From positions 1 through 64,000 of the forward strand of contig CAWAUM010000011.1 in NCBI GenBank assembly GCA_963785235.1: a DNA stretch of 64,000 nucleotides. Reading direction: 5' to 3'. The stretch is from an uncultured delta proteobacterium (GTDB taxonomy: Bacteria > Desulfobacterota > Desulfomonilia > UBA1062). Under the pieces are notes generated by a model. That model made no database searches and was not told the origin of the DNA. It was given only the letters and a program-made list of their open reading frames with translations. Position numbers and translations under genes: made by a program. Positions within the stretch are counted from its first letter, which is position 1, and every line of letters starts with the position of its first letter. This document shows, piece by piece, positions 1 to 64,000 of the stretch.

Positions 1-750
1 GCCTCGGGAAGGCCGGAAAATCTCAAGTCCATGTCAGCGAAAATCTCGGATCTGATGACTACGTTGAGCACCGCGGTCTTGAGCCCCGAGAAGCTGAAGT
101 CATAGGAGCCATCATTCATGAGAGGCCGGGGCAGCTCGAAGGCGCCGGATCGATCCCCCGGGAGATCCGCTCGATGACCATCCCGCCGGGATACCCCAGG
201 TAGAGGAGCTTCGCTACCTTGTCGAACGCCTCGCCTGCGGCATCATCGATGGTGCGCCCGATCTCCTCGATAGAAGATTCGCTGTCCACCCGGTAGAGCG
301 AGGTATGCCCGCCGGAGACGACCATGCCGATATGCGGGTAGGTGAGCTCGCTGTCGATCCTGCGGCGCTCAGGTGGCCCTCCAGATGGTTGATGCCGCAG
401 ACAGGGATTTTGAGCCCATAGGCGAAGGCCTTGGCAAAGGATATCCCCACGAGCAGGGCACCGACGAGGCCGGGCCCCTGGGTGACGGCGATGCCGCCGA
501 GGTCTTTCGGGCTGATGGAGGCCTGCTGGAGGGCTTCACCCACCACGGCCCGGATGAGCTCGATGTGCCTGCGGGATGCGATCTCCGGTACCACGCCGCC
601 GAATACGGCATGATCTGCCACCTGGCTGGCGACCACGCTGGAGAGGACCTCCCCCCGGTCGGTCACCACGGCCGATGCCGTTTCGTCGCAGGATGTCTCG
701 ATCGCAAGGATATAACCTGCTCCTTCGTCTTCCCTGTTGAGGGATAATCG
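1..750 (-). CDS. tsaD: tRNA t6A biosynthesis protein TsaD (3' end outside window, frameshifted, start approximate)
   Basis: [47 protein letters not shown] and [15 protein letters not shown] motifs spread over ORFs 214..669 and 116..325. Confidence 0.92.
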
Positions 751-768
751 GGACGCTTACTTTTTAGA

Positions 769-1298
769 TCAGAGGTCCGTACGCTTCAGGAGGGAGTGCA
801 CCTCGAATCCCTGAGCCTCGATGGCCTCCCTGCCCCCTTCGCACCGGTCGAGAATCGCTACCACCATCTCGATGGCGAGCCCGCCCCCTTGATCTGCTCG
901 ATGGCAGTAAGCGTGCTGGCGCCCGTGGTGATGACATCCTCGACCACCACGACCCGCTGGCCCGGCATAACAGGACCCTCGACGAGGTTCCTCGTGCCGT
1001 GATCCTTGGGCCTTTCTCACGAGAAACGCCATGATCTCCTTACCCGACGGTAGGCCGCCAGGCTCGTTGCCGTGGCGATGGGGTCGGCGCCGATGGACAT
1101 CCCGCCCACGGCATCCACCTGCCTGTCCCTGATGAGGTCGAAGATGAGTGCTCCGATGAGCGCGGCGCCCTTTGGATGGAGGGTGACCTTCCGCAGGTCC
1201 ACATAGAAATCGGATTCCTTTCCCGATGCAAGGATGAACTTGCCGTACCTTACCGCATCCCGCTTTACGAGTTCTTTGAGTTCATCGATCTTCTCCAT
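769..1298 (-). CDS. pyrE: orotate phosphoribosyltransferase (frameshifted)
   Basis: [41 protein letters not shown]-binding loop (in an alternate frame) and [10 protein letters not shown]. Confidence 0.9.
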
Positions 1299-2579
1299 CA
1301 AAGACCCTTTCAAAGATGGTGTTCACATGGGCAAGGTGATGGGAGAGGTCGAAGAGGTTTTCGATGGCCTTTTTCCCGAGCACGTTCCCGATTTCCCGGT
1401 CCTTCTTGAGGAGATCCTTGAAATCGGCGTCGCTGTCCCAGACCTTCAAGGCGTTGCGCTGGACCCATGCATAGGCCTCATCCGGCCCATACCCTCGTCC
1501 ACCAGCGCGAGCAGGACATTCTGGGAATGCCAGAGCCCCCTGGTCAGGTCCATGTTCCTCACCATGTTCTCCGGATAGACCACGAGTCCGTCGATGATGC
1601 CTTTCATCCTCACAAGCATGAAATCCAGCGCCGTGGTGGCATCCGGCCCGATGACCCTCTCCACGCTCGAGTGGCTGATGTCCCGCTCGTGCCAGAGGGC
1701 CACATCCTCCAGGGCGGATATGCAGTATCCCCTGAGCAGCCGCGCCAGGCCCGTGATATTCTCGGAGCCGATGGGGTTCTTCTTGTGCGGCATGGCCGAG
1801 GAGCCCTTCTGGCCCTTTCCGAAAGGCTCCACGGCCTCCAGCACCTCGGTCCGCTGCAGGTGCCTGATTTCGGTAGCGATCTTTTCGGCGGTGGCGCCGA
1901 TGATGGCGAGCGTCGCGAAAAACTGCGCATGCCGGTCTCTCTGGAGGATCTGGGTGCTGATGGGTGCCGGCTTCAGGCCCAGCTTTTACACACGAGGCCT
2001 CCACCTCAGGTGGCACATTCGCAAAGGTGCCTACCGCCCCCGAAATCTTCCCATAGGAGATCATCTCCAGGGCCGCCTGCATCCGCTTGAGGTTCCGCTC
2101 CATTTCCGCATACCAGAGCGCAAATTTCAGCCCGAAGGTGATGGGCTCTGCATGGATGCCATGGGACCTGCCCATGGCAGGGGTGTCTTTGAATTCGTAG
2201 GCCCTTTTTTTCAGCGAGGCCATGAGTGCCCGGATGTCTTCTATGATCACGATGCTGCTCTCTTTGAGCAGCAGTGCATAGGCCGTGTCCAGGACATCCG
2301 ACGAGGTGAGCCCCATGTGGATGAACCGCGCGTCCTCGCCCACATACTCGCCCATACAGGTGACGAATGCGATGACGTCATGGCGGGTTATTGCCTCGAT
2401 CTCCTCGATACGCTCCACGGAGAAACATGCCTTTGTCTTGATGTTTGCAAGGCTTTCCTTCGGGATTTTGCCGAGTTTCGCCCATGCCTCGCATGCGGCC
2501 AGTTCCACATCGAGCCACTTCTGATAGCGGTTCTCCTCGGACCAGATCTGTGCCATTTCCTTGTATATCGTGGTATCAC
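1282..2579 (-). CDS. purB: adenylosuccinate lyase (frameshifted)
   Basis: MIPRYT start, [30 protein letters not shown] and the [11 protein letters not shown] signature. Confidence 0.95.
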
Positions 2580-3496
2580 TTCTTCGTCCCCCTCCGGTCT
2601 ATCATATAGTTGCTGCCGTCGAGCTCTTTGATGTACTTCTTGATATCGGTGGCATCCTGGGAGGCCTGGCCGTAATGAGTGTACTGTCCTTCTACATTCA
2701 GCACCACAGCGAATGATATGGACATGATGGGAAATTTCCGCACCTCGCCGTCCCGGCTGGTTGATATGATTCCTCCCTGATCAAGGTCCTCATCATTATA
2801 GAAGTTTCTTATGACCATGTCGAACCGGGAAATTATCTCTTCGCACAGGGAACGTATGCATTCTCCGGGCAGATGAAAACAAAATCGTCTCCTCCTATGT
2901 GGCCCACAAAGGTCTTTTCATCCTTGAGTTCTTTGACGGCATTCGTGATAATCCTGCCAGTGGCCACAAGGACCTCATCCCCGCGGAAAAACCGTAGCGG
3001 TCATTAAAGGGCTTAAAGTTATCGATGTCTACCCAGGTAATGGCAATAGTCTCCCCTTGTCGATCATGGCCTGGATATATCTGATGATGGATTCGTTCCC
3101 CGGCAACCTGGTCAGGGGATTCGTATCCATTTCCCTTACAGAGCGCTTCGCAATGAATTCGAGCCGCCTCCTGATGACGATGTCCATCTCGTCGATGAGG
3201 ACATAGTCATCAATGGGATTATCCTGCCAGGATACATGTTCCAGCGAACCCTTTTCCAGCAGGGCTACAATCGGCATGTGTCCGAATATGGTATTACTCC
3301 TGAATTCCCGGACAATCCCTCCTCCCTTGGCCAACAGATAACTGCCGTCAATGAGGATGAGATCCGGAGGGTCCATGTAGATCATTGAGATAACGTCCTG
3401 ACTTGACGTCATTACCTGAAATGAGTCAAACATGGAGCCGATGAGCTCGCTGAAGTGACTATCAGCATTTTTCTCCACGATAAAGACGGCCCTCAC
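2576..3496 (-). CDS. receiver-like + GGDEF-family (GGDDF variant) signalling protein (frameshifted)
   Basis: PDLILID receiver-like N-terminus, NPLTRLPGN, DIDNFKPFNDRYG, GDEVL, VGHIGGDDFVF read from ~2875-2907, and a C-terminal SISFAVV segment. Confidence 0.85.
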
Positions 3497-3500
3497 ATCA

Positions 3501-4346
3501 TCACCCCGCCGGTACCTGCTGGAACATCTCCACTTCCTCGAGATCTTCCATGATCTTTCTCATGAGACGCGGCAGGTCTACCTTGTCCATCCCGATGCTG
3601 TCCCAGGCCTTACGCGAGATCTGCCCCACCCAGGGGTCGCCGCCGTTTCCCACGCCGCATGCCCTCACAAAGGCATCCGCGATGTGCACCACTGCCACCC
3701 TGTCCTTGAATTTAACCGCCCCGTCAGGATCGTGGTGGCCTGCAATGGGAACTGCAAGCTTTTCGGGAAGGTTCCATTCCTTTGAAAGCCACAGCCCGAT
3801 CTCGGCATGATCCACTTCCAGGATTTCAAGCTCGGCCTCCCTGAAGGAGATCTGCTTTGCATTCACCACGTCCACGATCTTGTCATAATCCGAGCTCAGG
3901 GATACCCTGACCAGGACCTTGCCGATATCATGGAGCAGGGCTGCGGTGGAGATCTCCTCCGGCTCGTTCAAACCTAGGGTCCTGCTGATGGTGCCGGAAG
4001 CGATGGCAGAGCCCAGAGAGTGCTCCCAGAGACCTACCATGGAGCGTTCCATCAGGTCAAAGACCGAGGCCGAGAGGACAACGCCCTTGATCACGTTGAA
4101 CCCCAGCAGGATGATGGCATGGCTGATGGATGAGATCCTGCCCGGGAACCCATAAAACGGATGAGTTCACGAGCTTGAGCACCTGCGCACCCAGGACCTG
4201 GTCCGAGGAGATGAGCTTGCCCACGTCTTTGGGCGAGACATCAGGGCTTTCCACCATCGTCATGAGCTTCTCCACCACCTGGGGAAGCGTAGGAAGGCTC
4301 TGGATCTTCCGGGCGAGCACCTTGAACTGCTGACCTTTGTGCTCAT
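3501..4346 (-). CDS. HDOD-domain protein (frameshifted)
   Basis: LPTLPQVV, ISSDQVLGAQVLKLVNS, LWEHSLG, ALLHDIGK, DHAEIG.WL..WNLP and HHDP motifs. Confidence 0.9.
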
Positions 4347-4691
4347 GGATGACCTCCTTCTTGGGAATTATCAGCCTCCCTCTCCGTATCCAGTTCCATG
4401 AGAGCGCTTTGTGCAGCAGAAAGGATCATTTCCATGAGAGGATCCCCCTGAACCCTGGAGAACCTTGCCTTGAGCTCCTCTGACCTTCTGTTCCTTGGTT
4501 TTTGTCTCGCCACCGAAATCCACGGGGTGTCCCTTGAGGGTGACATGAGACACATTCATCTGCATGAGGCGCTCGATGATGTTCTCGCTCAGCTCCGTGC
4601 CCTCGGCACACAGCGCCATGCCTGCATCATTGGTTATGGGTCTGGCCAGCACCATACCTGGCTTTACCAGTTCTATGGGAACCTTCTGCAT
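4343..4691 (-). CDS. small protein resembling the N-terminal segment of HD-GYP proteins (frameshifted)
   Basis: MQKVPIELVKPGMVLARPI..G..L..EGTELSE..IERL; GGAGG RBS; stop overlaps the HDOD start (ATGA). Confidence 0.65.
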
Positions 4692-4710
4692 GAGAGCCTC
4701 CTTACGGTGC

Positions 4711-6612
<1,902 letters not shown>

Positions 6613-6616
<4 letters not shown>

Positions 6617-7634
6617 GGCTGATTGCTCCTTTTTTTCCTTGCATTGCGGTTGCCTCGACCTCTTTCTCTTGGGTCTTGGGCTTGGAGGCAATCATGGGCA
6701 CCATGGGGGGTTCTTCTCCTGGCTGTTCTTCTTCCAGGACGGATCTCTCTCTCCTTTTCCTGGGCCGGGACTTTCTGATCACCGAGCTTCTGGAATTCTT
6801 CGGCGTGTAAGGATGTCTGAGACATTGGCCTTGATGAAACGCCTGTCCGTTAGTTTTGCCACAAAGGTCTGGTTGATGACATTGATGCTCACCACTATTG
6901 CCTCACCCTCACCAATAAAGACCTTTTTGCCCGGCTTGGGGAGGTTTTCGATGAGATTGGCATAGGACTCCTTCTCATAGGCAAGACAACACTTGAGCTT
7001 CCCGCACAGCCCGGAAATCTTGGTGGGGTTGAGTGTCATATTCTGGTTCTTGGCCATCTTTACGGAAATCCTCTGGAAGTTCGTCAGGAAGGTGGAGCAG
7101 CAGAGTTCCCTGCCGCAGCTCCCTATTCCGCCGAGCATGGCGGATTCTTGCCGTGTCCCTATCTGGCGAAGCTCGATCCTTGTCCGGTAACGCTCTACCA
7201 GATCTTTGAGAAGCTCCCTGAAATCAACCCTTCCTTCTGAAACAAAGGAAAAGGTGATCTTGTTCTCGTCAAAGAGCTGCTCCACCTTGATGAGCTTCAT
7301 GGGCAAACCCCGTGGTCTGATCCGTTCATGGCAGAAGGCAAAGCAGTCTTTTTCCTTGGCGCGGATCCTCTCGAGCTTTGCCAGATCCTCATCGGTCATC
7401 TTGCGGATAACCGGTTTGATTTCTTCCAGCCCCGAGGCTTCATCCTCTTTTGTGTATCCGATGACCCGTGCTGCTGCACTGTCCTGCTTCAGTACTCACG
7501 ATGACCATATCCCCCTGGTCAAGCTCCAGGTCCTGGGCATCGAAGATATACGGGGTCGGTATGGTATCGAATCTCACACTTACGAGTCGTTTTGCTTTCT
7601 CTATAGTTTCCATCAATACTATGTTAGCAACCAT
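6613..7634 (-). CDS. ricT: PSP1/RicT (YaaT) family Fe-S regulatory protein (frameshifted)
   Basis: RVDFRELLKDL, RIELRQIG, GGIGSCGRELCC, KISGLCGKLKCCLAYE; lies directly upstream of metG. Confidence 0.88.
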
Positions 7635-7732
7635 ACGTCATATTTTTCAAGTGCATCTTTCACTGAAGTTGATCATATCGGATATTTATGTGATAAAAGG
7701 ACAAGGTAAAAGCATCCTTAATGGGGGGGAGT

Positions 7733-8362
7733 ATGACACTCTGGGAGTTTTTTATAAAGGGCGGACCCGTAATGTGGCCTTTATTTGCCTGCTCCATTAT
7801 CGCACTGGCAATTATCATTGAGCGTTTGTTCGCCTTGCGGCAGAGCAAAATTATTCCCGAAGAGCTCATTGAGGAGTTAGAGCGACTTATCCGCATGGGC
7901 AGGCTTGGTGACATTGAGCAGCTCTTGAAAGGGAGTTCATCACCTCTGTGCCCCATAATAATGACGGCTATTAAGAACATAGGAAGGCGTCGTGAGATCA
8001 TCAAGGAATACATGGAGGAGGAAGGCGCAACACAAGCTTACACCATGGAGAGGTATACCGACATCCTGGGTATCATTGCTGCGATCTCTCCCCTTCTTGG
8101 ATTTCTGGGTACTGCCACGGGCATACTCACCACGTTTAAGGCAATAAGCACAATGGGAAACACCTCCAGCCTGCTGCTCGCCACGGGCATCTCAGAGGCC
8201 CTCATCACCACCATAGTGGGTCTGGCAATAGCCATACCCGTTTATGTTTGCTATCGGATCCTCATTGCGCGCAGCGATTATCTGCTCATAGATATGGAAA
8301 TGACCTCTGCGAGAATCCTCGAATACCTAAAAGGTGAAACCAATGAGGTTCAGGCGGAATAA
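7733..8362 (+). CDS. MotA/TolQ/ExbB proton channel family protein
   Basis: GGPVMWPL, PLLGFLGT and GISEALITT..GL.IAIP motifs. Confidence 0.9.
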   Translation: MTLWEFFIKGGPVMWPLFACSIIALAIIIERLFALRQSKIIPEELIEELERLIRMGRLGDIEQLLKGSSSPLCPIIMTAIKNIGRRREIIKEYMEEEGATQAYTMERYTDILGIIAAISPLLGFLGTATGILTTFKAISTMGNTSSLLLATGISEALITTIVGLAIAIPVYVCYRILIARSDYLLIDMEMTSARILEYLKGETNEVQAE

Positions 8363-8720
8363 AAGACTCAAGAATAAATCACTTATTGACATTACACCGC
8401 TGGTGAATGTCATATTTCTGCTGCTGGTCTTCTTGTTGCTTGCAACGGGAGTACCTCTCGGATTGAAGCAGGATACCCTGATCAGGCAAGGGGAAGTCCC
8501 TTCCGGCGCCTCGATGGTCTTAGTTGTCTTGCCGGGAATAGTAGTCATGGACGGAAAGCCATTGAGCGATGGAATCCTTCAAGGATTGCCCCGTAACAGG
8601 GATATTGTTATCCTTGCTTCTAAAGAGACCCCTTACTCGAGGGTGATAAGCATACTGGATGTCTTGAGAACGTCCGGACATACCAGGATCTCTTTGGCTA
8701 CAAAACCTTTGAGCAATTAA
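8343..8720 (+). CDS. ExbD/TolR family protein (TM Asp replaced by Asn)
   Basis: DITPLVNVIFLLLVF transmembrane segment and TPYSRVISILD..R..G C-terminus; overlaps the exbB-like gene. Confidence 0.85.
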   Translation: MRFRRNKRLKNKSLIDITPLVNVIFLLLVFLLLATGVPLGLKQDTLIRQGEVPSGASMVLVVLPGIVVMDGKPLSDGILQGLPRNRDIVILASKETPYSRVISILDVLRTSGHTRISLATKPLSN

Positions 8721-8749
8721 GAGTTTTTCAAAATTATACGTCAAAAGGT

Positions 8750-8778
8750 TTGACTTAGTAGTATCATCTCAGTAATAT
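8750..8778 (+). promoter_or_regulatory. putative sigma70 promoter for the response regulator-glgC-rimO-kdsD unit
   Basis: TTGACT-17 nt-TAATAT ending 8 nt before ATG 8787. Confidence 0.45.
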
Positions 8779-8786
8779 TATTGGAA

Positions 8787-9150
8787 ATGAAGCGAATCCT
8801 CATCATAGAAGACGACAAGAATATTCAAGAACTGCTCCGGCAGGAGCTCAACGACGAAGGGTATGCCATCACCATTGCCGGAAACGGGAAAGAGGCCTTG
8901 TCTGTCTTGAGAGAACAAGGACAGAGAGAAGCCGGATCTTATTATCCTTGATCTGAGGATGCCGACCATGGATGGAATTGAGACCATGGGGCACATCCTG
9001 AAAATGAAGAATGAGGCACCGGTAATCATCCACACGGCATATCCCAGCTACAAGGATGATGCCCTGGCCACAGCCGCTGATGCGTTTGTAGTGAAATCAC
9101 ATGACTTGACCAAGTTAAAGAATGCAATATTTGAATTGATTGGTAAATAA
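8787..9150 (+). CDS. single-domain response regulator (frameshifted)
   Basis: MKRILIIEDD, PDLIILDLRMPTMDG, PVIIHTAY and FVVKS motifs. Confidence 0.88.
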
Positions 9151-10388
9151 TGCCATTTATAAATCCGAACAATGTTGAGGTGGTTATCCTTGCCGGTGGA
9201 AAGGGAGAACGACTCTATCCACTGACCAAAGACCGCGCAAAGCCGGCGGTGCCGTTTGCCGGGATGTACCGCATCATAGACTTTACCCTGTCAAACTGTG
9301 TGAATTCCGGCCTCAAGAAGATTTATGTGTTCTCCCAGTACAAATCCCACTCCCTGAACCGCCATATCCAGCAGGGCTGGCTCTCTTTCTTTTCCTATCC
9401 CATGGGAGAGTTCATCTATGACATACCGGCACAGCAGCGCATCGGGAACAGCTGGTATGAGGGCACGGCCGATGCAGTCTTCCAGAACATCTATTCCCTC
9501 CAGCAGGACATGCCCGGCTATACCCTGATCCTCTCGGGAGACCACATCTACCAGATGAATTATATGGAGATGATTCAGTTCCATGTGCGCAGAAAGGCCG
9601 ATGTGACCATAGGGGTGGTGCCCATGCCTGTCGAAACGGCCAATCAGTTCGGCGTGGTCAAGGCCGATAAGGGTATGAACGTGGTAGGGTTTCCAGGAAA
9701 AACCCAAAAAGGCTCCTTTCACCATGCCGGGCGACCCAGGCAAGGTAATGGTCTCCATGGGAATCTATGTATTCAATACCAAGACACTCATCCGCCAGCT
9801 CGTGGAGGATGCAAAGATCAAGTCGAGCTCGCACATGACTTCGGTAAAGACATCATTCCGCGCATGGTGAAGCACAGCAAGGTCATAGCATATCCTTTCA
9901 AGGGCATCATGGGCAATGGCTACTGGCGTGATATCGGGACATTGGATGCCTACTATCAGGCCAACATGGACCTGGTATCCGTCACGCCTGCGTGCAACCT
10001 CTATCACCCCAACTGGCCGGTGCATACGGTATACAGCCCTTATCCTCCGGCGAAGATGGTTTTTTCCGGGGGGAAAGACGGCAAGCGAATCGGCATGGTA
10101 CTGGATTCCATCATCTGTGACGGTGCCATCGTCTCGGGCGGGAAGGTAGTGAGGTCCATCATCTCGCCTAACGTCAGGGTGCACAGTTATACCGAGATCG
10201 AAGATTCCATGCTCATGGAAGGTGTTGAGATCGGAAGGAACTGTAAGATCAGGCGTACCATCATAGACAAATCCGTCAAGATACCGCCCCGCACCGTAAT
10301 CGGTTATGACCCTGAGGATGACAAGAAAAAGTTCGATGTGTCCCCTGGCGGGATAGTAGTTGTTTCCAAGAACACCATGTTCGACTGA
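9150..10388 (+). CDS. glgC: glucose-1-phosphate adenylyltransferase
   Basis: LAGGKGERLYPLT..RAKPAVPF, ILSGDHIY, HDFGKDIIP and YWRDIGT motifs; a segment at ~9690-9830 is out of frame. Confidence 0.95.
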   Translation: MPFINPNNVEVVILAGGKGERLYPLTKDRAKPAVPFAGMYRIIDFTLSNCVNSGLKKIYVFSQYKSHSLNRHIQQGWLSFFSYPMGEFIYDIPAQQRIGNSWYEGTADAVFQNIYSLQQDMPGYTLILSGDHIYQMNYMEMIQFHVRRKADVTIGVVPMPVETANQFGVVKADKGMNVVGFPGKTQKGSFHHAGRPRQGNGLHGNLCIQYQDTHPPARGGCKDQVELAHDFGKDIIPRMVKHSKVIAYPFKGIMGNGYWRDIGTLDAYYQANMDLVSVTPACNLYHPNWPVHTVYSPYPPAKMVFSGGKDGKRIGMVLDSIICDGAIVSGGKVVRSIISPNVRVHSYTEIEDSMLMEGVEIGRNCKIRRTIIDKSVKIPPRTVIGYDPEDDKKKFDVSPGGIVVVSKNTMFD

Positions 10389-10395
10389 ACCCTTC

Positions 10396-11682
10396 ATGAA
10401 ACGCCTTGCACTGGTAAGCCTCGGCTGCCCCAAGAATCTCGTTGACTCGGAATACATCTGCGAGCGTTTCATCAAGGCCGGGTACACTGTTGTTCAGGAA
10501 CCTGAAGATGCCGACACCGTGGTGGTGAACACCTGTTCATTCCTGACCTCGGCTGTAGAAGAATCCGTCAATACCCTGCTGGAACTTGTTAAGAGCGGCA
10601 AAGAAGTTATCTGCGCAGGCTGCCTGGTGAGCAGGTACCAAAAGGATATTCTCAGAGAGATTCCCGAGATAAGCCTGTTCGCCGGGCCCGGGAGCTATGA
10701 TTCAATTGTTGAGGCCTACGAGTCGGGAAAACGCTATCTTGATCCCTGCTTCGGGTCAGTGGTGAAGAGGTCCTTCTTCAGCGGCACTGCCAGTGCATAT
10801 GTGAAGGTTAGTGAGGGATGCGACAACCGATGCAATTACTGCCTTATCCCATCCATCAGGGGTTCCCTGGTAAGCAAGCCGATGGAAGACCTTATTGCCG
10901 AATGCATGACGCTTGGCCAAGGCGGGGCCAAAGAGATCGTCCTGGTGGCTCAGGACCTTGGAAGTTATGGGAAGGATCTGGGCATCAAGCGAGGCCTTGT
11001 CCGGCTTGTGGAGAAGATCTCGTCCATCGAAACCGTTGAGTGGATACGCCTCATGTACGTACATCCGGCTTCGCTGACCAAGTCCCTGGTCGAGCAGATC
11101 GAGGTAAATCCAAAGGTGTGTCCGTACATCGACCTGCCTATCCAGCATGTTTCGGGCAAGGTTCTCAAGGATATGGGAAGACGGGGCGGGGCAGGCGCGG
11201 TGAGGAAGGCCTTCGATCTTATCCATGCGTCAAAAAAAGAGATATGGGTCAGGACGAGCCTCATGGTGGGCCACCCCGGCGAAGATGATGATGCCTTCAG
11301 CGAACTCGAGCATTTTGTCGCACAGGGTAATGTCCATCACCTCGGTGTCTTTGCATATTCACCGGAACAGGGCACCAAAAGCTATGACCTCAAGTACATG
11401 CCTGAAAAACGCATTGCCGCCAAGCGAAAGCGTAGGATCATGGCACTCCAGCAGAAGGTTTCGAAAAAAAGGCTTAACAAGATGATCGGCAAAGAGGTAA
11501 AGGTCCTCATTGAAGGGTATCACCCAGAAACAGAACTCCTCCTGAAGGGAAGGGCATCGTTTCAGGCCCCGGAGGTGGATGGTATGGTGATTATCAATGA
11601 AGGCGGGGCCGATGCAGGGAACATCATTGATGTTGAGATCACCGGTTCATGGGAATATGATCTGATAGGAAGGATCGTATGA
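10396..11682 (+). CDS. rimO: ribosomal protein S12 methylthiotransferase RimO
   Basis: SLGCPKNLVDSE, VNTCSF, radical-SAM CDNRCNYC, and TRAM region APEVDG. Confidence 0.93.
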   Translation: MKRLALVSLGCPKNLVDSEYICERFIKAGYTVVQEPEDADTVVVNTCSFLTSAVEESVNTLLELVKSGKEVICAGCLVSRYQKDILREIPEISLFAGPGSYDSIVEAYESGKRYLDPCFGSVVKRSFFSGTASAYVKVSEGCDNRCNYCLIPSIRGSLVSKPMEDLIAECMTLGQGGAKEIVLVAQDLGSYGKDLGIKRGLVRLVEKISSIETVEWIRLMYVHPASLTKSLVEQIEVNPKVCPYIDLPIQHVSGKVLKDMGRRGGAGAVRKAFDLIHASKKEIWVRTSLMVGHPGEDDDAFSELEHFVAQGNVHHLGVFAYSPEQGTKSYDLKYMPEKRIAAKRKRRIMALQQKVSKKRLNKMIGKEVKVLIEGYHPETELLLKGRASFQAPEVDGMVIINEGGADAGNIIDVEITGSWEYDLIGRIV

Positions 11683-12660
11683 ACGATGCACGTATCATAG
11701 AACTTGGGAGAGAGGCTGTGCGCATCGAGATCGAAGGTCTCGAAGGACTTGCCTCTCAGATAGACGAGGGCTTTGCGCAGTCAGTAAGGATTATTTCCGA
11801 CCTTAAGGGCAAGGTGGTGCTCACGGGCGTAGGCAAGTCGGGTATCATTGCCAGGAAGGTTGCCTCCACCATGATGAGCATAGGGACACCTGCCATCTTC
11901 ATGCACCCGGTGGACGGTCTGCATGGCGATCTCGGCTCAATCATGTCAGAAGATGCTGCTATCATCATCACAAACAGCGGCAAGACAACAGAGGTTATCA
12001 ACCTCATCCCATCACTGAAAGCGCTTAAGATCCCAATTATTACGATCACCTCGGATAAGGATTCGCCGGTTGCCAGGGCATCCGATATGGTGCTGAGGTG
12101 CAGCGTGAGCAGGGAGGCCTGCAACCTGGGGCTCGCCCCTACCGCCTCCACAACGGCACAGCTTGCCCTCGGTGATGCCATTGCCGTAGTGGTCTCCAAG
12201 ATCAAGGGCTTTGACAAGGCTTCATTCAGGGTCCTTCACCCTGCAGGGGAAATTGGGAAACAACTCATGGTCGGCATCTCTCAGATGATGATCACAGGAG
12301 AGACGCATCCCCATGGTTGGCCTTGAAACCACGTTGCCTGATGTAGTAGTAGAGATGACAGAGAAGAAGCTGGGCTTCACCCTGGTAGGGAAAGCCCCGA
12401 ACGTAGAAGGCATGATCACAGACGGCGACCTGAGGAGGGTTCTCTTAAAGCACGGCGACAAACTCGCCGGGCTTCGTGCTAAAGACATCATGTCGCCCAA
12501 ACCTAAGCGTATCAGCAGTGACAAGCTCGCCATTGATGCCCTTGATATCATGGAGAAATCTCAGATTACCTCCCTGGTAGTAACCGATGAATCCGACAGC
12601 ATGACCGGTGTCATCCACCTCCACGACCTGTTGGGCAGGGGTAAGCTGGGGCTTCGCTGA
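11679..12660 (+). CDS. kdsD: KpsF/GutQ arabinose-5-phosphate isomerase (SIS + CBS domains, frameshifted)
   Basis: GVGKSG, HGDLG, LAPTASTTAQLALGDA, HPAG, then CBS segment ITDGDLRR...HLHDLL. Confidence 0.9.
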
Positions 12661-12716
12661 GGCCTTTCCTTTCTGGATCCCGGCACTATTGGTAGGATAG
12701 GAACTTTCAAGGAGGG

Positions 12717-13196
12717 ATGACCATGGAAAAGTCATGGCAGGATGTGCTGGACCGATTCCATTATGGAATTTACCTTGTCACTATTGCAGCAGACGGCCTC
12801 TATAACGGCATGATCGCATCCTGGGCTGCCCAGTGCTCCCATACCCCCCCGCTCATCACACTCGCCATCAGGAAGAACAGGCTCTCCCAGAGCCAGATCA
12901 TGCAGGCAGGCAGGTTTACGTTTAATATTTTGCCTAAGGATGCCCTGCCTTTACTCAACAAGTTCAAGGTTCCGGACTGGAAACACAAATTCGATGGCAT
13001 TGAGTATGAGCTCTCTCCAAGCGGCAATCCTGTTCTCAAAGGAGCCCTGGGCTACATCGACTGCGTGGTGGAGCGGGCAATCGATACTGGCGATCATACC
13101 CTGTTCATAGGCCGTGTAACCAGCGGGGTCTTCAAGAAGGAAGGGGATGCACTCACCACGGCCCAGTACCCGGGGCGATATCGGGGGGATAAATAA
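12717..13196 (+). CDS. flavin reductase-like FMN-binding protein
   Basis: NGMIASW, PPLI and GDHTLFIGRV motifs; GGAGG RBS. Confidence 0.85.
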   Translation: MTMEKSWQDVLDRFHYGIYLVTIAADGLYNGMIASWAAQCSHTPPLITLAIRKNRLSQSQIMQAGRFTFNILPKDALPLLNKFKVPDWKHKFDGIEYELSPSGNPVLKGALGYIDCVVERAIDTGDHTLFIGRVTSGVFKKEGDALTTAQYPGRYRGDK

Positions 13197-13227
13197 AAAA
13201 GGGAGGGAACTTTTGGTTCCCTCCCTT
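13195..13227. terminator. intrinsic terminator between convergent genes
   Basis: AAGGGAGGGAAC-TTTTG-GTTCCCTCCCTT perfect 12-bp stem with an A-tract (U-tract on the minus strand). Confidence 0.85.
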
Positions 13228-13248
13228 GGTGGTTAAAGTAATAGCTAG

Positions 13249-15071
13249 CTAGACGGCGAATGCCTCGTCAGGGATACGGATGCAGCTGATCTCGTCCTTG
13301 GTGAGGTTCTCGCACTTGGCAGGGACCAGTCCCGTGATCCTGTTGATGTAGAACTTCGCGCCTTCTACCTTGCCGGTGTAGAACATCTTTTCCTTCTCGA
13401 TGGGGTTTGCTGCCAGCTTCTCGGTAGCAACGTTGGCCATCCAGATGTGGAACCAGCCGCACAGGGCCTCGGCCAGGCAGTTGAGGAAGTCGCATGCAGC
13501 GACGAGCGGGATGAACGGGTTGCTTCTGATGAGCTGGCTGAACTGCATGGCGGTTCCGGCGCATGCATTCAGTGCCTTCTCAACGATCTCGGCCTCGGCC
13601 TTCAGGTTGTCGTTTGCCTTGGCCTTGGCGACCTCGGCCTGGGTTTCGCCCAAGAAGGTTCATGAAGTACAGGCCCTTCTTCATGCCAAGCTTCCTGCCC
13701 AAGAGGTCGAGTGCCTGGATGCCGTTGGTGCCTTCGTAGATGGTATTGATCTTGTTGTCGCGGAGCATCTGCTCAACCGGATACTCTCGGCAGAAGCCGT
13801 AACCGCCGTAGGTCTGGACCGCCAGGTTGGTGACCACATCGCCCATGTCGGTGCAGTAGGACTTCACGATGGGGGTGAACATCTCGATCATGCCCTGCCA
13901 TTTGTCCTTCTCGGCATCGTCGGTTGCGATGGCCAGCCTGTCCATGGCGTAGTAGCAGTACAGGGCCAGGATCTTGATGGCCTCGGTGATGGACTTCATC
14001 TTGAGCAGCATCCTGCGGATGTCCGGGTGCTGGATGATGGGGCACTGTTTAGCGTTGGGGTCTTTCATCTGCATGATGTTCACGCCCTGCATACGTTCCT
14101 TCGCATAAGCAAGGGCATGGAGGTATGCCGTTGTTGAAAGGGCTACACCCATGGTGCCCACGCCCTGGCGCTCTTCGTTCATCATCTGGAACATGATCGG
14201 CATGCCCTGGCGCTCCTCGCCCATGAGGTAGCCGATGCACTTGCCGTTCTCTCCGAAGTTGAGCGTACAGGTTGCGTTGCCGTGGATGCCCATCTTGCTC
14301 TCGATGCCGCCGCAGTTCATGTCATTGGGTGCACCCAGTGAACCATCCGGGTTGATCATGACCTTTGGGACCATGAAGATGGAGATGCCCTTGGTTCCTG
14401 CCGGATCGCCCTCGATCCTGGCAAGTACCGGGTGGATGATGTTCGGGGTCAGGTCATGGTCGCCTGCGGAGATGAAGCACTTGGTTCCTGTGATGGAGAA
14501 TGTCCCATCAGGATTTCTCTTGGCTGTTGACTTCAGGGCTCCGACGTCGGAGCCTGCGCCTGGCTCGGTGAGGCACATGGTGCCGGCCCACTCGCCGTGA
14601 ACATTTTCTCAAGGAGGATGTCTCTCAAGGGATGCTGGAAGTGATCCTCCATAAGTCTGGCTGCGCCATGGGTAAGGCCGGGATACATAAGGAATGCCTG
14701 GTTGCCTGCAAGGAACATCTGGGCACAGCAGCAGCGATGGTGGCAGGGAATCCCTGACCGCCGACCTCGGGGCTGTCGGATACGCTCATCCACCCGCCTT
14801 CGCAGTAGAGCTTGTACAACTTGTGGTATGACTCGGGGGCATATACCTTGCCGTCCTTGAAGACCGCCTCAACCGGCTTCCTCTGGACTTCGTCGGGATA
14901 CGTGGGTGCGATATCATTCTCGGTGAATTTTGCAGCCTGCTCGAGGACCATGTTCACCATATCGGCGTCGTGGTCTGCAAATTTACCTTTGCCAAGGATG
15001 TCCTTGCCAATCTCTAAGACCTCGTGCAGTATGAATTTGAGATCCCTCTCGTCTACCCATTGACTTGCCAT
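13249..15071 (-). CDS. acyl-CoA dehydrogenase, long ~600-aa type (frameshifted)
   Basis: MCLTEPGAGSDVG, GTKCFIS, KMGIHG..TC, GGYGF.REYPVEQ..RD and IYEGTNGIQALDL motifs; AAGGAGG RBS. Confidence 0.93.
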
Positions 15072-15119
15072 AATTACCCTCCTTACAGGATTATCTTGAT
15101 TTTCTTTATCGTCTTGCCA

Positions 15120-15137
15120 TGAATGAGCATTCATTCT
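15120..15137. promoter_or_regulatory. palindromic operator TGAATGA-GCAT-TCATTCT (FadR/YsiA TetR-like)
   Basis: 18-bp near-palindrome abutting the -10 of the acyl-CoA dehydrogenase promoter. Confidence 0.6.
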
Positions 15138-15164
15138 TATATCCTTTCTCTGAAATCATGTCAA
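15136..15164 (-). promoter_or_regulatory. sigma70 promoter of the acyl-CoA dehydrogenase
   Basis: TTGACA-17 nt-TATAAG on the minus strand. Confidence 0.6.
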
Positions 15165-15303
15165 CAGATCTTCTCATATGTATACCATCATTTAAGAACC
15201 CCTGACCTGCGTGCTTCCAATAAAATGTTGTTCTTGTAAACTGTTTTATGTCATAATTTCTCAACGGAATTACATGAAATGGAATAAGGGAGGAAATAGA
15301 CGT

Positions 15304-16140
15304 ATGAAGACTGAAAACGGGTCATTTACGGCTCAAGACGGTACATCCATATATTGGAAGGCATGGCTTCCGGAAGGCCCCCCCAAGGCAGTCGTGCATC
15401 TCATCCATGGCTATGCGGAGCACATCGAACGATACGGTAACGTCGTGAACGAGCTGGTTCCGGCAGGGTACGCCGTCTTCGGCAATGACCATCGGGGTCA
15501 CGGCAAAAGCCAGGGCAGGCGAGGCCATGTGAAGAGCTTTCAGGAATTCATTGATGATGAGAGGCAGTTTTCACTTGAGGTCATCAAGGCTCAGTTTCCC
15601 AATACCCCATATTTTGTGCTCGGCCATTCCATGGGGAGCCTCATCGCTCTCAACTATGCGGAGCAGAACCCTGACTCCCTGAAGGCGCTCGTGCTCTCCG
15701 GTACAGGGTCACAACCCGGAACGGATATCCCGAAGATCCTCATTGCCCTCACTAAGGTACTGTCCAAGATTCTGCCTGCAATACATGTGAAGTCACCACT
15801 GCCCCCTGAATTCATATCCAGAGACGCTGAGGTAGTGAAGGCATATGTGGATGATCCCCTGGTCTACAATGTCATAACCCCGAGGCTCGCCCATGAGATG
15901 AACAGGTACGTGGTAATCGGCGCTCAAAATGCCTTTAAAATAAAGATGCCGGTGCTTATCCAGCTCGGATCACAGGACACGGCCTTCTCCGGTCAGAAGG
16001 AACTTTTCGACATGATCGGGGCCACGGACAAGACATTCAAGCGCTATGAAGGGCTCAGGCACGAGGTCTACAACGAACTGGCCGCAGACAGGGCAAAAGT
16101 GCTGGCCGATCTGAGGATCTGGCTGGACAGCCATATATAG
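15304..16140 (+). CDS. alpha/beta hydrolase (lysophospholipase / monoacylglycerol lipase family)
   Basis: HGYAEH..RY, DHRGHG.S, GHSMG nucleophile elbow and HEVYNE. Confidence 0.9.
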   Translation: MKTENGSFTAQDGTSIYWKAWLPEGPPKAVVHLIHGYAEHIERYGNVVNELVPAGYAVFGNDHRGHGKSQGRRGHVKSFQEFIDDERQFSLEVIKAQFPNTPYFVLGHSMGSLIALNYAEQNPDSLKALVLSGTGSQPGTDIPKILIALTKVLSKILPAIHVKSPLPPEFISRDAEVVKAYVDDPLVYNVITPRLAHEMNRYVVIGAQNAFKIKMPVLIQLGSQDTAFSGQKELFDMIGATDKTFKRYEGLRHEVYNELAADRAKVLADLRIWLDSHI

Positions 16141-16147
16141 ATATAGC

Positions 16148-16182
16148 AAAAGGCCCTTTCCTTGAGAACGGAAAGGGCCTTT
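16148..16182. terminator. bidirectional intrinsic terminator
   Basis: AAAGGCCCTTTCC-TTGAGAAC-GGAAAGGGCCTTT between the convergent hydrolase and ahcY. Confidence 0.85.
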
Positions 16183-16207
16183 CCTTACGATAAATAAAAG
16201 CCGGACA

Positions 16208-17657
16208 TCAATATCTATAGTGATCCGACTTGAACGGCCCGTCAACTCCCACACCAATATACTCGGCCTGTTCCTTGGTGAGTCGGGTGAGTTTTACCCC
16301 AAGTTTGTCGAGGTGAAGTCTGGCAACCTCTTCGTCAAGGAGCTTCGGCAGGGTTTTCACGCTGAGCTCCCTCGGGTTTGCCCACAGGTCCATCTGGGCC
16401 AGCACCTGGTTGGTAAAGGAGTTGGACATAACGAAGGAAGGATGTCCTGTTGCACAGCCAAGGTTCACGAGACGTCCTTCTGCAAGCAGATAGATGCAGT
16501 GGCCATCAGGGAAGGTATACTTGTCCACCTGCGGCTTGATGTTGAGCCTCTTGATGCCGGGGAATTTCTCGAGTTTGTCTACCTCTATCTCATCGTCAAA
16601 ATGGCCGATGTTGCACACAATGGCCTGGTCGAGCATTTTTTCCATGTGCTCTATCCGCAGATATCTTGCAGTTGCCAGTGGCCGTGACAAAGATATTCGC
16701 CTCAGCCAGTGCGTCTTCCACCGTTGCCACCTCAAATCCTTCCATGGCGGCCTGCAGGGCGCAGATGGGGTCGATCTCAGTGACGATCACCCGGGCGCCG
16801 AATCCGCGCATGGACTGGGCGCAGCCCTTGCCCACGTCGCCATACCCGCACACGCACACCACCTTGCCCGCCACCATGACATCCGTGGCACGTTTGATGC
16901 CGTCGGCCAGCGATTCGCGGCATCCATAGAGGTTGTCGAACTTGCTCTTGGTTACCGAGTCGTTAACATTGATGGCCGGGAAGAGAAGTGTCTTGTTTTC
17001 CAGCATCTGATAGAGCCTGTGCACGCCGGTGGTGGTCTCCTCGGACACGCCCCTTATCTCTTTGGCGGCGCGGTGCCAGAAGGTCGGGTCATCTTTGAGC
17101 CTGCGCTTGAGTGTGGCATTGATAATGGCGAGTTCCTTGTTGTCCGTGGGCTGATCCAGGATAGAGGCGTTCTCCTCGGCCAGGTACCCCCGGTGCACCA
17201 TGAGGGTGGCGTCTCCGCCGTCGTCCACGATAAGGTTCGGGCCCTTGCCGCCCGGGAAGGTCAGGGCCTCCAGGGTGCAGGCCCAGTATTCTTCAAGGCT
17301 CTCCCCCTTCCAGGCGTATACGGGGATTCCACATGAGGCTATGGCCGCTGCGGCATGGTCCTGGGTGGAGAAGATGTTGCATGATGCCCATCTGACATCT
17401 GCACCGAGCTGCTGGAGAGTCTCTATGAGCACGGCCGTCTGGATGGTCATGTGCAAGGAGCCGCAGATACGTGCCCCCTTCAGGGGCTGCCCCGGGGCAT
17501 ATTTTTTTCTCAATGACATCAGGCCCGGCATCTCGTGCTCTGCGATCACGATCTCCTTCCTGCCAAAGTCAGATTGCGAAATATCAGCCACCTTGCAGCT
17601 CATGCCGCAGTAATCCGGCAGGCTGATCGGTTCCGGCTTTATCACCTTTTCACCCAT
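16208..17657 (-). CDS. ahcY: adenosylhomocysteinase (frameshift ~16.65 kb)
   Basis: [57 protein letters not shown] and C-terminal HYRY. Confidence 0.96.
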
Positions 17658-18826
17658 TACTTACCCGCCTTTTCTTTGATTTTTGCTACCATGTCGGTCT
17701 TTTCCCAGGTAAATTCAGGTTCGTTCCTGCCGAAGTGTCCGTAGGCAGCGGTCTTCTTATAGATGGGACGCAGAAGGTCGAGATGGTTGATGATAGCCTT
17801 GGGCTTGAGGGGGAAGATCTCCCTGACAAGTTTGCTAAGCTTTTCATCCGAGATTTTGCCCGTACCCGATGTGTCGATCATTACGGATACGGGATCCGCT
17901 ACGCCGATGGCATAAGCCAGCTGAACCACGCATCTTTTCGCAAGCCCTGCTGCAACGATATTCTTTGCAATGTAACGTGCCATATATGCTGCGGAACGGT
18001 CGACCTTGGATGGGTCTTTGCCGGAGAATGCCCCGCCGCCATGGCTCGCGAATCCGCCATAGGTATCTACGATTATTTTGCGACCCGTGAGTCCTGTGTC
18101 GGCATGAGGACCGCCCAGGACGAAGCGGCCAGTGGCGTTGATGTAGTACTTGGTATTTTTATCCATCAGGGATGCAGGGATCTGCTTTTTAATGACCTCT
18201 TCCATGATGCCGCCGCGGACGTCTTCATAGCTCGCATCCTCGTCATGCTGGGCAGCTATGACGACACTGTCGATCCGTGTGGGCTTGCCGTTCTCATACT
18301 GCACCGATACCTGGGATTTTCCATCAGGCCTTAAGAATTCCAGCACACCATTCTTCCTGGTATCGGCCAGTCCTTTGGTCAGCAGGTGGGCATAATGGAT
18401 GGGGGCAGGCATGAGCACATCGGTATCATCGCAGGCAAAACCGAACATCATGCCCTGATCTCCGGCACCCTGCTCCTTGAAGAGCCCGTCGCCCTCGGCG
18501 ACGCCCTGGTTGATGTCAGGGGATTGCTTGTCAAGGGTTACGAGTACGCCGCAGGTGTTCCAGCTGAAGCCCATGACGGCCTCGGTATAGCCGATTTCCT
18601 TAACGGTCTGCCGCGCTACGCGCTGCACATCCACATAGTGCGTGGTGGTAATCTCTCCGGACACTATCACAAGGCCGGTGGTCACCAAGGTTTCGCATGC
18701 CACATGGGCCTGTTTGTCATTGGCAAGGATCTCATCCAAGATGGCATCAGAGATGTTGTCTGCAACCTTGTCGGGATGTCCTTCTGTTACTGATTCGGAT
18801 GAGAATAAGAAGTTTCTGTCACCCAT
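17657..18826 (-). CDS. metK: S-adenosylmethionine synthetase
   Basis: [17 protein letters not shown] and [19 protein letters not shown] signatures. Confidence 0.97.
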
Positions 18827-18948
18827 TTTAATAATCCTCCTGTTTCCTTTAAGTATTCGCGTCATGGTAAGACGACTTTTGCGAATTGTAATCCGCGTGT
18901 TCTCCTTCTTAAGAAGCCATGGTCTTGGGCAGATAAATCCTTTTCCTG

Positions 18949-20340
18949 TTAACCCTTCCTCGTCAGTCCGAGGTATGCGGCAATCTCTGATGCGCTTCCC
19001 TTAAGCGTCACCGGTGTGTTTTTCAGCTCCTCTTTTGTCGTGATCTCGTATTCGGGGCCGAAGGCATCATCAAAATACAGCTGCTGGAACGAGGCGAACT
19101 TGAGCTGGTGTGAAGTGGAGTCCACTACAAACCTGCCTGTAGAAGGTATCAGTTTATCGTGGAGGGCCTTCTTAAGTCCTGCAACAGACTCACCGCCCTG
19201 GGTGCAGACTACGTGTCCATGCCTGTTGGTGGTCAGCATGCCTTCCATGATTTCGTTTTCGGTGACCGAGATAACAAAGAATCTGTCATTGAAATGTTTC
19301 TCAACAAGCTGAGAGACCTTGGGGAATGACACTGGGTCCCCGATCATGGCGGCCTGGGCCACTGATGGGGTTACCTTCAAGGGAGCGAATTGGCCGGTGG
19401 CCCGCCAGCGGGCTACCGGGTCGGCATGATGGCTCTGTACACCAAGGATTGTGGGCAGCTCCGAGATGATGCCGAGTTCATGGAGGTCTGCAAAACCCTC
19501 CATGACAGCAGTGATGTTGCCTGCATTCCCGATGGGGACAACAACGGTTAGGCCAGCCGTGTTCCAATCAAGCTGCTGGGCGATCTCATAGGCATAGGTC
19601 TTCTGCCCAAGAATCCGTGCCGGATTCTTTGAGTTCAGAAGAAATACATTATACTCCTGGGCAAGTTCCTCCACCACGCGCATGCAGTCGTCGAATACGC
19701 CCGGCATCTCGATCACCTGTGCCCCGGAACCGAGCGGCTGGGACAACTGTTGCCAGGTTACCTTGCCCTTGGGCAGAAGTACTACAGCCCTTACCTTGGA
19801 TTTGGGAAGATAGCTCAGATATAAAGCGGCAGCAGCTGAGGTGTCACCGGTAGAGGCGCAGATTCCGAGCACGTCCTTAAGGTTTTTAACCCTGATGATA
19901 TGATTGAGGAAGGATATGGCCGACGCCATGCCCCTGTCTTTGAAGCTGGCCGATGGATTCAGCCCGTCATTCTTCACATAAAATGGCGCGCCTACCCAGT
20001 CGCTCAGCTCAGGATTCGCTCTAACTATGGGGGTCTGGCCTTCTCCCAGATAGATGATATCCAGCAGGGGTATGATGGGCAGGATCAGCTCATGGAAGCG
20101 GAAGACACCCTGGATCTCCAGGGTATTGCTGCTTCTTCGTTCATCGAAGATCTTCTTCCAGGTCTCTGGCGGCGTTGCCTTTAAGCTGTTGAAGGCAGTG
20201 TTCTCGATCCTCAGGAGTGACTTGCAGGAAGGGCAGGTGTAGATGAAGTCATAAATATCATAGCGCGCTCCGCACCCTATGCATGCATAGACCAGGTCCC
20301 CCTTTGTCTCAGGCATGTATGGTTCGGGTATTTCCTGCAT
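18949..20340 (-). CDS. thrC: threonine synthase
   Basis: [18 protein letters not shown] (PLP Lys), [10 protein letters not shown] and VPIGNAGNI. Confidence 0.9.
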
Positions 20341-20593
20341 CAATTCCTCTTAAGTCTTTTTGTATCATCTTCGTATTATTCATATCGCAGTAAAACTCAA
20401 GCACATTGTTCCCGTGCAAACCCATACCTCTTCATGCACTATCACCCCGAGTGCATCTGTGAGGGTTGGGTACACAAGGAAACCCGTGCCGCCTTTAGCC
20501 TATGAAGGCCACACAGTGTATAATAGGCTATTGACTTTTTCAACACTTTATTGGCATCTTAGCGGCTTATTTCTTGAATCTGGGAGAGAATAC

Positions 20594-21484
20594 ATGGATG
20601 CCCTTAAAAATATTGATGTGCCATCAGGAAAGAAGTTGGCAAGCGGTAAGGTCAGGGAGATATTCGCAGCAGGCAACGAGCATCTTCTTATCGTCACCAC
20701 CGACCGGATCTCAGCCTTTGACGTGGTTCTGCCTGACCCCATCCCGGCAAAAGGTCATGTCTTAAATCAGCTTTCCCTGTTCTGGTTTGAAAAGGGATCG
20801 TCCATCATAAAGAACCACGTGGTAACCTTCGATGTAGACGCTTACCCGGAGCCGTTTAAGGGGGATCTGCGACTGTACGGCAGGTCCATGCTGGTAAAGA
20901 AAACCAGGCCACTGCCTGTAGAATGCATCGTTAGGGGATACATCTCCGGCTCGGGCTGGAAAGAGTACCTTAATCTCGGGTCCGTGTCCGGGATAAAGCT
21001 CCCTGCCACGCTGAAAGAGTCAGACCGTCTGCCTGAACCAATTTTCACACCGTCGACCAAGGCTGAAATAGGCCAGCACGATCTCAACATTGATATGAAG
21101 GCTGCCGGTGACCTCGTGGGGCAGGACCTTATAGAAAAGGTAAGGAGTGTTTCCCTTTCCATCTACTCCATGGCAGCTGCGCATGCATTGGAAAAAGGGA
21201 TCATCATAGCGGATACGAAATTCGAGTTTGGACTTATGGACGGCGAGCTTATCTGGATCGACGAGGCCCTCACGCCTGATTCTTCAAGGTTCTGGCCGTT
21301 GGATGCATATAAACCCGGTGGGGCACAGCCTAGTTTTGACAAGCAGTTCGTGCGTGACTACCTGGAGACGCTGGATTGGAACAAGACCGCGCCTGGGCCG
21401 AGCCTGCCCCAGGACATTATCCGGAAGACCTCTCAGAAGTATATTGCCGCCTATGAGCAGCTGACCGGGAAAGAATTTACATAA
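20594..21484 (+). CDS. purC: SAICAR synthetase
   Basis: GKVREIF, DRISAFD, ECIVRGY and [20 protein letters not shown]. Confidence 0.96.
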
Positions 21485-21515
21485 AAAACCACCGCCTTAA
21501 TAGGCGGCGGTTTTT
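21483..21515. terminator. bidirectional intrinsic terminator
   Basis: AAAAACCACCGCCT-loop-AGGCGGCGGTTTTT with U-tracts on both strands. Confidence 0.85.
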
Positions 21516-21695
21516 CAGGAAGGAGGATGCTATGTCTGAAGACGCTGGCGGTCTTACCTTTCTAAAGAGGAGATGCCGGGGGTACCGAACAACAGGTCTG
21601 CGCGGCTCACTTTTTTTAGTTTCATCATTTTAACCTTAATGGTTGATTAGCCCGCCTAGGGATCCGTTCCTTCGAATACCCCAGCTGTTCTCCCT
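21483..21695 (-). ncRNA. candidate structured small RNA (~210 nt)
   Basis: Bounded by a sigma28-like promoter and a terminator; long imperfect hairpin at 21569-21693; CCUCCUUCCU tract just before the terminator. Confidence 0.5.
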
Positions 21696-21702
21696 AAAAA
21701 AG

Positions 21703-21729
21703 TTATCGGCAATTATGTTAATCCCTTAA
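21703..21729 (-). promoter_or_regulatory. sigma28 (FliA)-type promoter
   Basis: TTAA-N15-GCCGATAA on the minus strand; the -10 element is a perfect consensus match. Confidence 0.6.
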
Positions 21730-21785
21730 GGTGGTTTCTTAAAAAAACTGCATGATCTTCAGGAAGGAGATCTCTCGATTCTCAT

Positions 21786-22469
21786 CTAACAGATCTTGTA
21801 ACCGCCTTGGGTAGTCAGGAGGTTGTTCACCCAGTTCCGGGCAGACTCCGATACTTCGCCGAAGGGTATCGGGTACCCGGCCATCAGGTCTGCCAAATGT
21901 TTCAATATGCGCGCAGTGGCGCCCCATACCACGCCACCCTCAATCTCGAGGAAGTAGATATTGATACCCTTACCCCGGAAAGTTGTCCTTTCCGCCATCC
22001 AGGACGATTCGCTCATGGCCTTTCTCAGGGGTGCCAGCAGGAGGATCTCGGATTCGCTGTTTATCCGGAAATCATATGGATATGGTATGGTTCCAACCAC
22101 AGGTGTTATGTGATACCCGACAATGGAGATATGGTCATCCAGCAGGCCCAGGATTTCCACATCGTCCCGGCTGAGCCCTATCTCTTCTTCGGCCTCCCGC
22201 AGTGCTGTCTGGATTAAATCCTTATCGTCCGACTCAGCCCTCCCACCCGGGAAGCAGATCTCGCCCTTGTGGTGTTCCACGTCCATGGAGCGCATGGTTA
22301 CAACCACCTGGGGTTCACCATCCTTCCAGCACAGGGGCAGTAGGACTGCAGACTCTTTGAGGTCTTTCCGGGGGATGATCCGCCTCTTGTGCTGCGACAA
22401 GATGGTTCGAATGTATTCTTTCAACCACGACTCATCACCGAGAAGCTCATTGATTACGGTACTGTGCAT
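21786..22469 (-). CDS. Nudix CoA pyrophosphatase (NudL/PCD1 family)
   Basis: SAVLLPL, H.GEICFPGG, Nudix box ALREAEEEIGL and VWGATA. Confidence 0.9.
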   Translation of the reverse strand: MHSTVINELLGDESWLKEYIRTILSQHKRRIIPRKDLKESAVLLPLCWKDGEPQVVVTMRSMDVEHHKGEICFPGGRAESDDKDLIQTALREAEEEIGLSRDDVEILGLLDDHISIVGYHITPVVGTIPYPYDFRINSESEILLLAPLRKAMSESSWMAERTTFRGKGINIYFLEIEGGVVWGATARILKHLADLMAGYPIPFGEVSESARNWVNNLLTTQGGYKIC

Positions 22470-22546
22470 GGGTGATTATATTACCACAAAAACCTTGCCA
22501 TGAACAGGCTTGACCATCAAAGGTCTTGCTGTATATGATACCATAC

Positions 22547-23134
22547 ATGAGAAACAAAGGTGCCATCAAGAACTACATTGTCCTTATCAGGGATCTGGTG
22601 AGCGATGTGGATTTGCTCCTGGATGACGATATTGAGCACGATACATCGCTCAGGTGGAAGGACCGCGCTGCAATCATCTTAGGGAAAATACTTGGCAGGG
22701 ATCATACCTATGTAAGGCAATTCGAGAAGATCGAGTTCAGCACGCCGTTCTTCGACGATTTTGATGAGTTCATGGAGGAAGACACCTTCCGGCTCGCGCT
22801 GGAGGATGCCAGATCATTCCTCATCTCGCTCATAGACGAACTCGAGAGCGAGCACAACTGCACACCCGGCCTCATGGACATGGAAAGCCTGTTCGCTGAA
22901 ATGAACCGATATGTCCTTGCGCGGGTGGGGGATCCGAAAACACGCTCAAGCCTCCACAACCGGATCACCAGACTACGAAACGGCATGATGTCGGGCGAGA
23001 TCTCGGGTGATGAGGTGCGGTATCATATGGAGCACATCGGATTCCTTGATTCCGGACTCTATGAGCGTATTGTACCGCTTGTGACATGGTATTACATTCA
23101 AGGGACAGGTTTTAAAGGGGCACACAACAACTAA
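22547..23134 (+). CDS. hypothetical acidic protein
   Basis: Intact 195-aa ORF filling the gap upstream of purH; no family recognised. Confidence 0.7.
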   Translation: MRNKGAIKNYIVLIRDLVSDVDLLLDDDIEHDTSLRWKDRAAIILGKILGRDHTYVRQFEKIEFSTPFFDDFDEFMEEDTFRLALEDARSFLISLIDELESEHNCTPGLMDMESLFAEMNRYVLARVGDPKTRSSLHNRITRLRNGMMSGEISGDEVRYHMEHIGFLDSGLYERIVPLVTWYYIQGTGFKGAHNN

Positions 23135-23185
23135 CCCGGATTACGCCTCCCTTTTACATTCATTATTCCAAGGAAAGGAGTTTAC

Positions 23186-24757
23186 ATGGCAAAAATCACA
23201 AGAGTCCTTGTGAGTGTAACTGACAAGACAGGTATTGTAGATTTTATGAAAGAGCTCGCTTCATTCGGCGTGGAGATCATCTCAACAGGTGGCACTGCCA
23301 AGACACTGAAGGACAGCGGCATCAAGGTGGTTGACATCTCTGAGTACACAGGCTTTCCTGAGATGATGGATGGCAGGCTCAAGACCCTGCATCCTCTGGT
23401 GCACGGCGGTATGCTGGCCATCCGCGACAATGCCGAGCATGTCGAGGCCATGAAAAAGCACGGTATCAAGCCCATTGATATGCTCGTGGTCAACCTCTAC
23501 CGCTTCGAGGAGACGATTGCCAAGGGCGCATCGCTGGATGAGGCCATCGAGAATATCGATATTGGGGGGCCTGCCATGGTAAGGGCAGCATCCAAGAACT
23601 ACAAGTATGTGTCCGTAGTGACCGACACAGCCCAGTATTCAAAGATCATTGCCGAGATGAAACAGTCCGGCGGCTCACTGAGTGAGAAGACCAACTTCGA
23701 GCTCGCCAGGGACGCCTTCTCGCTGACCGCGCGTTATGATGCAGCCATCTCCAACCACCTCCAGGGCATTGATGTTGAGGAGGGACAGTTCCCGCTCACC
23801 TACACAGTCCAGTACAAACGCTCCCAGATCATGCGTTATGGTGAAAATCCCCACCAGAAGGCTGCCTTCTACACAGAGCCCAACGTGGACCAACCTTCCA
23901 TCTCCGGTGCAGAACAGCTCTGGGGCAAGGAGCTCTCATACAACAATATCATGGACTCCGATGCGGCGCTGGATCTCATCATGGAGTTCGAAAAGCCTGC
24001 GTGCGTGATCCTCAAGCACTCCAACCCCTGCGGGGCCGCACAATCGACAAGCTCGTTGACTGAGGCGTACCGGAAGGCGCTGGCCGTGGATACAACATCG
24101 GCCTTTGGCGGTATAGTGGGGCTGAATCGTATAGTGGATGAAGAGACGGCAAAGGCCATCGGTGAGATCTTCACCGAGGTTGTAGTGGCCCCTGGCTATA
24201 CCCCTGCGGCCCTTGCCTTACTTGAAGCGAAGAAGAATATCCGCTTGCTACAGGTCCCGGATATTGCCCAGGGGATAAAGGCAAAAAAGCAGATGCTCTC
24301 CTCGCGCAGGGTAACCGGAGGCCTTCTCCTCCAGGAACGTGACCTGGGCGACATTGACCTGGCCAAGGCCCAGGTGGTTACCTCGCGCCAACCCACCGCC
24401 GACGAGATGGAGGCGTTGAAGTTTGCATGGCGCATCGTTAAGTATGTTAAATCCAACGCGGTGATCTATGCCGCTGCCGACCAGCTTATAGGCGTGGGCG
24501 CAGGCCAGATGAGCCGGGTGGATTCATCGAAACTGGCCATTATCAAGGCTGCCAACGCAGGTTTGTCCACCAAGGGTACGGTTGTAGCCTCCGATGCCTT
24601 TTTTCCCTTCCGTGACGGCATCGACGAGGCTGCCAAGGCTGGAGCAACGGCAGTCGTGCAACCGGGCGGATCAGTGCGCGACCAGGAGGTCATTCAAGCT
24701 GCAAATGAGCATGACATGGCTATGATCTTTACCGGCATGCGCCACTTCAGGCACTAG
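23186..24757 (+). CDS. purH: bifunctional AICAR transformylase / IMP cyclohydrolase
   Basis: [44 protein letters not shown] and RHFRH. Confidence 0.97.
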
Positions 24758-24768
24758 GGAGTACATCG

Positions 24769-26049
24769 ATGCGGGTGCTGGTGGTTGGTTCGGGCGGAAG
24801 AGAGCATACCCTATGCTGGAAGATCGAACAGAGCAGCCTGGTGGACGAGGTGTTCTGCGCCCCGGGTAACGGTGGCATTGCGCAAAGTGCCATCTGTATC
24901 GACATCGGGGCAGATGATATTACAGGACTTTTGCGGTTCGCCAAATACAATGGAATTGATCTCACCATAGTCGGCCCCGAGGCACCTTTGACCAATGGAA
25001 TTGTGGATGCCTTTTCATCAGAAGGCCTTGCAGTCTTCGGCCCGGACAAGGCTGCAGCAGCTCTCGAAGGATCCAAGGCCTTTGCCAAGGACGTGATGAA
25101 TGCTTGCAATATCCCCACGGCCCAATACGGGGTCTTCTCAGATGCAGATACAGCCAAGGTTTATATCCGGGAGGCCGGATTCAATGTAGTGGTTAAGGCC
25201 GACGGCCTGGCAGCAGGCAAGGGAGTGCTTGTCACCTCTTCAAAGGAAGAGGCCTATGCAGCCATAGACGAGGTAATGGTGAAGAGGTCTTTCGGCGATG
25301 CCGGGAACCACGTTGTCATCGAGGAACTGCTCGAAGGTGAGGAGGCATCTTTCATAGCCATCTGCGACGGCGAGAATGTTCTGCCGCTTGCCTCGTCCCA
25401 GGACCACAAACGGGTCTTTGACCATGACGAGGGGCCCAACACGGGCGGCATGGGGGCATACTCGCCCGCGCCAATAGTGGATGATGCCATGACCAGTGTT
25501 GTGATGGAAAAGATCCTTTATCCCTTAGTGACAGGACTCAAGAAGCAGGGCATCACCTACAAGGGTGTCCTTTATGCTGGCCTCATGATAAATTCATCCG
25601 GCCCATCAGTGCTCGAATTCAACGTGCGCATGGGCGACCCTGAAACCCAGCCTCTGCTTATGCGGTGTAAGAACGACATCGTACCTTTGCTCCTGGAAGT
25701 GGCAAGGGGCGGGAGTATAAAAGACTACAAGCTTGAATGGGAAGGCGGCCCCAGTGTGTGTGTGGTCATGGCCTCGGGCGGATACCCCGGTACTATCGAG
25801 AAGGGCATGGTGATCAGCGGCATCGATCAGGCAGACAAGATCGAAGGGGTAAAGGTCTTTCATGCAGGCACCAGGATTCACGGAAACGCCTTTGTCACCA
25901 CCGGTGGCAGAGTACTGGGCGTCACGGCTGTGGGGAATGACCTGAAAGAAGCCATAGCCAAGGCATACCGGGGGGCATCCCTCATTTCATTTGAGAAGAT
26001 GCATTATCGCAAAGATATCGGGCACAAGGCCCTGGAGAGGTTGTCATGA
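24769..26049 (+). CDS. purD: phosphoribosylamine-glycine ligase
   Basis: GSGGREH, KADGLAAGKGV, QDHKR..D.GPNTGGMG and EFNVRMGDPE. Confidence 0.97.
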   Translation: MRVLVVGSGGREHTLCWKIEQSSLVDEVFCAPGNGGIAQSAICIDIGADDITGLLRFAKYNGIDLTIVGPEAPLTNGIVDAFSSEGLAVFGPDKAAAALEGSKAFAKDVMNACNIPTAQYGVFSDADTAKVYIREAGFNVVVKADGLAAGKGVLVTSSKEEAYAAIDEVMVKRSFGDAGNHVVIEELLEGEEASFIAICDGENVLPLASSQDHKRVFDHDEGPNTGGMGAYSPAPIVDDAMTSVVMEKILYPLVTGLKKQGITYKGVLYAGLMINSSGPSVLEFNVRMGDPETQPLLMRCKNDIVPLLLEVARGGSIKDYKLEWEGGPSVCVVMASGGYPGTIEKGMVISGIDQADKIEGVKVFHAGTRIHGNAFVTTGGRVLGVTAVGNDLKEAIAKAYRGASLISFEKMHYRKDIGHKALERLS

Positions 26050-26534
26050 AAGTAGCGGTTCTCATGGGAAGCAAATCTGACCTCACGGTCATGGAAGAGA
26101 GCGCGGCCACACTGAAGCAGTTCGGGCTTGACTGCGAGATGCGCATCATGTCCGCGCACCGTACCCCGGAAGAGGTCCTGGCCTTCAGCAAAGAGGCAAA
26201 GGCAAACGGATTTTCCGTTATCATCGCAGGCGCTGGTATGGCTGCACACCTTGCAGGGGTTATTGCCGCGCACACCACGCTGCCTGTAATAGGTGTGCCC
26301 ATTGCCTCTTCATCGCTGGGCGGACTTGATGCCCTGCTCGCCATGGTGCAGATGCCCCCGGGGGTGCCGGTTGCCACCATGGGCATCGGTAAGGCAGGCG
26401 CAAAAAACGCGGCCCTGCTTGCTGTAGAGATCCTCGCACTGAACGACGAGGCCTTAAGGAAGAGACTTGCCCAGTATAGGGCAGACATGCGCAAGACCGT
26501 GCTCGAAGAGGACGACAGCATCAAGAATTCTTGA
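26046..26534 (+). CDS. purE: N5-CAIR mutase
   Basis: MGSKSD, SAHRTP, AGMAAHL and QMPPGVPVAT. Confidence 0.97.
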   Translation: MKVAVLMGSKSDLTVMEESAATLKQFGLDCEMRIMSAHRTPEEVLAFSKEAKANGFSVIIAGAGMAAHLAGVIAAHTTLPVIGVPIASSSLGGLDALLAMVQMPPGVPVATMGIGKAGAKNAALLAVEILALNDEALRKRLAQYRADMRKTVLEEDDSIKNS

Positions 26535-26554
26535 GAGTTCCAATAGAGATGATT

Positions 26555-26615
26555 CCCCTGGCCACTTGCGTGAGAGGGTTAGGGTGAGGGGGCCGTTCTA
26601 ATCCTAACCCTGGCC
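26555..26615. repeat. degenerate BoxC-like GC-rich extragenic element
   Basis: GAGAGGGTTAGGGTGAGGGG followed by the complementary CCTAACCCT. Confidence 0.5.
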
Positions 26616-26635
26616 AGTTTGGAGGAAGCTAAGCA

Positions 26636-27232
26636 ATGCTGATCACCTCTGATGCCGCAGCTATCGCCTCGCTTATGCGTGCAAAGCCGGGAAGCATTGT
26701 GGCCTACCCCACCGAGACCTTCTATGGATTAGGGGTTCTCACTGACAGCAGAGATGGTCTGGACAGGATCATTACGGTCAAGGGCCGGGATGCTGCCAAG
26801 GGCATGATCGTGTTGGTATCGGACTTGACCATGGCATCTTGCATCGCGGTTATCGGAAATGACCAAGAGAAGCTCCTTGAAAGGCTCTGGCCTGGGCCCG
26901 TGAGCGTTCTTCTGAAGGCGAAACAGGAAATTGATCCTCTGCTTGCTCCGGGCGGCAAGGTGGCGCTGCGTATCTCTCCTAATATTCTGGCCAACTCTCT
27001 GGTTGAAATGGTGGGGCCCATTACCTCCACATCCGCCAACAGATCAGGCGATCCTCCTGCCCGCACAGCCCATGAGGTGGTAGGAATGGGACTTGCCATT
27101 GAAGCCATCTTCGATGGTGGCGAGACACCGGGAGGCAAACCCTCCACCCTCATCGATCTCACGACTTGGCCGCCTGTGTGCCTTAGGGAAGGGGCAGTAA
27201 CTTTCCAGGAGATTCTCGCCAAATGTTCATAA
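26636..27232 (+). CDS. tsaC: L-threonylcarbamoyladenylate synthase (YrdC/Sua5)
   Basis: YPTETFYGL, KGR, LWPGP, STSANRSG and PSTLID. Confidence 0.9.
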   Translation: MLITSDAAAIASLMRAKPGSIVAYPTETFYGLGVLTDSRDGLDRIITVKGRDAAKGMIVLVSDLTMASCIAVIGNDQEKLLERLWPGPVSVLLKAKQEIDPLLAPGGKVALRISPNILANSLVEMVGPITSTSANRSGDPPARTAHEVVGMGLAIEAIFDGGETPGGKPSTLIDLTTWPPVCLREGAVTFQEILAKCS

Positions 27233-27277
27233 AAGAGCTCAGCTCATGATTCAATCCGGTTATCTTGGGGAGGTGGT

Positions 27278-27730
27278 ATGGACCTTGAGGCATTGAAGAC
27301 AGCTATTACTGAGACTATCCCGTGGGTGAAGATGAGTGGGCTCTGTGTGGAGATTTTTGAAGAAGGCCATGTGAAGCTTTCCGTTCCTGCCAAAAACCAC
27401 ATGAACCATGTTGGGATCGTCTATGCAGGCACCCATTTCATGCTCATGGAGGTCGCTGGTGCTGCCCTGTTTCTGGCGACCTACGGCATAGAGAGATTCT
27501 TGCCCATCAACAAGGGGATGAATATACGCTTCCTGAAGCCCGCCTTCACAGGCATTTCATGCGAGCTTATGATAGAAAGGGGGGAAGCGCTGGAAAAGCT
27601 CAAACCGATTGAGGAAAAAGGCAGGGGGGAATGGATTCTCGATATGGCCGTCAGTGATACACGCGGCGTAATCGTTTCCACCTCGACATGCACATACTAC
27701 CTCATACCTTCTAAAGACCCTTCCATATAA
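27278..27730 (+). CDS. hotdog-fold thioesterase (PaaI/YiiD-like)
   Basis: NHVGIVYAG..F.L.E.AG and IRFLKPA motifs; GGAGGT RBS. Confidence 0.75.
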   Translation: MDLEALKTAITETIPWVKMSGLCVEIFEEGHVKLSVPAKNHMNHVGIVYAGTHFMLMEVAGAALFLATYGIERFLPINKGMNIRFLKPAFTGISCELMIERGEALEKLKPIEEKGRGEWILDMAVSDTRGVIVSTSTCTYYLIPSKDPSI

Positions 27731-27781
27731 CCTATTGGTGTATGCGCAGGCGGCATTACATGCTGTATGCCATGCACAAAA

Positions 27782-28954
27782 TTATATGCGTTCAAAAATT
27801 GTGGCCGGTGCCTGTCCTCCGCCGGTGCAGAGGGTAACCAGGGCATATTTCCCCTTGCGGTGCAGCAGTTCATGGATTGCGGTGACGCTCAGCCTGCAAC
27901 CACTGTTGCCAACCGGATGCCCCAGAGCAAGCGCCCCGCCGTTGACGTTGAGCTTGTCCATGTCTGCCTTGAGTTCCTTTGCCCATGCCAGTGGTATGGG
28001 TGCGAAGGCCTCGTTGACCTCGAAGAGGTCCATATCATTCATGGTGAGGCCTGCTTTGGCAAGTACCTTAGGTGTCACAGTGATGGGGCCGGTGAGCATG
28101 AGCTTGGGATCAGAGCCCACCACGGCGCTGGCCACAACCCGCGCCAGGGGGGTAAGGCCAAGCTGATTCACCTTTTCGCCGCTCATAAGGACCATGGCTG
28201 ATGCGCCGTCTGTGACGGTGCTGGAGAGCCCGGCAGTCATCCAGTCGGTGCCGGGGAGCACCTTCAGCGACTCCAACCCTTCTCGTGTGGTTCCTGGACG
28301 TACCGGCTCATCGTTAATGCATTCAATCCTGTTGCCGTCCTTGTCGAGCCCGGAAATTTTCATGATTTCATCCTTGAAGCGGCCCTCCACTGTGGCCCTG
28401 TGGGCCTTCGTGTGGCTGGCAACGGCGAAATCCTGGCACTCTTCCTTTGTGATGTTCCACTTGCGTGCAATGGCCTGGGCTGCATCAATCTGGCTGGGGA
28501 TACCATATTTGTTCAAGTAGAATGTGCCGATGGGGTGCCCGGCATTCTGCCCATTTGCCAGTGTGCAGTTCATATCCGATGCGATACCGTACTTAGACAT
28601 GATCTCGCAGCCGCTGGCTATTACCACGTCATGGGTTCCTGATGCGATCATAGAAGCGGCGATCTGGATTGCCGAAAGACTGCTGCCGCACTGGCGGTTA
28701 ACTGTGATGCCGCCAAGGGTCTCTGGAAGATTTGATGCCAGGACTGCCATGCGTGCAAGGTTAAATCCCTGTTCCCCAAGCTGATATACGCAGCCGGTAA
28801 TGACATCATCAACCTCTTCGGTGTCCAGCTTAATGCTGTTAACAGATTCGTCAAGGACACAGGCCAGGAGCTCCGGCGCCATGTATTCACGGAAGTAACC
28901 TCTCTGTCTGCCCACTGCTGTTCTGATAGCGCTAATGATAAATACGTCTTTCAT
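27782..28954 (-). CDS. thiolase (acetyl-CoA C-acyltransferase)
   Basis: RQCGSS, NEAF, GHPVG and LCTGGG catalytic motifs. Confidence 0.93.
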   Translation of the reverse strand: MKDVFIISAIRTAVGRQRGYFREYMAPELLACVLDESVNSIKLDTEEVDDVITGCVYQLGEQGFNLARMAVLASNLPETLGGITVNRQCGSSLSAIQIAASMIASGTHDVVIASGCEIMSKYGIASDMNCTLANGQNAGHPIGTFYLNKYGIPSQIDAAQAIARKWNITKEECQDFAVASHTKAHRATVEGRFKDEIMKISGLDKDGNRIECINDEPVRPGTTREGLESLKVLPGTDWMTAGLSSTVTDGASAMVLMSGEKVNQLGLTPLARVVASAVVGSDPKLMLTGPITVTPKVLAKAGLTMNDMDLFEVNEAFAPIPLAWAKELKADMDKLNVNGGALALGHPVGNSGCRLSVTAIHELLHRKGKYALVTLCTGGGQAPATIFERI

Positions 28955-29064
28955 AATAAACCTCCCCATAGATTATGTAACCCGACCTTTGTTGATCTAT
29001 CTGAGGAAAGCACCCGAGGGCGGGTTTACAAAACACTGCATGAAGCTTATTGTATTATAATAAG

Positions 29065-29093
29065 ACAATAACGGACCAAGGCCGTTATGTCAA
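29065..29093 (-). promoter_or_regulatory. putative sigma70 promoter of the thiolase
   Basis: TTGACA-17 nt-TATTGT on the minus strand, overlapped by two inverted repeats. Confidence 0.45.
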
Positions 29094-29217
29094 ACAGTTT
29101 AAAATGCCACCTCCTATGCAAGCAGGCAGGACATATCTATAAAATTAGGCCGGATTCAACCATCTATTCTTTCACGAGAAGATCGATCCCAATCAGTAAT
29201 GAGGGCATCAAAGGGAT

Positions 29218-30768
29218 CTACTTCCCTAATTGCTCCTTTAGCTCCCGTTTCAAGATTTTACCCGAGGGATTCTTGGGGAGTTTGTCGGTAACGAGGATCT
29301 TCTTTGGGCATTTGAACCCTGCCAGGTGCTCTTTGCAGTAGGCGATAAGTTCTTTTTCGTTCAGGGATACACCCTTTTTCGGTATGACTACGGCCGCTAC
29401 GATCTCGATCCACTTGGGGTCCGGGAGCCCGATTACTGCTACCTCTTCTATGCCCGGATACTGGTACAGGACCTCTTCGACCTCCCTTGACGCGACGTTT
29501 TCCCCGCCTGTCTTGATCATGTCCTTCTTACGGTCCACTACATAGAGATACCCGTCCTCATCGAACCTGCCAAGGTCGCCGCTATGGAACCAACCAAAGG
29601 CGAAGGCATCTTCCGTTTTCTCAGAATCGTTGAGATATCCCGACATGACGTGACCCGAGCGGTGTACGATCTCACCAACAGAGCCCAACGGGACGAAATT
29701 CCCGTCATCATCCATCAACCGGGTTTCAACATTGAGCACCGGTTTTCCTGCCGAGCCGGGTTTCAGGAGCTGGTCCTCGGGCTTCAGGATGGTAGCAACC
29801 GGGCCCATTTCGGTCTGACCGTAGTAGTTCCAGAGTTTCAGCCCTCGGAAGGTGACGGAAAGCTGTTTGATGATCTCAACCGGCATGATGCTGGCGCCGT
29901 AGGCAGCCTTTTTCAAGCTGTTGTGGTTATAATTCTTGAATTCCGGGTTATTGAGGATTCCGATCCAGACCGTGGGCGGTGCAAACATGTGGGTAATCTG
30001 ATATTTTTCGATCAACCTGATCATCTCAAGGGGGTCTGCCTTGTGCATGATCACATTAGTGGCACCGATATACAGATACGGCATAAGGAAGCAATGGAGC
30101 TGGGCGCAGTGGAAAAGGGGCAGGGCATGCAGGCTCACGTCGTAGGTGTCGTACTGGCCGTCGAAAATGCAGCTGTGGTACTGCGACATGAGTGCCCTGT
30201 GCGAGAGCATCGCCCCCTTGGGCTTTGATTCCGTACCGCTGGTGTAAGGGATCTGGACGATGTCTTCTGCGCTGACTTCGACCTGGGGTTCATCCAAGGA
30301 CATGTTCTCCATTTCCTTTATCAGGTTGAAGAAACCATCGGGAACCATGGAATCACCTAATGGGATGAAGCCCCACTTTTCCACACTGGTGAATTTTGCC
30401 TGAGACTGGGCGATGATGGGGTAGAGGGCATCTTCGACTATGAAGACCTTCGATCCCGAGTGGTTGATAATAAAAGCTATCTCCTCTGCATTCAGCATAT
30501 AGTTGATGGGGACCTGGATTGCGCCGATTTTGGCCAAACCGATCATACTGATTGGATAATAATGGGAGTTGTATGCATATACCGCGACTCGGTCGCCTTT
30601 CTTAACGCCATACGCTGTCATGAGATTAGCAAAGCGGCGTGCCTCCCGCTCGAGATCAAAAAAGGAGAGCTTCAAGTCGCGGAAGATTATGGCGGTCCTA
30701 TCGCCGTATTTGGTAGCTGCCCTTCTGGCCATATCGCCGATTGTATCCCTGTTGATGATGTTACCCAT
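29218..30768 (-). CDS. fatty-acid-CoA ligase (AMP-forming)
   Basis: YTSGTESKPKG, YGQTE, GWFHSGD, DRKKDMIKTGGENV and PKNPSGKILK. Confidence 0.93.
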   Translation of the reverse strand: MGNIINRDTIGDMARRAATKYGDRTAIIFRDLKLSFFDLEREARRFANLMTAYGVKKGDRVAVYAYNSHYYPISMIGLAKIGAIQVPINYMLNAEEIAFIINHSGSKVFIVEDALYPIIAQSQAKFTSVEKWGFIPLGDSMVPDGFFNLIKEMENMSLDEPQVEVSAEDIVQIPYTSGTESKPKGAMLSHRALMSQYHSCIFDGQYDTYDVSLHALPLFHCAQLHCFLMPYLYIGATNVIMHKADPLEMIRLIEKYQITHMFAPPTVWIGILNNPEFKNYNHNSLKKAAYGASIMPVEIIKQLSVTFRGLKLWNYYGQTEMGPVATILKPEDQLLKPGSAGKPVLNVETRLMDDDGNFVPLGSVGEIVHRSGHVMSGYLNDSEKTEDAFAFGWFHSGDLGRFDEDGYLYVVDRKKDMIKTGGENVASREVEEVLYQYPGIEEVAVIGLPDPKWIEIVAAVVIPKKGVSLNEKELIAYCKEHLAGFKCPKKILVTDKLPKNPSGKILKRELKEQLGK

Positions 30769-30824
30769 GGCTTCATCTCCTCGTATTAAGGGCTCAATCC
30801 GTCCCGTGATTTTTTGGAAGATGA

Positions 30825-30853
30825 ATTATAACGAACTCTGACCGGAGAGTCAA
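30825..30853 (-). promoter_or_regulatory. sigma70 promoter of the acyl-CoA ligase with an overlapping palindrome
   Basis: TTGACT-17 nt-TATAAT; TGAC-N6-GTCA over the -35. Confidence 0.7.
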
Positions 30854-30896
30854 TTTATTGGAGAAAGACGTATGTATTCAAGAGCTATGCTCTGTG

Positions 30897-31559
30897 CTAC
30901 CTCTTTTCCATAAGGGAGTAGTTAGCGCTATGGGAAGATTTCCTGCTCGTGATTTCTATGGTACTCAGTTCAGCTATCCTGAAAAACCGCTGGAAAAGAC
31001 GACGCAGCTCATGTTCAGAAGAGAAGTATAAGTAAGTCCCTAACGGGGTATGCCTGTACTTGCCTTTCCCGCCGAACTGCGGGTCCTTATCGCTGAAACA
31101 GACCGAGAGGTAGGTGCCTCCTGGATTCAATAACCTGAAAACACTTTCAATATAACGGTTCCTTTTTTGAGGAAACACATGGTGCAGGACCTCCCAGTCA
31201 AAGGCAAAGTCATACGTGTCCTGGATGTGTTCACCGGCATGGAGGACATCTGCCATAATGAATTGGCACCGCAACTTTTTTCCCCGGGCATTCTCTTTTG
31301 CAAGGGCAATGGCCGAGGGAGATATATCAATCCCTGTGACATCAAAACCATTCTTGGCTAGATAGATGGAATGATTGCCCGTACCGCAACCGAGATCAAT
31401 ACAGCGGCATGGTTTGATCCTGCCCTTCTCCACCAGGTCGACCAGGACCATGGGAGGATCCTCCACATTCCAGGGGATCTCACTGGTGGGGACCTTCTGG
31501 TATACATCTTCCGTGTCACGTGGCTTCTTGAGATAATCCATCAGTAAACCAGATTTCAT
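30897..31559 (-). CDS. class I SAM-dependent methyltransferase (TPMT/TehB-like)
   Basis: IPWN, DLGCGTG, GIDIS and LNPGG motifs. Confidence 0.85.
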   Translation of the reverse strand: MKSGLLMDYLKKPRDTEDVYQKVPTSEIPWNVEDPPMVLVDLVEKGRIKPCRCIDLGCGTGNHSIYLAKNGFDVTGIDISPSAIALAKENARGKKLRCQFIMADVLHAGEHIQDTYDFAFDWEVLHHVFPQKRNRYIESVFRLLNPGGTYLSVCFSDKDPQFGGKGKYRHTPLGTYLYFSSEHELRRLFQRFFRIAELSTIEITSRKSSHSANYSLMEKR

Positions 31560-31576
31560 GGTATGAATCTTCACGC

Positions 31577-32293
31577 CTAAAACAACTTTGCCTTCCTGAC
31601 AAAATCCTGAAATCCTTCCCGCTCGCATTTAAAAGCCTCATCAAAGGACACCTCGTTCTGTTTCTCGATCAATGACTTTATCTGCATCAAGATGTCGTAA
31701 TTGACCGCGCACATGTCCTGTGCGATCAGCTTGGCCCGGGGCACCAATTCCGCATGGGGAACCACCTCGTTAACCAGAGCGCACCTGAGGGCATCCTGGG
31801 CGGACAGGGGTTTGCATGTGAACGACAGCTGCTTGGCGAGGCGTTGGCCGATGGAGCGCTGCAGCAACTGGGTCATACCCCAACCCGGGTGGATGCCTAC
31901 CTTTGCATGGGAATCAATGAACCTGGCATTCTCGGAGGCGATGAGAAAATCGCACTGCATGGCAAGCTCAAAACCACCTGTTATAGCATTGCCGTTGATA
32001 GCCCCTATGATGGGCTTATTACAGGAAGCAAAGACATCCGGCATGTCTTTCCCGTCGCCCCGGGGATCAAGAAGATTATCCTTGCCGATGACGCTAAGAT
32101 CGATACCTGAGCAGAACGACTTGCCGTTACCGGTAAGGATCGCAACCTTTATATCGCCATTGCGCTTCACTTCATCGATAGAATTGTACAGGTTTATGAG
32201 CAAGTCCTGACAGATGGAATTGTGCCTTTCAGGTCGGTTCAGGGTAATCAGCGCATACTGGCCTTCTACTTCAAACAATACGGTTTTATCCAC
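31577..32293 (-). CDS. enoyl-CoA hydratase/isomerase family protein
   Basis: TLNRPE..N, FCSGIDL, AINGNAITGGFE and DSHAKVGIHPGWG. Confidence 0.9.
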   Translation of the reverse strand: MDKTVLFEVEGQYALITLNRPERHNSICQDLLINLYNSIDEVKRNGDIKVAILTGNGKSFCSGIDLSVIGKDNLLDPRGDGKDMPDVFASCNKPIIGAINGNAITGGFELAMQCDFLIASENARFIDSHAKVGIHPGWGMTQLLQRSIGQRLAKQLSFTCKPLSAQDALRCALVNEVVPHAELVPRAKLIAQDMCAVNYDILMQIKSLIEKQNEVSFDEAFKCEREGFQDFVRKAKLF

Positions 32294-32512
32294 GGTGTGA
32301 CTCCTTTCTCTGGGGATAGTGGGGCCATCTTTTCAAGTTTCAATTATAAACCCTTCCTTCGTATACGGGTAGGTTTTTATCATTCGCTGGTATTCTCCTG
32401 TCATTCGTATCTATCCTATCGTTATTGTAGAGATGATTGACTTCCCCGCGGTGTAGTGTATTGCATAAACATAGTTGATCAAAGAGAAGAAGTGTCCGGT
32501 TAAGGAGCAAGC

Positions 32513-33115
32513 ATGGGAGAATCAACCCGACTGTTTGTAAGTATTTGGATCAAGCTTTTCTTCCTGCTGACACCATTCTTTGTCATGTCCGTTTTTCTCT
32601 CACTGACCCAGGAACTTTCTGCTGTCCAACGCCGCAATGTGGCTTTGTGGCTTACCGTTGATGTTATCCTCATTTGTTTCGTCCTGTATTTTCTCGGCAA
32701 TGCCATCTTTTCGGTCTTCGGGATCACGTTGGATGCCTTTCGCATCGGTGCAGGGGCACTGCTTTTTCTCTCGGCTGTTGATCTTGTGCGGGGGAGCGAA
32801 ACCTCTATGCAACGAGAAGACCAGGGAAACATTACGGTTGTTCCATTGGCCATACCTATCACCGTGGGACCGGCTACTACCGGTGCCCTGCTCGTTATGG
32901 GTTCCGAGGTTGTCACTGTGTGGGAGAAGATCGTGGGTTGTGCGGCCCTTTTCAGTGCGGTAATATCCATGGGCATTCTTCTCTTTCTTGCCACCTCCAT
33001 CGAAAGAATCATCGGACGCACTGGGCTTAAAGTTCTCAGCAAGTTAACAGGTCTGATCCTTTCAGCCTTGGCGGCGCAGATCGTTTTTACCGGGATAAGG
33101 CATTTCCTCGCCTGA
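32513..33115 (+). CDS. MarC family membrane protein
   Basis: GITLDAFRIGAG and VVPLAIPITVGP motifs; multiple hydrophobic segments. Confidence 0.88.
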   Translation: MGESTRLFVSIWIKLFFLLTPFFVMSVFLSLTQELSAVQRRNVALWLTVDVILICFVLYFLGNAIFSVFGITLDAFRIGAGALLFLSAVDLVRGSETSMQREDQGNITVVPLAIPITVGPATTGALLVMGSEVVTVWEKIVGCAALFSAVISMGILLFLATSIERIIGRTGLKVLSKLTGLILSALAAQIVFTGIRHFLA

Positions 33116-33181
33116 CGATTATTAAGAGAAAGGTGCCAGTGTTTTTCCTATGAGTATTATTCCACGAAAAAATCTTAATGG

Positions 33182-35090
33182 TCAGGTATTGAATTTCGCG
33201 TATAGTTCTTCCAGTTCATCCCAGCGGAGATAGGCTTCTTCAAGTTCTTTTTCCAGAGCTTCCAGCTTATCGTTCGTAGCATGAATCGTCCTGGCATCCG
33301 TGCCTACCTGAAACGCAGGATCATTGAGGGTTGCTAACAGAAGATTCTTCTCCTCTTCCAGTCTTTCGATCCTCAGTGGCAGACCTTCAAGCTCTCGCAA
33401 TTCTTTAAAGGAAAGTTTTTTCTTCTCCTTTATGGGCCTTTCTTTTTTCTGCTTCTCATCCGCTAATACCACTACTGATGGAGTTGCCTTCATTGGCCGC
33501 TGCATGAGCCAGTCATCGTAGCCGCCCACATATTCCTGCAGATCGGCCCTCACCCTCGAATACGATGGTAGAGGTTACAACATTGTTCAGGAAGGCCCTG
33601 TCATGGCTTACCATCAGTACCGTGCCGCCGAAGTCCACGAGGCGGTCTTCAAGCATCTCTAATGTTTCGGCATCGAGGTCGTTGGTGGGCTCATCCAGGA
33701 CCAGCACGTTGGCTGGGCTGCTGAACAGTCTGGCCAGCAGAAGGCGGTTACGCTCCCCGCCTGAAAGGGTCCTGACTTGCGACATGATCTGTGCAGGAGA
33801 GAAGAGGAAATCCTGGAGGTAGCCCACGATATGCCGGGGCATGCCACCCATGATTATCTGGTCGCTGCCGGGAGCGATATTCTCCTTGAGGGTCTTGTTT
33901 TCATCGAGTTGGGCCCTGAGCTGGTCGAAGTAGGCTATTTTAATTTTTGTGCCCAGGCGGACGCTGCCCTCCAGGGGATTGATCTCACCCAGCAGGAGCT
34001 TCAGCAGCGTTGTCTTTCCGCTCCCGTTAGGCCCCATGATACCCACCTTGTCCCCTCGCATGATCGAGGTGGAAAATGCTTTTATGAGGATGTTTTCGCC
34101 ATAGGAAAAGCTGATATCCTTGGCGTCAGCTACCAGCCGGCCGCTTTTTTGCGCCTCCTGGATCACGAGACGGGCCCTGCCATCCTGCTCCCGCCTGAGG
34201 GCCCGTTCTTGGCGCATGTGCATCAAGGCTCGAACCCGGCCCTCGTTTCTGGTGCGACGGGCCTCAAGGCCCCTCCTGACCCAGACTTCCTCTTTGGCCA
34301 GCTTCTTGTCAAAATCAAGCTTGTGTTTCTGCTCCTCATCGAGCATTGCCTGCCGGCGTTCGAGGTAGGTTCCATAATCACAGGCAAAAGATAACAAGCG
34401 GCCACGGTCGATCTCCACGATGCGTAATGCGAGTTTCTTCAGAAAGGCCCGGTCATGGCTGACAAACATGATGGCCTTATCATACCTGAGGAGAAAATCC
34501 TCAAGCCAGAGGATTGAGCTGATATCCAGATGGTTCGTTGGCTCATCCAGCAGGAGGATGTCCGGGTCGTTCACCAGTGCCCTGGCAAGAAAAACCCTGC
34601 GTTTCAATCCTGCAGACAGATATTTAAACTCGGCGTTCTCATCCAAGTCGGTTTTCGTGATCACGGTCTCAATCTTTTGGTGATAACTCCATGCGTCCGA
34701 AGATTCCAGCAGGTGCTGGACCTTTTCCAGCCTTCTCATGAGGCCCATCTCATTATCTTGATGTGAAAGCCGTAGCGCGAGGTCGTGGTATTCTTTCAGC
34801 AGCTGGGTATGTTCTCTGCCGCCTGAAGCAACGACATCATAGACTGTTCCGGCCAAGTCATCCGGGACATCCTGGGGCAGCATGGCGGTTCTGATATCGC
34901 CGTTTCTGATGATATCGCCATGATCGGGTGCAATATCACCGCTGATCATTTTCATGAGGGTGGACTTACCTGAACCGTTCCGGCCCAGAAGGCCGATCCT
35001 TTCTCCTTGTTCGATCTGAAGTGAGGCACTATCCAGGAGCAACGGTCCGCCAAAGCCTATGGAAACATTATTGATCCGTAAAAGTACCAT
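33182..35090 (-). CDS. uup: ABC-F family ATPase, Uup-like (frameshift ~33.55 kb)
   Basis: Two nucleotide-binding domains (GRNGSGKS/LLDEPTNHLD and GPNGSGKT/LSGGERNRL), ARRTRNEGRVRAL linker, and C-terminal KLSFKE..ELE.LP..IE.LE coiled coil. Confidence 0.9.
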
Positions 35091-35110
35091 ACAATGCTGA
35101 ATTTACTACA

Positions 35111-35224
35111 TCAGCTGATCACCTTTAAAAATTTCACCAGCAACAGAAGAACCAGGATGATGAGATAGAATTGCAGGAGATACAAAACAAACCTGCTCAT
35201 TTTTGTCATCTGCACACGCGGCAT
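35111..35224 (-). CDS. small single-TM protein, 37 aa (absent from the ORF track)
   Basis: GGGAGA RBS followed by MPRVQMTKMSRFVLYLLQFYLIILVLLLLVKFLKVIS*. Confidence 0.7.
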   Translation of the reverse strand: MPRVQMTKMSRFVLYLLQFYLIILVLLLLVKFLKVIS

Positions 35225-35272
35225 AATTATCTCCCTTGAACTATCCCCAGGCCCCTTTTGCCTGTAAACGAA

Positions 35273-36559
35273 TTATTGAGATATAAGATTATCAATGTCA
35301 TTGTGATAGAGAACACCAAGGATTCTATCGTTCCTGTCCACAACAGGGATCATGTGGTAATGATACTTTAAGAACATCTCTACCAGGTCATCCTGGACGT
35401 CGTCTTCTTCTGCCGCAACGACCGGCGAGATCATTACATCGCTCATGGTCAGGTGATCCGGTGTAAGTACGAGTTCTCGCAGATCAACAACACCCAGCAA
35501 CGTCTGGCCATCACCATTGACCACATAGATGTAGGAGATGCTTTTCGGATCCCTGCCGGAACCCCTGATGGCGGTAAGCACATCACCGGCATTGTCCGTT
35601 TTTTGAGCAACAACATAATCGGAAGACATGATATTTCTCGCCTGAATCTCACGTTGGGAAAGAATGTTGCGGACACGTTCGGCCTGATCCTTGCTGAGAT
35701 AGGCCATAAGCTCGGTGACATCGTCGTGCGGCAGGACCGTAAAGAGGCCTGCCAGCTGCGGCGTCGACATCTCCGAGAGGATCTTGCGGGCCTTTTCCTC
35801 TCTCAGGTTGGCGATGATCTGGCGCTGGGCCCTGGGCTCCGCCTCCATCAGGGTTTCAGCCGCCTTTTCATTGTCAAGGGCTGAGAAGAGCACCTGCTGC
35901 TCATCACCCGGCAGCTCTTCCAGGAAATCCGCCAGATCTTCGCTGGGGAGCTCCAGCATCTGTTTTTTTGTCACGGATAATGTCACTTTATCCGTGGAGA
36001 CTGCATCCTCAACAGAAAGCGGCTGGACATATTTCCATGAGATGAGGTTGCTTTTAACCAGTTTAAAGTTGCCCAGCCCCCACCTTCGGAAGAAGCCGCC
36101 AAACGAGACATCAACATGGACAAGCAGGAGCAGACCTCTCGTATCGAGAAAATGCACATCATTGACGACCTCTACCTGCCTACCGTCGATATCGAGGACT
36201 GTCTTACCCATGAGATGCTTGTCCATGAGTATCCAACCCGGCTGATCGACAAAAGGCGGATACACGTCGCCGCTTTCCGGCGGCCGGACAAAAATGGCAT
36301 CATCTTCGATTTTTATCACATTAGACCAGGGGATGAACTCGGTGGGTTTTCCCCAGCCGTGTTCTATATAGATACCTACTGCTTCGGGGTAAGGCTCTTT
36401 GTGAAGGAAGACAAGATCGCTCAGCTTTCCTATGCGGTTCTTGATCTGTTCTCTGCATACCGGCAGTTTGAGCAGCTCTGAAAAGAAGAGGAATCGGAAC
36501 TGTTCAAATCCCGGGTGCTGGTCAATCGCTTTCAACTTGGAATTCTTGTCGGCTATCAT
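35273..36559 (-). CDS. soluble MgtE N-terminal + CBS-pair protein without a TM domain
   Basis: DLADFLEEL..AAETL.E (MgtE_N-like), YIYVV..LLGVVDLREL and IPVVD CBS motifs; PRC-barrel-like N-terminus. Confidence 0.85.
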   Translation of the reverse strand: MIADKNSKLKAIDQHPGFEQFRFLFFSELLKLPVCREQIKNRIGKLSDLVFLHKEPYPEAVGIYIEHGWGKPTEFIPWSNVIKIEDDAIFVRPPESGDVYPPFVDQPGWILMDKHLMGKTVLDIDGRQVEVVNDVHFLDTRGLLLLVHVDVSFGGFFRRWGLGNFKLVKSNLISWKYVQPLSVEDAVSTDKVTLSVTKKQMLELPSEDLADFLEELPGDEQQVLFSALDNEKAAETLMEAEPRAQRQIIANLREEKARKILSEMSTPQLAGLFTVLPHDDVTELMAYLSKDQAERVRNILSQREIQARNIMSSDYVVAQKTDNAGDVLTAIRGSGRDPKSISYIYVVNGDGQTLLGVVDLRELVLTPDHLTMSDVMISPVVAAEEDDVQDDLVEMFLKYHYHMIPVVDRNDRILGVLYHNDIDNLISQ

Positions 36560-36578
36560 AGTGTTACCCCCCTGGTAC

Positions 36579-37886
36579 TCATATGAATAATCCCGGGAAA
36601 AGGGTGCTTATACCCATCAGCGAGGACATGAGGATGACAAAGATTGCGATTCCCCAGTTCATGACGTTCTGCCAAGGCGTATTCACGTGTTCACCCATAA
36701 AGGCCCTGTCATTGAGAAGAAGCAGGAGAAAGATCAGCGACACCGGCAGCAGGGTGACGGCTACCACCTGGACGAACATGGTTATGGTGACGAGCGGGGC
36801 ATTGGGGATGAGGACAACGGCTCCCGCCGTAACCAGCATGAGCAGGTAAACCAGGTAAAACCACGGGGCATCCTTCACCTTCTGGTTCAGCGAATGGGCC
36901 CAGCCGAAGACCTCACCCGTGGCCCAGGATGTGGCAAGGGAGATACAAAGCGCCCCAAGGAACCCGGCATCAAAGAGGCCTATGGCGAACAGCTTGCGTG
37001 CGAGGTCTCCATAACCGGCAGGCATGAGGGGCACAATTGCCTCGGCCGTCTGCCTGGCGTCCTGGATTACAATGGGTGGGTTGTGATAGAAGAAGGCGGC
37101 CCCAGTGGCGATGATGATGAAGGCGGCCACGAGGCACGTGAGGAAAGCCCCTGCAAGGGTCTCCAGTTTGCCGAAGCCGACATCATGGATATCTAGCCCC
37201 TTGTCCACCACTGCGCTCTGCTGGAAAAAGATCTGCCACGGTGTAATGGTAGTACCGAGGTTTGCAAGGATGATGAAGATGAGTTCGATGTTAAACCCAC
37301 CCATATCCGGATGGTAGAACCCCTGAAAAACTGCATTCCAGGCAGGGGCTGTTGGCGTATCCATGGCCCAGATGGCTGCCGGGATGTAGACGAAGTTGAA
37401 GCAGCAGAATAAAAGGGTGATCTTTTCAAAGGTCCAGTACTTCCCTGTGCGTACAACGGTAAAGAGAATGGCCGTAACAACGATAAACGTTATCCATGGA
37501 GGTACACCAAAAAGACTCATGGCTGCCAGCATGCCCACGTATTCCGTTACCAGGGTGAGCCAGTTGATGAATATCATATCCACTAACGAGAACCAACCCC
37601 AGAAAGGCCCGAAGCCTTCAAAAATAGCCTCGGCATGTCCGCGTTTCGACACCGCGCCCAGGCGGACGGTCATTTCCTGGACATAGTATGCCATGGGGAA
37701 GAGTATGAGAAAGATCCACAGCAAAGAAAACCCATATTTAGAGCCGGTAACGGCATAGGTAGAGATACCCCCGGCATCGTTATCGGCAATCATGACAATT
37801 ATCCCCGGGCCGAGGACAGACAGGAATATAATGAGTCTTTTGCGGAAGCGGTCTACGCGGTGAAAGGTTTTATTAAGCCAGTACAT
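36579..37886 (-). CDS. NRAMP-family divalent cation transporter, NRMT (Mg2+) type
   Basis: GPG..DNDAGGISTY (DAGG rather than DPGN), QEMTVRLG and GTTITPWQIFFQQS. Confidence 0.88.
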   Translation of the reverse strand: MYWLNKTFHRVDRFRKRLIIFLSVLGPGIIVMIADNDAGGISTYAVTGSKYGFSLLWIFLILFPMAYYVQEMTVRLGAVSKRGHAEAIFEGFGPFWGWFSLVDMIFINWLTLVTEYVGMLAAMSLFGVPPWITFIVVTAILFTVVRTGKYWTFEKITLLFCCFNFVYIPAAIWAMDTPTAPAWNAVFQGFYHPDMGGFNIELIFIILANLGTTITPWQIFFQQSAVVDKGLDIHDVGFGKLETLAGAFLTCLVAAFIIIATGAAFFYHNPPIVIQDARQTAEAIVPLMPAGYGDLARKLFAIGLFDAGFLGALCISLATSWATGEVFGWAHSLNQKVKDAPWFYLVYLLMLVTAGAVVLIPNAPLVTITMFVQVVAVTLLPVSLIFLLLLLNDRAFMGEHVNTPWQNVMNWGIAIFVILMSSLMGISTLFPGLFI

Positions 37887-38170
37887 AGCAAAAACCTTTA
37901 ATAATTATAAATGTATGCGAGTATAGAGAGGTTTTTAAGACCTCTTTCGATACCCGTAAATGTGAGAGTCGGCATAGTCTGCGCATACATCCGCACCCCA
38001 ATCGTATCTCTGAACACGATCGACCGGATATTGTATGGATTGTGTATGCTACGGATCCGGCACGATCATCTCTCCCTTGCCCTAGGACAGACGATCCATG
38101 CCGGGGCAAGGGCTAAATTCTATGACTAGTACTGCCTTCGTCATTTTCCATGATTGCCTCTCCCTAGCAC
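37887..38170 (-). promoter_or_regulatory. structured leader containing three uORFs
   Basis: uORFs at 38151-38113, 38069-38049 and 37990-37898, each with an SD-like sequence, plus GC hairpins. Confidence 0.55.
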
Positions 38171-38384
38171 AGTGAAAAGGGACAGTCAAAGGTGAAAATT
38201 CACAAAACATCCGGCAATAAGTTCAATCCTCTATGAGAATATTCCGGTTGTATGCAAATAATCATGGATAGGGGGTATTCCAGCTTGGGATAATGTGAAG
38301 AAGCACTTTGACTTAACACTGACATGTGAAATATGGTCACAGCCAATGAAGACATCCTCCGATAGAAGAGGAATAGATTGTGGA

Positions 38385-39053
38385 ATGAGTAGAAAAACGA
38401 TATATCAGGAGATCATCCTCTTGTCCATTCTCGCGCTTTGCCTCTTTGCCTTTTTCCACTATCATCTCTACACGTTTTTTTTAGACAGGGAAAAAGCGAT
38501 CACCTTTATCAAGTCATTTGGCCCCTGGTCTGTTCTTGTTTTCATCTTTTTCCAGATCCTCCAGGTGATCCTGGCCCCCATCCCGGGTGAGGCAACAGGC
38601 GTTATCGGCGGTTATCTGTACGGACCGATCCTTGGAACCCTCTATTCTACCATTGGATTGGCGCTCGGGTCATGGCTGGCCTTCTGTCTGGCCCACATCT
38701 TTGGAGAGCCTCTTGTGGAAAAGATCGTCAAACCGGAGACACTCCGGAAATACGACAGCTTTCTGGAGCATAAAGGCAGGTTTGTCATCTTCATCCTTTT
38801 TCTCATCCCTGGTTTTCCTAAAGATGCACTCAGCTACATGTTGGGGTTGAGTCATATGAGGGCGCTGCCCTTCATTGTCATCTCCTCAGCAGGTCGTTTT
38901 TTAGGGACCGGATCGCTGTCCCTCATGGGGAGTTTTGCACGCAACAGGCAATACGAAGGGCTCGCGATCGTCCTTGTCGCCTGCTGTGTCATAGTGCTTG
39001 TTGCCTACCTGTATCGTGACAGACTTTTAAGCAAACTCAAGAGAGATCATTAA
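38385..39053 (+). CDS. TVP38/TMEM64 (DedA/VTT domain) membrane protein
   Basis: LQVILAPIPGE, GYLYG and FLIPGFPKD.LSY motifs. Confidence 0.88.
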   Translation: MSRKTIYQEIILLSILALCLFAFFHYHLYTFFLDREKAITFIKSFGPWSVLVFIFFQILQVILAPIPGEATGVIGGYLYGPILGTLYSTIGLALGSWLAFCLAHIFGEPLVEKIVKPETLRKYDSFLEHKGRFVIFILFLIPGFPKDALSYMLGLSHMRALPFIVISSAGRFLGTGSLSLMGSFARNRQYEGLAIVLVACCVIVLVAYLYRDRLLSKLKRDH

Positions 39054-39200
39054 CCCTCCATATGTACCCGGGGTTCTCCCGTAGTCAGCTATATGGCATG
39101 GTTTTAGGCGTTGTTCCCCTATGCATGGTGATATTCTGCAATCAGGGATTTGAGATTATATTGGATTAAGACAGGAAGGGTAAAGCGACTTTATGGTGAA

Positions 39201-40373
39201 CTAATCCTTGGATGGAGCAATTGCTTGAATATGATGTGAAATCTGATCAGTGATATAGTCCCAGGAGTAATGCGTCTGTGCATATTCCCTTGCTTTTTCC
39301 CCCATCTCAGCACAGAGGGTCTGATTTTTCAAGAGCCTGATTATGGCCTTACTCAAACCTGAGATATCCCCAGGAGGAACCAGGAGGCCGAATCCGGCAT
39401 CCTCGATCTCCTCGAGTCCGGGGACTGCACTTGCAACGATTGGTTTGCCGCACGCTGCATAGTCCCTTATTTTTAGAGGAGAAAGTGACTTATCATCCGA
39501 CCATGACCCTCGTGGCCTGAAGGGGGCTGCGCACACTCTGCACTGATTGATGAAAAGGGGTGCATCCTGATAAGAAAGAGACCCCACCATTTCAACTTGA
39601 TTTTCTATGCCCAATTTATTGATCTGTTCTCTGAGGGCTGGTTCTTCAGGGCCGGATCCTGCTATTGCCAGCTTAGCTTCAGGTTTTATTGTCAGGACTA
39701 TGGCAAAGGCCTCTATGAGCCACTCCAGTCCCTGCCATTTTGCAAAATTACCTATGAACCCCACATCATAACTGGGAACTACATCGAGAGGAGAGAAATG
39801 ACGGATGTTGGTGCCATTTCCGATGACCGCGATCTTATCTGCTTTTACCCCAAGCGATATCAGGTAGGATTTTATTCCCTTGGATACGGTTATCACAAGA
39901 TCCGATGCATGGGCAGACCATCGCTGCAGCTCTTTCCCCATGAAGGCTATCGGTTTAGGCTTACCTGAGGAGATAGCTTCCGGGCCAATCCATCCATTAT
40001 GCTCGGTGATGATCTTAATATGCCGTCCCATAAGGACCCTTGCTGCAATAACATATAAACCGCTGACAATGCCGAGGCGTGAATAGATAATATCAGGGCT
40101 GAATTTTTTGAGGTGATGCAGGAAGTATGGGGCAGTGAGGCCTCCCTTTATGAACATGGCGTATGTCTTCGGTGCATTCACAAAGGGTTCAAGGAAACCG
40201 ATAGCCGGATTGAGAAGAGACCTGATGGCAGGCAGTCCGTTGAGGGATAGGTGGTAAATGGTCACATGGTATCCCATGCGAAAAAGGCTGTTTGCCACTT
40301 CAGAAAAATGAATAAGCTCGGCATCGGGCTTTTCCATTGCAAAACAGGCTACCATAAGAATTTTGGTGTTCAT
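39201..40373 (-). CDS. glycosyltransferase family 4
   Basis: VIGNGT, FIGNF..WQG and SPLKI.DYAACGKPIV. Confidence 0.88.
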   Translation of the reverse strand: MNTKILMVACFAMEKPDAELIHFSEVANSLFRMGYHVTIYHLSLNGLPAIRSLLNPAIGFLEPFVNAPKTYAMFIKGGLTAPYFLHHLKKFSPDIIYSRLGIVSGLYVIAARVLMGRHIKIITEHNGWIGPEAISSGKPKPIAFMGKELQRWSAHASDLVITVSKGIKSYLISLGVKADKIAVIGNGTNIRHFSPLDVVPSYDVGFIGNFAKWQGLEWLIEAFAIVLTIKPEAKLAIAGSGPEEPALREQINKLGIENQVEMVGSLSYQDAPLFINQCRVCAAPFRPRGSWSDDKSLSPLKIRDYAACGKPIVASAVPGLEEIEDAGFGLLVPPGDISGLSKAIIRLLKNQTLCAEMGEKAREYAQTHYSWDYITDQISHHIQAIAPSKD

Positions 40374-42289
40374 GCAGCTTCCCTGAAATCAATATTGAAT
40401 AATCTGGCCCATATGCCTGCATTGATGATCCTCCAGATGGACCAGTCAAATTGCCTCGTACCTTTTGTCATAGACAAGAATAAGTCTTCCAGCTTGGTCT
40501 TGCTTATCCATAATCCAAGGTGCGCAGTTGCTTCTTTGAGCATTGCATGGAACTGTTTATTGTGTGAAACTCTCATCCACTGTTCTTCCGGGGTTACAAA
40601 TCCAAGCTTATCCTGCCGTTGCCGTATCTTCTCAGGGACAATGTTCTGAATCGCCAGCCGAAGGATCTTCTTTGTCTCACCGTCTTTGATTTTGTATTCA
40701 TCCGGGAGTGAGTATGCGAATTCTATCAGCCTATAATCAAGAAATGGAACCCTGGCTTCAATTGAGTGGGCCATGGAATTCCTGTCTTCATAATGAAGCA
40801 GCGCCGGAAGGTTTGTCTGGAGGAGTTGCTTGCGCGAAAGTGACTGGATTGATGAACTGGGCTCAGGGACAGCCGCTGCTGGATTTATGGCATGATGTTT
40901 AAAGATATCTTGATGCATCCATCCAGGTATGTCAGGCCTGCCCATAATTGACCTGCCGATTGGACGAAATCGGCTGGGTGAAAATATATATCCAAGGTTG
41001 ATGAGTGCCTCTTTGAGATGGTAGCCATGTCTTGCATGAATACCCCTGAACTCCCTTTTCAGGCCTGTGAGATATCCGTTGCGAGTCAGGCCGGCCATCA
41101 ATGCCCAGAAATAGCTGTGATATCCGCCAAGCAATTCATCAGCCCCCTGGCCATCGAGCATGACCTTCACCCCATTGCTTCGCGCCAGCTGGAACACTTT
41201 CCATTGGGCAAAGACGCTCATTGATCCGAAGGGTTCATCCTGGTGCCAGGTGATGGTGTTAATGAGGGAGAGAAGCTCATCCGCATCCGGGAAGATGTAA
41301 TGCGAATCCACATGGGTATGTGCGACAACGTCTTGTATGTAGACCCTTTCATCATAACGCTGATCCTCAAAACAGGAGGAAAAGGTCTTTTGTATTTCAG
41401 AGGATTTTTCCTGGCCAAGTATCCTGTTTACCAGGCAGACAATGGAAGACGAATCCAACCCTCCCGACAGGCATGAACCGACAGGCACGTCGGATCTGAG
41501 CCTTAGTCTCACTGAGTCCTCAAGGAGGTTCAGGAACGTGAATGTTGCCTCTTCCAAAGTGATAGACGGGTTTACAGGATGTTCCGGCAGCGTCCACCAG
41601 TTTTTAATGCGAGGATGAGAGAATGCCGTGTCATCCGGGTCAAGACTCACTTCCATATACTGTCCGCCTTGGAGTTGATACACCTGGTGGAACATGGTTT
41701 CATTCGTATGATCCATCATGCCATGGGCAAGATAGTCGTAGAACCTCTGGGAGTTAATCCGGGCTTTAAAAAGCGGAAGTGCGGTAAATTGTTTTATCTC
41801 TGAGGCAAGACAGATAAGTTTCCCCGGGATGCAATAATAATACAGTGGCTTCACGCCGAGCCTGTCTCGTGCTGCAAAGAGTTTCCTATGCATTGTATCA
41901 ACAATGGCAAAGGCAAACATGCCGTTGAATTTTTTCAGACATTCAACGCCCCATGCATGGTATGCATTAAGGACCACCTCGGTATCACACCTGGTCCTGA
42001 AGGTATATCCGTGTCTTTCAAGTTCAGCCCTTATTTCGATATGATTATATACTTCTCCATTGTATACGATCCACAACCCGCTCTTTTCCATTACCATCGG
42101 CTGATTGGCATCATCAGAGATGTCGATGATGGACAGTCTGGTATGGCCCAGTTGGACGGTTCCTCCCAAGAGGCTCATAGTACCAAGGTTGTCAGGTCCT
42201 CGATGACGAACAAGCTCTGTCATCTTTTCAATGACTCCCCGATAAGAAGGGTCCGGATTACGAGTAATGATCGTCGATATGCCGCACAT
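40370..42289 (-). CDS. asnB: asparagine synthetase B-like glutamine amidotransferase (glycan-associated)
   Basis: MCGI N-terminus, RLSIID, NGEVYN, LSGGLDSS, DGQGADE and DRNSMAHSIEARVPFLD. Confidence 0.9.
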   Translation of the reverse strand: MCGISTIITRNPDPSYRGVIEKMTELVRHRGPDNLGTMSLLGGTVQLGHTRLSIIDISDDANQPMVMEKSGLWIVYNGEVYNHIEIRAELERHGYTFRTRCDTEVVLNAYHAWGVECLKKFNGMFAFAIVDTMHRKLFAARDRLGVKPLYYYCIPGKLICLASEIKQFTALPLFKARINSQRFYDYLAHGMMDHTNETMFHQVYQLQGGQYMEVSLDPDDTAFSHPRIKNWWTLPEHPVNPSITLEEATFTFLNLLEDSVRLRLRSDVPVGSCLSGGLDSSSIVCLVNRILGQEKSSEIQKTFSSCFEDQRYDERVYIQDVVAHTHVDSHYIFPDADELLSLINTITWHQDEPFGSMSVFAQWKVFQLARSNGVKVMLDGQGADELLGGYHSYFWALMAGLTRNGYLTGLKREFRGIHARHGYHLKEALINLGYIFSPSRFRPIGRSIMGRPDIPGWMHQDIFKHHAINPAAAVPEPSSSIQSLSRKQLLQTNLPALLHYEDRNSMAHSIEARVPFLDYRLIEFAYSLPDEYKIKDGETKKILRLAIQNIVPEKIRQRQDKLGFVTPEEQWMRVSHNKQFHAMLKEATAHLGLWISKTKLEDLFLSMTKGTRQFDWSIWRIINAGIWARLFNIDFREAA

Positions 42290-42351
42290 TCGTTTTTATG
42301 GTCTCACTTTGGGGCGCAAGATGCACCATCTGAAGGGAGAAGTTGATGAGG

Positions 42352-43515
42352 TTAAAAGAGCTGGTCATACACCTTGGAGATATTGTCCAGATAAGCTTCC
42401 TTGCCAAAACGTTCTTTGACAGTCTGCCGGATGATCTTGGGATCATATTTTACATGTCCCAGAATGAACCTTTCCATGGCATCTGCCAGCGCGACAGGAT
42501 CTGCAGCATCCACCAGTAAACCAGTCTCCGGAGTGACTACATATTCGGGTCCTCCACATCTTGTGGCAATAACCGGTTTGCCGCAGCTCATGGCTTCACC
42601 CAGCACGATGCCAAAGGTTTCCTGCAGGCTTGGTAATACAAAGACATCACATTGCTGCATCTGGTTCCGTACTTCAGAAGGGGCGAGACTCCCAGGGAAA
42701 CGGCATTTTTCAGAAAGCCCCATGTGCTGAGCCATTTTCATTAGCCTGCCTCTCTCAGGCCCACCGCCTCCAATGATCAATTCAAAAGATGTTTGTCCAC
42801 GCTGCAGGAGTATGTGGGCAGCCTCCAGAAGGTAATTCAACCCTTTTGGTTTTTTTATGATTGCAACCGTTAAAAAGCGGCAGGATGAACGTGATGTATC
42901 CCTTGATTGCCCTTGGCCCGGAGTAAAAAAATCCGTGTTGATGATATTGCCAAGGAGCTGTAAATCAATAGTGGGGATGAAGTCCCTTATCTGCTGTGCC
43001 AGGGCCGGGCTGACCGTTATTACTCGATCAGCACGGGTTAGGGTGTCCTTCACGAGTTGACGATTGCTCGATGTTTTCAGGTGCATGGAAAAAGGACCTG
43101 AATGCTCGGTCAGAACCACAGGGATGTCATACCTTTCTTTCAGGACTGTGGCAGCCCATCCGGCAGGTAGAACTACATGCGCATGTATAATATCCGGCCT
43201 GCCCCATTGGGACAGGAGCTTTTCAAAACCTTGTAGAGCGGCTCGTGCATACATGGAGTATGAAAACCACGGGATCTTCGGTATACAGGCCGCTCTCCCG
43301 TCATTAACAACATGGATACCTCCCTGTTCTTCCCGTTGAGACTTAAATGTTATTGTTCCTCTGAGGATCTGACGCCACCCGATAAAACAAGGGACAAGTA
43401 CAGCCACAAGATACTTTTGTGACAGGGCCAATACCTGCTCTCGAATAAAAACACCGTTGATCGGATGAATATCACTGGGATACCAGGAAGGCAGGACAAG
43501 TATTTTTTTCTTCAT
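42352..43515 (-). CDS. glycosyltransferase family 4
   Basis: PSWYP, PVVLTEH and ETFGIVLGEAMSCGKPV. Confidence 0.9.
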   Translation of the reverse strand: MKKKILVLPSWYPSDIHPINGVFIREQVLALSQKYLVAVLVPCFIGWRQILRGTITFKSQREEQGGIHVVNDGRAACIPKIPWFSYSMYARAALQGFEKLLSQWGRPDIIHAHVVLPAGWAATVLKERYDIPVVLTEHSGPFSMHLKTSSNRQLVKDTLTRADRVITVSPALAQQIRDFIPTIDLQLLGNIINTDFFTPGQGQSRDTSRSSCRFLTVAIIKKPKGLNYLLEAAHILLQRGQTSFELIIGGGGPERGRLMKMAQHMGLSEKCRFPGSLAPSEVRNQMQQCDVFVLPSLQETFGIVLGEAMSCGKPVIATRCGGPEYVVTPETGLLVDAADPVALADAMERFILGHVKYDPKIIRQTVKERFGKEAYLDNISKVYDQLF

Positions 43516-44453
43516 TTCTTCAGAAGTAGTTGAATGGTCCTGCGAATGAGGGAATAGCTCATCCACAAGGTGTTCATAATGATTTTATGCCACGCAGGGT
43601 TTCGCCATGATGGGAATATCCTTAATGCCAATGCATATTGCTGATAAGCGAAAAGAAATAATTTCTGGGAATAGGCCATGCTCTCGCCAAACCATGTGTG
43701 CATCCCCGCAAGTGTGGATGGGTCATGTGCGTACGGTGAAAGGTCTGGAAAAAGCCCTCTTTGATGCATCTCATTGAAAACCTCTTTGAACATTTCCAAT
43801 GTTTCAGCCTTGTGTCTCTCGACGTTACGGCTATCTTGTGCCCCGTGAACTCTCTGTTTAACTGATTTATCAGCTACTCGCCCAATTTCGAAGTGGCGCA
43901 GGAGTCGCAACCACATCTGTGTATCTTGATTGTAGCGCCATTTTTCCGAGAATAGACCTACTTTATCAAAACAGGATCGCTCAATTAATATGGTCGAACC
44001 ATTGATATACACCCCCCGGAACAGCTCACGGATTGCCTGCTCACGAGGATACCAAGGGGTATCGATCACATGCAACTGTTCACCCCTGTCATTGATGATG
44101 ATGAAATCCGTATAACATGCCTTGAACTGAGGATGTGCACTAAGGAAGGCCACCTGTCCTTCAAGTTTTTCAGGCAGCCAGAGATCGTCGTGGCTGAGCC
44201 AGGCAAACCATCTGCCACGCATCTCCTTGATACCCATATTCAGTGCACTCGCAACACCACCATTAGGTTTGCGAAAACCGCGTATCCGGTCTTTGTATGA
44301 CTGGATGATCTCCCATGTCCCGTCGGTTGATCCGTCATCGACTACCAGCACTTCATAATCCGTATATGTCTGGGACAAGACGCTATTGATTGCCTCGCTC
44401 AGGTAATTAGTCCCATTAAAGACAGGGATCACTACGCTTACTGAAGGGTTCAT
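43512..44453 (-). CDS. glycosyltransferase family 2
   Basis: SVVIPVFN, VDDGSTD, NGGVASALN and WLSHDD. Confidence 0.92.
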   Translation of the reverse strand: MNPSVSVVIPVFNGTNYLSEAINSVLSQTYTDYEVLVVDDGSTDGTWEIIQSYKDRIRGFRKPNGGVASALNMGIKEMRGRWFAWLSHDDLWLPEKLEGQVAFLSAHPQFKACYTDFIIINDRGEQLHVIDTPWYPREQAIRELFRGVYINGSTILIERSCFDKVGLFSEKWRYNQDTQMWLRLLRHFEIGRVADKSVKQRVHGAQDSRNVERHKAETLEMFKEVFNEMHQRGLFPDLSPYAHDPSTLAGMHTWFGESMAYSQKLFLFAYQQYALALRIFPSWRNPAWHKIIMNTLWMSYSLIRRTIQLLLKK

Positions 44454-45541
44454 GCTCTGAGATTACGAAATCCAAGAATGATCTTGATCACGGTGTTGCT
44501 GACCTGTTCTGCCATATATTCGGGGGGGACACTCCATTTTTCATGGGATGCGAGAACTGTATGCACGCATTGAACAATGGATTCGACTTCTGCGCCGCTG
44601 AGAATGTTGCACCCGTGCTCGATGGTTTCGGGACGTTCTGTTACATCTCGAATCGTAACATTGGGAATCCCGAAGATAGCGCATTCCTCCTGGACAGTGC
44701 CGCTATCGGTAATGACACAGCGGGCATTGCGCTCAAGGGTGATGAAATCGAAGAAGCCGAATGGCTCCAGGTAATGCACCTGAGGATTATCGTTACAGAC
44801 TTTGAATCCCTTGATGCGTGCCCTTGTATGTGGATGAGTGCTGACGATGATTGGAAGGTTGTATTCTTTCTGCAAATAATCAAAGGATCTGACCAGATTT
44901 TGCAGGCGAATTTCAACATCCACATTTTCCGCCCTGTGCATGGTGACGAGGAAATACTGTCCGGCCTCCAGTTCCAGCTGTTCAAGGATGGCAGAACGAC
45001 TGATATGCTTATCATGGTGCCGGATTACCTCATAAATGGGATTACCCGTTACATAGATTCGCTCACCCGGGATGCCCTCACGCAGCAGATTCTGTCTGGA
45101 TCGCTCGGTATACGGCATGAGTACGTCGCTGACCTGGTCTATGATGCGCCGGTTGACCTCTTCCGGGACACGGTCGTCAAAGCATCTGTTTCCTGCTTCC
45201 ATGTGGTAGACCGGGATGCCCATCCTCTTGGCGACGACAGCCGACAGGGCACTGTTGGTATCTCCCAGCACGAGCATCTTGTCCGGCTTCTCGGAGAGCA
45301 GCACCTTTTCACTCTCCATGATGATCTTTCCGATCTGCTCTCCCAATGTATCGCCGCGAATCCCTAGAAAATGATCAGGGGCCCGTACATCAAGCTGCTT
45401 GAAAAAAAGTTCGCTCAAGGCCGGATCGAAGTTCTGGCCCGTGTGAACAAGGACGTGCTGACATGACTGGTCAAGCTTTTTCATTACGAGACTTAACCGA
45501 ATGATCTCCGGACGCGTGCCGAGTATGGTGATAACTTTCAT
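44450..45541 (-). CDS. non-hydrolysing UDP-sugar 2-epimerase (WbjD/FnlC/QnlB type)
   Basis: GTRPEIIRL, HTGQNF, GDTNS, HMEAGNRCFD..VPEE.NR and TDSGTVQEE. Confidence 0.9.
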   Translation of the reverse strand: MKVITILGTRPEIIRLSLVMKKLDQSCQHVLVHTGQNFDPALSELFFKQLDVRAPDHFLGIRGDTLGEQIGKIIMESEKVLLSEKPDKMLVLGDTNSALSAVVAKRMGIPVYHMEAGNRCFDDRVPEEVNRRIIDQVSDVLMPYTERSRQNLLREGIPGERIYVTGNPIYEVIRHHDKHISRSAILEQLELEAGQYFLVTMHRAENVDVEIRLQNLVRSFDYLQKEYNLPIIVSTHPHTRARIKGFKVCNDNPQVHYLEPFGFFDFITLERNARCVITDSGTVQEECAIFGIPNVTIRDVTERPETIEHGCNILSGAEVESIVQCVHTVLASHEKWSVPPEYMAEQVSNTVIKIILGFRNLRA

Positions 45542-45543
45542 GA

Positions 45544-46542
45544 TTATGACCTCATCCAAAATGCTGAAGGTTCAGACATGGGATAATGCCGGCGCATGAC
45601 ATGATACTCGGGAAATACTGCACAGACTGGCTCGGGATATTTGAGTATCATGTAATTGCCGGCCCACAGGACCTTGAAGCGGGTATTAAAAGCCAAAAAA
45701 GCCTGGAGCAGATACTGCTCGTTCCAGTAGAGCTGATTGTCGTAATAGACCTTGGGATAGTGCCTTGGCAAGCTGATATCATGAATATGTATGAGAACAC
45801 CCGGGGCCAGGCGAGGGAGAATCTCCAGGTATTCATATTCCACATCATTGCCGGATCTGAAGACATGGCTTGAGTCGATGAAGAGGATGTCGCCCGCTTC
45901 AAGAGAGGTAAAAAGGTCCGAATTCAGGTCCTGGACCTTCATGGTGAGAAGACGTGTAAGCCCGGGGACGCCCTTTTCAAGGATGCTCTGCGGGTATGGG
46001 TCAATGGCGGTATAATCCACCGCATTACCTGTTTCCCTTTGATTTTCCAGGCAGGCTGCCCCACCCAGGAGCGTAGAATTCCCGGCTCCGATTTCTATGA
46101 TGCGTCTGGGTTTATAGTGGCGGATCATGGAATAGTAGACATGGGCATCAATGGCCATGTACCCGCCGTTGATGAGGTAGAACAACCGAGGGTCTCCGGG
46201 ACGTTCAAGGGGGAAACGATCGCGGAATTCACCCATATACCGCGGGAATACACCTTCCAGAAGCTCCAGTGCCCCTTGCTCGTTCAAGTCTAAGCCGATC
46301 AGTTCCGAGTGTTTCCCCCAGTACCCAGAAGGGATGTCTTCATCGGCCGGAATCGGCAGGTAGAAATGCTTACGCAGGAGATGATATCCATGTCTTGAGA
46401 ACACGTCATGGTAGGGATTTCCCGGTATTTTCCCGATGCATAAGGCTGTGGCCTTGGCCAGGGGAGAACACAGCCTGAGAAGGATCGGACCGGTAATCCT
46501 GTGATTCAGCCACTTGCCGACTTTGCTGAGGAGAAGCCTCAC
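45544..46542 (-). CDS. class I SAM-dependent methyltransferase (Methyltransf_24-like)
   Basis: PRRIIEIGAGNST, DILFIDSSH, HIHDI and WNEQYLL. Confidence 0.85.
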   Translation of the reverse strand: MRLLLSKVGKWLNHRITGPILLRLCSPLAKATALCIGKIPGNPYHDVFSRHGYHLLRKHFYLPIPADEDIPSGYWGKHSELIGLDLNEQGALELLEGVFPRYMGEFRDRFPLERPGDPRLFYLINGGYMAIDAHVYYSMIRHYKPRRIIEIGAGNSTLLGGAACLENQRETGNAVDYTAIDPYPQSILEKGVPGLTRLLTMKVQDLNSDLFTSLEAGDILFIDSSHVFRSGNDVEYEYLEILPRLAPGVLIHIHDISLPRHYPKVYYDNQLYWNEQYLLQAFLAFNTRFKVLWAGNYMILKYPEPVCAVFPEYHVMRRHYPMSEPSAFWMRS

Positions 46543-47609
46543 CTGAGAAGTTCCTCTTCTTCAGCCTCATAGTCATCAATGAGCAGTCTCTGTTTCTTGA
46601 GCAATGCCTTCAGGTTCGTTTTACTGATAAGGTTGTTTGCAGAGCTGAACTCTTCTTGTAAAGGGGCAACGCTCGGTTCTTTCGGGCGCAGTTCCGGCAG
46701 CATGGGGAGAATTGCATAGTAATCGCCTCTATCCACGGTGCGGTAGCATTCCTCTTCAGAGATCAGGATCTCATGGACCTTTTCTCCCGGTCGTATCCCG
46801 GTGATCACGGTCTTGATGGGGCGCTTGTCTATGAGCACTGCGGCGATATCCACCACCTTTGCAGAAGGGGCCCGCGGGATGTATGTTTCCCCCTTACGGG
46901 CGTGCTTTATGGCTTCGAAAATGGTATCCACCGCCTGATTCAGGCTGAGGAGAAAACGTGTCATATCCTCTGTGGTGATTGTCACTGGCCCGTTATTCCT
47001 GATCTGTTCATAGAAAAGCGGAATGACCGACCCCCTAGATGCAAGGACGTTTCCATAACGCACGCAGATAAACCGCGTGTCAGGGCACTCGAGATTGGCA
47101 CGTATAAAGACCCGTTCCTGGATAGCCTTGGTCATGCCCATGACATTGACCGGCTTGCACGCCTTATCCGTGGAAATGCCGACCACTGCCTCTATGGGCA
47201 ACCGATGCTCGCGTATGGCCCGAACGATGTTCTCCGGCCCCTCGATATTGGTCCGAACCGCCTCATAGGGGAAGTACTCGCAGGCAGGGACCTGTTTGAG
47301 GGCTGCGGCGTTGAATACGATGTCAGCATCACGCAGTACGGAGGCGATGCTGTGAAAGTCGCGCACATCGCCGATTCTGAACTCCAGGAGTTGTTCGAAG
47401 TTGTGGTAGATAACCTCATCCGTGGGTGAACGGCGGTGCAGATACTCGATGCGCATGGCGTGCTGCTTGGCCTCGTCCCGGGAGAACACGATAATCTTTC
47501 TGGGTTTGCCCATCTCTGAGGTCAAAAGTCGGCGGACTAATACATGGCCGAGTGATCCGGTTCCACCGGTGACAAGGATGCTCTTGCCATCCAACGGTTT
47601 CTTTTTCAT
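46539..47609 (-). CDS. UDP-GlcNAc 4,6-dehydratase/epimerase (FnlA/WbjB family)
   Basis: TGGTGSLG, SRDEAKQ, AALKQVP.CE, STDKA and RYGNVLASRGSV. Confidence 0.88.
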   Translation of the reverse strand: MKKKPLDGKSILVTGGTGSLGHVLVRRLLTSEMGKPRKIIVFSRDEAKQHAMRIEYLHRRSPTDEVIYHNFEQLLEFRIGDVRDFHSIASVLRDADIVFNAAALKQVPACEYFPYEAVRTNIEGPENIVRAIREHRLPIEAVVGISTDKACKPVNVMGMTKAIQERVFIRANLECPDTRFICVRYGNVLASRGSVIPLFYEQIRNNGPVTITTEDMTRFLLSLNQAVDTIFEAIKHARKGETYIPRAPSAKVVDIAAVLIDKRPIKTVITGIRPGEKVHEILISEEECYRTVDRGDYYAILPMLPELRPKEPSVAPLQEEFSSANNLISKTNLKALLKKQRLLIDDYEAEEEELLR

Positions 47610-48505
47610 AGAATAATTTTCCTCCATTGCTCATATGTGGGCCATTCTGATGCCAGGCCGTCGATCATTGCTTCCCATTCCGGGGGTTGCCATCCGGTGG
47701 TTTCCGTGAAGTGCGCGCCGATAAGACTGCGGTCGCAACGAAAATCGTCATCGGATTCGATGGTGATATCGTTCCAGTGTAAGGCATCTCTCATGCGCAG
47801 CAAGAGGTCGTATTTCGTTATGGGGCTGCCGGCTACCTGGTAGATGCCTGAAAGGTCCGGCCTGGTTTCCAGAAGCCATCCCATCAGGTCCGACAATACG
47901 GAAGTGGACAGCCCTGTATAGATTGCATGCCGGAAGCCTTTGATATGCCGTCCACGCTGGAGGGCGAACCACTCCAGGAGGCTTGCCTGGTTCTTCAGCT
48001 CCCATCCGATGATGGAGGTGCGCAGCGTCAGGCACCCTTGCCTGTCAAGCTCGCCCAGCAGTTTTGAGCGGCCGTAGAGGTCCACAGGATCGGGTATGTC
48101 CGCTTCGGAATAATTTCCCCTGTGGCCCGAGAAGACGCAGTCAGTGGATAAATGAATGAGCCGTGCGCCGATATTCCCGCACATTTCGGCCAGCAGGTGG
48201 GGAAACAGGGCGTTCACCCGGATGGAGGGTATGGCGGCCTTGGCCTCGTCCCGCTGCTTGACGATGCCTATGCAGTTAATCACCCCGTCGGGGACGATCT
48301 CCCGGATAGCCTTTTCCACAGTTGCCGTTTCGCAGGCGTCGACACCCCCCCGGACGTGTCCGGAATCTTCAGGGGAAAATAGCGGGTGGCGCGTCCAGAG
48401 GCCATGGTTGCTGCGGAATGCCGCATAGGTATCAAAGCGGCCACGGAGCCTCTGGAAGACCTTGTGCCCGAGCATGCCGTCAGCGCCGAGGACGAGTAGT
48501 TTCAA
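47606..48505 (-). CDS. RmlD-like SDR 4-reductase (QnlA/WbvR type)
   Basis: GADGMLG, INCIG, HLSTDCVF and YGRSK. Confidence 0.85.
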   Translation of the reverse strand: MKLLVLGADGMLGHKVFQRLRGRFDTYAAFRSNHGLWTRHPLFSPEDSGHVRGGVDACETATVEKAIREIVPDGVINCIGIVKQRDEAKAAIPSIRVNALFPHLLAEMCGNIGARLIHLSTDCVFSGHRGNYSEADIPDPVDLYGRSKLLGELDRQGCLTLRTSIIGWELKNQASLLEWFALQRGRHIKGFRHAIYTGLSTSVLSDLMGWLLETRPDLSGIYQVAGSPITKYDLLLRMRDALHWNDITIESDDDFRCDRSLIGAHFTETTGWQPPEWEAMIDGLASEWPTYEQWRKIIL

Positions 48506-49719
48506 TCCATGTCCCTCCTGCGGGTCTGTGAAAAGATATCCTGGTAGGCAGCGATCACCTGCGGCTTTATGATGGAGACGTCGAGGCGTTCTGCTGCGGT
48601 TTTCCTGTTGATTGCGGAAGCTTCATCCACCAAGGCATCCTCGGACACGGCCCTGACGATGGCCCCCGAGATGGTTTCCGGGTCTTCCGGGGGAACGATA
48701 AGGCCGCTTATGCCGTGCTTGACCCACTCCTGGGCGCTTGAGGTGTTCGACTGGATAGGGAAGCTTCCCATGATCATGGCTTCGAGCAGCGAGGTGCTGA
48801 TGGCATCGGATATGCTCAAGCCAAGGTAGATCCTCGCTTGACCAAACAGGGCCATCATCTCCTCATGGGTGCAGGGCGGGACGATCTCCACGGGAAGCCC
48901 CGTGTCCTGGCTCATAAGCTGCGCGGCGATCTTTATACTTTCGTCCATCCATGCGGAATAGATGGCGACCCTGTATCCCTTGAGCCGGGGGGCACTCATG
49001 CCGATGGCTCGAATACCAACAAGGGCGCGGCCGAACATGCCCTGATAACCCTTCAGCAGAATCAGTCGGCGTGCCGACACCGGTTCCTGGGCGGGGATAC
49101 TTTTGAGGCGGGAAAGATTGTACCCTCCTGAGTTGGGAAGGACAGGAAGGACCTTTTCCTTGAACCCCAGGGATCTGGCCAGATCGACATCCCTATGGCA
49201 TTCGCAGGAGTAGTAGTCACACTGTGACAAGACCGCCTTGATGCGCTCGCGATGCCCGGGCAATCGGCCGAACAGGTAGATGTCACTCCCCCAGTTCGTG
49301 GCGATCCATGCCGGGAAGAGTCCCTTAAACCGCATTTTCACATCATGCGTCAGGTATCCCGCTGACTGGAATTCCATGGAATGGATTATGTCCGGGCGGA
49401 TCTTCAGGATGAGCCGCTGCAGTTGGTTCTCCCGGTAATCCGGGGATGCCTTCCGGAGGAGGTTGCGCGCCGCATTGACGCAAAAGTCCGAAACCAGGGG
49501 GATGCCCCTGTATCTCACATTCCGGTTCAGTCGTTTCTGCTCAAGGGAATAGAAGGAATGGTGTACCGTCACGTTCTTCAGGTCGGGGTGTACGCGGCCG
49601 TTGTCATCGCTCGGGAAGAGATGCAGGTCCCATCCCTCATCCGCGATCTGCGAGATCCATCGTGCAGTGTGGATGCTGTTGGACATGGCGATGAATAGAA
49701 TACGTACTTTTTTACTCAT
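48502..49719 (-). CDS. glycosyltransferase family 4
   Basis: SIHTARW, WGSDIY and SLLEAM.MG.FPI. Confidence 0.85.
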   Translation of the reverse strand: MSKKVRILFIAMSNSIHTARWISQIADEGWDLHLFPSDDNGRVHPDLKNVTVHHSFYSLEQKRLNRNVRYRGIPLVSDFCVNAARNLLRKASPDYRENQLQRLILKIRPDIIHSMEFQSAGYLTHDVKMRFKGLFPAWIATNWGSDIYLFGRLPGHRERIKAVLSQCDYYSCECHRDVDLARSLGFKEKVLPVLPNSGGYNLSRLKSIPAQEPVSARRLILLKGYQGMFGRALVGIRAIGMSAPRLKGYRVAIYSAWMDESIKIAAQLMSQDTGLPVEIVPPCTHEEMMALFGQARIYLGLSISDAISTSLLEAMIMGSFPIQSNTSSAQEWVKHGISGLIVPPEDPETISGAIVRAVSEDALVDEASAINRKTAAERLDVSIIKPQVIAAYQDIFSQTRRRDMD

Positions 49720-49812
49720 ATAACCACAGATAGTCAGCATAAACCTTTCTTTTAGGATGTGATGCGAGATTATAATTGAGGAAAGATATTTTGAGTATGC
49801 CAAATCTTGAGA

Positions 49813-51000
49813 TCATTGTTCAAACCTGCTGAGAAAATCATGAAAACGGTTTTGTATGAGGGTAATGTCAAATTCGCGTTTGGCTGATGAGCGTGCATTC
49901 ATAGCCATTTCCGGGTGCTGGTTCGTGAGGAGTTTCTCTATGGCAGAACACAATACCTGGGGATCACGTTCATCGACAACCAATCCGCAGGCATGCTTCC
50001 TAAAAAACCAGCTGATGAATGAATCTCCTGGTGCATGGACAAGAATCGGTCTTTCTACGGAGAGATACTCTCCTGTCTTGCCTGGAGCGGATGTTCTTAT
50101 GACCTCAGGTATTCCGGAGTGAAACGCCAGCGGCAGGAAGAGTATATCGGCCTGGCGGAGGACATATGGGACCATTGAAGAATTTATATGGGTATGAAAT
50201 CGCACCATGGGGCCTGTTATTCCCTCTTTTCTCAGGGAAGATTCCGATTGGGAGGTAAAGATATCGATGCGAATGTCATCTCTCCCAAGCAATCCCACAG
50301 CATCTATGAGATCTAGGAAGGAATCAAGCTGGGCATGATAGATCGAACCGGTATACACGATATGTTTTTGAGTGGGGTCGAGGATCCGTTCTCCTAGATC
50401 CAGCTCCTGCAATGAAGGCAGATTACAAGGGTTGTGGATTACCGTCCCCTCAATGCCGTAACGGTTATAGTATTCACGGTGCATGAACTCATTCGCAACG
50501 AGGACACCACTTGAATGCCTCATGATATAAGGTTCGAAATGCCGTGCCAAGGTACGATATATCCCCTTCCACTGGTAGATATAATCATCGAAGATATAAG
50601 GGACATAAGGTGTCCTTGTCCTTATGCTTGCAACATATCCTGCCGGCAGGTCGTACGGGTCTCCTGAGCAGGCGATAAGAAGACCATGGTTCCCTTTTTT
50701 TAGGATCCCTGTAATCTCCGAGGATCTCATCAGAATGCCCAGGAAGGCATTGAGAAGGATAATCAATTCTTTCAGGATCGAAAATTTAGGGACAGGGATA
50801 TGGAGAACAGGTCTCAGGTGACAATATTCCCCCGAGAGTCTCTCTGTGGAGATCTTGTCCTGAGCATAGAGTTTGTCTTGCATCTTGGTCAACAGGGTAT
50901 AACGATCAGGCGGAAGAACCTGCAATAATCGATATAATACCGTTGCCTGTCCTGATGGTGCAGGCGGAACACTATGTGAGAGCACGGCTATTTTATTCAT
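49813..51000 (-). CDS. glycosyltransferase family 4-like
   Basis: VYTGSIY, ADILFLP and PGK..EYL...RPIL. Confidence 0.8.
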   Translation of the reverse strand: MNKIAVLSHSVPPAPSGQATVLYRLLQVLPPDRYTLLTKMQDKLYAQDKISTERLSGEYCHLRPVLHIPVPKFSILKELIILLNAFLGILMRSSEITGILKKGNHGLLIACSGDPYDLPAGYVASIRTRTPYVPYIFDDYIYQWKGIYRTLARHFEPYIMRHSSGVLVANEFMHREYYNRYGIEGTVIHNPCNLPSLQELDLGERILDPTQKHIVYTGSIYHAQLDSFLDLIDAVGLLGRDDIRIDIFTSQSESSLRKEGITGPMVRFHTHINSSMVPYVLRQADILFLPLAFHSGIPEVIRTSAPGKTGEYLSVERPILVHAPGDSFISWFFRKHACGLVVDERDPQVLCSAIEKLLTNQHPEMAMNARSSAKREFDITLIQNRFHDFLSRFEQ

Positions 51001-51138
51001 TGAATATCATGGTGTATGCAGGGTGTTGAGTTGCCAACCAATTGTACGGTTCACGATAGACCCCTTCCAGGCCCATGTCTCTATGAAAGAGGCTGTGCAG
51101 AGGTCTCTTCGCGTAATAGCGGTGCAGCGCAGTGTTCG

Positions 51139-52110
51139 CTAAGCTTTGCGTATCCATATGCTTCCGCCTGTATTCTTCAGACAAAGAGGCATGTTCACTC
51201 GAAAGAATGGCTCGTGGAAATGCTCCATGAAGGTGTTCATAAGCACGATGGAGAATTCGTTGTTGTATTGAAGGAATGACCGCAGCAGGTACATTTCGTT
51301 CCAGGCTCGCCCTTCATAAACCCACGCTTTGGGATACTCGAACGGAAAAAAGATGTCGTGAAAGTGAATGTAAACTCCAGAAGAAAGCGTTGGAAGTATC
51401 TCGAAGAAGATACGATTCACATCGCTGTTGATCTTGCTGACATGCGTGGAATCAATAAACAGAATGTCGTTTTCTTCGAGCGCTTCAAACACGTTTAAAT
51501 GAACATCTTGCAATCGTTGTGGAATAATCTTTATCTTGTTTCTGTCATCTTCACTGATGAGTGACAGTAACAGTTCGGGATATGGTTCAATAAACGTGGC
51601 CTTTATTGAGTTATCCAAGAACAATTCATTGGTATCAAGAGTCACGCAAGACGAAAACCCCGACCCAATTTCGATAATCCTTTTCGGCTTCAGGTGCCTG
51701 ATCATGCAATGCAGAAAGATGGCATCTGAATACGTATACACCGGATTCTCGAAGTAGTAGCGTAGTCCTAAAACCTTGTGAGGCTGAAATGGTATATTTT
51801 CATAGTATTTACAGAAAGTCTCGATCAGCTTGAGTTGCTCCGGTTCATGCATTTCAATTCCTGGAAAGTTGCGCGCGGTGTTTCCGAATATCTTTGCTTC
51901 ATCCCGTCTAATCTCCTCCAAGGAAGGGACTGGGGAGTGGAAATGTCCGGGTGGGACAAATCCACAATCCTGGCGCAATTTTTCCAACTCCGAGATGATC
52001 TCTTTAATAATGGGTAACTTCTTGACAAGAGACTTCAATACGCTGGATACAGGCAAGACGGTCCTCCTTTGTTCCGGTGAAAAATTCAACGAGGATCTGG
52101 TTTTATCCAT
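51139..52110 (-). CDS. class I SAM-dependent methyltransferase (Methyltransf_24-like)
   Basis: PGHFHSPVP, IEIGSGFSS, DILFIDSTH, HFHDIF and WNEMYLL. Confidence 0.85.
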   Translation of the reverse strand: MDKTRSSLNFSPEQRRTVLPVSSVLKSLVKKLPIIKEIISELEKLRQDCGFVPPGHFHSPVPSLEEIRRDEAKIFGNTARNFPGIEMHEPEQLKLIETFCKYYENIPFQPHKVLGLRYYFENPVYTYSDAIFLHCMIRHLKPKRIIEIGSGFSSCVTLDTNELFLDNSIKATFIEPYPELLLSLISEDDRNKIKIIPQRLQDVHLNVFEALEENDILFIDSTHVSKINSDVNRIFFEILPTLSSGVYIHFHDIFFPFEYPKAWVYEGRAWNEMYLLRSFLQYNNEFSIVLMNTFMEHFHEPFFRVNMPLCLKNTGGSIWIRKA

Positions 52111-52114
52111 GCCC

Positions 52115-52867
52115 TTAATTAGGTTGCTTACTGATTCTATGGTAGTCTCTTACGTATCTGTAGACTATTCTCACGGTATTCAGCCACCTTCTCATGATCA
52201 TCCAGGCCTTCGACAGGAGGATTGCCTTGACTTCCTTTATGGATTCCCTTGTCCGGGTGCTCGATACACCAGCCTCATCATAGAGGGCGATGGGCATGGA
52301 GATGAGATCGACGATGACATAGTTGGAAAAGATCCTGAGCCACATTTCATAGTCCATGGCGATCCGGTACTGCTCGCTGAAATACCCGTAGCGTTCGAAC
52401 AACCGTCTCTTCACGATTGTTGCAGGGTGAGGTATCCAACTTCCCACAGGGGGCCATATTTCCCACATGGGAGGATGCTGGTATCTCGCATGGGACTGTT
52501 TCGTTTCAATCTGGAATATGATCGCCTCGGCATTACTGATCTTGAGAATGTTGACAAGGGTGTTGCAGTCCATGCCGGGGTGGAAGATATCCCCTCCGTT
52601 GAGGAACCACACCCATTCGGATGTTGACAGATCAAGTCCGTGATTGAATGCTGAAGATATCCCCGAGGGCTCGTGCCAGGCATAGCTGACATTCTCCTCG
52701 CCCCTTGCAATCTCTTCGACATGTTTCTTTACTCCGGGGCTGCTTCCGTCGATGATGATCTGTCTCACACCCAGAAATTTCCTCAAGGGCCTGGTGCTCT
52801 CAATGGTCGACAGGAGACCGTCGAGGTCATCCTTGGTTATGGTGATGATATCCAGGAGTGCACTCAT
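52115..52867 (-). CDS. glycosyltransferase family 2
   Basis: IIIDGSS, GISSAFN, FLNGGD, PHPA and AMDYE.WLR. Confidence 0.88.
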   Translation of the reverse strand: MSALLDIITITKDDLDGLLSTIESTRPLRKFLGVRQIIIDGSSPGVKKHVEEIARGEENVSYAWHEPSGISSAFNHGLDLSTSEWVWFLNGGDIFHPGMDCNTLVNILKISNAEAIIFQIETKQSHARYQHPPMWEIWPPVGSWIPHPATIVKRRLFERYGYFSEQYRIAMDYEMWLRIFSNYVIVDLISMPIALYDEAGVSSTRTRESIKEVKAILLSKAWMIMRRWLNTVRIVYRYVRDYHRISKQPN

Positions 52868-52871
52868 ATCT

Positions 52872-53987
52872 CTACCCTTGTGAAAGAATCCTGGTCAATT
52901 TATTGCAAACATAGTCTATGTCTTCGGGAGTGAGTTGGGCATATGAAGGGAGGTTCAACCCTTGTGCAGACACTCGGTCGGCTACGGGATAGGTTTTCTT
53001 ATCGGAAACTGATCGATACATGGGAAGAGAGTGCATGGGGTAAAAAAACGGCCTTGTCTCGATACCTTCCCCGGCCAGACGCCGCATGACCTCATCGCGT
53101 GAGATGGACAGGCCCTGATCAAGGACAATGCTCGTCATCCAGTAAACACAGCGCGCCCAGGATAATTCCGGTTGCATCGTTATCCCAGGGAGGTTCTCCA
53201 GGCGCTTCTCATAGAGTTGTGCTATTTCACGCCTGCGGGTTATATGCCAGTCGGCCTTCTCCAGCTGTGCCAGCCCTATGGCTGCAGCGATATTCGTCAT
53301 GCGGTAGTTGTAGCCCACCATGGGAAACCAGTATCGACGGGTGGGGTCCATGCCCTGACCCTTCAGGAGGCGCATCTTTTGCGCCAGAACGCTGTCTCCC
53401 GTAACCGCCATCCCACCCTCGCCTGTGGTAAGGATCTTGTTCCCGTAAAAACTGAAGGTGGCAATATCCCCAAGGGACCCGACACGGCGGCCCTTGTAAT
53501 CGGCACCATGTGCCTCGGCGGCATCTTCGATCACGAAGAGGGAATGGGCGCGTGCAACCTCCAGGATGGGGTCCATGTCCACAGGGTGTCCGTAGAGATG
53601 GACTGCGATAATCCCTTTTGTGCGCGGTGTGATGAGGGACTCGATGAGAGAGGTGTTCATGTTCCAGGTGAGAGGTTCAGAGTCTGCGAAGACCGGTGTC
53701 GCACCGCAGTAGGTTACGGCGTTTGCCGTGGCCACGAAGGTCAGCGTCGGAACGATGACCTCGTCGCCGGGGCCCACATCAAATGCTTTAAGGGCAAGGT
53801 GGAGGGCAACAGTCCCGTTGCTGCAGGTGATGGCATGGCCGGTATTGCAGAAGCGGGCGAACTCTTCTTCAAAGAGATCTATGTACTTGCCGCACGAGGA
53901 TATCCATGAGGTGTCCATGCAATCCAGCACATATTTTCTTTCGTTTCCGATCAGGGCCGGGGCGGCGACAGGAATGGAGCGCTTCAT
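52872..53987 (-). CDS. DegT/DnrJ aminotransferase, GDP-perosamine synthase-like
   Basis: WISS.G, NGTVALHLAL, EDAAEAHG and SFYGNKILTTGEGG. Confidence 0.88.
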   Translation of the reverse strand: MKRSIPVAAPALIGNERKYVLDCMDTSWISSCGKYIDLFEEEFARFCNTGHAITCSNGTVALHLALKAFDVGPGDEVIVPTLTFVATANAVTYCGATPVFADSEPLTWNMNTSLIESLITPRTKGIIAVHLYGHPVDMDPILEVARAHSLFVIEDAAEAHGADYKGRRVGSLGDIATFSFYGNKILTTGEGGMAVTGDSVLAQKMRLLKGQGMDPTRRYWFPMVGYNYRMTNIAAAIGLAQLEKADWHITRRREIAQLYEKRLENLPGITMQPELSWARCVYWMTSIVLDQGLSISRDEVMRRLAGEGIETRPFFYPMHSLPMYRSVSDKKTYPVADRVSAQGLNLPSYAQLTPEDIDYVCNKLTRILSQG

Positions 53988-55309
53988 GTTCTCTTTCTCT
54001 CCTTAGATCTTGGATCTCTCATCCAGTCCCAACTCAACAGATGTTCATCCTCCACGGTAAGGGGATGACGCGATGCCCTCCGGTAGACAGCGCGATATGC
54101 CTTTGCAGTCCGTTCCCAGTCGAAATCCTTCAACCTTGTCGCCCCGTTATGTTGGAGCCTTTCACGAAGGTTCGAATCGGATGCCATTTGATGGAGGGCT
54201 TCAGAGATGTTGTCTGTCGAGAGGGGATCGAACAGCAGTGCGGCATTGCCTGCCTGTTCCGGCAGCGAGGTGATATTCGAGCAGGCAACCGGTGTCCCTT
54301 CCTGCCATGCCTCGAACACCGGTCCGCTCGCTGCTTCGAACAGGGTGGGAACCATGACGAATTGTGCTAGCCTGTAGAGTGCCCGCAAGTCCTCCGGCGG
54401 AACCTGGCCGAGAAATCGGACGGAGTCCTGTAGGCGAAGTTCGGTGATCCGTGATTCTATCTTTGGCCAGTACCCGGGATATTTCCCTCCGGTACAGACC
54501 AGGGATAGTTTACTGCCGTCCTTTACCCGCACCATTGCTAATGCCTCAAGGAGCCTGAGATGGTTCTTATGCTCCCAGGTCACGGCCGGATACAGGGCAA
54601 AGGGAAGATCCAGTGAATAGGTCTTTTTCACCCTGTCCAGTTGTTCTGGTGAGGGTTGCCTATAGGCCTGAGTCGGGGGGGCCCAGGGGATGATCTGAAC
54701 CTTGCCGGGAGAGACATGGTACTTGTCTATGACGTCCTGCTTGACCCAGTTTGACCCGACTGCAACGGTATGGGCGAAGCGGCATCCGGCAGGGTATATG
54801 ACCTCCCTGATTGCTATGGTCTGCGGGGTGAAAAACTTGGGAAAATGGAGATGCTGCAGGTCATGCGGGTTGAATATTGAAGGGATGGCACAGAGTACGA
54901 AATGCTGGAAAGGGAAGTGTATCACATGGCAATCAAGACTCTCATAGAAACCGTCCGAAACAGGGACTTCCGGCCACTGGCATACCGGGACCGGTGGTAT
55001 CAGAAGGCTGTGCATGTATCGGTAGAGAGGGCCTATCTTGCAGGAATTCAGTATTCTTAACAATGTATTCGTGCGACCTGACCCGGCATTCGCAACCTGT
55101 GGAGCGCATACCTTCCTGAAGTTCCTTCCCATATATGGTGTAAGCCAGTCAGGGTTATCAGGGTGTGTGATTACAAGGTATTCTGTAGATCCGTCATCCA
55201 GGTTGCTTAAGGCTTTGACCAACCCGATTAATACGCTTTCGACACCCCCGGAACCGGAATCCGGTATTACCTGGGCATATATTGCTACTTTTAACCTCTC
55301 GTTATTCAT
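53984..55309 (-). CDS. glycosyltransferase family 4 (mannosyltransferase-like)
   Basis: HDLQH, YPA.TW.HKNH and PTLFEA...PVFEA. Confidence 0.88.
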   Translation of the reverse strand: MNNERLKVAIYAQVIPDSGSGGVESVLIGLVKALSNLDDGSTEYLVITHPDNPDWLTPYMGRNFRKVCAPQVANAGSGRTNTLLRILNSCKIGPLYRYMHSLLIPPVPVCQWPEVPVSDGFYESLDCHVIHFPFQHFVLCAIPSIFNPHDLQHLHFPKFFTPQTIAIREVIYPAGCRFAHTVAVGSNWVKQDVIDKYHVSPGKVQIIPWAPPTQAYRQPSPEQLDRVKKTYSLDLPFALYPAVTWEHKNHLRLLEALAMVRVKDGSKLSLVCTGGKYPGYWPKIESRITELRLQDSVRFLGQVPPEDLRALYRLAQFVMVPTLFEAASGPVFEAWQEGTPVACSNITSLPEQAGNAALLFDPLSTDNISEALHQMASDSNLRERLQHNGATRLKDFDWERTAKAYRAVYRRASRHPLTVEDEHLLSWDWMRDPRSKERKRT

Positions 55310-55971
55310 TATCCCTTGACCCTCGCAGGAATACCGACGGCGGTAACATTGTCAGGAATATCCGTTGCCACAACCGCCCCTGCGCCGATTATGGAGTTTT
55401 TACCTATAGTGTGTCTCTCAATAGTAACTGCCCCAGCCCCGATATATGAACCTGGATTTATTGAAGTATGACCTGAGATGCGGCATCCCGGGGAAACGGT
55501 GACAAAGTCGTGCAGGATTGAATCATGACCTATTGTACAGTGCCAGTTTACAACAACATGAGATCCAATAGAGACATCAACGCTCAGAAGGCTGCCTGCA
55601 CAAATTATCGATCCGGGACCTATCGTTATTGTCTTATGGTCATACCTGACTGAAGGATGGATCAATGTTGCAAACACACAACCGAGTTTCTCTGCCTGCT
55701 TGACCGCTCTTTGCCGGACTGCCGGATTGCTGATGGCTACTATGGCTGATAAATCAGGTAGAAATTTCTTTATTTTATTTGTATTCAGAAGAGGTATTCC
55801 GTTGATGGTTGCACTGCTGGATGATTCTCTCTCATCACCTTCCCAGAATCCTATGATGTTCCAGACAGGTTCTTTCACTTGATTAATATCGGAAACAAGC
55901 CATGCAACTTCCCTCGCAAATCCTGCCCCGCCTAATATAAGAAGATTTTTAAGGGAACTATTTCTCGGCAT
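55309..55971 (-). CDS. hexapeptide-repeat sugar acetyltransferase (PglD/NeuD/PerB family)
   Basis: GAGFARE, LIHP, TIGHD, IGAGAVV and GIPAR. Confidence 0.88.
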   Translation of the reverse strand: MPRNSSLKNLLILGGAGFAREVAWLVSDINQVKEPVWNIIGFWEGDERESSSSATINGIPLLNTNKIKKFLPDLSAIVAISNPAVRQRAVKQAEKLGCVFATLIHPSVRYDHKTITIGPGSIICAGSLLSVDVSIGSHVVVNWHCTIGHDSILHDFVTVSPGCRISGHTSINPGSYIGAGAVTIERHTIGKNSIIGAGAVVATDIPDNVTAVGIPARVKG

Positions 55972-55994
55972 GTAACATTACCCCTTGGATGCTT

Positions 55995-56882
55995 TCATTG
56001 GCCATCCTGCATAGGCTTTTTTATGGTTATTCCGAGCACCGCCATCCCCCGGATGTCATCGATTGAATCATAATATCTCATACATTTTGACATATAGTAA
56101 GGATCCTTTACCGTCTCCCAGAGGCCCCGGGTAATCCATCGCTTCTCATACTCCTCGAAAAATCCCTCTTCGAGCTCTCCGAATATCTCCGTGTCTACAA
56201 CCTCATACCCGGGCACCTTGGAAAGGAGTCGTTTGTCGATGGTCGTCTGATCATAGTAGCGCTGGAAGAAGAATTTCCCGTTTTTCTTCTCGACATTCAG
56301 ACCATATACATTGTCATCCCTGAATTCCTCTGTGTACGCCCTTTTTATAGGGAAGGTCAGAACCAGTTTCCCTCCGGGCTTAAGTGCTCTCCACATCTCC
56401 GCCATGGCGGCACTGTCGCCTGAGCCGTTTATATGCTCAATAACGCTTATAGATATAATATCATCGACAGAGTTATCCCTGAAAGGCAGATTTGTGGCAT
56501 CGGCAATGTTTTCAGAGTATTTTGATCCTAGATCAATATATTTTTTCATGTGTTCGGTTTGATCGATCTCTCTTTTGTCAGGATTTAAGTAGGTATATTT
56601 TAGGTTATATCGATGAGCTATATAAAAACCAAATAAATATGGCGAAGATATATCTATTATCTGTTTTGCATCAATATGATGGCCAAGATTCCTTTTACAA
56701 TAATCAAACTCAAAATACCTGACACAGGAGACAGGGTTCAGAATCAAAGGTAATGCTATGATTTTATCTAACAATAATCTTAAGCCCAAGAGCCTTCCAA
56801 AAGAATCAAATTCTCGGCCCAATAAGTTTCGGGGAGTTGCAAGATAATAATATAATGTTTTTAAAATTAGGAAGAATCGCAT
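55995..56882 (-). CDS. SAM-dependent methyltransferase
   Basis: DISSP, DATNLPF, SISVIEH and LKPGG motifs; AT-rich. Confidence 0.8.
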   Translation of the reverse strand: MRFFLILKTLYYYLATPRNLLGREFDSFGRLLGLRLLLDKIIALPLILNPVSCVRYFEFDYCKRNLGHHIDAKQIIDISSPYLFGFYIAHRYNLKYTYLNPDKREIDQTEHMKKYIDLGSKYSENIADATNLPFRDNSVDDIISISVIEHINGSGDSAAMAEMWRALKPGGKLVLTFPIKRAYTEEFRDDNVYGLNVEKKNGKFFFQRYYDQTTIDKRLLSKVPGYEVVDTEIFGELEEGFFEEYEKRWITRGLWETVKDPYYMSKCMRYYDSIDDIRGMAVLGITIKKPMQDGQ

Positions 56883-56896
56883 TTATACGGAGACTG

Positions 56897-58228
56897 TCAT
56901 TTTGTGCAGAATAAAAGTTTTCTTGGAGAAGGGGATGACTCTGAGATTTCTATCTGGTGATAGTATTTTTTTAGAGCTTTTATGAAATTTTCAATAGTAT
57001 ACCATGCATGCTGATCGCCTATCCAGTTGCTTACATGGATATCATCTGCAGGCACAAATTCTACGATGAGCCATTTTCCCGTGAATTCAGATAACTGTTT
57101 GGCAATGGCCTCAAATGATAAGTTTCTCTTAAATACAAGATGATGCGTTACAGCCAGTGCGAGTACCATTTCTGCCCGGAGCCTCATGATTGCACCCTGG
57201 TACGAGTTTGCTAATCCATGCGCAGGGGTGGGTCTGCAGAAATCCATGATAAGCGGGAGTATGCTGCAGTTCGTCTGCTTGGTATAATCATAAAGAGAGT
57301 TTATGCTTGATTCATCGATGTCTACAGCTATTACATCGATACCCTGCTGAATGGCGAGTTTTGAATACCAGCCCCTGTTGCATCCTATATCGAGTAATGT
57401 CCCGGGGTTTGTTTTTTGCAGCAGGGTATAGATAGTATTTATTCTGGCCGGCCATTCATTGCATGGGCTTAAGGGATATTTGTCGGGCCCTTCATAATCC
57501 GTCCACTCAGTTTTTTTTGTCCCGATTGTTATTGATTGAACCATTTTATCTAGCTCATAAAAGAATTCTTGGTCTAAGATGTTGGTTTTTATTCTTGCCT
57601 TTCTATCTGAAAGAATAAAGTGCAGTTCATGAATTAATGGTATCCGCATGAACAGTAATCGTATGATATCGGCATACAAAGGCGGATTTATTGTTTCAGA
57701 CAGCAGCGTATGTGCAAGGTCATTTCTGCCCGCAGACATCAAGTATAACGGGCATAAAAACCATGCCCTGAACTCTGTATATGGCCAGTTGGTGCTGCCG
57801 GTTGCCGGCACAATGGAGCCCCAGTCGACAAAGAAGGGCCGGCCAGCATGAAAAAGAACGTTCCAGGGATGGGCATCTTTAATCGTCAAACCCATTCCAA
57901 GCAATTTTCTGCTGAGATTGCAGATCATCATGGCTGCATCCTTGAGCATCTCAGAGCTCCACTCCATGCAGTAAGAGACATGGGGAATTCGTTTGTGTCT
58001 CATCACTAATGGGTAGTCATCAAGAGTATGTTCTGTCACCTCAGCCGGAACCAAACCAGCTTCAAATAAGCAATCAAGTTGTTCGCTGCTCAATAGATCG
58101 CGGTAAAATTTATCTTTACCTGCTCTTATGGCTCTAAATACTTCTCCCTTCCACCAGAATACCTTCCCGGCTCCATCCACCATGGATGCAGGTTCGAAAA
58201 TTATTTCATCTGTCGGAACACGACTCAT
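56897..58228 (-). CDS. kinase-like + methyltransferase two-domain protein (NoeA-like)
   Basis: N-terminal KDAHPWNV...FVDWGS and C-terminal LLDIGCNRG...ALAVTHHL..VEFV. Confidence 0.75.
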   Translation of the reverse strand: MSRVPTDEIIFEPASMVDGAGKVFWWKGEVFRAIRAGKDKFYRDLLSSEQLDCLFEAGLVPAEVTEHTLDDYPLVMRHKRIPHVSYCMEWSSEMLKDAAMMICNLSRKLLGMGLTIKDAHPWNVLFHAGRPFFVDWGSIVPATGSTNWPYTEFRAWFLCPLYLMSAGRNDLAHTLLSETINPPLYADIIRLLFMRIPLIHELHFILSDRKARIKTNILDQEFFYELDKMVQSITIGTKKTEWTDYEGPDKYPLSPCNEWPARINTIYTLLQKTNPGTLLDIGCNRGWYSKLAIQQGIDVIAVDIDESSINSLYDYTKQTNCSILPLIMDFCRPTPAHGLANSYQGAIMRLRAEMVLALAVTHHLVFKRNLSFEAIAKQLSEFTGKWLIVEFVPADDIHVSNWIGDQHAWYTIENFIKALKKYYHQIEISESSPSPRKLLFCTK

Positions 58229-59493
58229 TTCAGTTCTTCCCATTTTTGTTGCAGGAGACATAAGGCTGTCTGTCTGGTGGTGCTCCTTCCTGTGCCGTAA
58301 AAATCGGCAGGTTCGATATCAAGGGTGGTTATGTAGGGGATATGGTCAACAAGGTCTTCGTTCACCAATATGGCTACATTGACGATGCATGGACCCGGAG
58401 AGAGATTGACGGGCCCGGTTATACAGGAAACATAGCCATCTGGCTTGAGATCCTTTGGTATTCCTCCTGTTGTGCGGGAGTCCAGGAAAAAAATCGGCCT
58501 GTTCAATTGATCATAGATGCCGACGAGGAAATTTACTCCTGATGGGGGATACTGGGAAGCATATCCTATCTTTATCTGCATTGAATCACCGGACTGTATC
58601 GAGGGGCTGCCTTTTGAGCTTGTTATTGAAAAGGATGTTACACGGACACGCCCGTCTCCTTTTCGATCGGTCCTCTTGTCCAGGGGGACTCTTGTTTTTA
58701 CCGTGGTATCCTGCATGTATTGATTCACGACATCCTCCGTGGCTCCGCCGGTGATGAGCGTACCGTGATCGAATAAAAACGACCTCGTGCACAGAGAAAT
58801 AACTGCCGCCAGATTATGGCTGACGAACAGGATGGTCCTTCCTTCCTTTGCCACGTCACCCATCTTTCCCAGACATTTCTTCTGGAATGAGGCATCGCCG
58901 ACCGCCAGCACCTCATCGACAAGCAGGATTTCCGGCTCAAGATGTGCCGCCACGGCAAAGGCCAGACGCACATACATGCCGCTGGAATAGCGTTTCACCG
59001 GGGTGTCGAGGAATTTTTCGATCTCGCTGAAGGCGATGATCTCGTCAAATTTTTTATCGATCTCATGTTTGCGCATGCCCAGGATCGTACCGTTGAGGTA
59101 GATGTTCTCCCGGCCGGTCAGCTCAGGGTGGAACCCTGTACCGACTTCCAGAAGGCTTGATATCCGGCCGTTCAGTCTGATGTCTCCTGATGTGGGACTT
59201 GTAATCCTGCTCAGGATTTTTAGAAGGGTGCTCTTCCCGGCCCCGTTCCTGCCGATAATTCCCACGACTTCCCCGGGGAGGATGGAGAAGGTGACGTCTT
59301 TCAATGCCCAGATGATATCTGATTTTGATTGATCTTCCTCGACCCTGGTCATTCTTCTGAGTCTCATTAAATTGCGGACAGGTGCAAGGAATGCATCGGT
59401 AAGGGCCTCCCGGAAGGTTTTGTTGATCCGCTCCTGTGAACCTATATGATATTGTTTTGATATATTTCGGACTTCAATGATCGGTTCAGGCAC
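58225..59493 (-). CDS. wzt: polysaccharide ABC exporter ATPase with C-terminal extension
   Basis: GRNGAGKST, YSSGMYVRLAF and DEVLAVGD, plus a ~150-aa beta-rich C-terminal domain. Confidence 0.92.
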   Translation of the reverse strand: MPEPIIEVRNISKQYHIGSQERINKTFREALTDAFLAPVRNLMRLRRMTRVEEDQSKSDIIWALKDVTFSILPGEVVGIIGRNGAGKSTLLKILSRITSPTSGDIRLNGRISSLLEVGTGFHPELTGRENIYLNGTILGMRKHEIDKKFDEIIAFSEIEKFLDTPVKRYSSGMYVRLAFAVAAHLEPEILLVDEVLAVGDASFQKKCLGKMGDVAKEGRTILFVSHNLAAVISLCTRSFLFDHGTLITGGATEDVVNQYMQDTTVKTRVPLDKRTDRKGDGRVRVTSFSITSSKGSPSIQSGDSMQIKIGYASQYPPSGVNFLVGIYDQLNRPIFFLDSRTTGGIPKDLKPDGYVSCITGPVNLSPGPCIVNVAILVNEDLVDHIPYITTLDIEPADFYGTGRSTTRQTALCLLQQKWEELK

Positions 59494-59506
59494 GGCCGTT
59501 CCTTAT

Positions 59507-60346
59507 CTAGAGCACATCTGCAAAGTACCGCTCAACCTGTTTGAAGTACACGAGGCCCACCAGAAAAAGGGTAAGGCTCACCAGGGACGAGACCAGGACT
59601 GTGGGGGTCGGAAAGGTATCGGTTCTCAGGAGGGCTGACCGGAACCCCTCAATGATACCGACCATGGGGTTCAAGGCGTAATAGATACGATATCTCTCGG
59701 GTATCAGGGAGGAGGGATAAACGATGGGAGAGGCAAACATCCACAGCTGCACGAGGAAAGGTATGGTGTATTGGATGTCCCGGTACTTTGCATTCAGGGC
59801 AGCCAGGATCATGCCGACGCCACTGGCGGTAAGGATCAGGAGAAGAACCAGGAAGGGGAGGAAAACGATGGATGAAGAGGGATAGATATGAAAATAAAAC
59901 ATCATGAGGATCAACACGATAAACGCAATACAGAAATCCATCAGCCCTGAAAGCACGGGGGTAAGAGGTATGATGATCCGGGGAAAATAAATCTTGGAGA
60001 TGAGATTGCCCTCCCCGACAATGCTGTTCCCTGATTGGCTCAGCGCTTGGGAAAAATATGCCCAGACAACCATTGCCGAGAAGTTGAAGATGGGGTACGG
60101 GATGCCGTCGGATGGGATCTTTGCGAGTTTCCCGAAAAAGAGTGTGAATACCACCATCATGAAGAAGGGTTGGATAACAGCCCAAAGCCCCCCGAGAACC
60201 GTCTGTTTATATTTAACCTTAATATTCCTTTTGATCATGAAGAAGAGCAGGTCCCTGTAATGAATGATCTCTCCCAGGTCGACGTACTGGAAACCCTTCT
60301 GGGGTTTGATATGGATGTGGGGTTTCCGTGAGGGGAAGGTATTCAT
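59507..60346 (-). CDS. wzm: polysaccharide ABC exporter permease
   Basis: KYKQTVLG..WA.IQP, KIYFPR, YRD, SPIVYP and NPM. Confidence 0.92.
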   Translation of the reverse strand: MNTFPSRKPHIHIKPQKGFQYVDLGEIIHYRDLLFFMIKRNIKVKYKQTVLGGLWAVIQPFFMMVVFTLFFGKLAKIPSDGIPYPIFNFSAMVVWAYFSQALSQSGNSIVGEGNLISKIYFPRIIIPLTPVLSGLMDFCIAFIVLILMMFYFHIYPSSSIVFLPFLVLLLILTASGVGMILAALNAKYRDIQYTIPFLVQLWMFASPIVYPSSLIPERYRIYYALNPMVGIIEGFRSALLRTDTFPTPTVLVSSLVSLTLFLVGLVYFKQVERYFADVL

Positions 60347-60471
60347 GCGTATTATCTCGATACAGCTCCGCCTACCCGGGTGTCAGCGGGGATGGCAGAG
60401 AATAATCCAGTTCATGCAGTGACCTGTGGCAGTTTATTATCTGCATGTATTGGATGACATACATAGCATCT

Positions 60472-61602
60472 TCATCCATTCTTTTCCATGATGAGCTGAT
60501 GGTAACTGCTAATAAATCCCCTGGCAATAGAGCTCCAGGAGATAGAACTTCTCATTACCTGACTTTTCTCTTCAAGTACAGAGATGGGAATAGCCCCTGA
60601 GAGCGCTTTGATGATCTTACCGGCGAGGTCTTCGGCATCTCTGGGTCTGAACAGGTATCCGTCTTTGCCGTCACTCACCAGGGACCTGTTTGCATCGATA
60701 TCGGTCACGACGGGTGTCAGTCGTGCGGCGATGGCCTCCAGGAGCGCGGGGGATGTGCCGTCGGCAATGGCCGGGGAGACATAGACGGATGCCTGTTCCA
60801 TCAATGCGGGTATCTGATCCGAAGGGATGAGGCCAAGGAACCGGATATGCTCTGTCGCGCCGATCTCCTGCGTGAGTTTCTTCAGGCGGGCCTCTTGTGA
60901 ACCCGTGCCTGCGATGACAATTTTCGCATCCGGAATAGTTTCAATAATAAAGGGAACGCTCCGGATCAATGTTTCGGTATCGTAGACAGGTTCAAGGCTC
61001 CGGGTATAGATGACGGTTTTTGTTTGTCTCCCCGGGTGAATCCTGAAGAACACCTCATCGACACCCATGGGTATCACCTCGGTATTCCGGAGCGATTCCC
61101 TTTCCTTCATGCTTGGGGAGACCACGACCGTCTTGTGTGAGAGTCTCACCGCCAGATCAAAGAGGGCCCGTATCGGCTGTTGTTCGCTGATGCGCATGTC
61201 CAGGCCATGTGCCGTATTGAGGACCGGCACCCGGAGAATGCGGCCGGCAACAGCAGCTATCAGGCCTGTGGGCACTATCCAGTTGCCGTGTATCACATCG
61301 GGTTTATGTGTTGAGATGAGGTGAGTGCCTTTATACAGCCCGGATACCATGAAGACGGCCATTGGGATAACCGGGATCGAATCCATCTGGTTCAGCTGTT
61401 TTTCACTGCTCGGGAACCAGAAGCGATAGATCTTAATTCCGCTGTCCTCTTCGAAACAGGGGCTCTGCTTCAGGATCTTCGGGGTGAGGACCAGGACATC
61501 CAGCCCGCTCTTTATCAGTTCAAGGCAGAGCTTTCTGATGAAGATGCCCCGCTGTGAGCCTGGATAATCGGGATAGGATGTGGTCACCAGAAGTACTTTC
61601 AT
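60472..61602 (-). CDS. glycosyltransferase family 4
   Basis: TTSYP, HG.W.VP.G, TAHG.D and ALLEAIA. Confidence 0.88.
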   Translation of the reverse strand: MKVLLVTTSYPDYPGSQRGIFIRKLCLELIKSGLDVLVLTPKILKQSPCFEEDSGIKIYRFWFPSSEKQLNQMDSIPVIPMAVFMVSGLYKGTHLISTHKPDVIHGNWIVPTGLIAAVAGRILRVPVLNTAHGLDMRISEQQPIRALFDLAVRLSHKTVVVSPSMKERESLRNTEVIPMGVDEVFFRIHPGRQTKTVIYTRSLEPVYDTETLIRSVPFIIETIPDAKIVIAGTGSQEARLKKLTQEIGATEHIRFLGLIPSDQIPALMEQASVYVSPAIADGTSPALLEAIAARLTPVVTDIDANRSLVSDGKDGYLFRPRDAEDLAGKIIKALSGAIPISVLEEKSQVMRSSISWSSIARGFISSYHQLIMEKNG

Positions 61603-61771
61603 TGGGATTGTCCTATACCATTTCGTCATGTAAGCACAAGGGGATAGCTTAAGATCTCCTCAGCAGAAACGCCTGCGCAATTCTGCACTGCCCCTCAGTT
61701 CGATTTCATGCAGGAGGGGATTATGGATAGGTACTCTCTAGTAATGCTGTATGACAAACATACTTAACATA

Positions 61772-61801
61772 TTGACAACAGCTTGCAGCTGGTGAGATAA
61801 T
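61772..61801 (+). promoter_or_regulatory. putative sigma70 promoter upstream of the CoA-transferase
   Basis: TTGACA-18 nt-GATAAT with a TG extension. Confidence 0.4.
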
Positions 61802-61988
61802 ACCTTAAGATATGTTCCGTTGATCAGCAGTGTAATGCAATAACATCCATGAATATAATTGTTACTTTTCCCATCGGCCGCGTGCTTCTTTTTTTATTGA
61901 TCATCCATCATGGAATCGTGGCTTTGCCTGGGGATCGTATTAAAAGAGGTCAGGTACACTACGATAAAGGCAGGTCTGAAGACAAGAA

Positions 61989-63185
61989 ATGGAATCCCTA
62001 CTCTCCGGCATCAAGATCCTCGACTTCACCTATCTCCTCCCCGGGCCCTTTGCCACCATGATCCTGTCGGATCTGGGGGCCGAGGTGCTGCGTGTGGAGT
62101 CCCACACCCGTATCGACATGGCCCGTCTCGCCCCGCCCTACGTGGACAAGGCAGGCACGGTGTCGTGCATGCACGCCTACCTCAACCGGAACAAGAGGTC
62201 CATTGCGCTCGACCTCAAGTATGACGAGAGCATCGCCATCATCAAGCGGCTGATTTCGGAAAAGGGCTATGACGTGGTGATCGAGCAGTTCCGCCCCGGG
62301 GCCATGGGGCGTCTCGGGCTCTCTTATGAGACACTGTCGGAAATCAAGCCGGGCCTCATCTACTGCTCCATCACGGGCTACGGCCAGACCGGGCCTCTTC
62401 GCGACAGGGCCGGCCACGACATCAACTATCTCTCCCTGGCCGGTGTCATGAGCTATTCCGGGTCCAAGGGTGGCGGGCCGTGTCTCATGGGCATCCAGAT
62501 GGCCGATGTGGGATCGGGGTCGAACAATGCCGCCATCGGGCTGATGGCTGCCATCATTCACCGGATGAAGACCGGCAAGGGCCAGTACATCGATGTCTCC
62601 ATGACCGACGGTGTGTTTCCCTACCACGTGGTGAGCGGTCTGGGCTGCCTTGTGGGCGGCCCTGAACCGGGATATGAGACCGAGATCCTGAATGGCGGCT
62701 CGCTGTATGGCTTTTATAAAACATCTGATAATAAATACCTCTCCTATGGCGGCCTCGAGCCGCAGTTCTTAAGCGCGTTCCTCACTGCCCTGGGTCTTTC
62801 CTCCTATATCCCCAGGCTCATGGAGCAAGGTATCGGGGATGAGGTGAAGCAGCGGGTGACTGAAGTCATCGGCTCCCGCGAACTCTCCCACTGGGAAGAC
62901 GTATTCAGGGACGTCGATGCCTGCGTGGACCCGGTGCTCTCGGTGAAAGAGGCCGCCATGAGCTCTCATGCCAGGGCCAGGGGGATCATCGTGGATGTTC
63001 CCGGGCCCGATGGAATCCCTATCCCTCAGATTGCATACCCAGTACGGTTTTCAGATTATAAACCTGAATACCACCGGGCAGGTCCGTCGCTCGGCCAGGA
63101 TACCGGTGATGTTTTGAATGACCTCGGGCTTTCCGGGGCTGATATAGCGGATTTGAAATCTAAGGGAATCATTTCAGGGGTGTAA
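61989..63185 (+). CDS. CaiB/BaiF family III CoA-transferase / acyl-CoA racemase
   Basis: LLPGPFAT..L.DLGAEV, NRNKRSIALDLK, FRPG, GYGQTGP..RAGHDINY and DVSMTD. Confidence 0.92.
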   Translation: MESLLSGIKILDFTYLLPGPFATMILSDLGAEVLRVESHTRIDMARLAPPYVDKAGTVSCMHAYLNRNKRSIALDLKYDESIAIIKRLISEKGYDVVIEQFRPGAMGRLGLSYETLSEIKPGLIYCSITGYGQTGPLRDRAGHDINYLSLAGVMSYSGSKGGGPCLMGIQMADVGSGSNNAAIGLMAAIIHRMKTGKGQYIDVSMTDGVFPYHVVSGLGCLVGGPEPGYETEILNGGSLYGFYKTSDNKYLSYGGLEPQFLSAFLTALGLSSYIPRLMEQGIGDEVKQRVTEVIGSRELSHWEDVFRDVDACVDPVLSVKEAAMSSHARARGIIVDVPGPDGIPIPQIAYPVRFSDYKPEYHRAGPSLGQDTGDVLNDLGLSGADIADLKSKGIISGV

Positions 63186-63210
63186 ATGAACATGAAAGGG
63201 GGATTCAGTT

Positions 63211-64000
63211 ATGGTTGGTATCACAGCGTATGGGGGGTACATACCGCGATATAGACTCAGCAGGATGCTCATCATCCAGAATATGGCGTGGTATTTCCCT
63301 GTCATTATGGCGGTGGCCGGTGGTGAAAAGGCCATTGCAAACTGGGACGAGGATGCCATCAGCATGGCCGTAGATGCCGCCTATGACTGCATGGCAGGTA
63401 AGGACAGGAAGCAGCTGGACGGCATCTATCTGGCGTCCACGACGCTGCCCTTTTCCGACAGGTTGAATGCGGGCATCGTGGCTGCCGCGTTAAATGCCCG
63501 GGAGGACGGCTTAACAAGCGCGGACTTCAGCTCCTGCCTCAAGGCCGGCACCACTGCAGCCATTGCGGCAGTCAATGCAATCCAGGCTGGAGAGAAGGAC
63601 AATATCCTCGTGGTGGCCACCGACCAGCGCAGGACCAAGATGGCCACCCTGCTGGAGATGTTCTACGGCGACGGAGCGGCTGCGCTGCTCTTCGGCAGCA
63701 AGGATGTAATTGCGGAGTTCAAGGGCAGTTACTCCATAAGCTGCGACTTCATTGACCACTACAAAGGCCATGACAAGGAATTCGACTACAACTGGGAAGA
63801 GCGCTGGGTTCGTGACGAAGGCTATGGCAAGATCATCCCCGAGGCCATCAGAGGGTTCTTCAAGAAGACCGGGATGTCCATGGCCGATATCGCCAAGGTC
63901 GTCTATCCCTGTTATTTCACCGGCACGCACAAGTCTATTGCCAAAGATCTGGGTATAGATGGCGCGAAACTCCAGGATAACCTCCACGGCATCTGCGGGG
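63211..64000 (+). CDS. HMG-CoA synthase-like (thiolase-fold) protein, partial
   Basis: MVGITAYGGYIPRYRL, DEDAISMAV, ASTTLPF, KAGTTA and GDGAAA; GGGGG RBS; runs off the window end. Confidence 0.85.
   Translation, partial: MVGITAYGGYIPRYRLSRMLIIQNMAWYFPVIMAVAGGEKAIANWDEDAISMAVDAAYDCMAGKDRKQLDGIYLASTTLPFSDRLNAGIVAAALNAREDGLTSADFSSCLKAGTTAAIAAVNAIQAGEKDNILVVATDQRRTKMATLLEMFYGDGAAALLFGSKDVIAEFKGSYSISCDFIDHYKGHDKEFDYNWEERWVRDEGYGKIIPEAIRGFFKKTGMSMADIAKVVYPCYFTGTHKSIAKDLGIDGAKLQDNLHGICG

Follow-up and report, generated by a model that had tools for sequence, protein, structure and literature searches.

A conserved mRNA leader that combines a very short gene for an acidic peptide with two mutually exclusive hairpins precedes Mg2+-transporter genes in Desulfomonilia-like bacteria and most likely tunes Mg2+ uptake via translation

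In the window, the 64,000-nt stretch of contig CAWAUM010000011.1 (assembly GCA_963785235.1) analysed here, the minus strand carries a gene for an Nramp-family transporter of 435 aa (36579-37886; Pfam Nramp, 3e-69). Downstream of it lies a gene for a soluble protein of 428 aa with PRC-barrel, MgtE_N and CBS domains in Pfam (35273-36559), on which the NCBIfam model mgtE covers only profile positions 21-251 of 450. The best PDB match of the transporter is 7qia (E 7.9e-63, 216 bits), which we take to be EleNRMT, compared with 1.5e-14 for the best MntH. In the alignment, NDAGGIST is found in both proteins and GTTITPW in the window protein stands against GTTIAPW in 7qia; the window protein thus carries Thr in place of the Ala that stands for Met, keeps the Trp, and has the binding site expected of an NRMT. 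The EleNRMT paper describes as features of the clade an Asn to Gly change in helix 1, a Thr before the helix-6 site, the loss of Met and a His to Trp change. By sequence, the transporter is closer to EleNRMT than to Mn2+/Fe2+ Nramps and belongs to the NRMT clade.

Upstream of the transporter gene, we are inclined to read the region from 38189 to 37873 on the minus strand as the promoter and roughly 270-nt leader of the NRMT/MgtE-fragment operon. The original prediction had described here, upstream of the Nramp-family ORF, three upstream ORFs (uORFs) and a 9-bp stem, and all of these were found on the minus strand where it had placed them. Its claim that the leader contains no M-box also held. 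No M-box (RF00380, gathering score 44 bits) was detected in 37400-38900 at E values up to 10 or in the related leaders, and the whole genome G000 (93% complete) gave 0 matches, while the positive controls B. subtilis and L. lactis were detected. A permissive scan of 37400-38900 against Rfam returned 5 matches, none anywhere near the gathering scores and the best with E 2.5. The mgtA leader has an Rfam model; with Rfam 15, no family reached threshold on any leader, so neither homology to the enterobacterial mgtA/corA leader RNAs nor the match to a known riboswitch family that the original prediction had named as an adverse outcome was found.

The block from about 38190 to 37983 is kept in relatives while both flanks diverge, and the 311-nt leader folds with z = -3.23, with 0/100 shuffles folding as well; in both respects the leader exceeds chance. 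With BLASTN of the leader against 80 NRMT-ortholog loci, matches were obtained only in the 6 closest (82-99% protein identity). The estimate of intergenic length for these 80 loci was spoiled by spurious ORFs in GC-rich DNA. A covariance model of the leader, R1, matched in 16 of 52 genomes from the window's family; across the phylum, 2 of 151 sampled genomes gave a match. The leader usually occurs in one copy per genome and every copy lies upstream of a Mg2+-transport gene, namely NRMT in 8 genomes, CorA in 7 and an MgtA-type ATPase in 1. Pfam CorA was recognized at 6 of the 7 CorA-type loci, the seventh being a contig-end fragment 83% identical to one of the six. The ATPase scored 443 bits with TIGR01524, on its N-terminal half, and its score on this Mg2+ model was twice that on any other P-type model. 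On one metagenome contig, the leader directly precedes a PRC-MgtE_N-CBS gene. Leader length ranges from about 270 to 440 nt. The counts below refer to 22 unique leaders (NRMT-type plus CorA-type) or to the 15 NRMT-type unique leaders among them; genome G011, whose transporter is 99% identical, reads N across the leader and was excluded from all leader counts. Together with the match to 7qia, the block shared by relatives bears out the predicted conserved, uORF-containing leader of an NRMT-type transporter.

An M-box-less NrmT of A. capsulatum behaved as a Mn2+ transporter in the report of Shin et al. 2014 (PMC4072509), so Mg2+ as the substrate of the window's transporter is not proven. The same report describes M-boxes upstream of NrmT genes (PMC4072509), and the RF00380 model found an M-box upstream of 7 of 74 NRMT orthologs in other phyla. 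The link to Mg2+ is supported by these M-boxes and by the occurrence of the same leader before CorA and MgtA-type genes. On balance, the gene association favours a leader family that controls Mg2+-transporter genes (CorA, NRMT and MgtA-type ATPase) in one family of Desulfomonilia-like bacteria. A translation-dependent leader might instead sense a cue other than Mg2+, such as translation capacity, the supply of Asp/Glu-tRNA or a cation like Mn2+. CorA-family proteins can carry other divalent cations. The substrate of an M-box-less NrmT can be Mn2+, as in the case reported in PMC4072509. We consider such a cue highly unlikely, because Mg2+ transport is the common denominator of the three downstream gene families, the ATPase favours the Mg2+ model over every other P-type model by the factor given above, and NRMT orthologs elsewhere carry M-boxes (7/74).

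The leader is preceded by conserved promoter-like elements. A -35 element, TTGACT (38184-38189, minus strand), recurs as TT[GT]AC[TAG] 17 nt before the -10 element in 19 of the 22 unique leaders when parsed by regular expression; the remaining 3 were left unparsed, an in-frame upstream ATG having misled the script. Upstream of the -35 element, the sequence diverges among relatives. The extended -10 element (TGTGC plus TAGGGA; 38161-38171) is invariant as CTGTG.TAGG in the 15 NRMT-type leaders and reads TA[GC]G[CA]A in CorA-type leaders, lying 9 nt (NRMT type) or 8 nt (CorA type) before the ATG of uORF1. This arrangement places a putative transcription start at about 38152-38155. The hexamer TAGGGA is a poor -10, which counts against our model, and the conserved promoter was not called by a simple consensus promoter scan. 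The sole minus-strand promoter called by that scan (38144-38117) lies within uORF1 and was given no weight. No intrinsic terminator was found in the leader, the sole terminator-like site (38372-38355) lying upstream of the promoter. As for RNA data, one metatranscriptome run contained 6% of the sampled words; it yielded a 226-nt contig from a relative that covers 38042-38228 (187 nt), and a 35-nt scrap inside the CDS. Since this contig continues upstream past the proposed promoter, it is uninformative on the transcription start. A second run gave no match on the window.

The first ORF of the leader, uORF1 (MENDEGSTSHRI; 38113-38151, minus strand), is open in all 22 unique leaders, upstream of NRMT, CorA and MgtA-type genes alike, and is 11-12 codons long in each, its length differences being whole codons. 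An acidic pair at codons 4-5 is invariant (22/22), yet its codons differ at the third position (GAA/GAG/GAC/GAT), and at codon 5 each of the four letters occurs there. Thus, the acidic uORF1 of the original prediction is a conserved part of the leader. Because uORF1 lies outside both stems described below and yet keeps its frame, its length and its acidic pair with third-position variation, the constraint on it acts at the amino-acid level. Two to four D/E residues are found among the six residues after the Met, and their neighbours are mostly small (S, N, G, T). A short uORF kept as a coding frame in the leader of a Mg2+ transport gene, with a D/E-rich start within about six residues after the Met, is what characterizes the MgtL/CorL/MgtQ class, and uORF1 shares both properties, though without Pro; in the g1 leaders, there are only 2-3 D/E among these six residues and no Pro, a weaker signature than the EPDP of MgtL. 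The candidate GGGAGAGG, proposed earlier as the Shine-Dalgarno (SD) sequence of uORF1, is probably no SD, because it has no counterpart in CorA-type leaders and sits in the gap that separates the ATG from the conserved -10 element. With a -35 element, a 17-nt spacer, an extended -10 element, an ATG 8-9 nt on and no SD in the CorA-type leaders, uORF1 appears to be leaderless.

Two conserved stems follow. Stem A, the 9-bp stem of the original prediction, has its 5' arm CCCTTGCCC (38104-38112, minus strand) immediately behind the uORF1 stop, while its 3' arm GGGCAAGGG (38074-38082) overlaps the purine tract before uORF2. The duplex is present in 15/15 leaders (-16.3 to -20.1 kcal/mol), starting 0-2 nt past the uORF1 stop. 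It covaries: 95.5% of cells are paired and 3 pairs are changed on both sides, a result reached by 3/500 shuffles. Stem B, which the original prediction lacks and which is seen in the MFE fold and the RNAalifold consensus, pairs 38085-38104 with 38057-38075 on the same strand, the 3' arm holding the purine tract, the AUG and the first four codons of uORF2. At -26.5 to -31.2 kcal/mol in 15/15 leaders, stem B is stronger than stem A and is predicted to bury the SD and AUG of uORF2. Among the 15 leaders, 98% of stem B cells are paired with zero compensatory changes; when the CorA-type leaders are added, in an alignment fitted to the model, 94.6% are paired and 4 pairs are changed on both sides, with 10 doubly changed cells (0/500 shuffles). 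For both stems, the covariation comes from few independent lineages, roughly 6-8 clades. As the arms of A and B interleave with linkers of 0-6 nt, the two stems cannot coexist.

Forcing stem A cost only 0.9-4.7 kcal/mol above the MFE in the 4 leaders tested, and the ribosome-binding site (RBS) of uORF2 was not exposed by it (unpaired fraction 0.00-0.28 versus 0.33-0.39 in the MFE). In partition-function calculations on the 22 leaders, the uORF2-start and main-start windows were not consistently among the most paired. Since accessibility is inconsistent and forced stem A does not free the uORF2 start, the sign of regulation is not derivable from thermodynamics. The near-equal energies of the A and B folds, together with the almost invariant nucleotides of both stems, would also fit a direct, riboswitch-like RNA sensor, in which Mg2+ itself shifts the A/B equilibrium and the uORFs are incidental or read out the fold; an RNA-sensor role was initially ascribed to the Salmonella mgtA leader, as cited in PMC11552253. 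This alternative is quite unlikely, as it does not account for the amino-acid-level constraint on uORF1 in 22/22 leaders, and the leader matches no Rfam family and has no covarying multi-helix, aptamer-like core.

The second ORF, uORF2 (MIVPDP, then a stop; 38049-38069, minus strand), overlaps stem B, and its start and the pattern M-x-x-P are found in 22/22 leaders. The original prediction held that translation of uORF1 melts the 9-bp stem and exposes the uORF2 SD, and that the Pro-Asp-Pro-stop of uORF2 is the Mg2+ sensor. The adjacency of the stem to the uORF1 stop, the overlap of its 3' arm with the purine tract before uORF2 and the Pro at codon 4 in all 22 leaders speak for that scheme, but MIVPDP with its stop is found in only 3 of the 22, and uORF2 varies from 6 codons to more than 300, in an in-frame fusion with CorA, so its stop position is not conserved. 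Moreover, the Pro codon falls within the invariant GCCGG of stem B, which explains its conservation by RNA. The melting step fares no better, since a ribosome at the uORF1 stop would leave stem B free to bury the uORF2 start. We thus give the scheme hardly any weight; the geometry fits the opposite sign better. In leaders of the G014/G012 type, uORF2 and the CorA start overlap in different frames by about 113 nt; that overlap could repress instead of activate, a further point against our model.

Between uORF2 and the next start lies a spacer (37996-38049, minus strand) made up of GCATACA (38049-38043) and a hairpin of CCGGTCGATCG and CGATTGGGG (38027-38017 and 38004-37996), which in the MFE fold pair, tentatively, around and with the downstream start element. 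A helix of GCATACA with TGTATGC, in which 76% of cells are paired over 15 leaders and one pair is changed on both sides, was too weak beyond the window's leader class and was not retained. The start element itself, GGTGCGGATGTATGC (37983-37997), contains two ATGs 4 nt apart and is nearly invariant in the 15 leaders. Its second ATG is present in 22/22 leaders and is the CorA start codon itself in CorA-type leaders.

From these ATGs run two overlapping frames. The first, uORF3a (37898-37990, minus strand), is the third uORF of the original prediction; its 30 codons end with a TAA just ahead of AAGG and the Nramp-family ORF. The full 30-codon length is found in 10 of 15 NRMT-type leaders; three others have 5 codons, one has 3, and in G008 the ATG is lost. 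CorA-type leaders lack this frame. The hairpin predicted around it, with arms ATGTATGCG (37990-37982) and CGCATACAT (37919-37911), is confined to the window's closest leader class. The second frame, uORF3b (37873-37986), is 37 codons long, begins at the ATG 4 nt after that of uORF3a and ends 14 nt inside the NRMT gene; we propose it as the coupling ORF. Of the 15 unique leaders, 13 have no stop in this frame ahead of the main start, although the distance varies from 100 to 275 nt; 0-4 stops occur in the other two frames. In 12/15, the MgtA version included, uORF3b terminates 5-14 nt beyond the main start; of the others, one ends at -3, one at -36 (12 nt before an alternative GTG), and one leader has a deleted, fused gene. 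An upstream ORF with a conserved end within a few nt of the downstream start is the mark of translational coupling, and uORF3b bears it. Pairing of the main/uORF3b RBS is strong in no leader class but the window's own (0.08-0.18; 0.17 to 0.62 in other leaders), which counts against our model. This uORF still begins with the start codon of CorA and its first three codons, and the one property it conserves is to stay open until the start of the next gene; if the leader works as proposed below, this points to a way in which a leader can pass from one gene to another. What stands of the predicted Mg2+-coupled uORF leader is the conserved leader itself with uORF1, the stem and the Mg2+ link; the PDP sensor, the uORF1 SD, the uORF3 hairpin and the melting step find no support.

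By analogy with the MgtL/CorL leaders of enteric bacteria, the leader most likely tunes Mg2+ uptake via translation. We put the probability that it is a translational attenuator like MgtL, CorL and MgtQ, and non-homologous to them, at roughly 0.55; where transcription starts, that uORF1 senses Mg2+, and which way and in what order the switch operates are inferred. In the proposed mechanism, transcription would begin 1-3 nt before uORF1, which would be read as a leaderless or near-leaderless message, and, owing to the acidic pair near its start (D/E at codons 4-5, with small residues on either side), its translation would become sensitive to the stability of the ribosome and hence to free Mg2+. 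There is precedent for such sensitivity in MgtL and MgtQ (bioRxiv 10.1101/2021.02.02.429294; PMC8092293): the EPDP of MgtL is reported to abort translation at low Mg2+, abortion being favoured by N-terminal DE/P and small residues (bioRxiv 10.1101/2021.02.02.429294), and in mgtQ, Asp2 and Glu5 are reported to act via alternative stems that release the mgtB RBS (PMC8092293). With Mg2+ high, ribosomes would get as far as the uORF1 stop, covering the 5' arm of stem A; stem B, the stronger of the two, would form instead and bury the uORF2 start. At low Mg2+, early abortion of translation would let stem A form first, so that the 5' arm of stem B would be held in the stem A loop. This would release the 3' arm, with the uORF2 start region, which could either be translated or re-pair with the conserved CCGG.CGATC downstream; either fate would open the start element GGTGCGGATGTATGC. 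Ribosomes that initiate there would read uORF3b (or uORF3a) and stop where NRMT begins, so that translational coupling would turn the transporter on. An inverse relation of this kind is reported for corL, whose translation is inversely related to corA expression (PMC11552253).

The output could also be set by Rho: uORF1 would sense as proposed above, Rho-dependent termination would occur in the long leader, like that of the enterobacterial mgtA and corA leaders, and translation of uORF2/uORF3b would only shield the RNA. The leader is indeed long and would be mostly untranslated in the OFF state, it has no intrinsic terminator (38372-38355 lies upstream of the promoter), and an M. tuberculosis Mbox with a uORF is reportedly a precedent, as is corA/corL (PMC11552253). 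We judge Rho as the output unlikely, given that uORF3b ends within 14 nt of the main start in 12/15 leaders and that its ATG is the CorA start, both of which point to control of translation initiation. Rho termination and translational coupling are compatible with each other.

The translational attenuator may, more tentatively, be viewed as a portable ribosome-based Mg2+ sensor, in which a leaderless acidic uORF flips a two-stem switch and in which the module as a whole, with the CorA start and first codons, was captured by the unrelated genes for NRMT, the MgtA-type ATPase and the MgtE fragment via a bridging ORF that stays open as far as the start of the new gene. As 70S-dependent leaderless initiation and abortion induced by an acidic peptide would both depend on Mg2+, uORF1 would report ribosome stability directly. 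We regard this view as possible rather than probable. If true, the MgtL principle would have evolved convergently outside Proteobacteria sensu stricto, and there would be a documented way for a cis-regulatory leader to pass from gene to gene by means of translational coupling. What has been established so far on acidic leader peptides that control Mg2+ transporters comes from enteric bacteria (mgtL, corL, mgtQ), and a full-text literature search, with subscription journals and supplements outside its reach, found no published description of this leader. If the attenuator reading holds, such control would have arisen independently in an uncultured anaerobic lineage without M-boxes. The leader would then serve as a second cis-regulatory marker for Mg2+-related transporters, usable as Shin et al. 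used the M-box, and would be relevant to the question, left open by them, of which M-box-less NrmT proteins and MgtE-like fragments take part in Mg2+ homeostasis. Its immediate reach is limited, the family being narrow (16/52 genomes of one family) and its hosts uncultured.

Among known systems, trp/his-type attenuators use the position of the ribosome on a leader ORF to select alternative helices, the first of which abuts the leader ORF stop. The window leader resembles them in its alternative helices and in stem A abutting the uORF1 stop; different from them, it lacks both a series of regulatory codons for a single amino acid and an intrinsic terminator, and its output would lie at translation starts. 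With the M-box it shares the associated genes, CorA, MgtA, MgtE-like and NrmT, as reported in PMC4072509, and the position upstream of NRMT orthologs, where 7/74 loci carry an M-box, but this leader would depend on uORFs rather than on a metal-binding aptamer.

The mgtA/MgtL and corA/CorL leaders come closer, having, in the accounts given in PMC11552253 and bioRxiv 10.1101/2021.02.02.429294, a short uORF, an acidic N-terminal peptide and mutually exclusive stem-loops. As in MgtL/CorL, uORF translation is expected to be inverse to transporter expression, and one design serves more than one transporter class. Unlike them, the window leader is found in Desulfomonilia-like MAGs instead of enterobacteria and has no sequence or Rfam-detectable similarity to the mgtA/corA leaders; its uORF1 has no proline and appears leaderless, it has two further conserved start sites (uORF2 and uORF3a/b), and its output appears to be translational coupling by ORF bridging to the main start instead of Rho termination. 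Salmonella mgtQ, as described in PMC8092293, is likewise similar in its acidic codons near the start of a tiny uORF, its alternative stems and, going by the proposed mechanism, the release of the RBS of a Mg2+ transporter at the level of translation. That system is a single 8-codon uORF with stems 1:2, 2:3 and 3:4, non-homologous and intergenic in an operon, between mgtC and mgtB (PMC8092293), whereas the element in the window lies at the 5' end, spans about 270 nt and is common to CorA, NRMT and MgtA genes.

In the minus-strand reading of the window, the elements of the original prediction were all present. They comprise uORF1 (38151-38113), encoding MENDEGSTSHRI followed by a stop; a 9-bp stem (stem A) pairing 38112-38104 with 38082-38074 through the arms CCCTTGCCC and GGGCAAGGG; uORF2 (38069-38049, MIVPDP-stop); a 30-codon uORF3 (37990-37898, hereafter uORF3a) between ATGTATGCG and CGCATACAT; and an ORF of 435 aa (37886-36579), whose ATG is preceded by the uORF3a TAA and then by AAGG, a weak SD. 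The observation was thus confirmed overall. The ORF belongs to the Nramp family (Pfam, 3e-69), and its closest solved structure is 7qia (E 7.9e-63), the best MntH reaching only 1.5e-14. Alignment with 7qia showed a common NRMT-type (Nramp-related Mg2+ transporter) site, NDAGG in helix 1, and GTTITPW in helix 6 against GTTIAPW in 7qia, supporting the predicted NRMT assignment and agreeing with the features that bioRxiv 10.1101/2021.10.17.464711 gives for EleNRMT. The downstream gene (35273-36559) encodes a soluble PRC-barrel, MgtE_N and CBS protein, which is the "MgtE-like fragment" that Shin et al. (PMC4072509) reported as adjoining nrmT genes. A divergently oriented VTT/DedA gene runs from 38385 on the other side, leaving about 500 nt of intergenic space.

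NRMT orthologs were found in five genomes of the same genus (77-99% identity) and in 80 fetched loci from many phyla (72-99% identity), the closest records being Desulfomonilia, Deltaproteobacteria or similar MAGs. Similarity in leader DNA was limited to the 6 closest of the 80 loci. As the original prediction required of relatives, alignment of orthologous upstream regions uncovered a conserved block of 186-193 nt, from TTGACT at 38189 to GGATGTATGC at 37983, flanked by diverging sequence upstream and, for the most part, downstream. An exact-pattern search found the leader core once per genome in 9/122 genomes of the class and in 15 metagenome contigs, which pooled to 15 distinct NRMT-type leaders. 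R1, a covariance model of uORF1 and the stems, matched 16/52 genomes of the family and 2/151 genomes sampled from the phylum, contributing 7 more divergent, CorA-type leaders and bringing the total to 22 unique leaders. The closest relative (G011), whose transporter is 99% identical, was excluded from the leader counts because its leader region (L002/L031) reads as an N run in the supplied sequence and is not comparable. The 311-nt leader folds better than 100/100 shuffles (z -3.23). Consistent with the claim that it contains no M-box, an Rfam scan of the leader region returned no family match even at E up to 10, nor did any other leader of the set match Rfam; no M-box was found in the whole 93%-complete genome, with control genomes positive, or in the lineage carrying the leader.

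The leader precedes an NRMT gene in 8/16 genomes, one copy (in G004) being broken, and CorA in 7 genomes, where 6/7 genes match Pfam CorA and the seventh, a contig-end fragment, is 83% identical to one of the other six. In one further genome (G013) it precedes a P-type ATPase, whose N-terminal 448 aa reach 443 bits with TIGR01524, the Mg2+-translocating model, twice the score with any other P-type model, and in one metagenome contig a PRC-MgtE_N-CBS gene lies directly 3' of it. Among orthologs from other lineages, 7/74 NRMT genes have a same-strand M-box upstream, in agreement with Shin et al. (PMC4072509). From these downstream genes and the M-boxes elsewhere, the leader has the gene association that defines an Mg2+ regulatory element, which upholds the proposed Mg2+ link. 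We put the probability that it serves Mg2+-transport genes as a conserved cis-regulatory leader at about 90%. Several loci showed individual peculiarities. In the broken copy (G004:C20; L006, L022, L030) the leader is intact and the NRMT matches are split with internal TGA/TAA stops. One metagenome contig (L126) carries an internal deletion about 340 nt after the leader core, which may be natural or an assembly artefact and which fuses uORF3b (see below) in frame with the NRMT C-terminal third. Two loci have their M-box some 1 kb before the NRMT start (L102, 1266-1442; L107, 1390-1565), presumably ahead of an intervening gene, which would suit the mgtE-fragment-then-nrmT order reported by Shin et al. 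(PMC4072509).

The conserved promoter pattern consists of TT[GT]AC[TAG], 17 nt, TGTG(C/T) with TA[GC]G.., and then 8-9 nt to the uORF1 ATG. The predicted uORF1 SD, GGGAGAGG, occupies this stretch between the -10 and the ATG and is replaced in CorA-type leaders by non-purine sequence such as CACGTTCCCA, which speaks against an SD and suggests a leaderless or nearly leaderless uORF1. Just upstream of the -35, a small palindrome, GTGAA-TT-TTCAC (38198-38209, minus strand), occurs in the window and its closest relatives and is absent from G003-type leaders and those of genus g5; it may represent an operator specific to this lineage or have arisen by chance. The predicted acidic uORF1 was retained as an open frame of 11-12 codons with an acidic pair in 22/22 leaders, with the consensus M-x-x-D-[DE], or M-D-E-E in two 11-codon leaders of g5. 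Its acidic codons differ solely at third positions (GAA, GAG, GAC, GAT), and the neighbours of the acidic residues are mostly S, N, G or T. Judged from these sequences, uORF1 is under peptide-level constraint.

Stem A, beginning 0-2 nt past the uORF1 stop, is kept in 15/15 NRMT-type leaders (-16.3 to -20.1 kcal/mol), with 95.5% of cells paired and compensatory changes in 3 pairs, matched by 3/500 shuffles, in line with the 9-bp stem first described. A second hairpin of 17-19 bp, stem B (38104-38085 with 38075-38057), was found in the same 15/15 leaders at -26.5 to -31.2 kcal/mol, enclosing the purine tract, AUG and first codons of uORF2. Among these 15 leaders its pairs are invariant or show one-sided changes only; with the CorA-type leaders added, in an alignment fitted to the model and including one spurious antisense row, two-sided changes appeared in 4 pairs, with 10 doubly changed cells, a number that 0/500 shuffles reached. 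Because the arms interleave in the order A5', B5', A3', B3', separated by linkers of 0, 6 and 2 nt, stems A and B are mutually exclusive. In four leaders, a fold constrained to contain stem A was only 0.9-4.7 kcal/mol above the MFE.

The uORF2 start and M-x-x-P are kept in 22/22 leaders, but lie inside stem B. Its stop is variable (6-8 codons in 7 leaders, longer in the remainder, two of them fused in frame to CorA), and in 12/22 leaders uORF2 extends to or beyond the next start element. PDP-stop, proposed as the Mg2+ sensor, occurs in just 3/22 leaders, and this role was not supported. In the two fusions (L148 and L149, from G010 and G007), no stop separates uORF2 from CorA, the site lying about 95 nt after the model-match start; initiation at the uORF2 AUG would therefore extend the CorA N-terminus by about 25 residues. 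The near-identical G014 leader has uORF2 out of frame with CorA. The second ATG of the start element GGTGCGGATGTATGC, kept in 22/22 leaders, is the CorA start in CorA-type leaders (the frame's first start codon in 3/7), where the CorA protein starts with M-L-R or M-R-R. The equivalent ATG of NRMT and MgtA leaders opens uORF3b, whose peptide shares this M-L-R or M-R-R start, beyond which its sequence varies freely. Across a distance of 100-275 nt from start element to main start, the uORF3b frame is stop-free in 13/15 leaders, the other two frames having 0-4 stops. It ends 5-14 nt past the main start in 12/15, the exceptions being -3 (G008), -36 (the PRC contig) and the fusion in the deleted contig; in the window it spans 37986-37873 (minus strand) and ends 14 nt into the NRMT gene. 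The originally described uORF3a starts 4 nt before uORF3b; it has 30 codons in 10/15 leaders, with 5 codons in three, 3 in one and the ATG lost in G008, and it is absent from CorA-type leaders.

In its anatomy the leader matches a leader-peptide attenuator that acts on translation starts. For its operation, we slightly favour, by analogy, a uORF1-driven switch between stems A and B with coupling through uORF3b. At high Mg2+, uORF1 would be completed, its ribosome covering the 9-nt 5' arm of stem A that abuts the stop; stem B would then form and the downstream starts remain closed. At low Mg2+, uORF1 translation would abort at the acidic pair, or leaderless 70S initiation would fail, and stem A would form first, its loop trapping the 5' arm of stem B. 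Ribosomes could then translate the freed 3' arm as uORF2, or this arm could base-pair with the conserved CCGG.CGATC segment; the start element would open, and translation would be brought to the transporter start by ribosomes on uORF3b (or 3a). The sign and intermediate steps of this switch are inferences. In silico, imposing stem A left the uORF2 start unexposed, strong pairing of the main start is peculiar to the leader class of the window, and only 76% of cells keep the helix joining post-uORF2 sequence to the start element. Because no intrinsic terminator was found in the leader, uORF1 sensing as proposed could instead feed a Rho-dependent output, which we consider unlikely. Relative to the original interpretation, the A/B switch keeps a conserved, uORF-based leader linked to Mg2+ and dispenses with the PDP-stop sensor, the uORF1 SD and a relay in which uORF1 translation opens uORF2, a direction that was not upheld.

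Other leaders were seen upstream of NRMT orthologs. In alignment A4, Syntrophales-type loci (L042-L045, L047, L053, L054, L075, L037, L038, L041, L056, L059) share a different conserved leader about 250-300 nt before the NRMT start at 2501, with a TTGAC(G/T) ... TATAA promoter and a uORF starting MEPPG (variants MDDPG and MEPPGS/R, with synonymous variation). After the uORF come the segments CCCGGAA, TTTCCGG and CCGGAAA, potentially able to pair into alternative hairpins. The uORF's Glu-Pro-Pro-Gly start is reminiscent of proline-stalling and MgtL-like motifs. This leader may represent an independent, second case of a uORF leader in the NRMT family. In a cluster of 24 upstream regions, Acidobacteriota and NC10-type orthologs (L046, L052, L060, L066, L073 and others) show conserved sequence up to the start codon, e.g. 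...CCCATGACC...GGGGGCGGCCC then ATG, with an out-of-frame ATG about 23 nt upstream of the NRMT start that may open another overlapping uORF. Two Syntrophaceae loci carry fluoride riboswitches 1.5 kb downstream of NRMT (L049, 2829-2891; L050, 5318-5380).

Three known leaders offer a comparison. In MgtL, the EPDP that follows Met makes the ribosome unstable, an effect that is stronger at low Mg2+ and turns mgtA on; such ribosome abortion is favoured by short nascent chains and small residues (bioRxiv 10.1101/2021.02.02.429294). MgtQ is an 8-codon uORF whose Asp2 and Glu5 release the mgtB RBS via alternative stems (PMC8092293), and translation of CorL is inversely related to corA expression (PMC11552253). 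A search of openly accessible full-text articles found no description of the present leader. In function it resembles the mgtL/corL/mgtQ class, with which it has no detectable homology. Different from these leaders, its acidic uORF1 lacks proline and is probably leaderless, three start sites are conserved, and a bridging ORF transfers the original CorA start to new gene settings.
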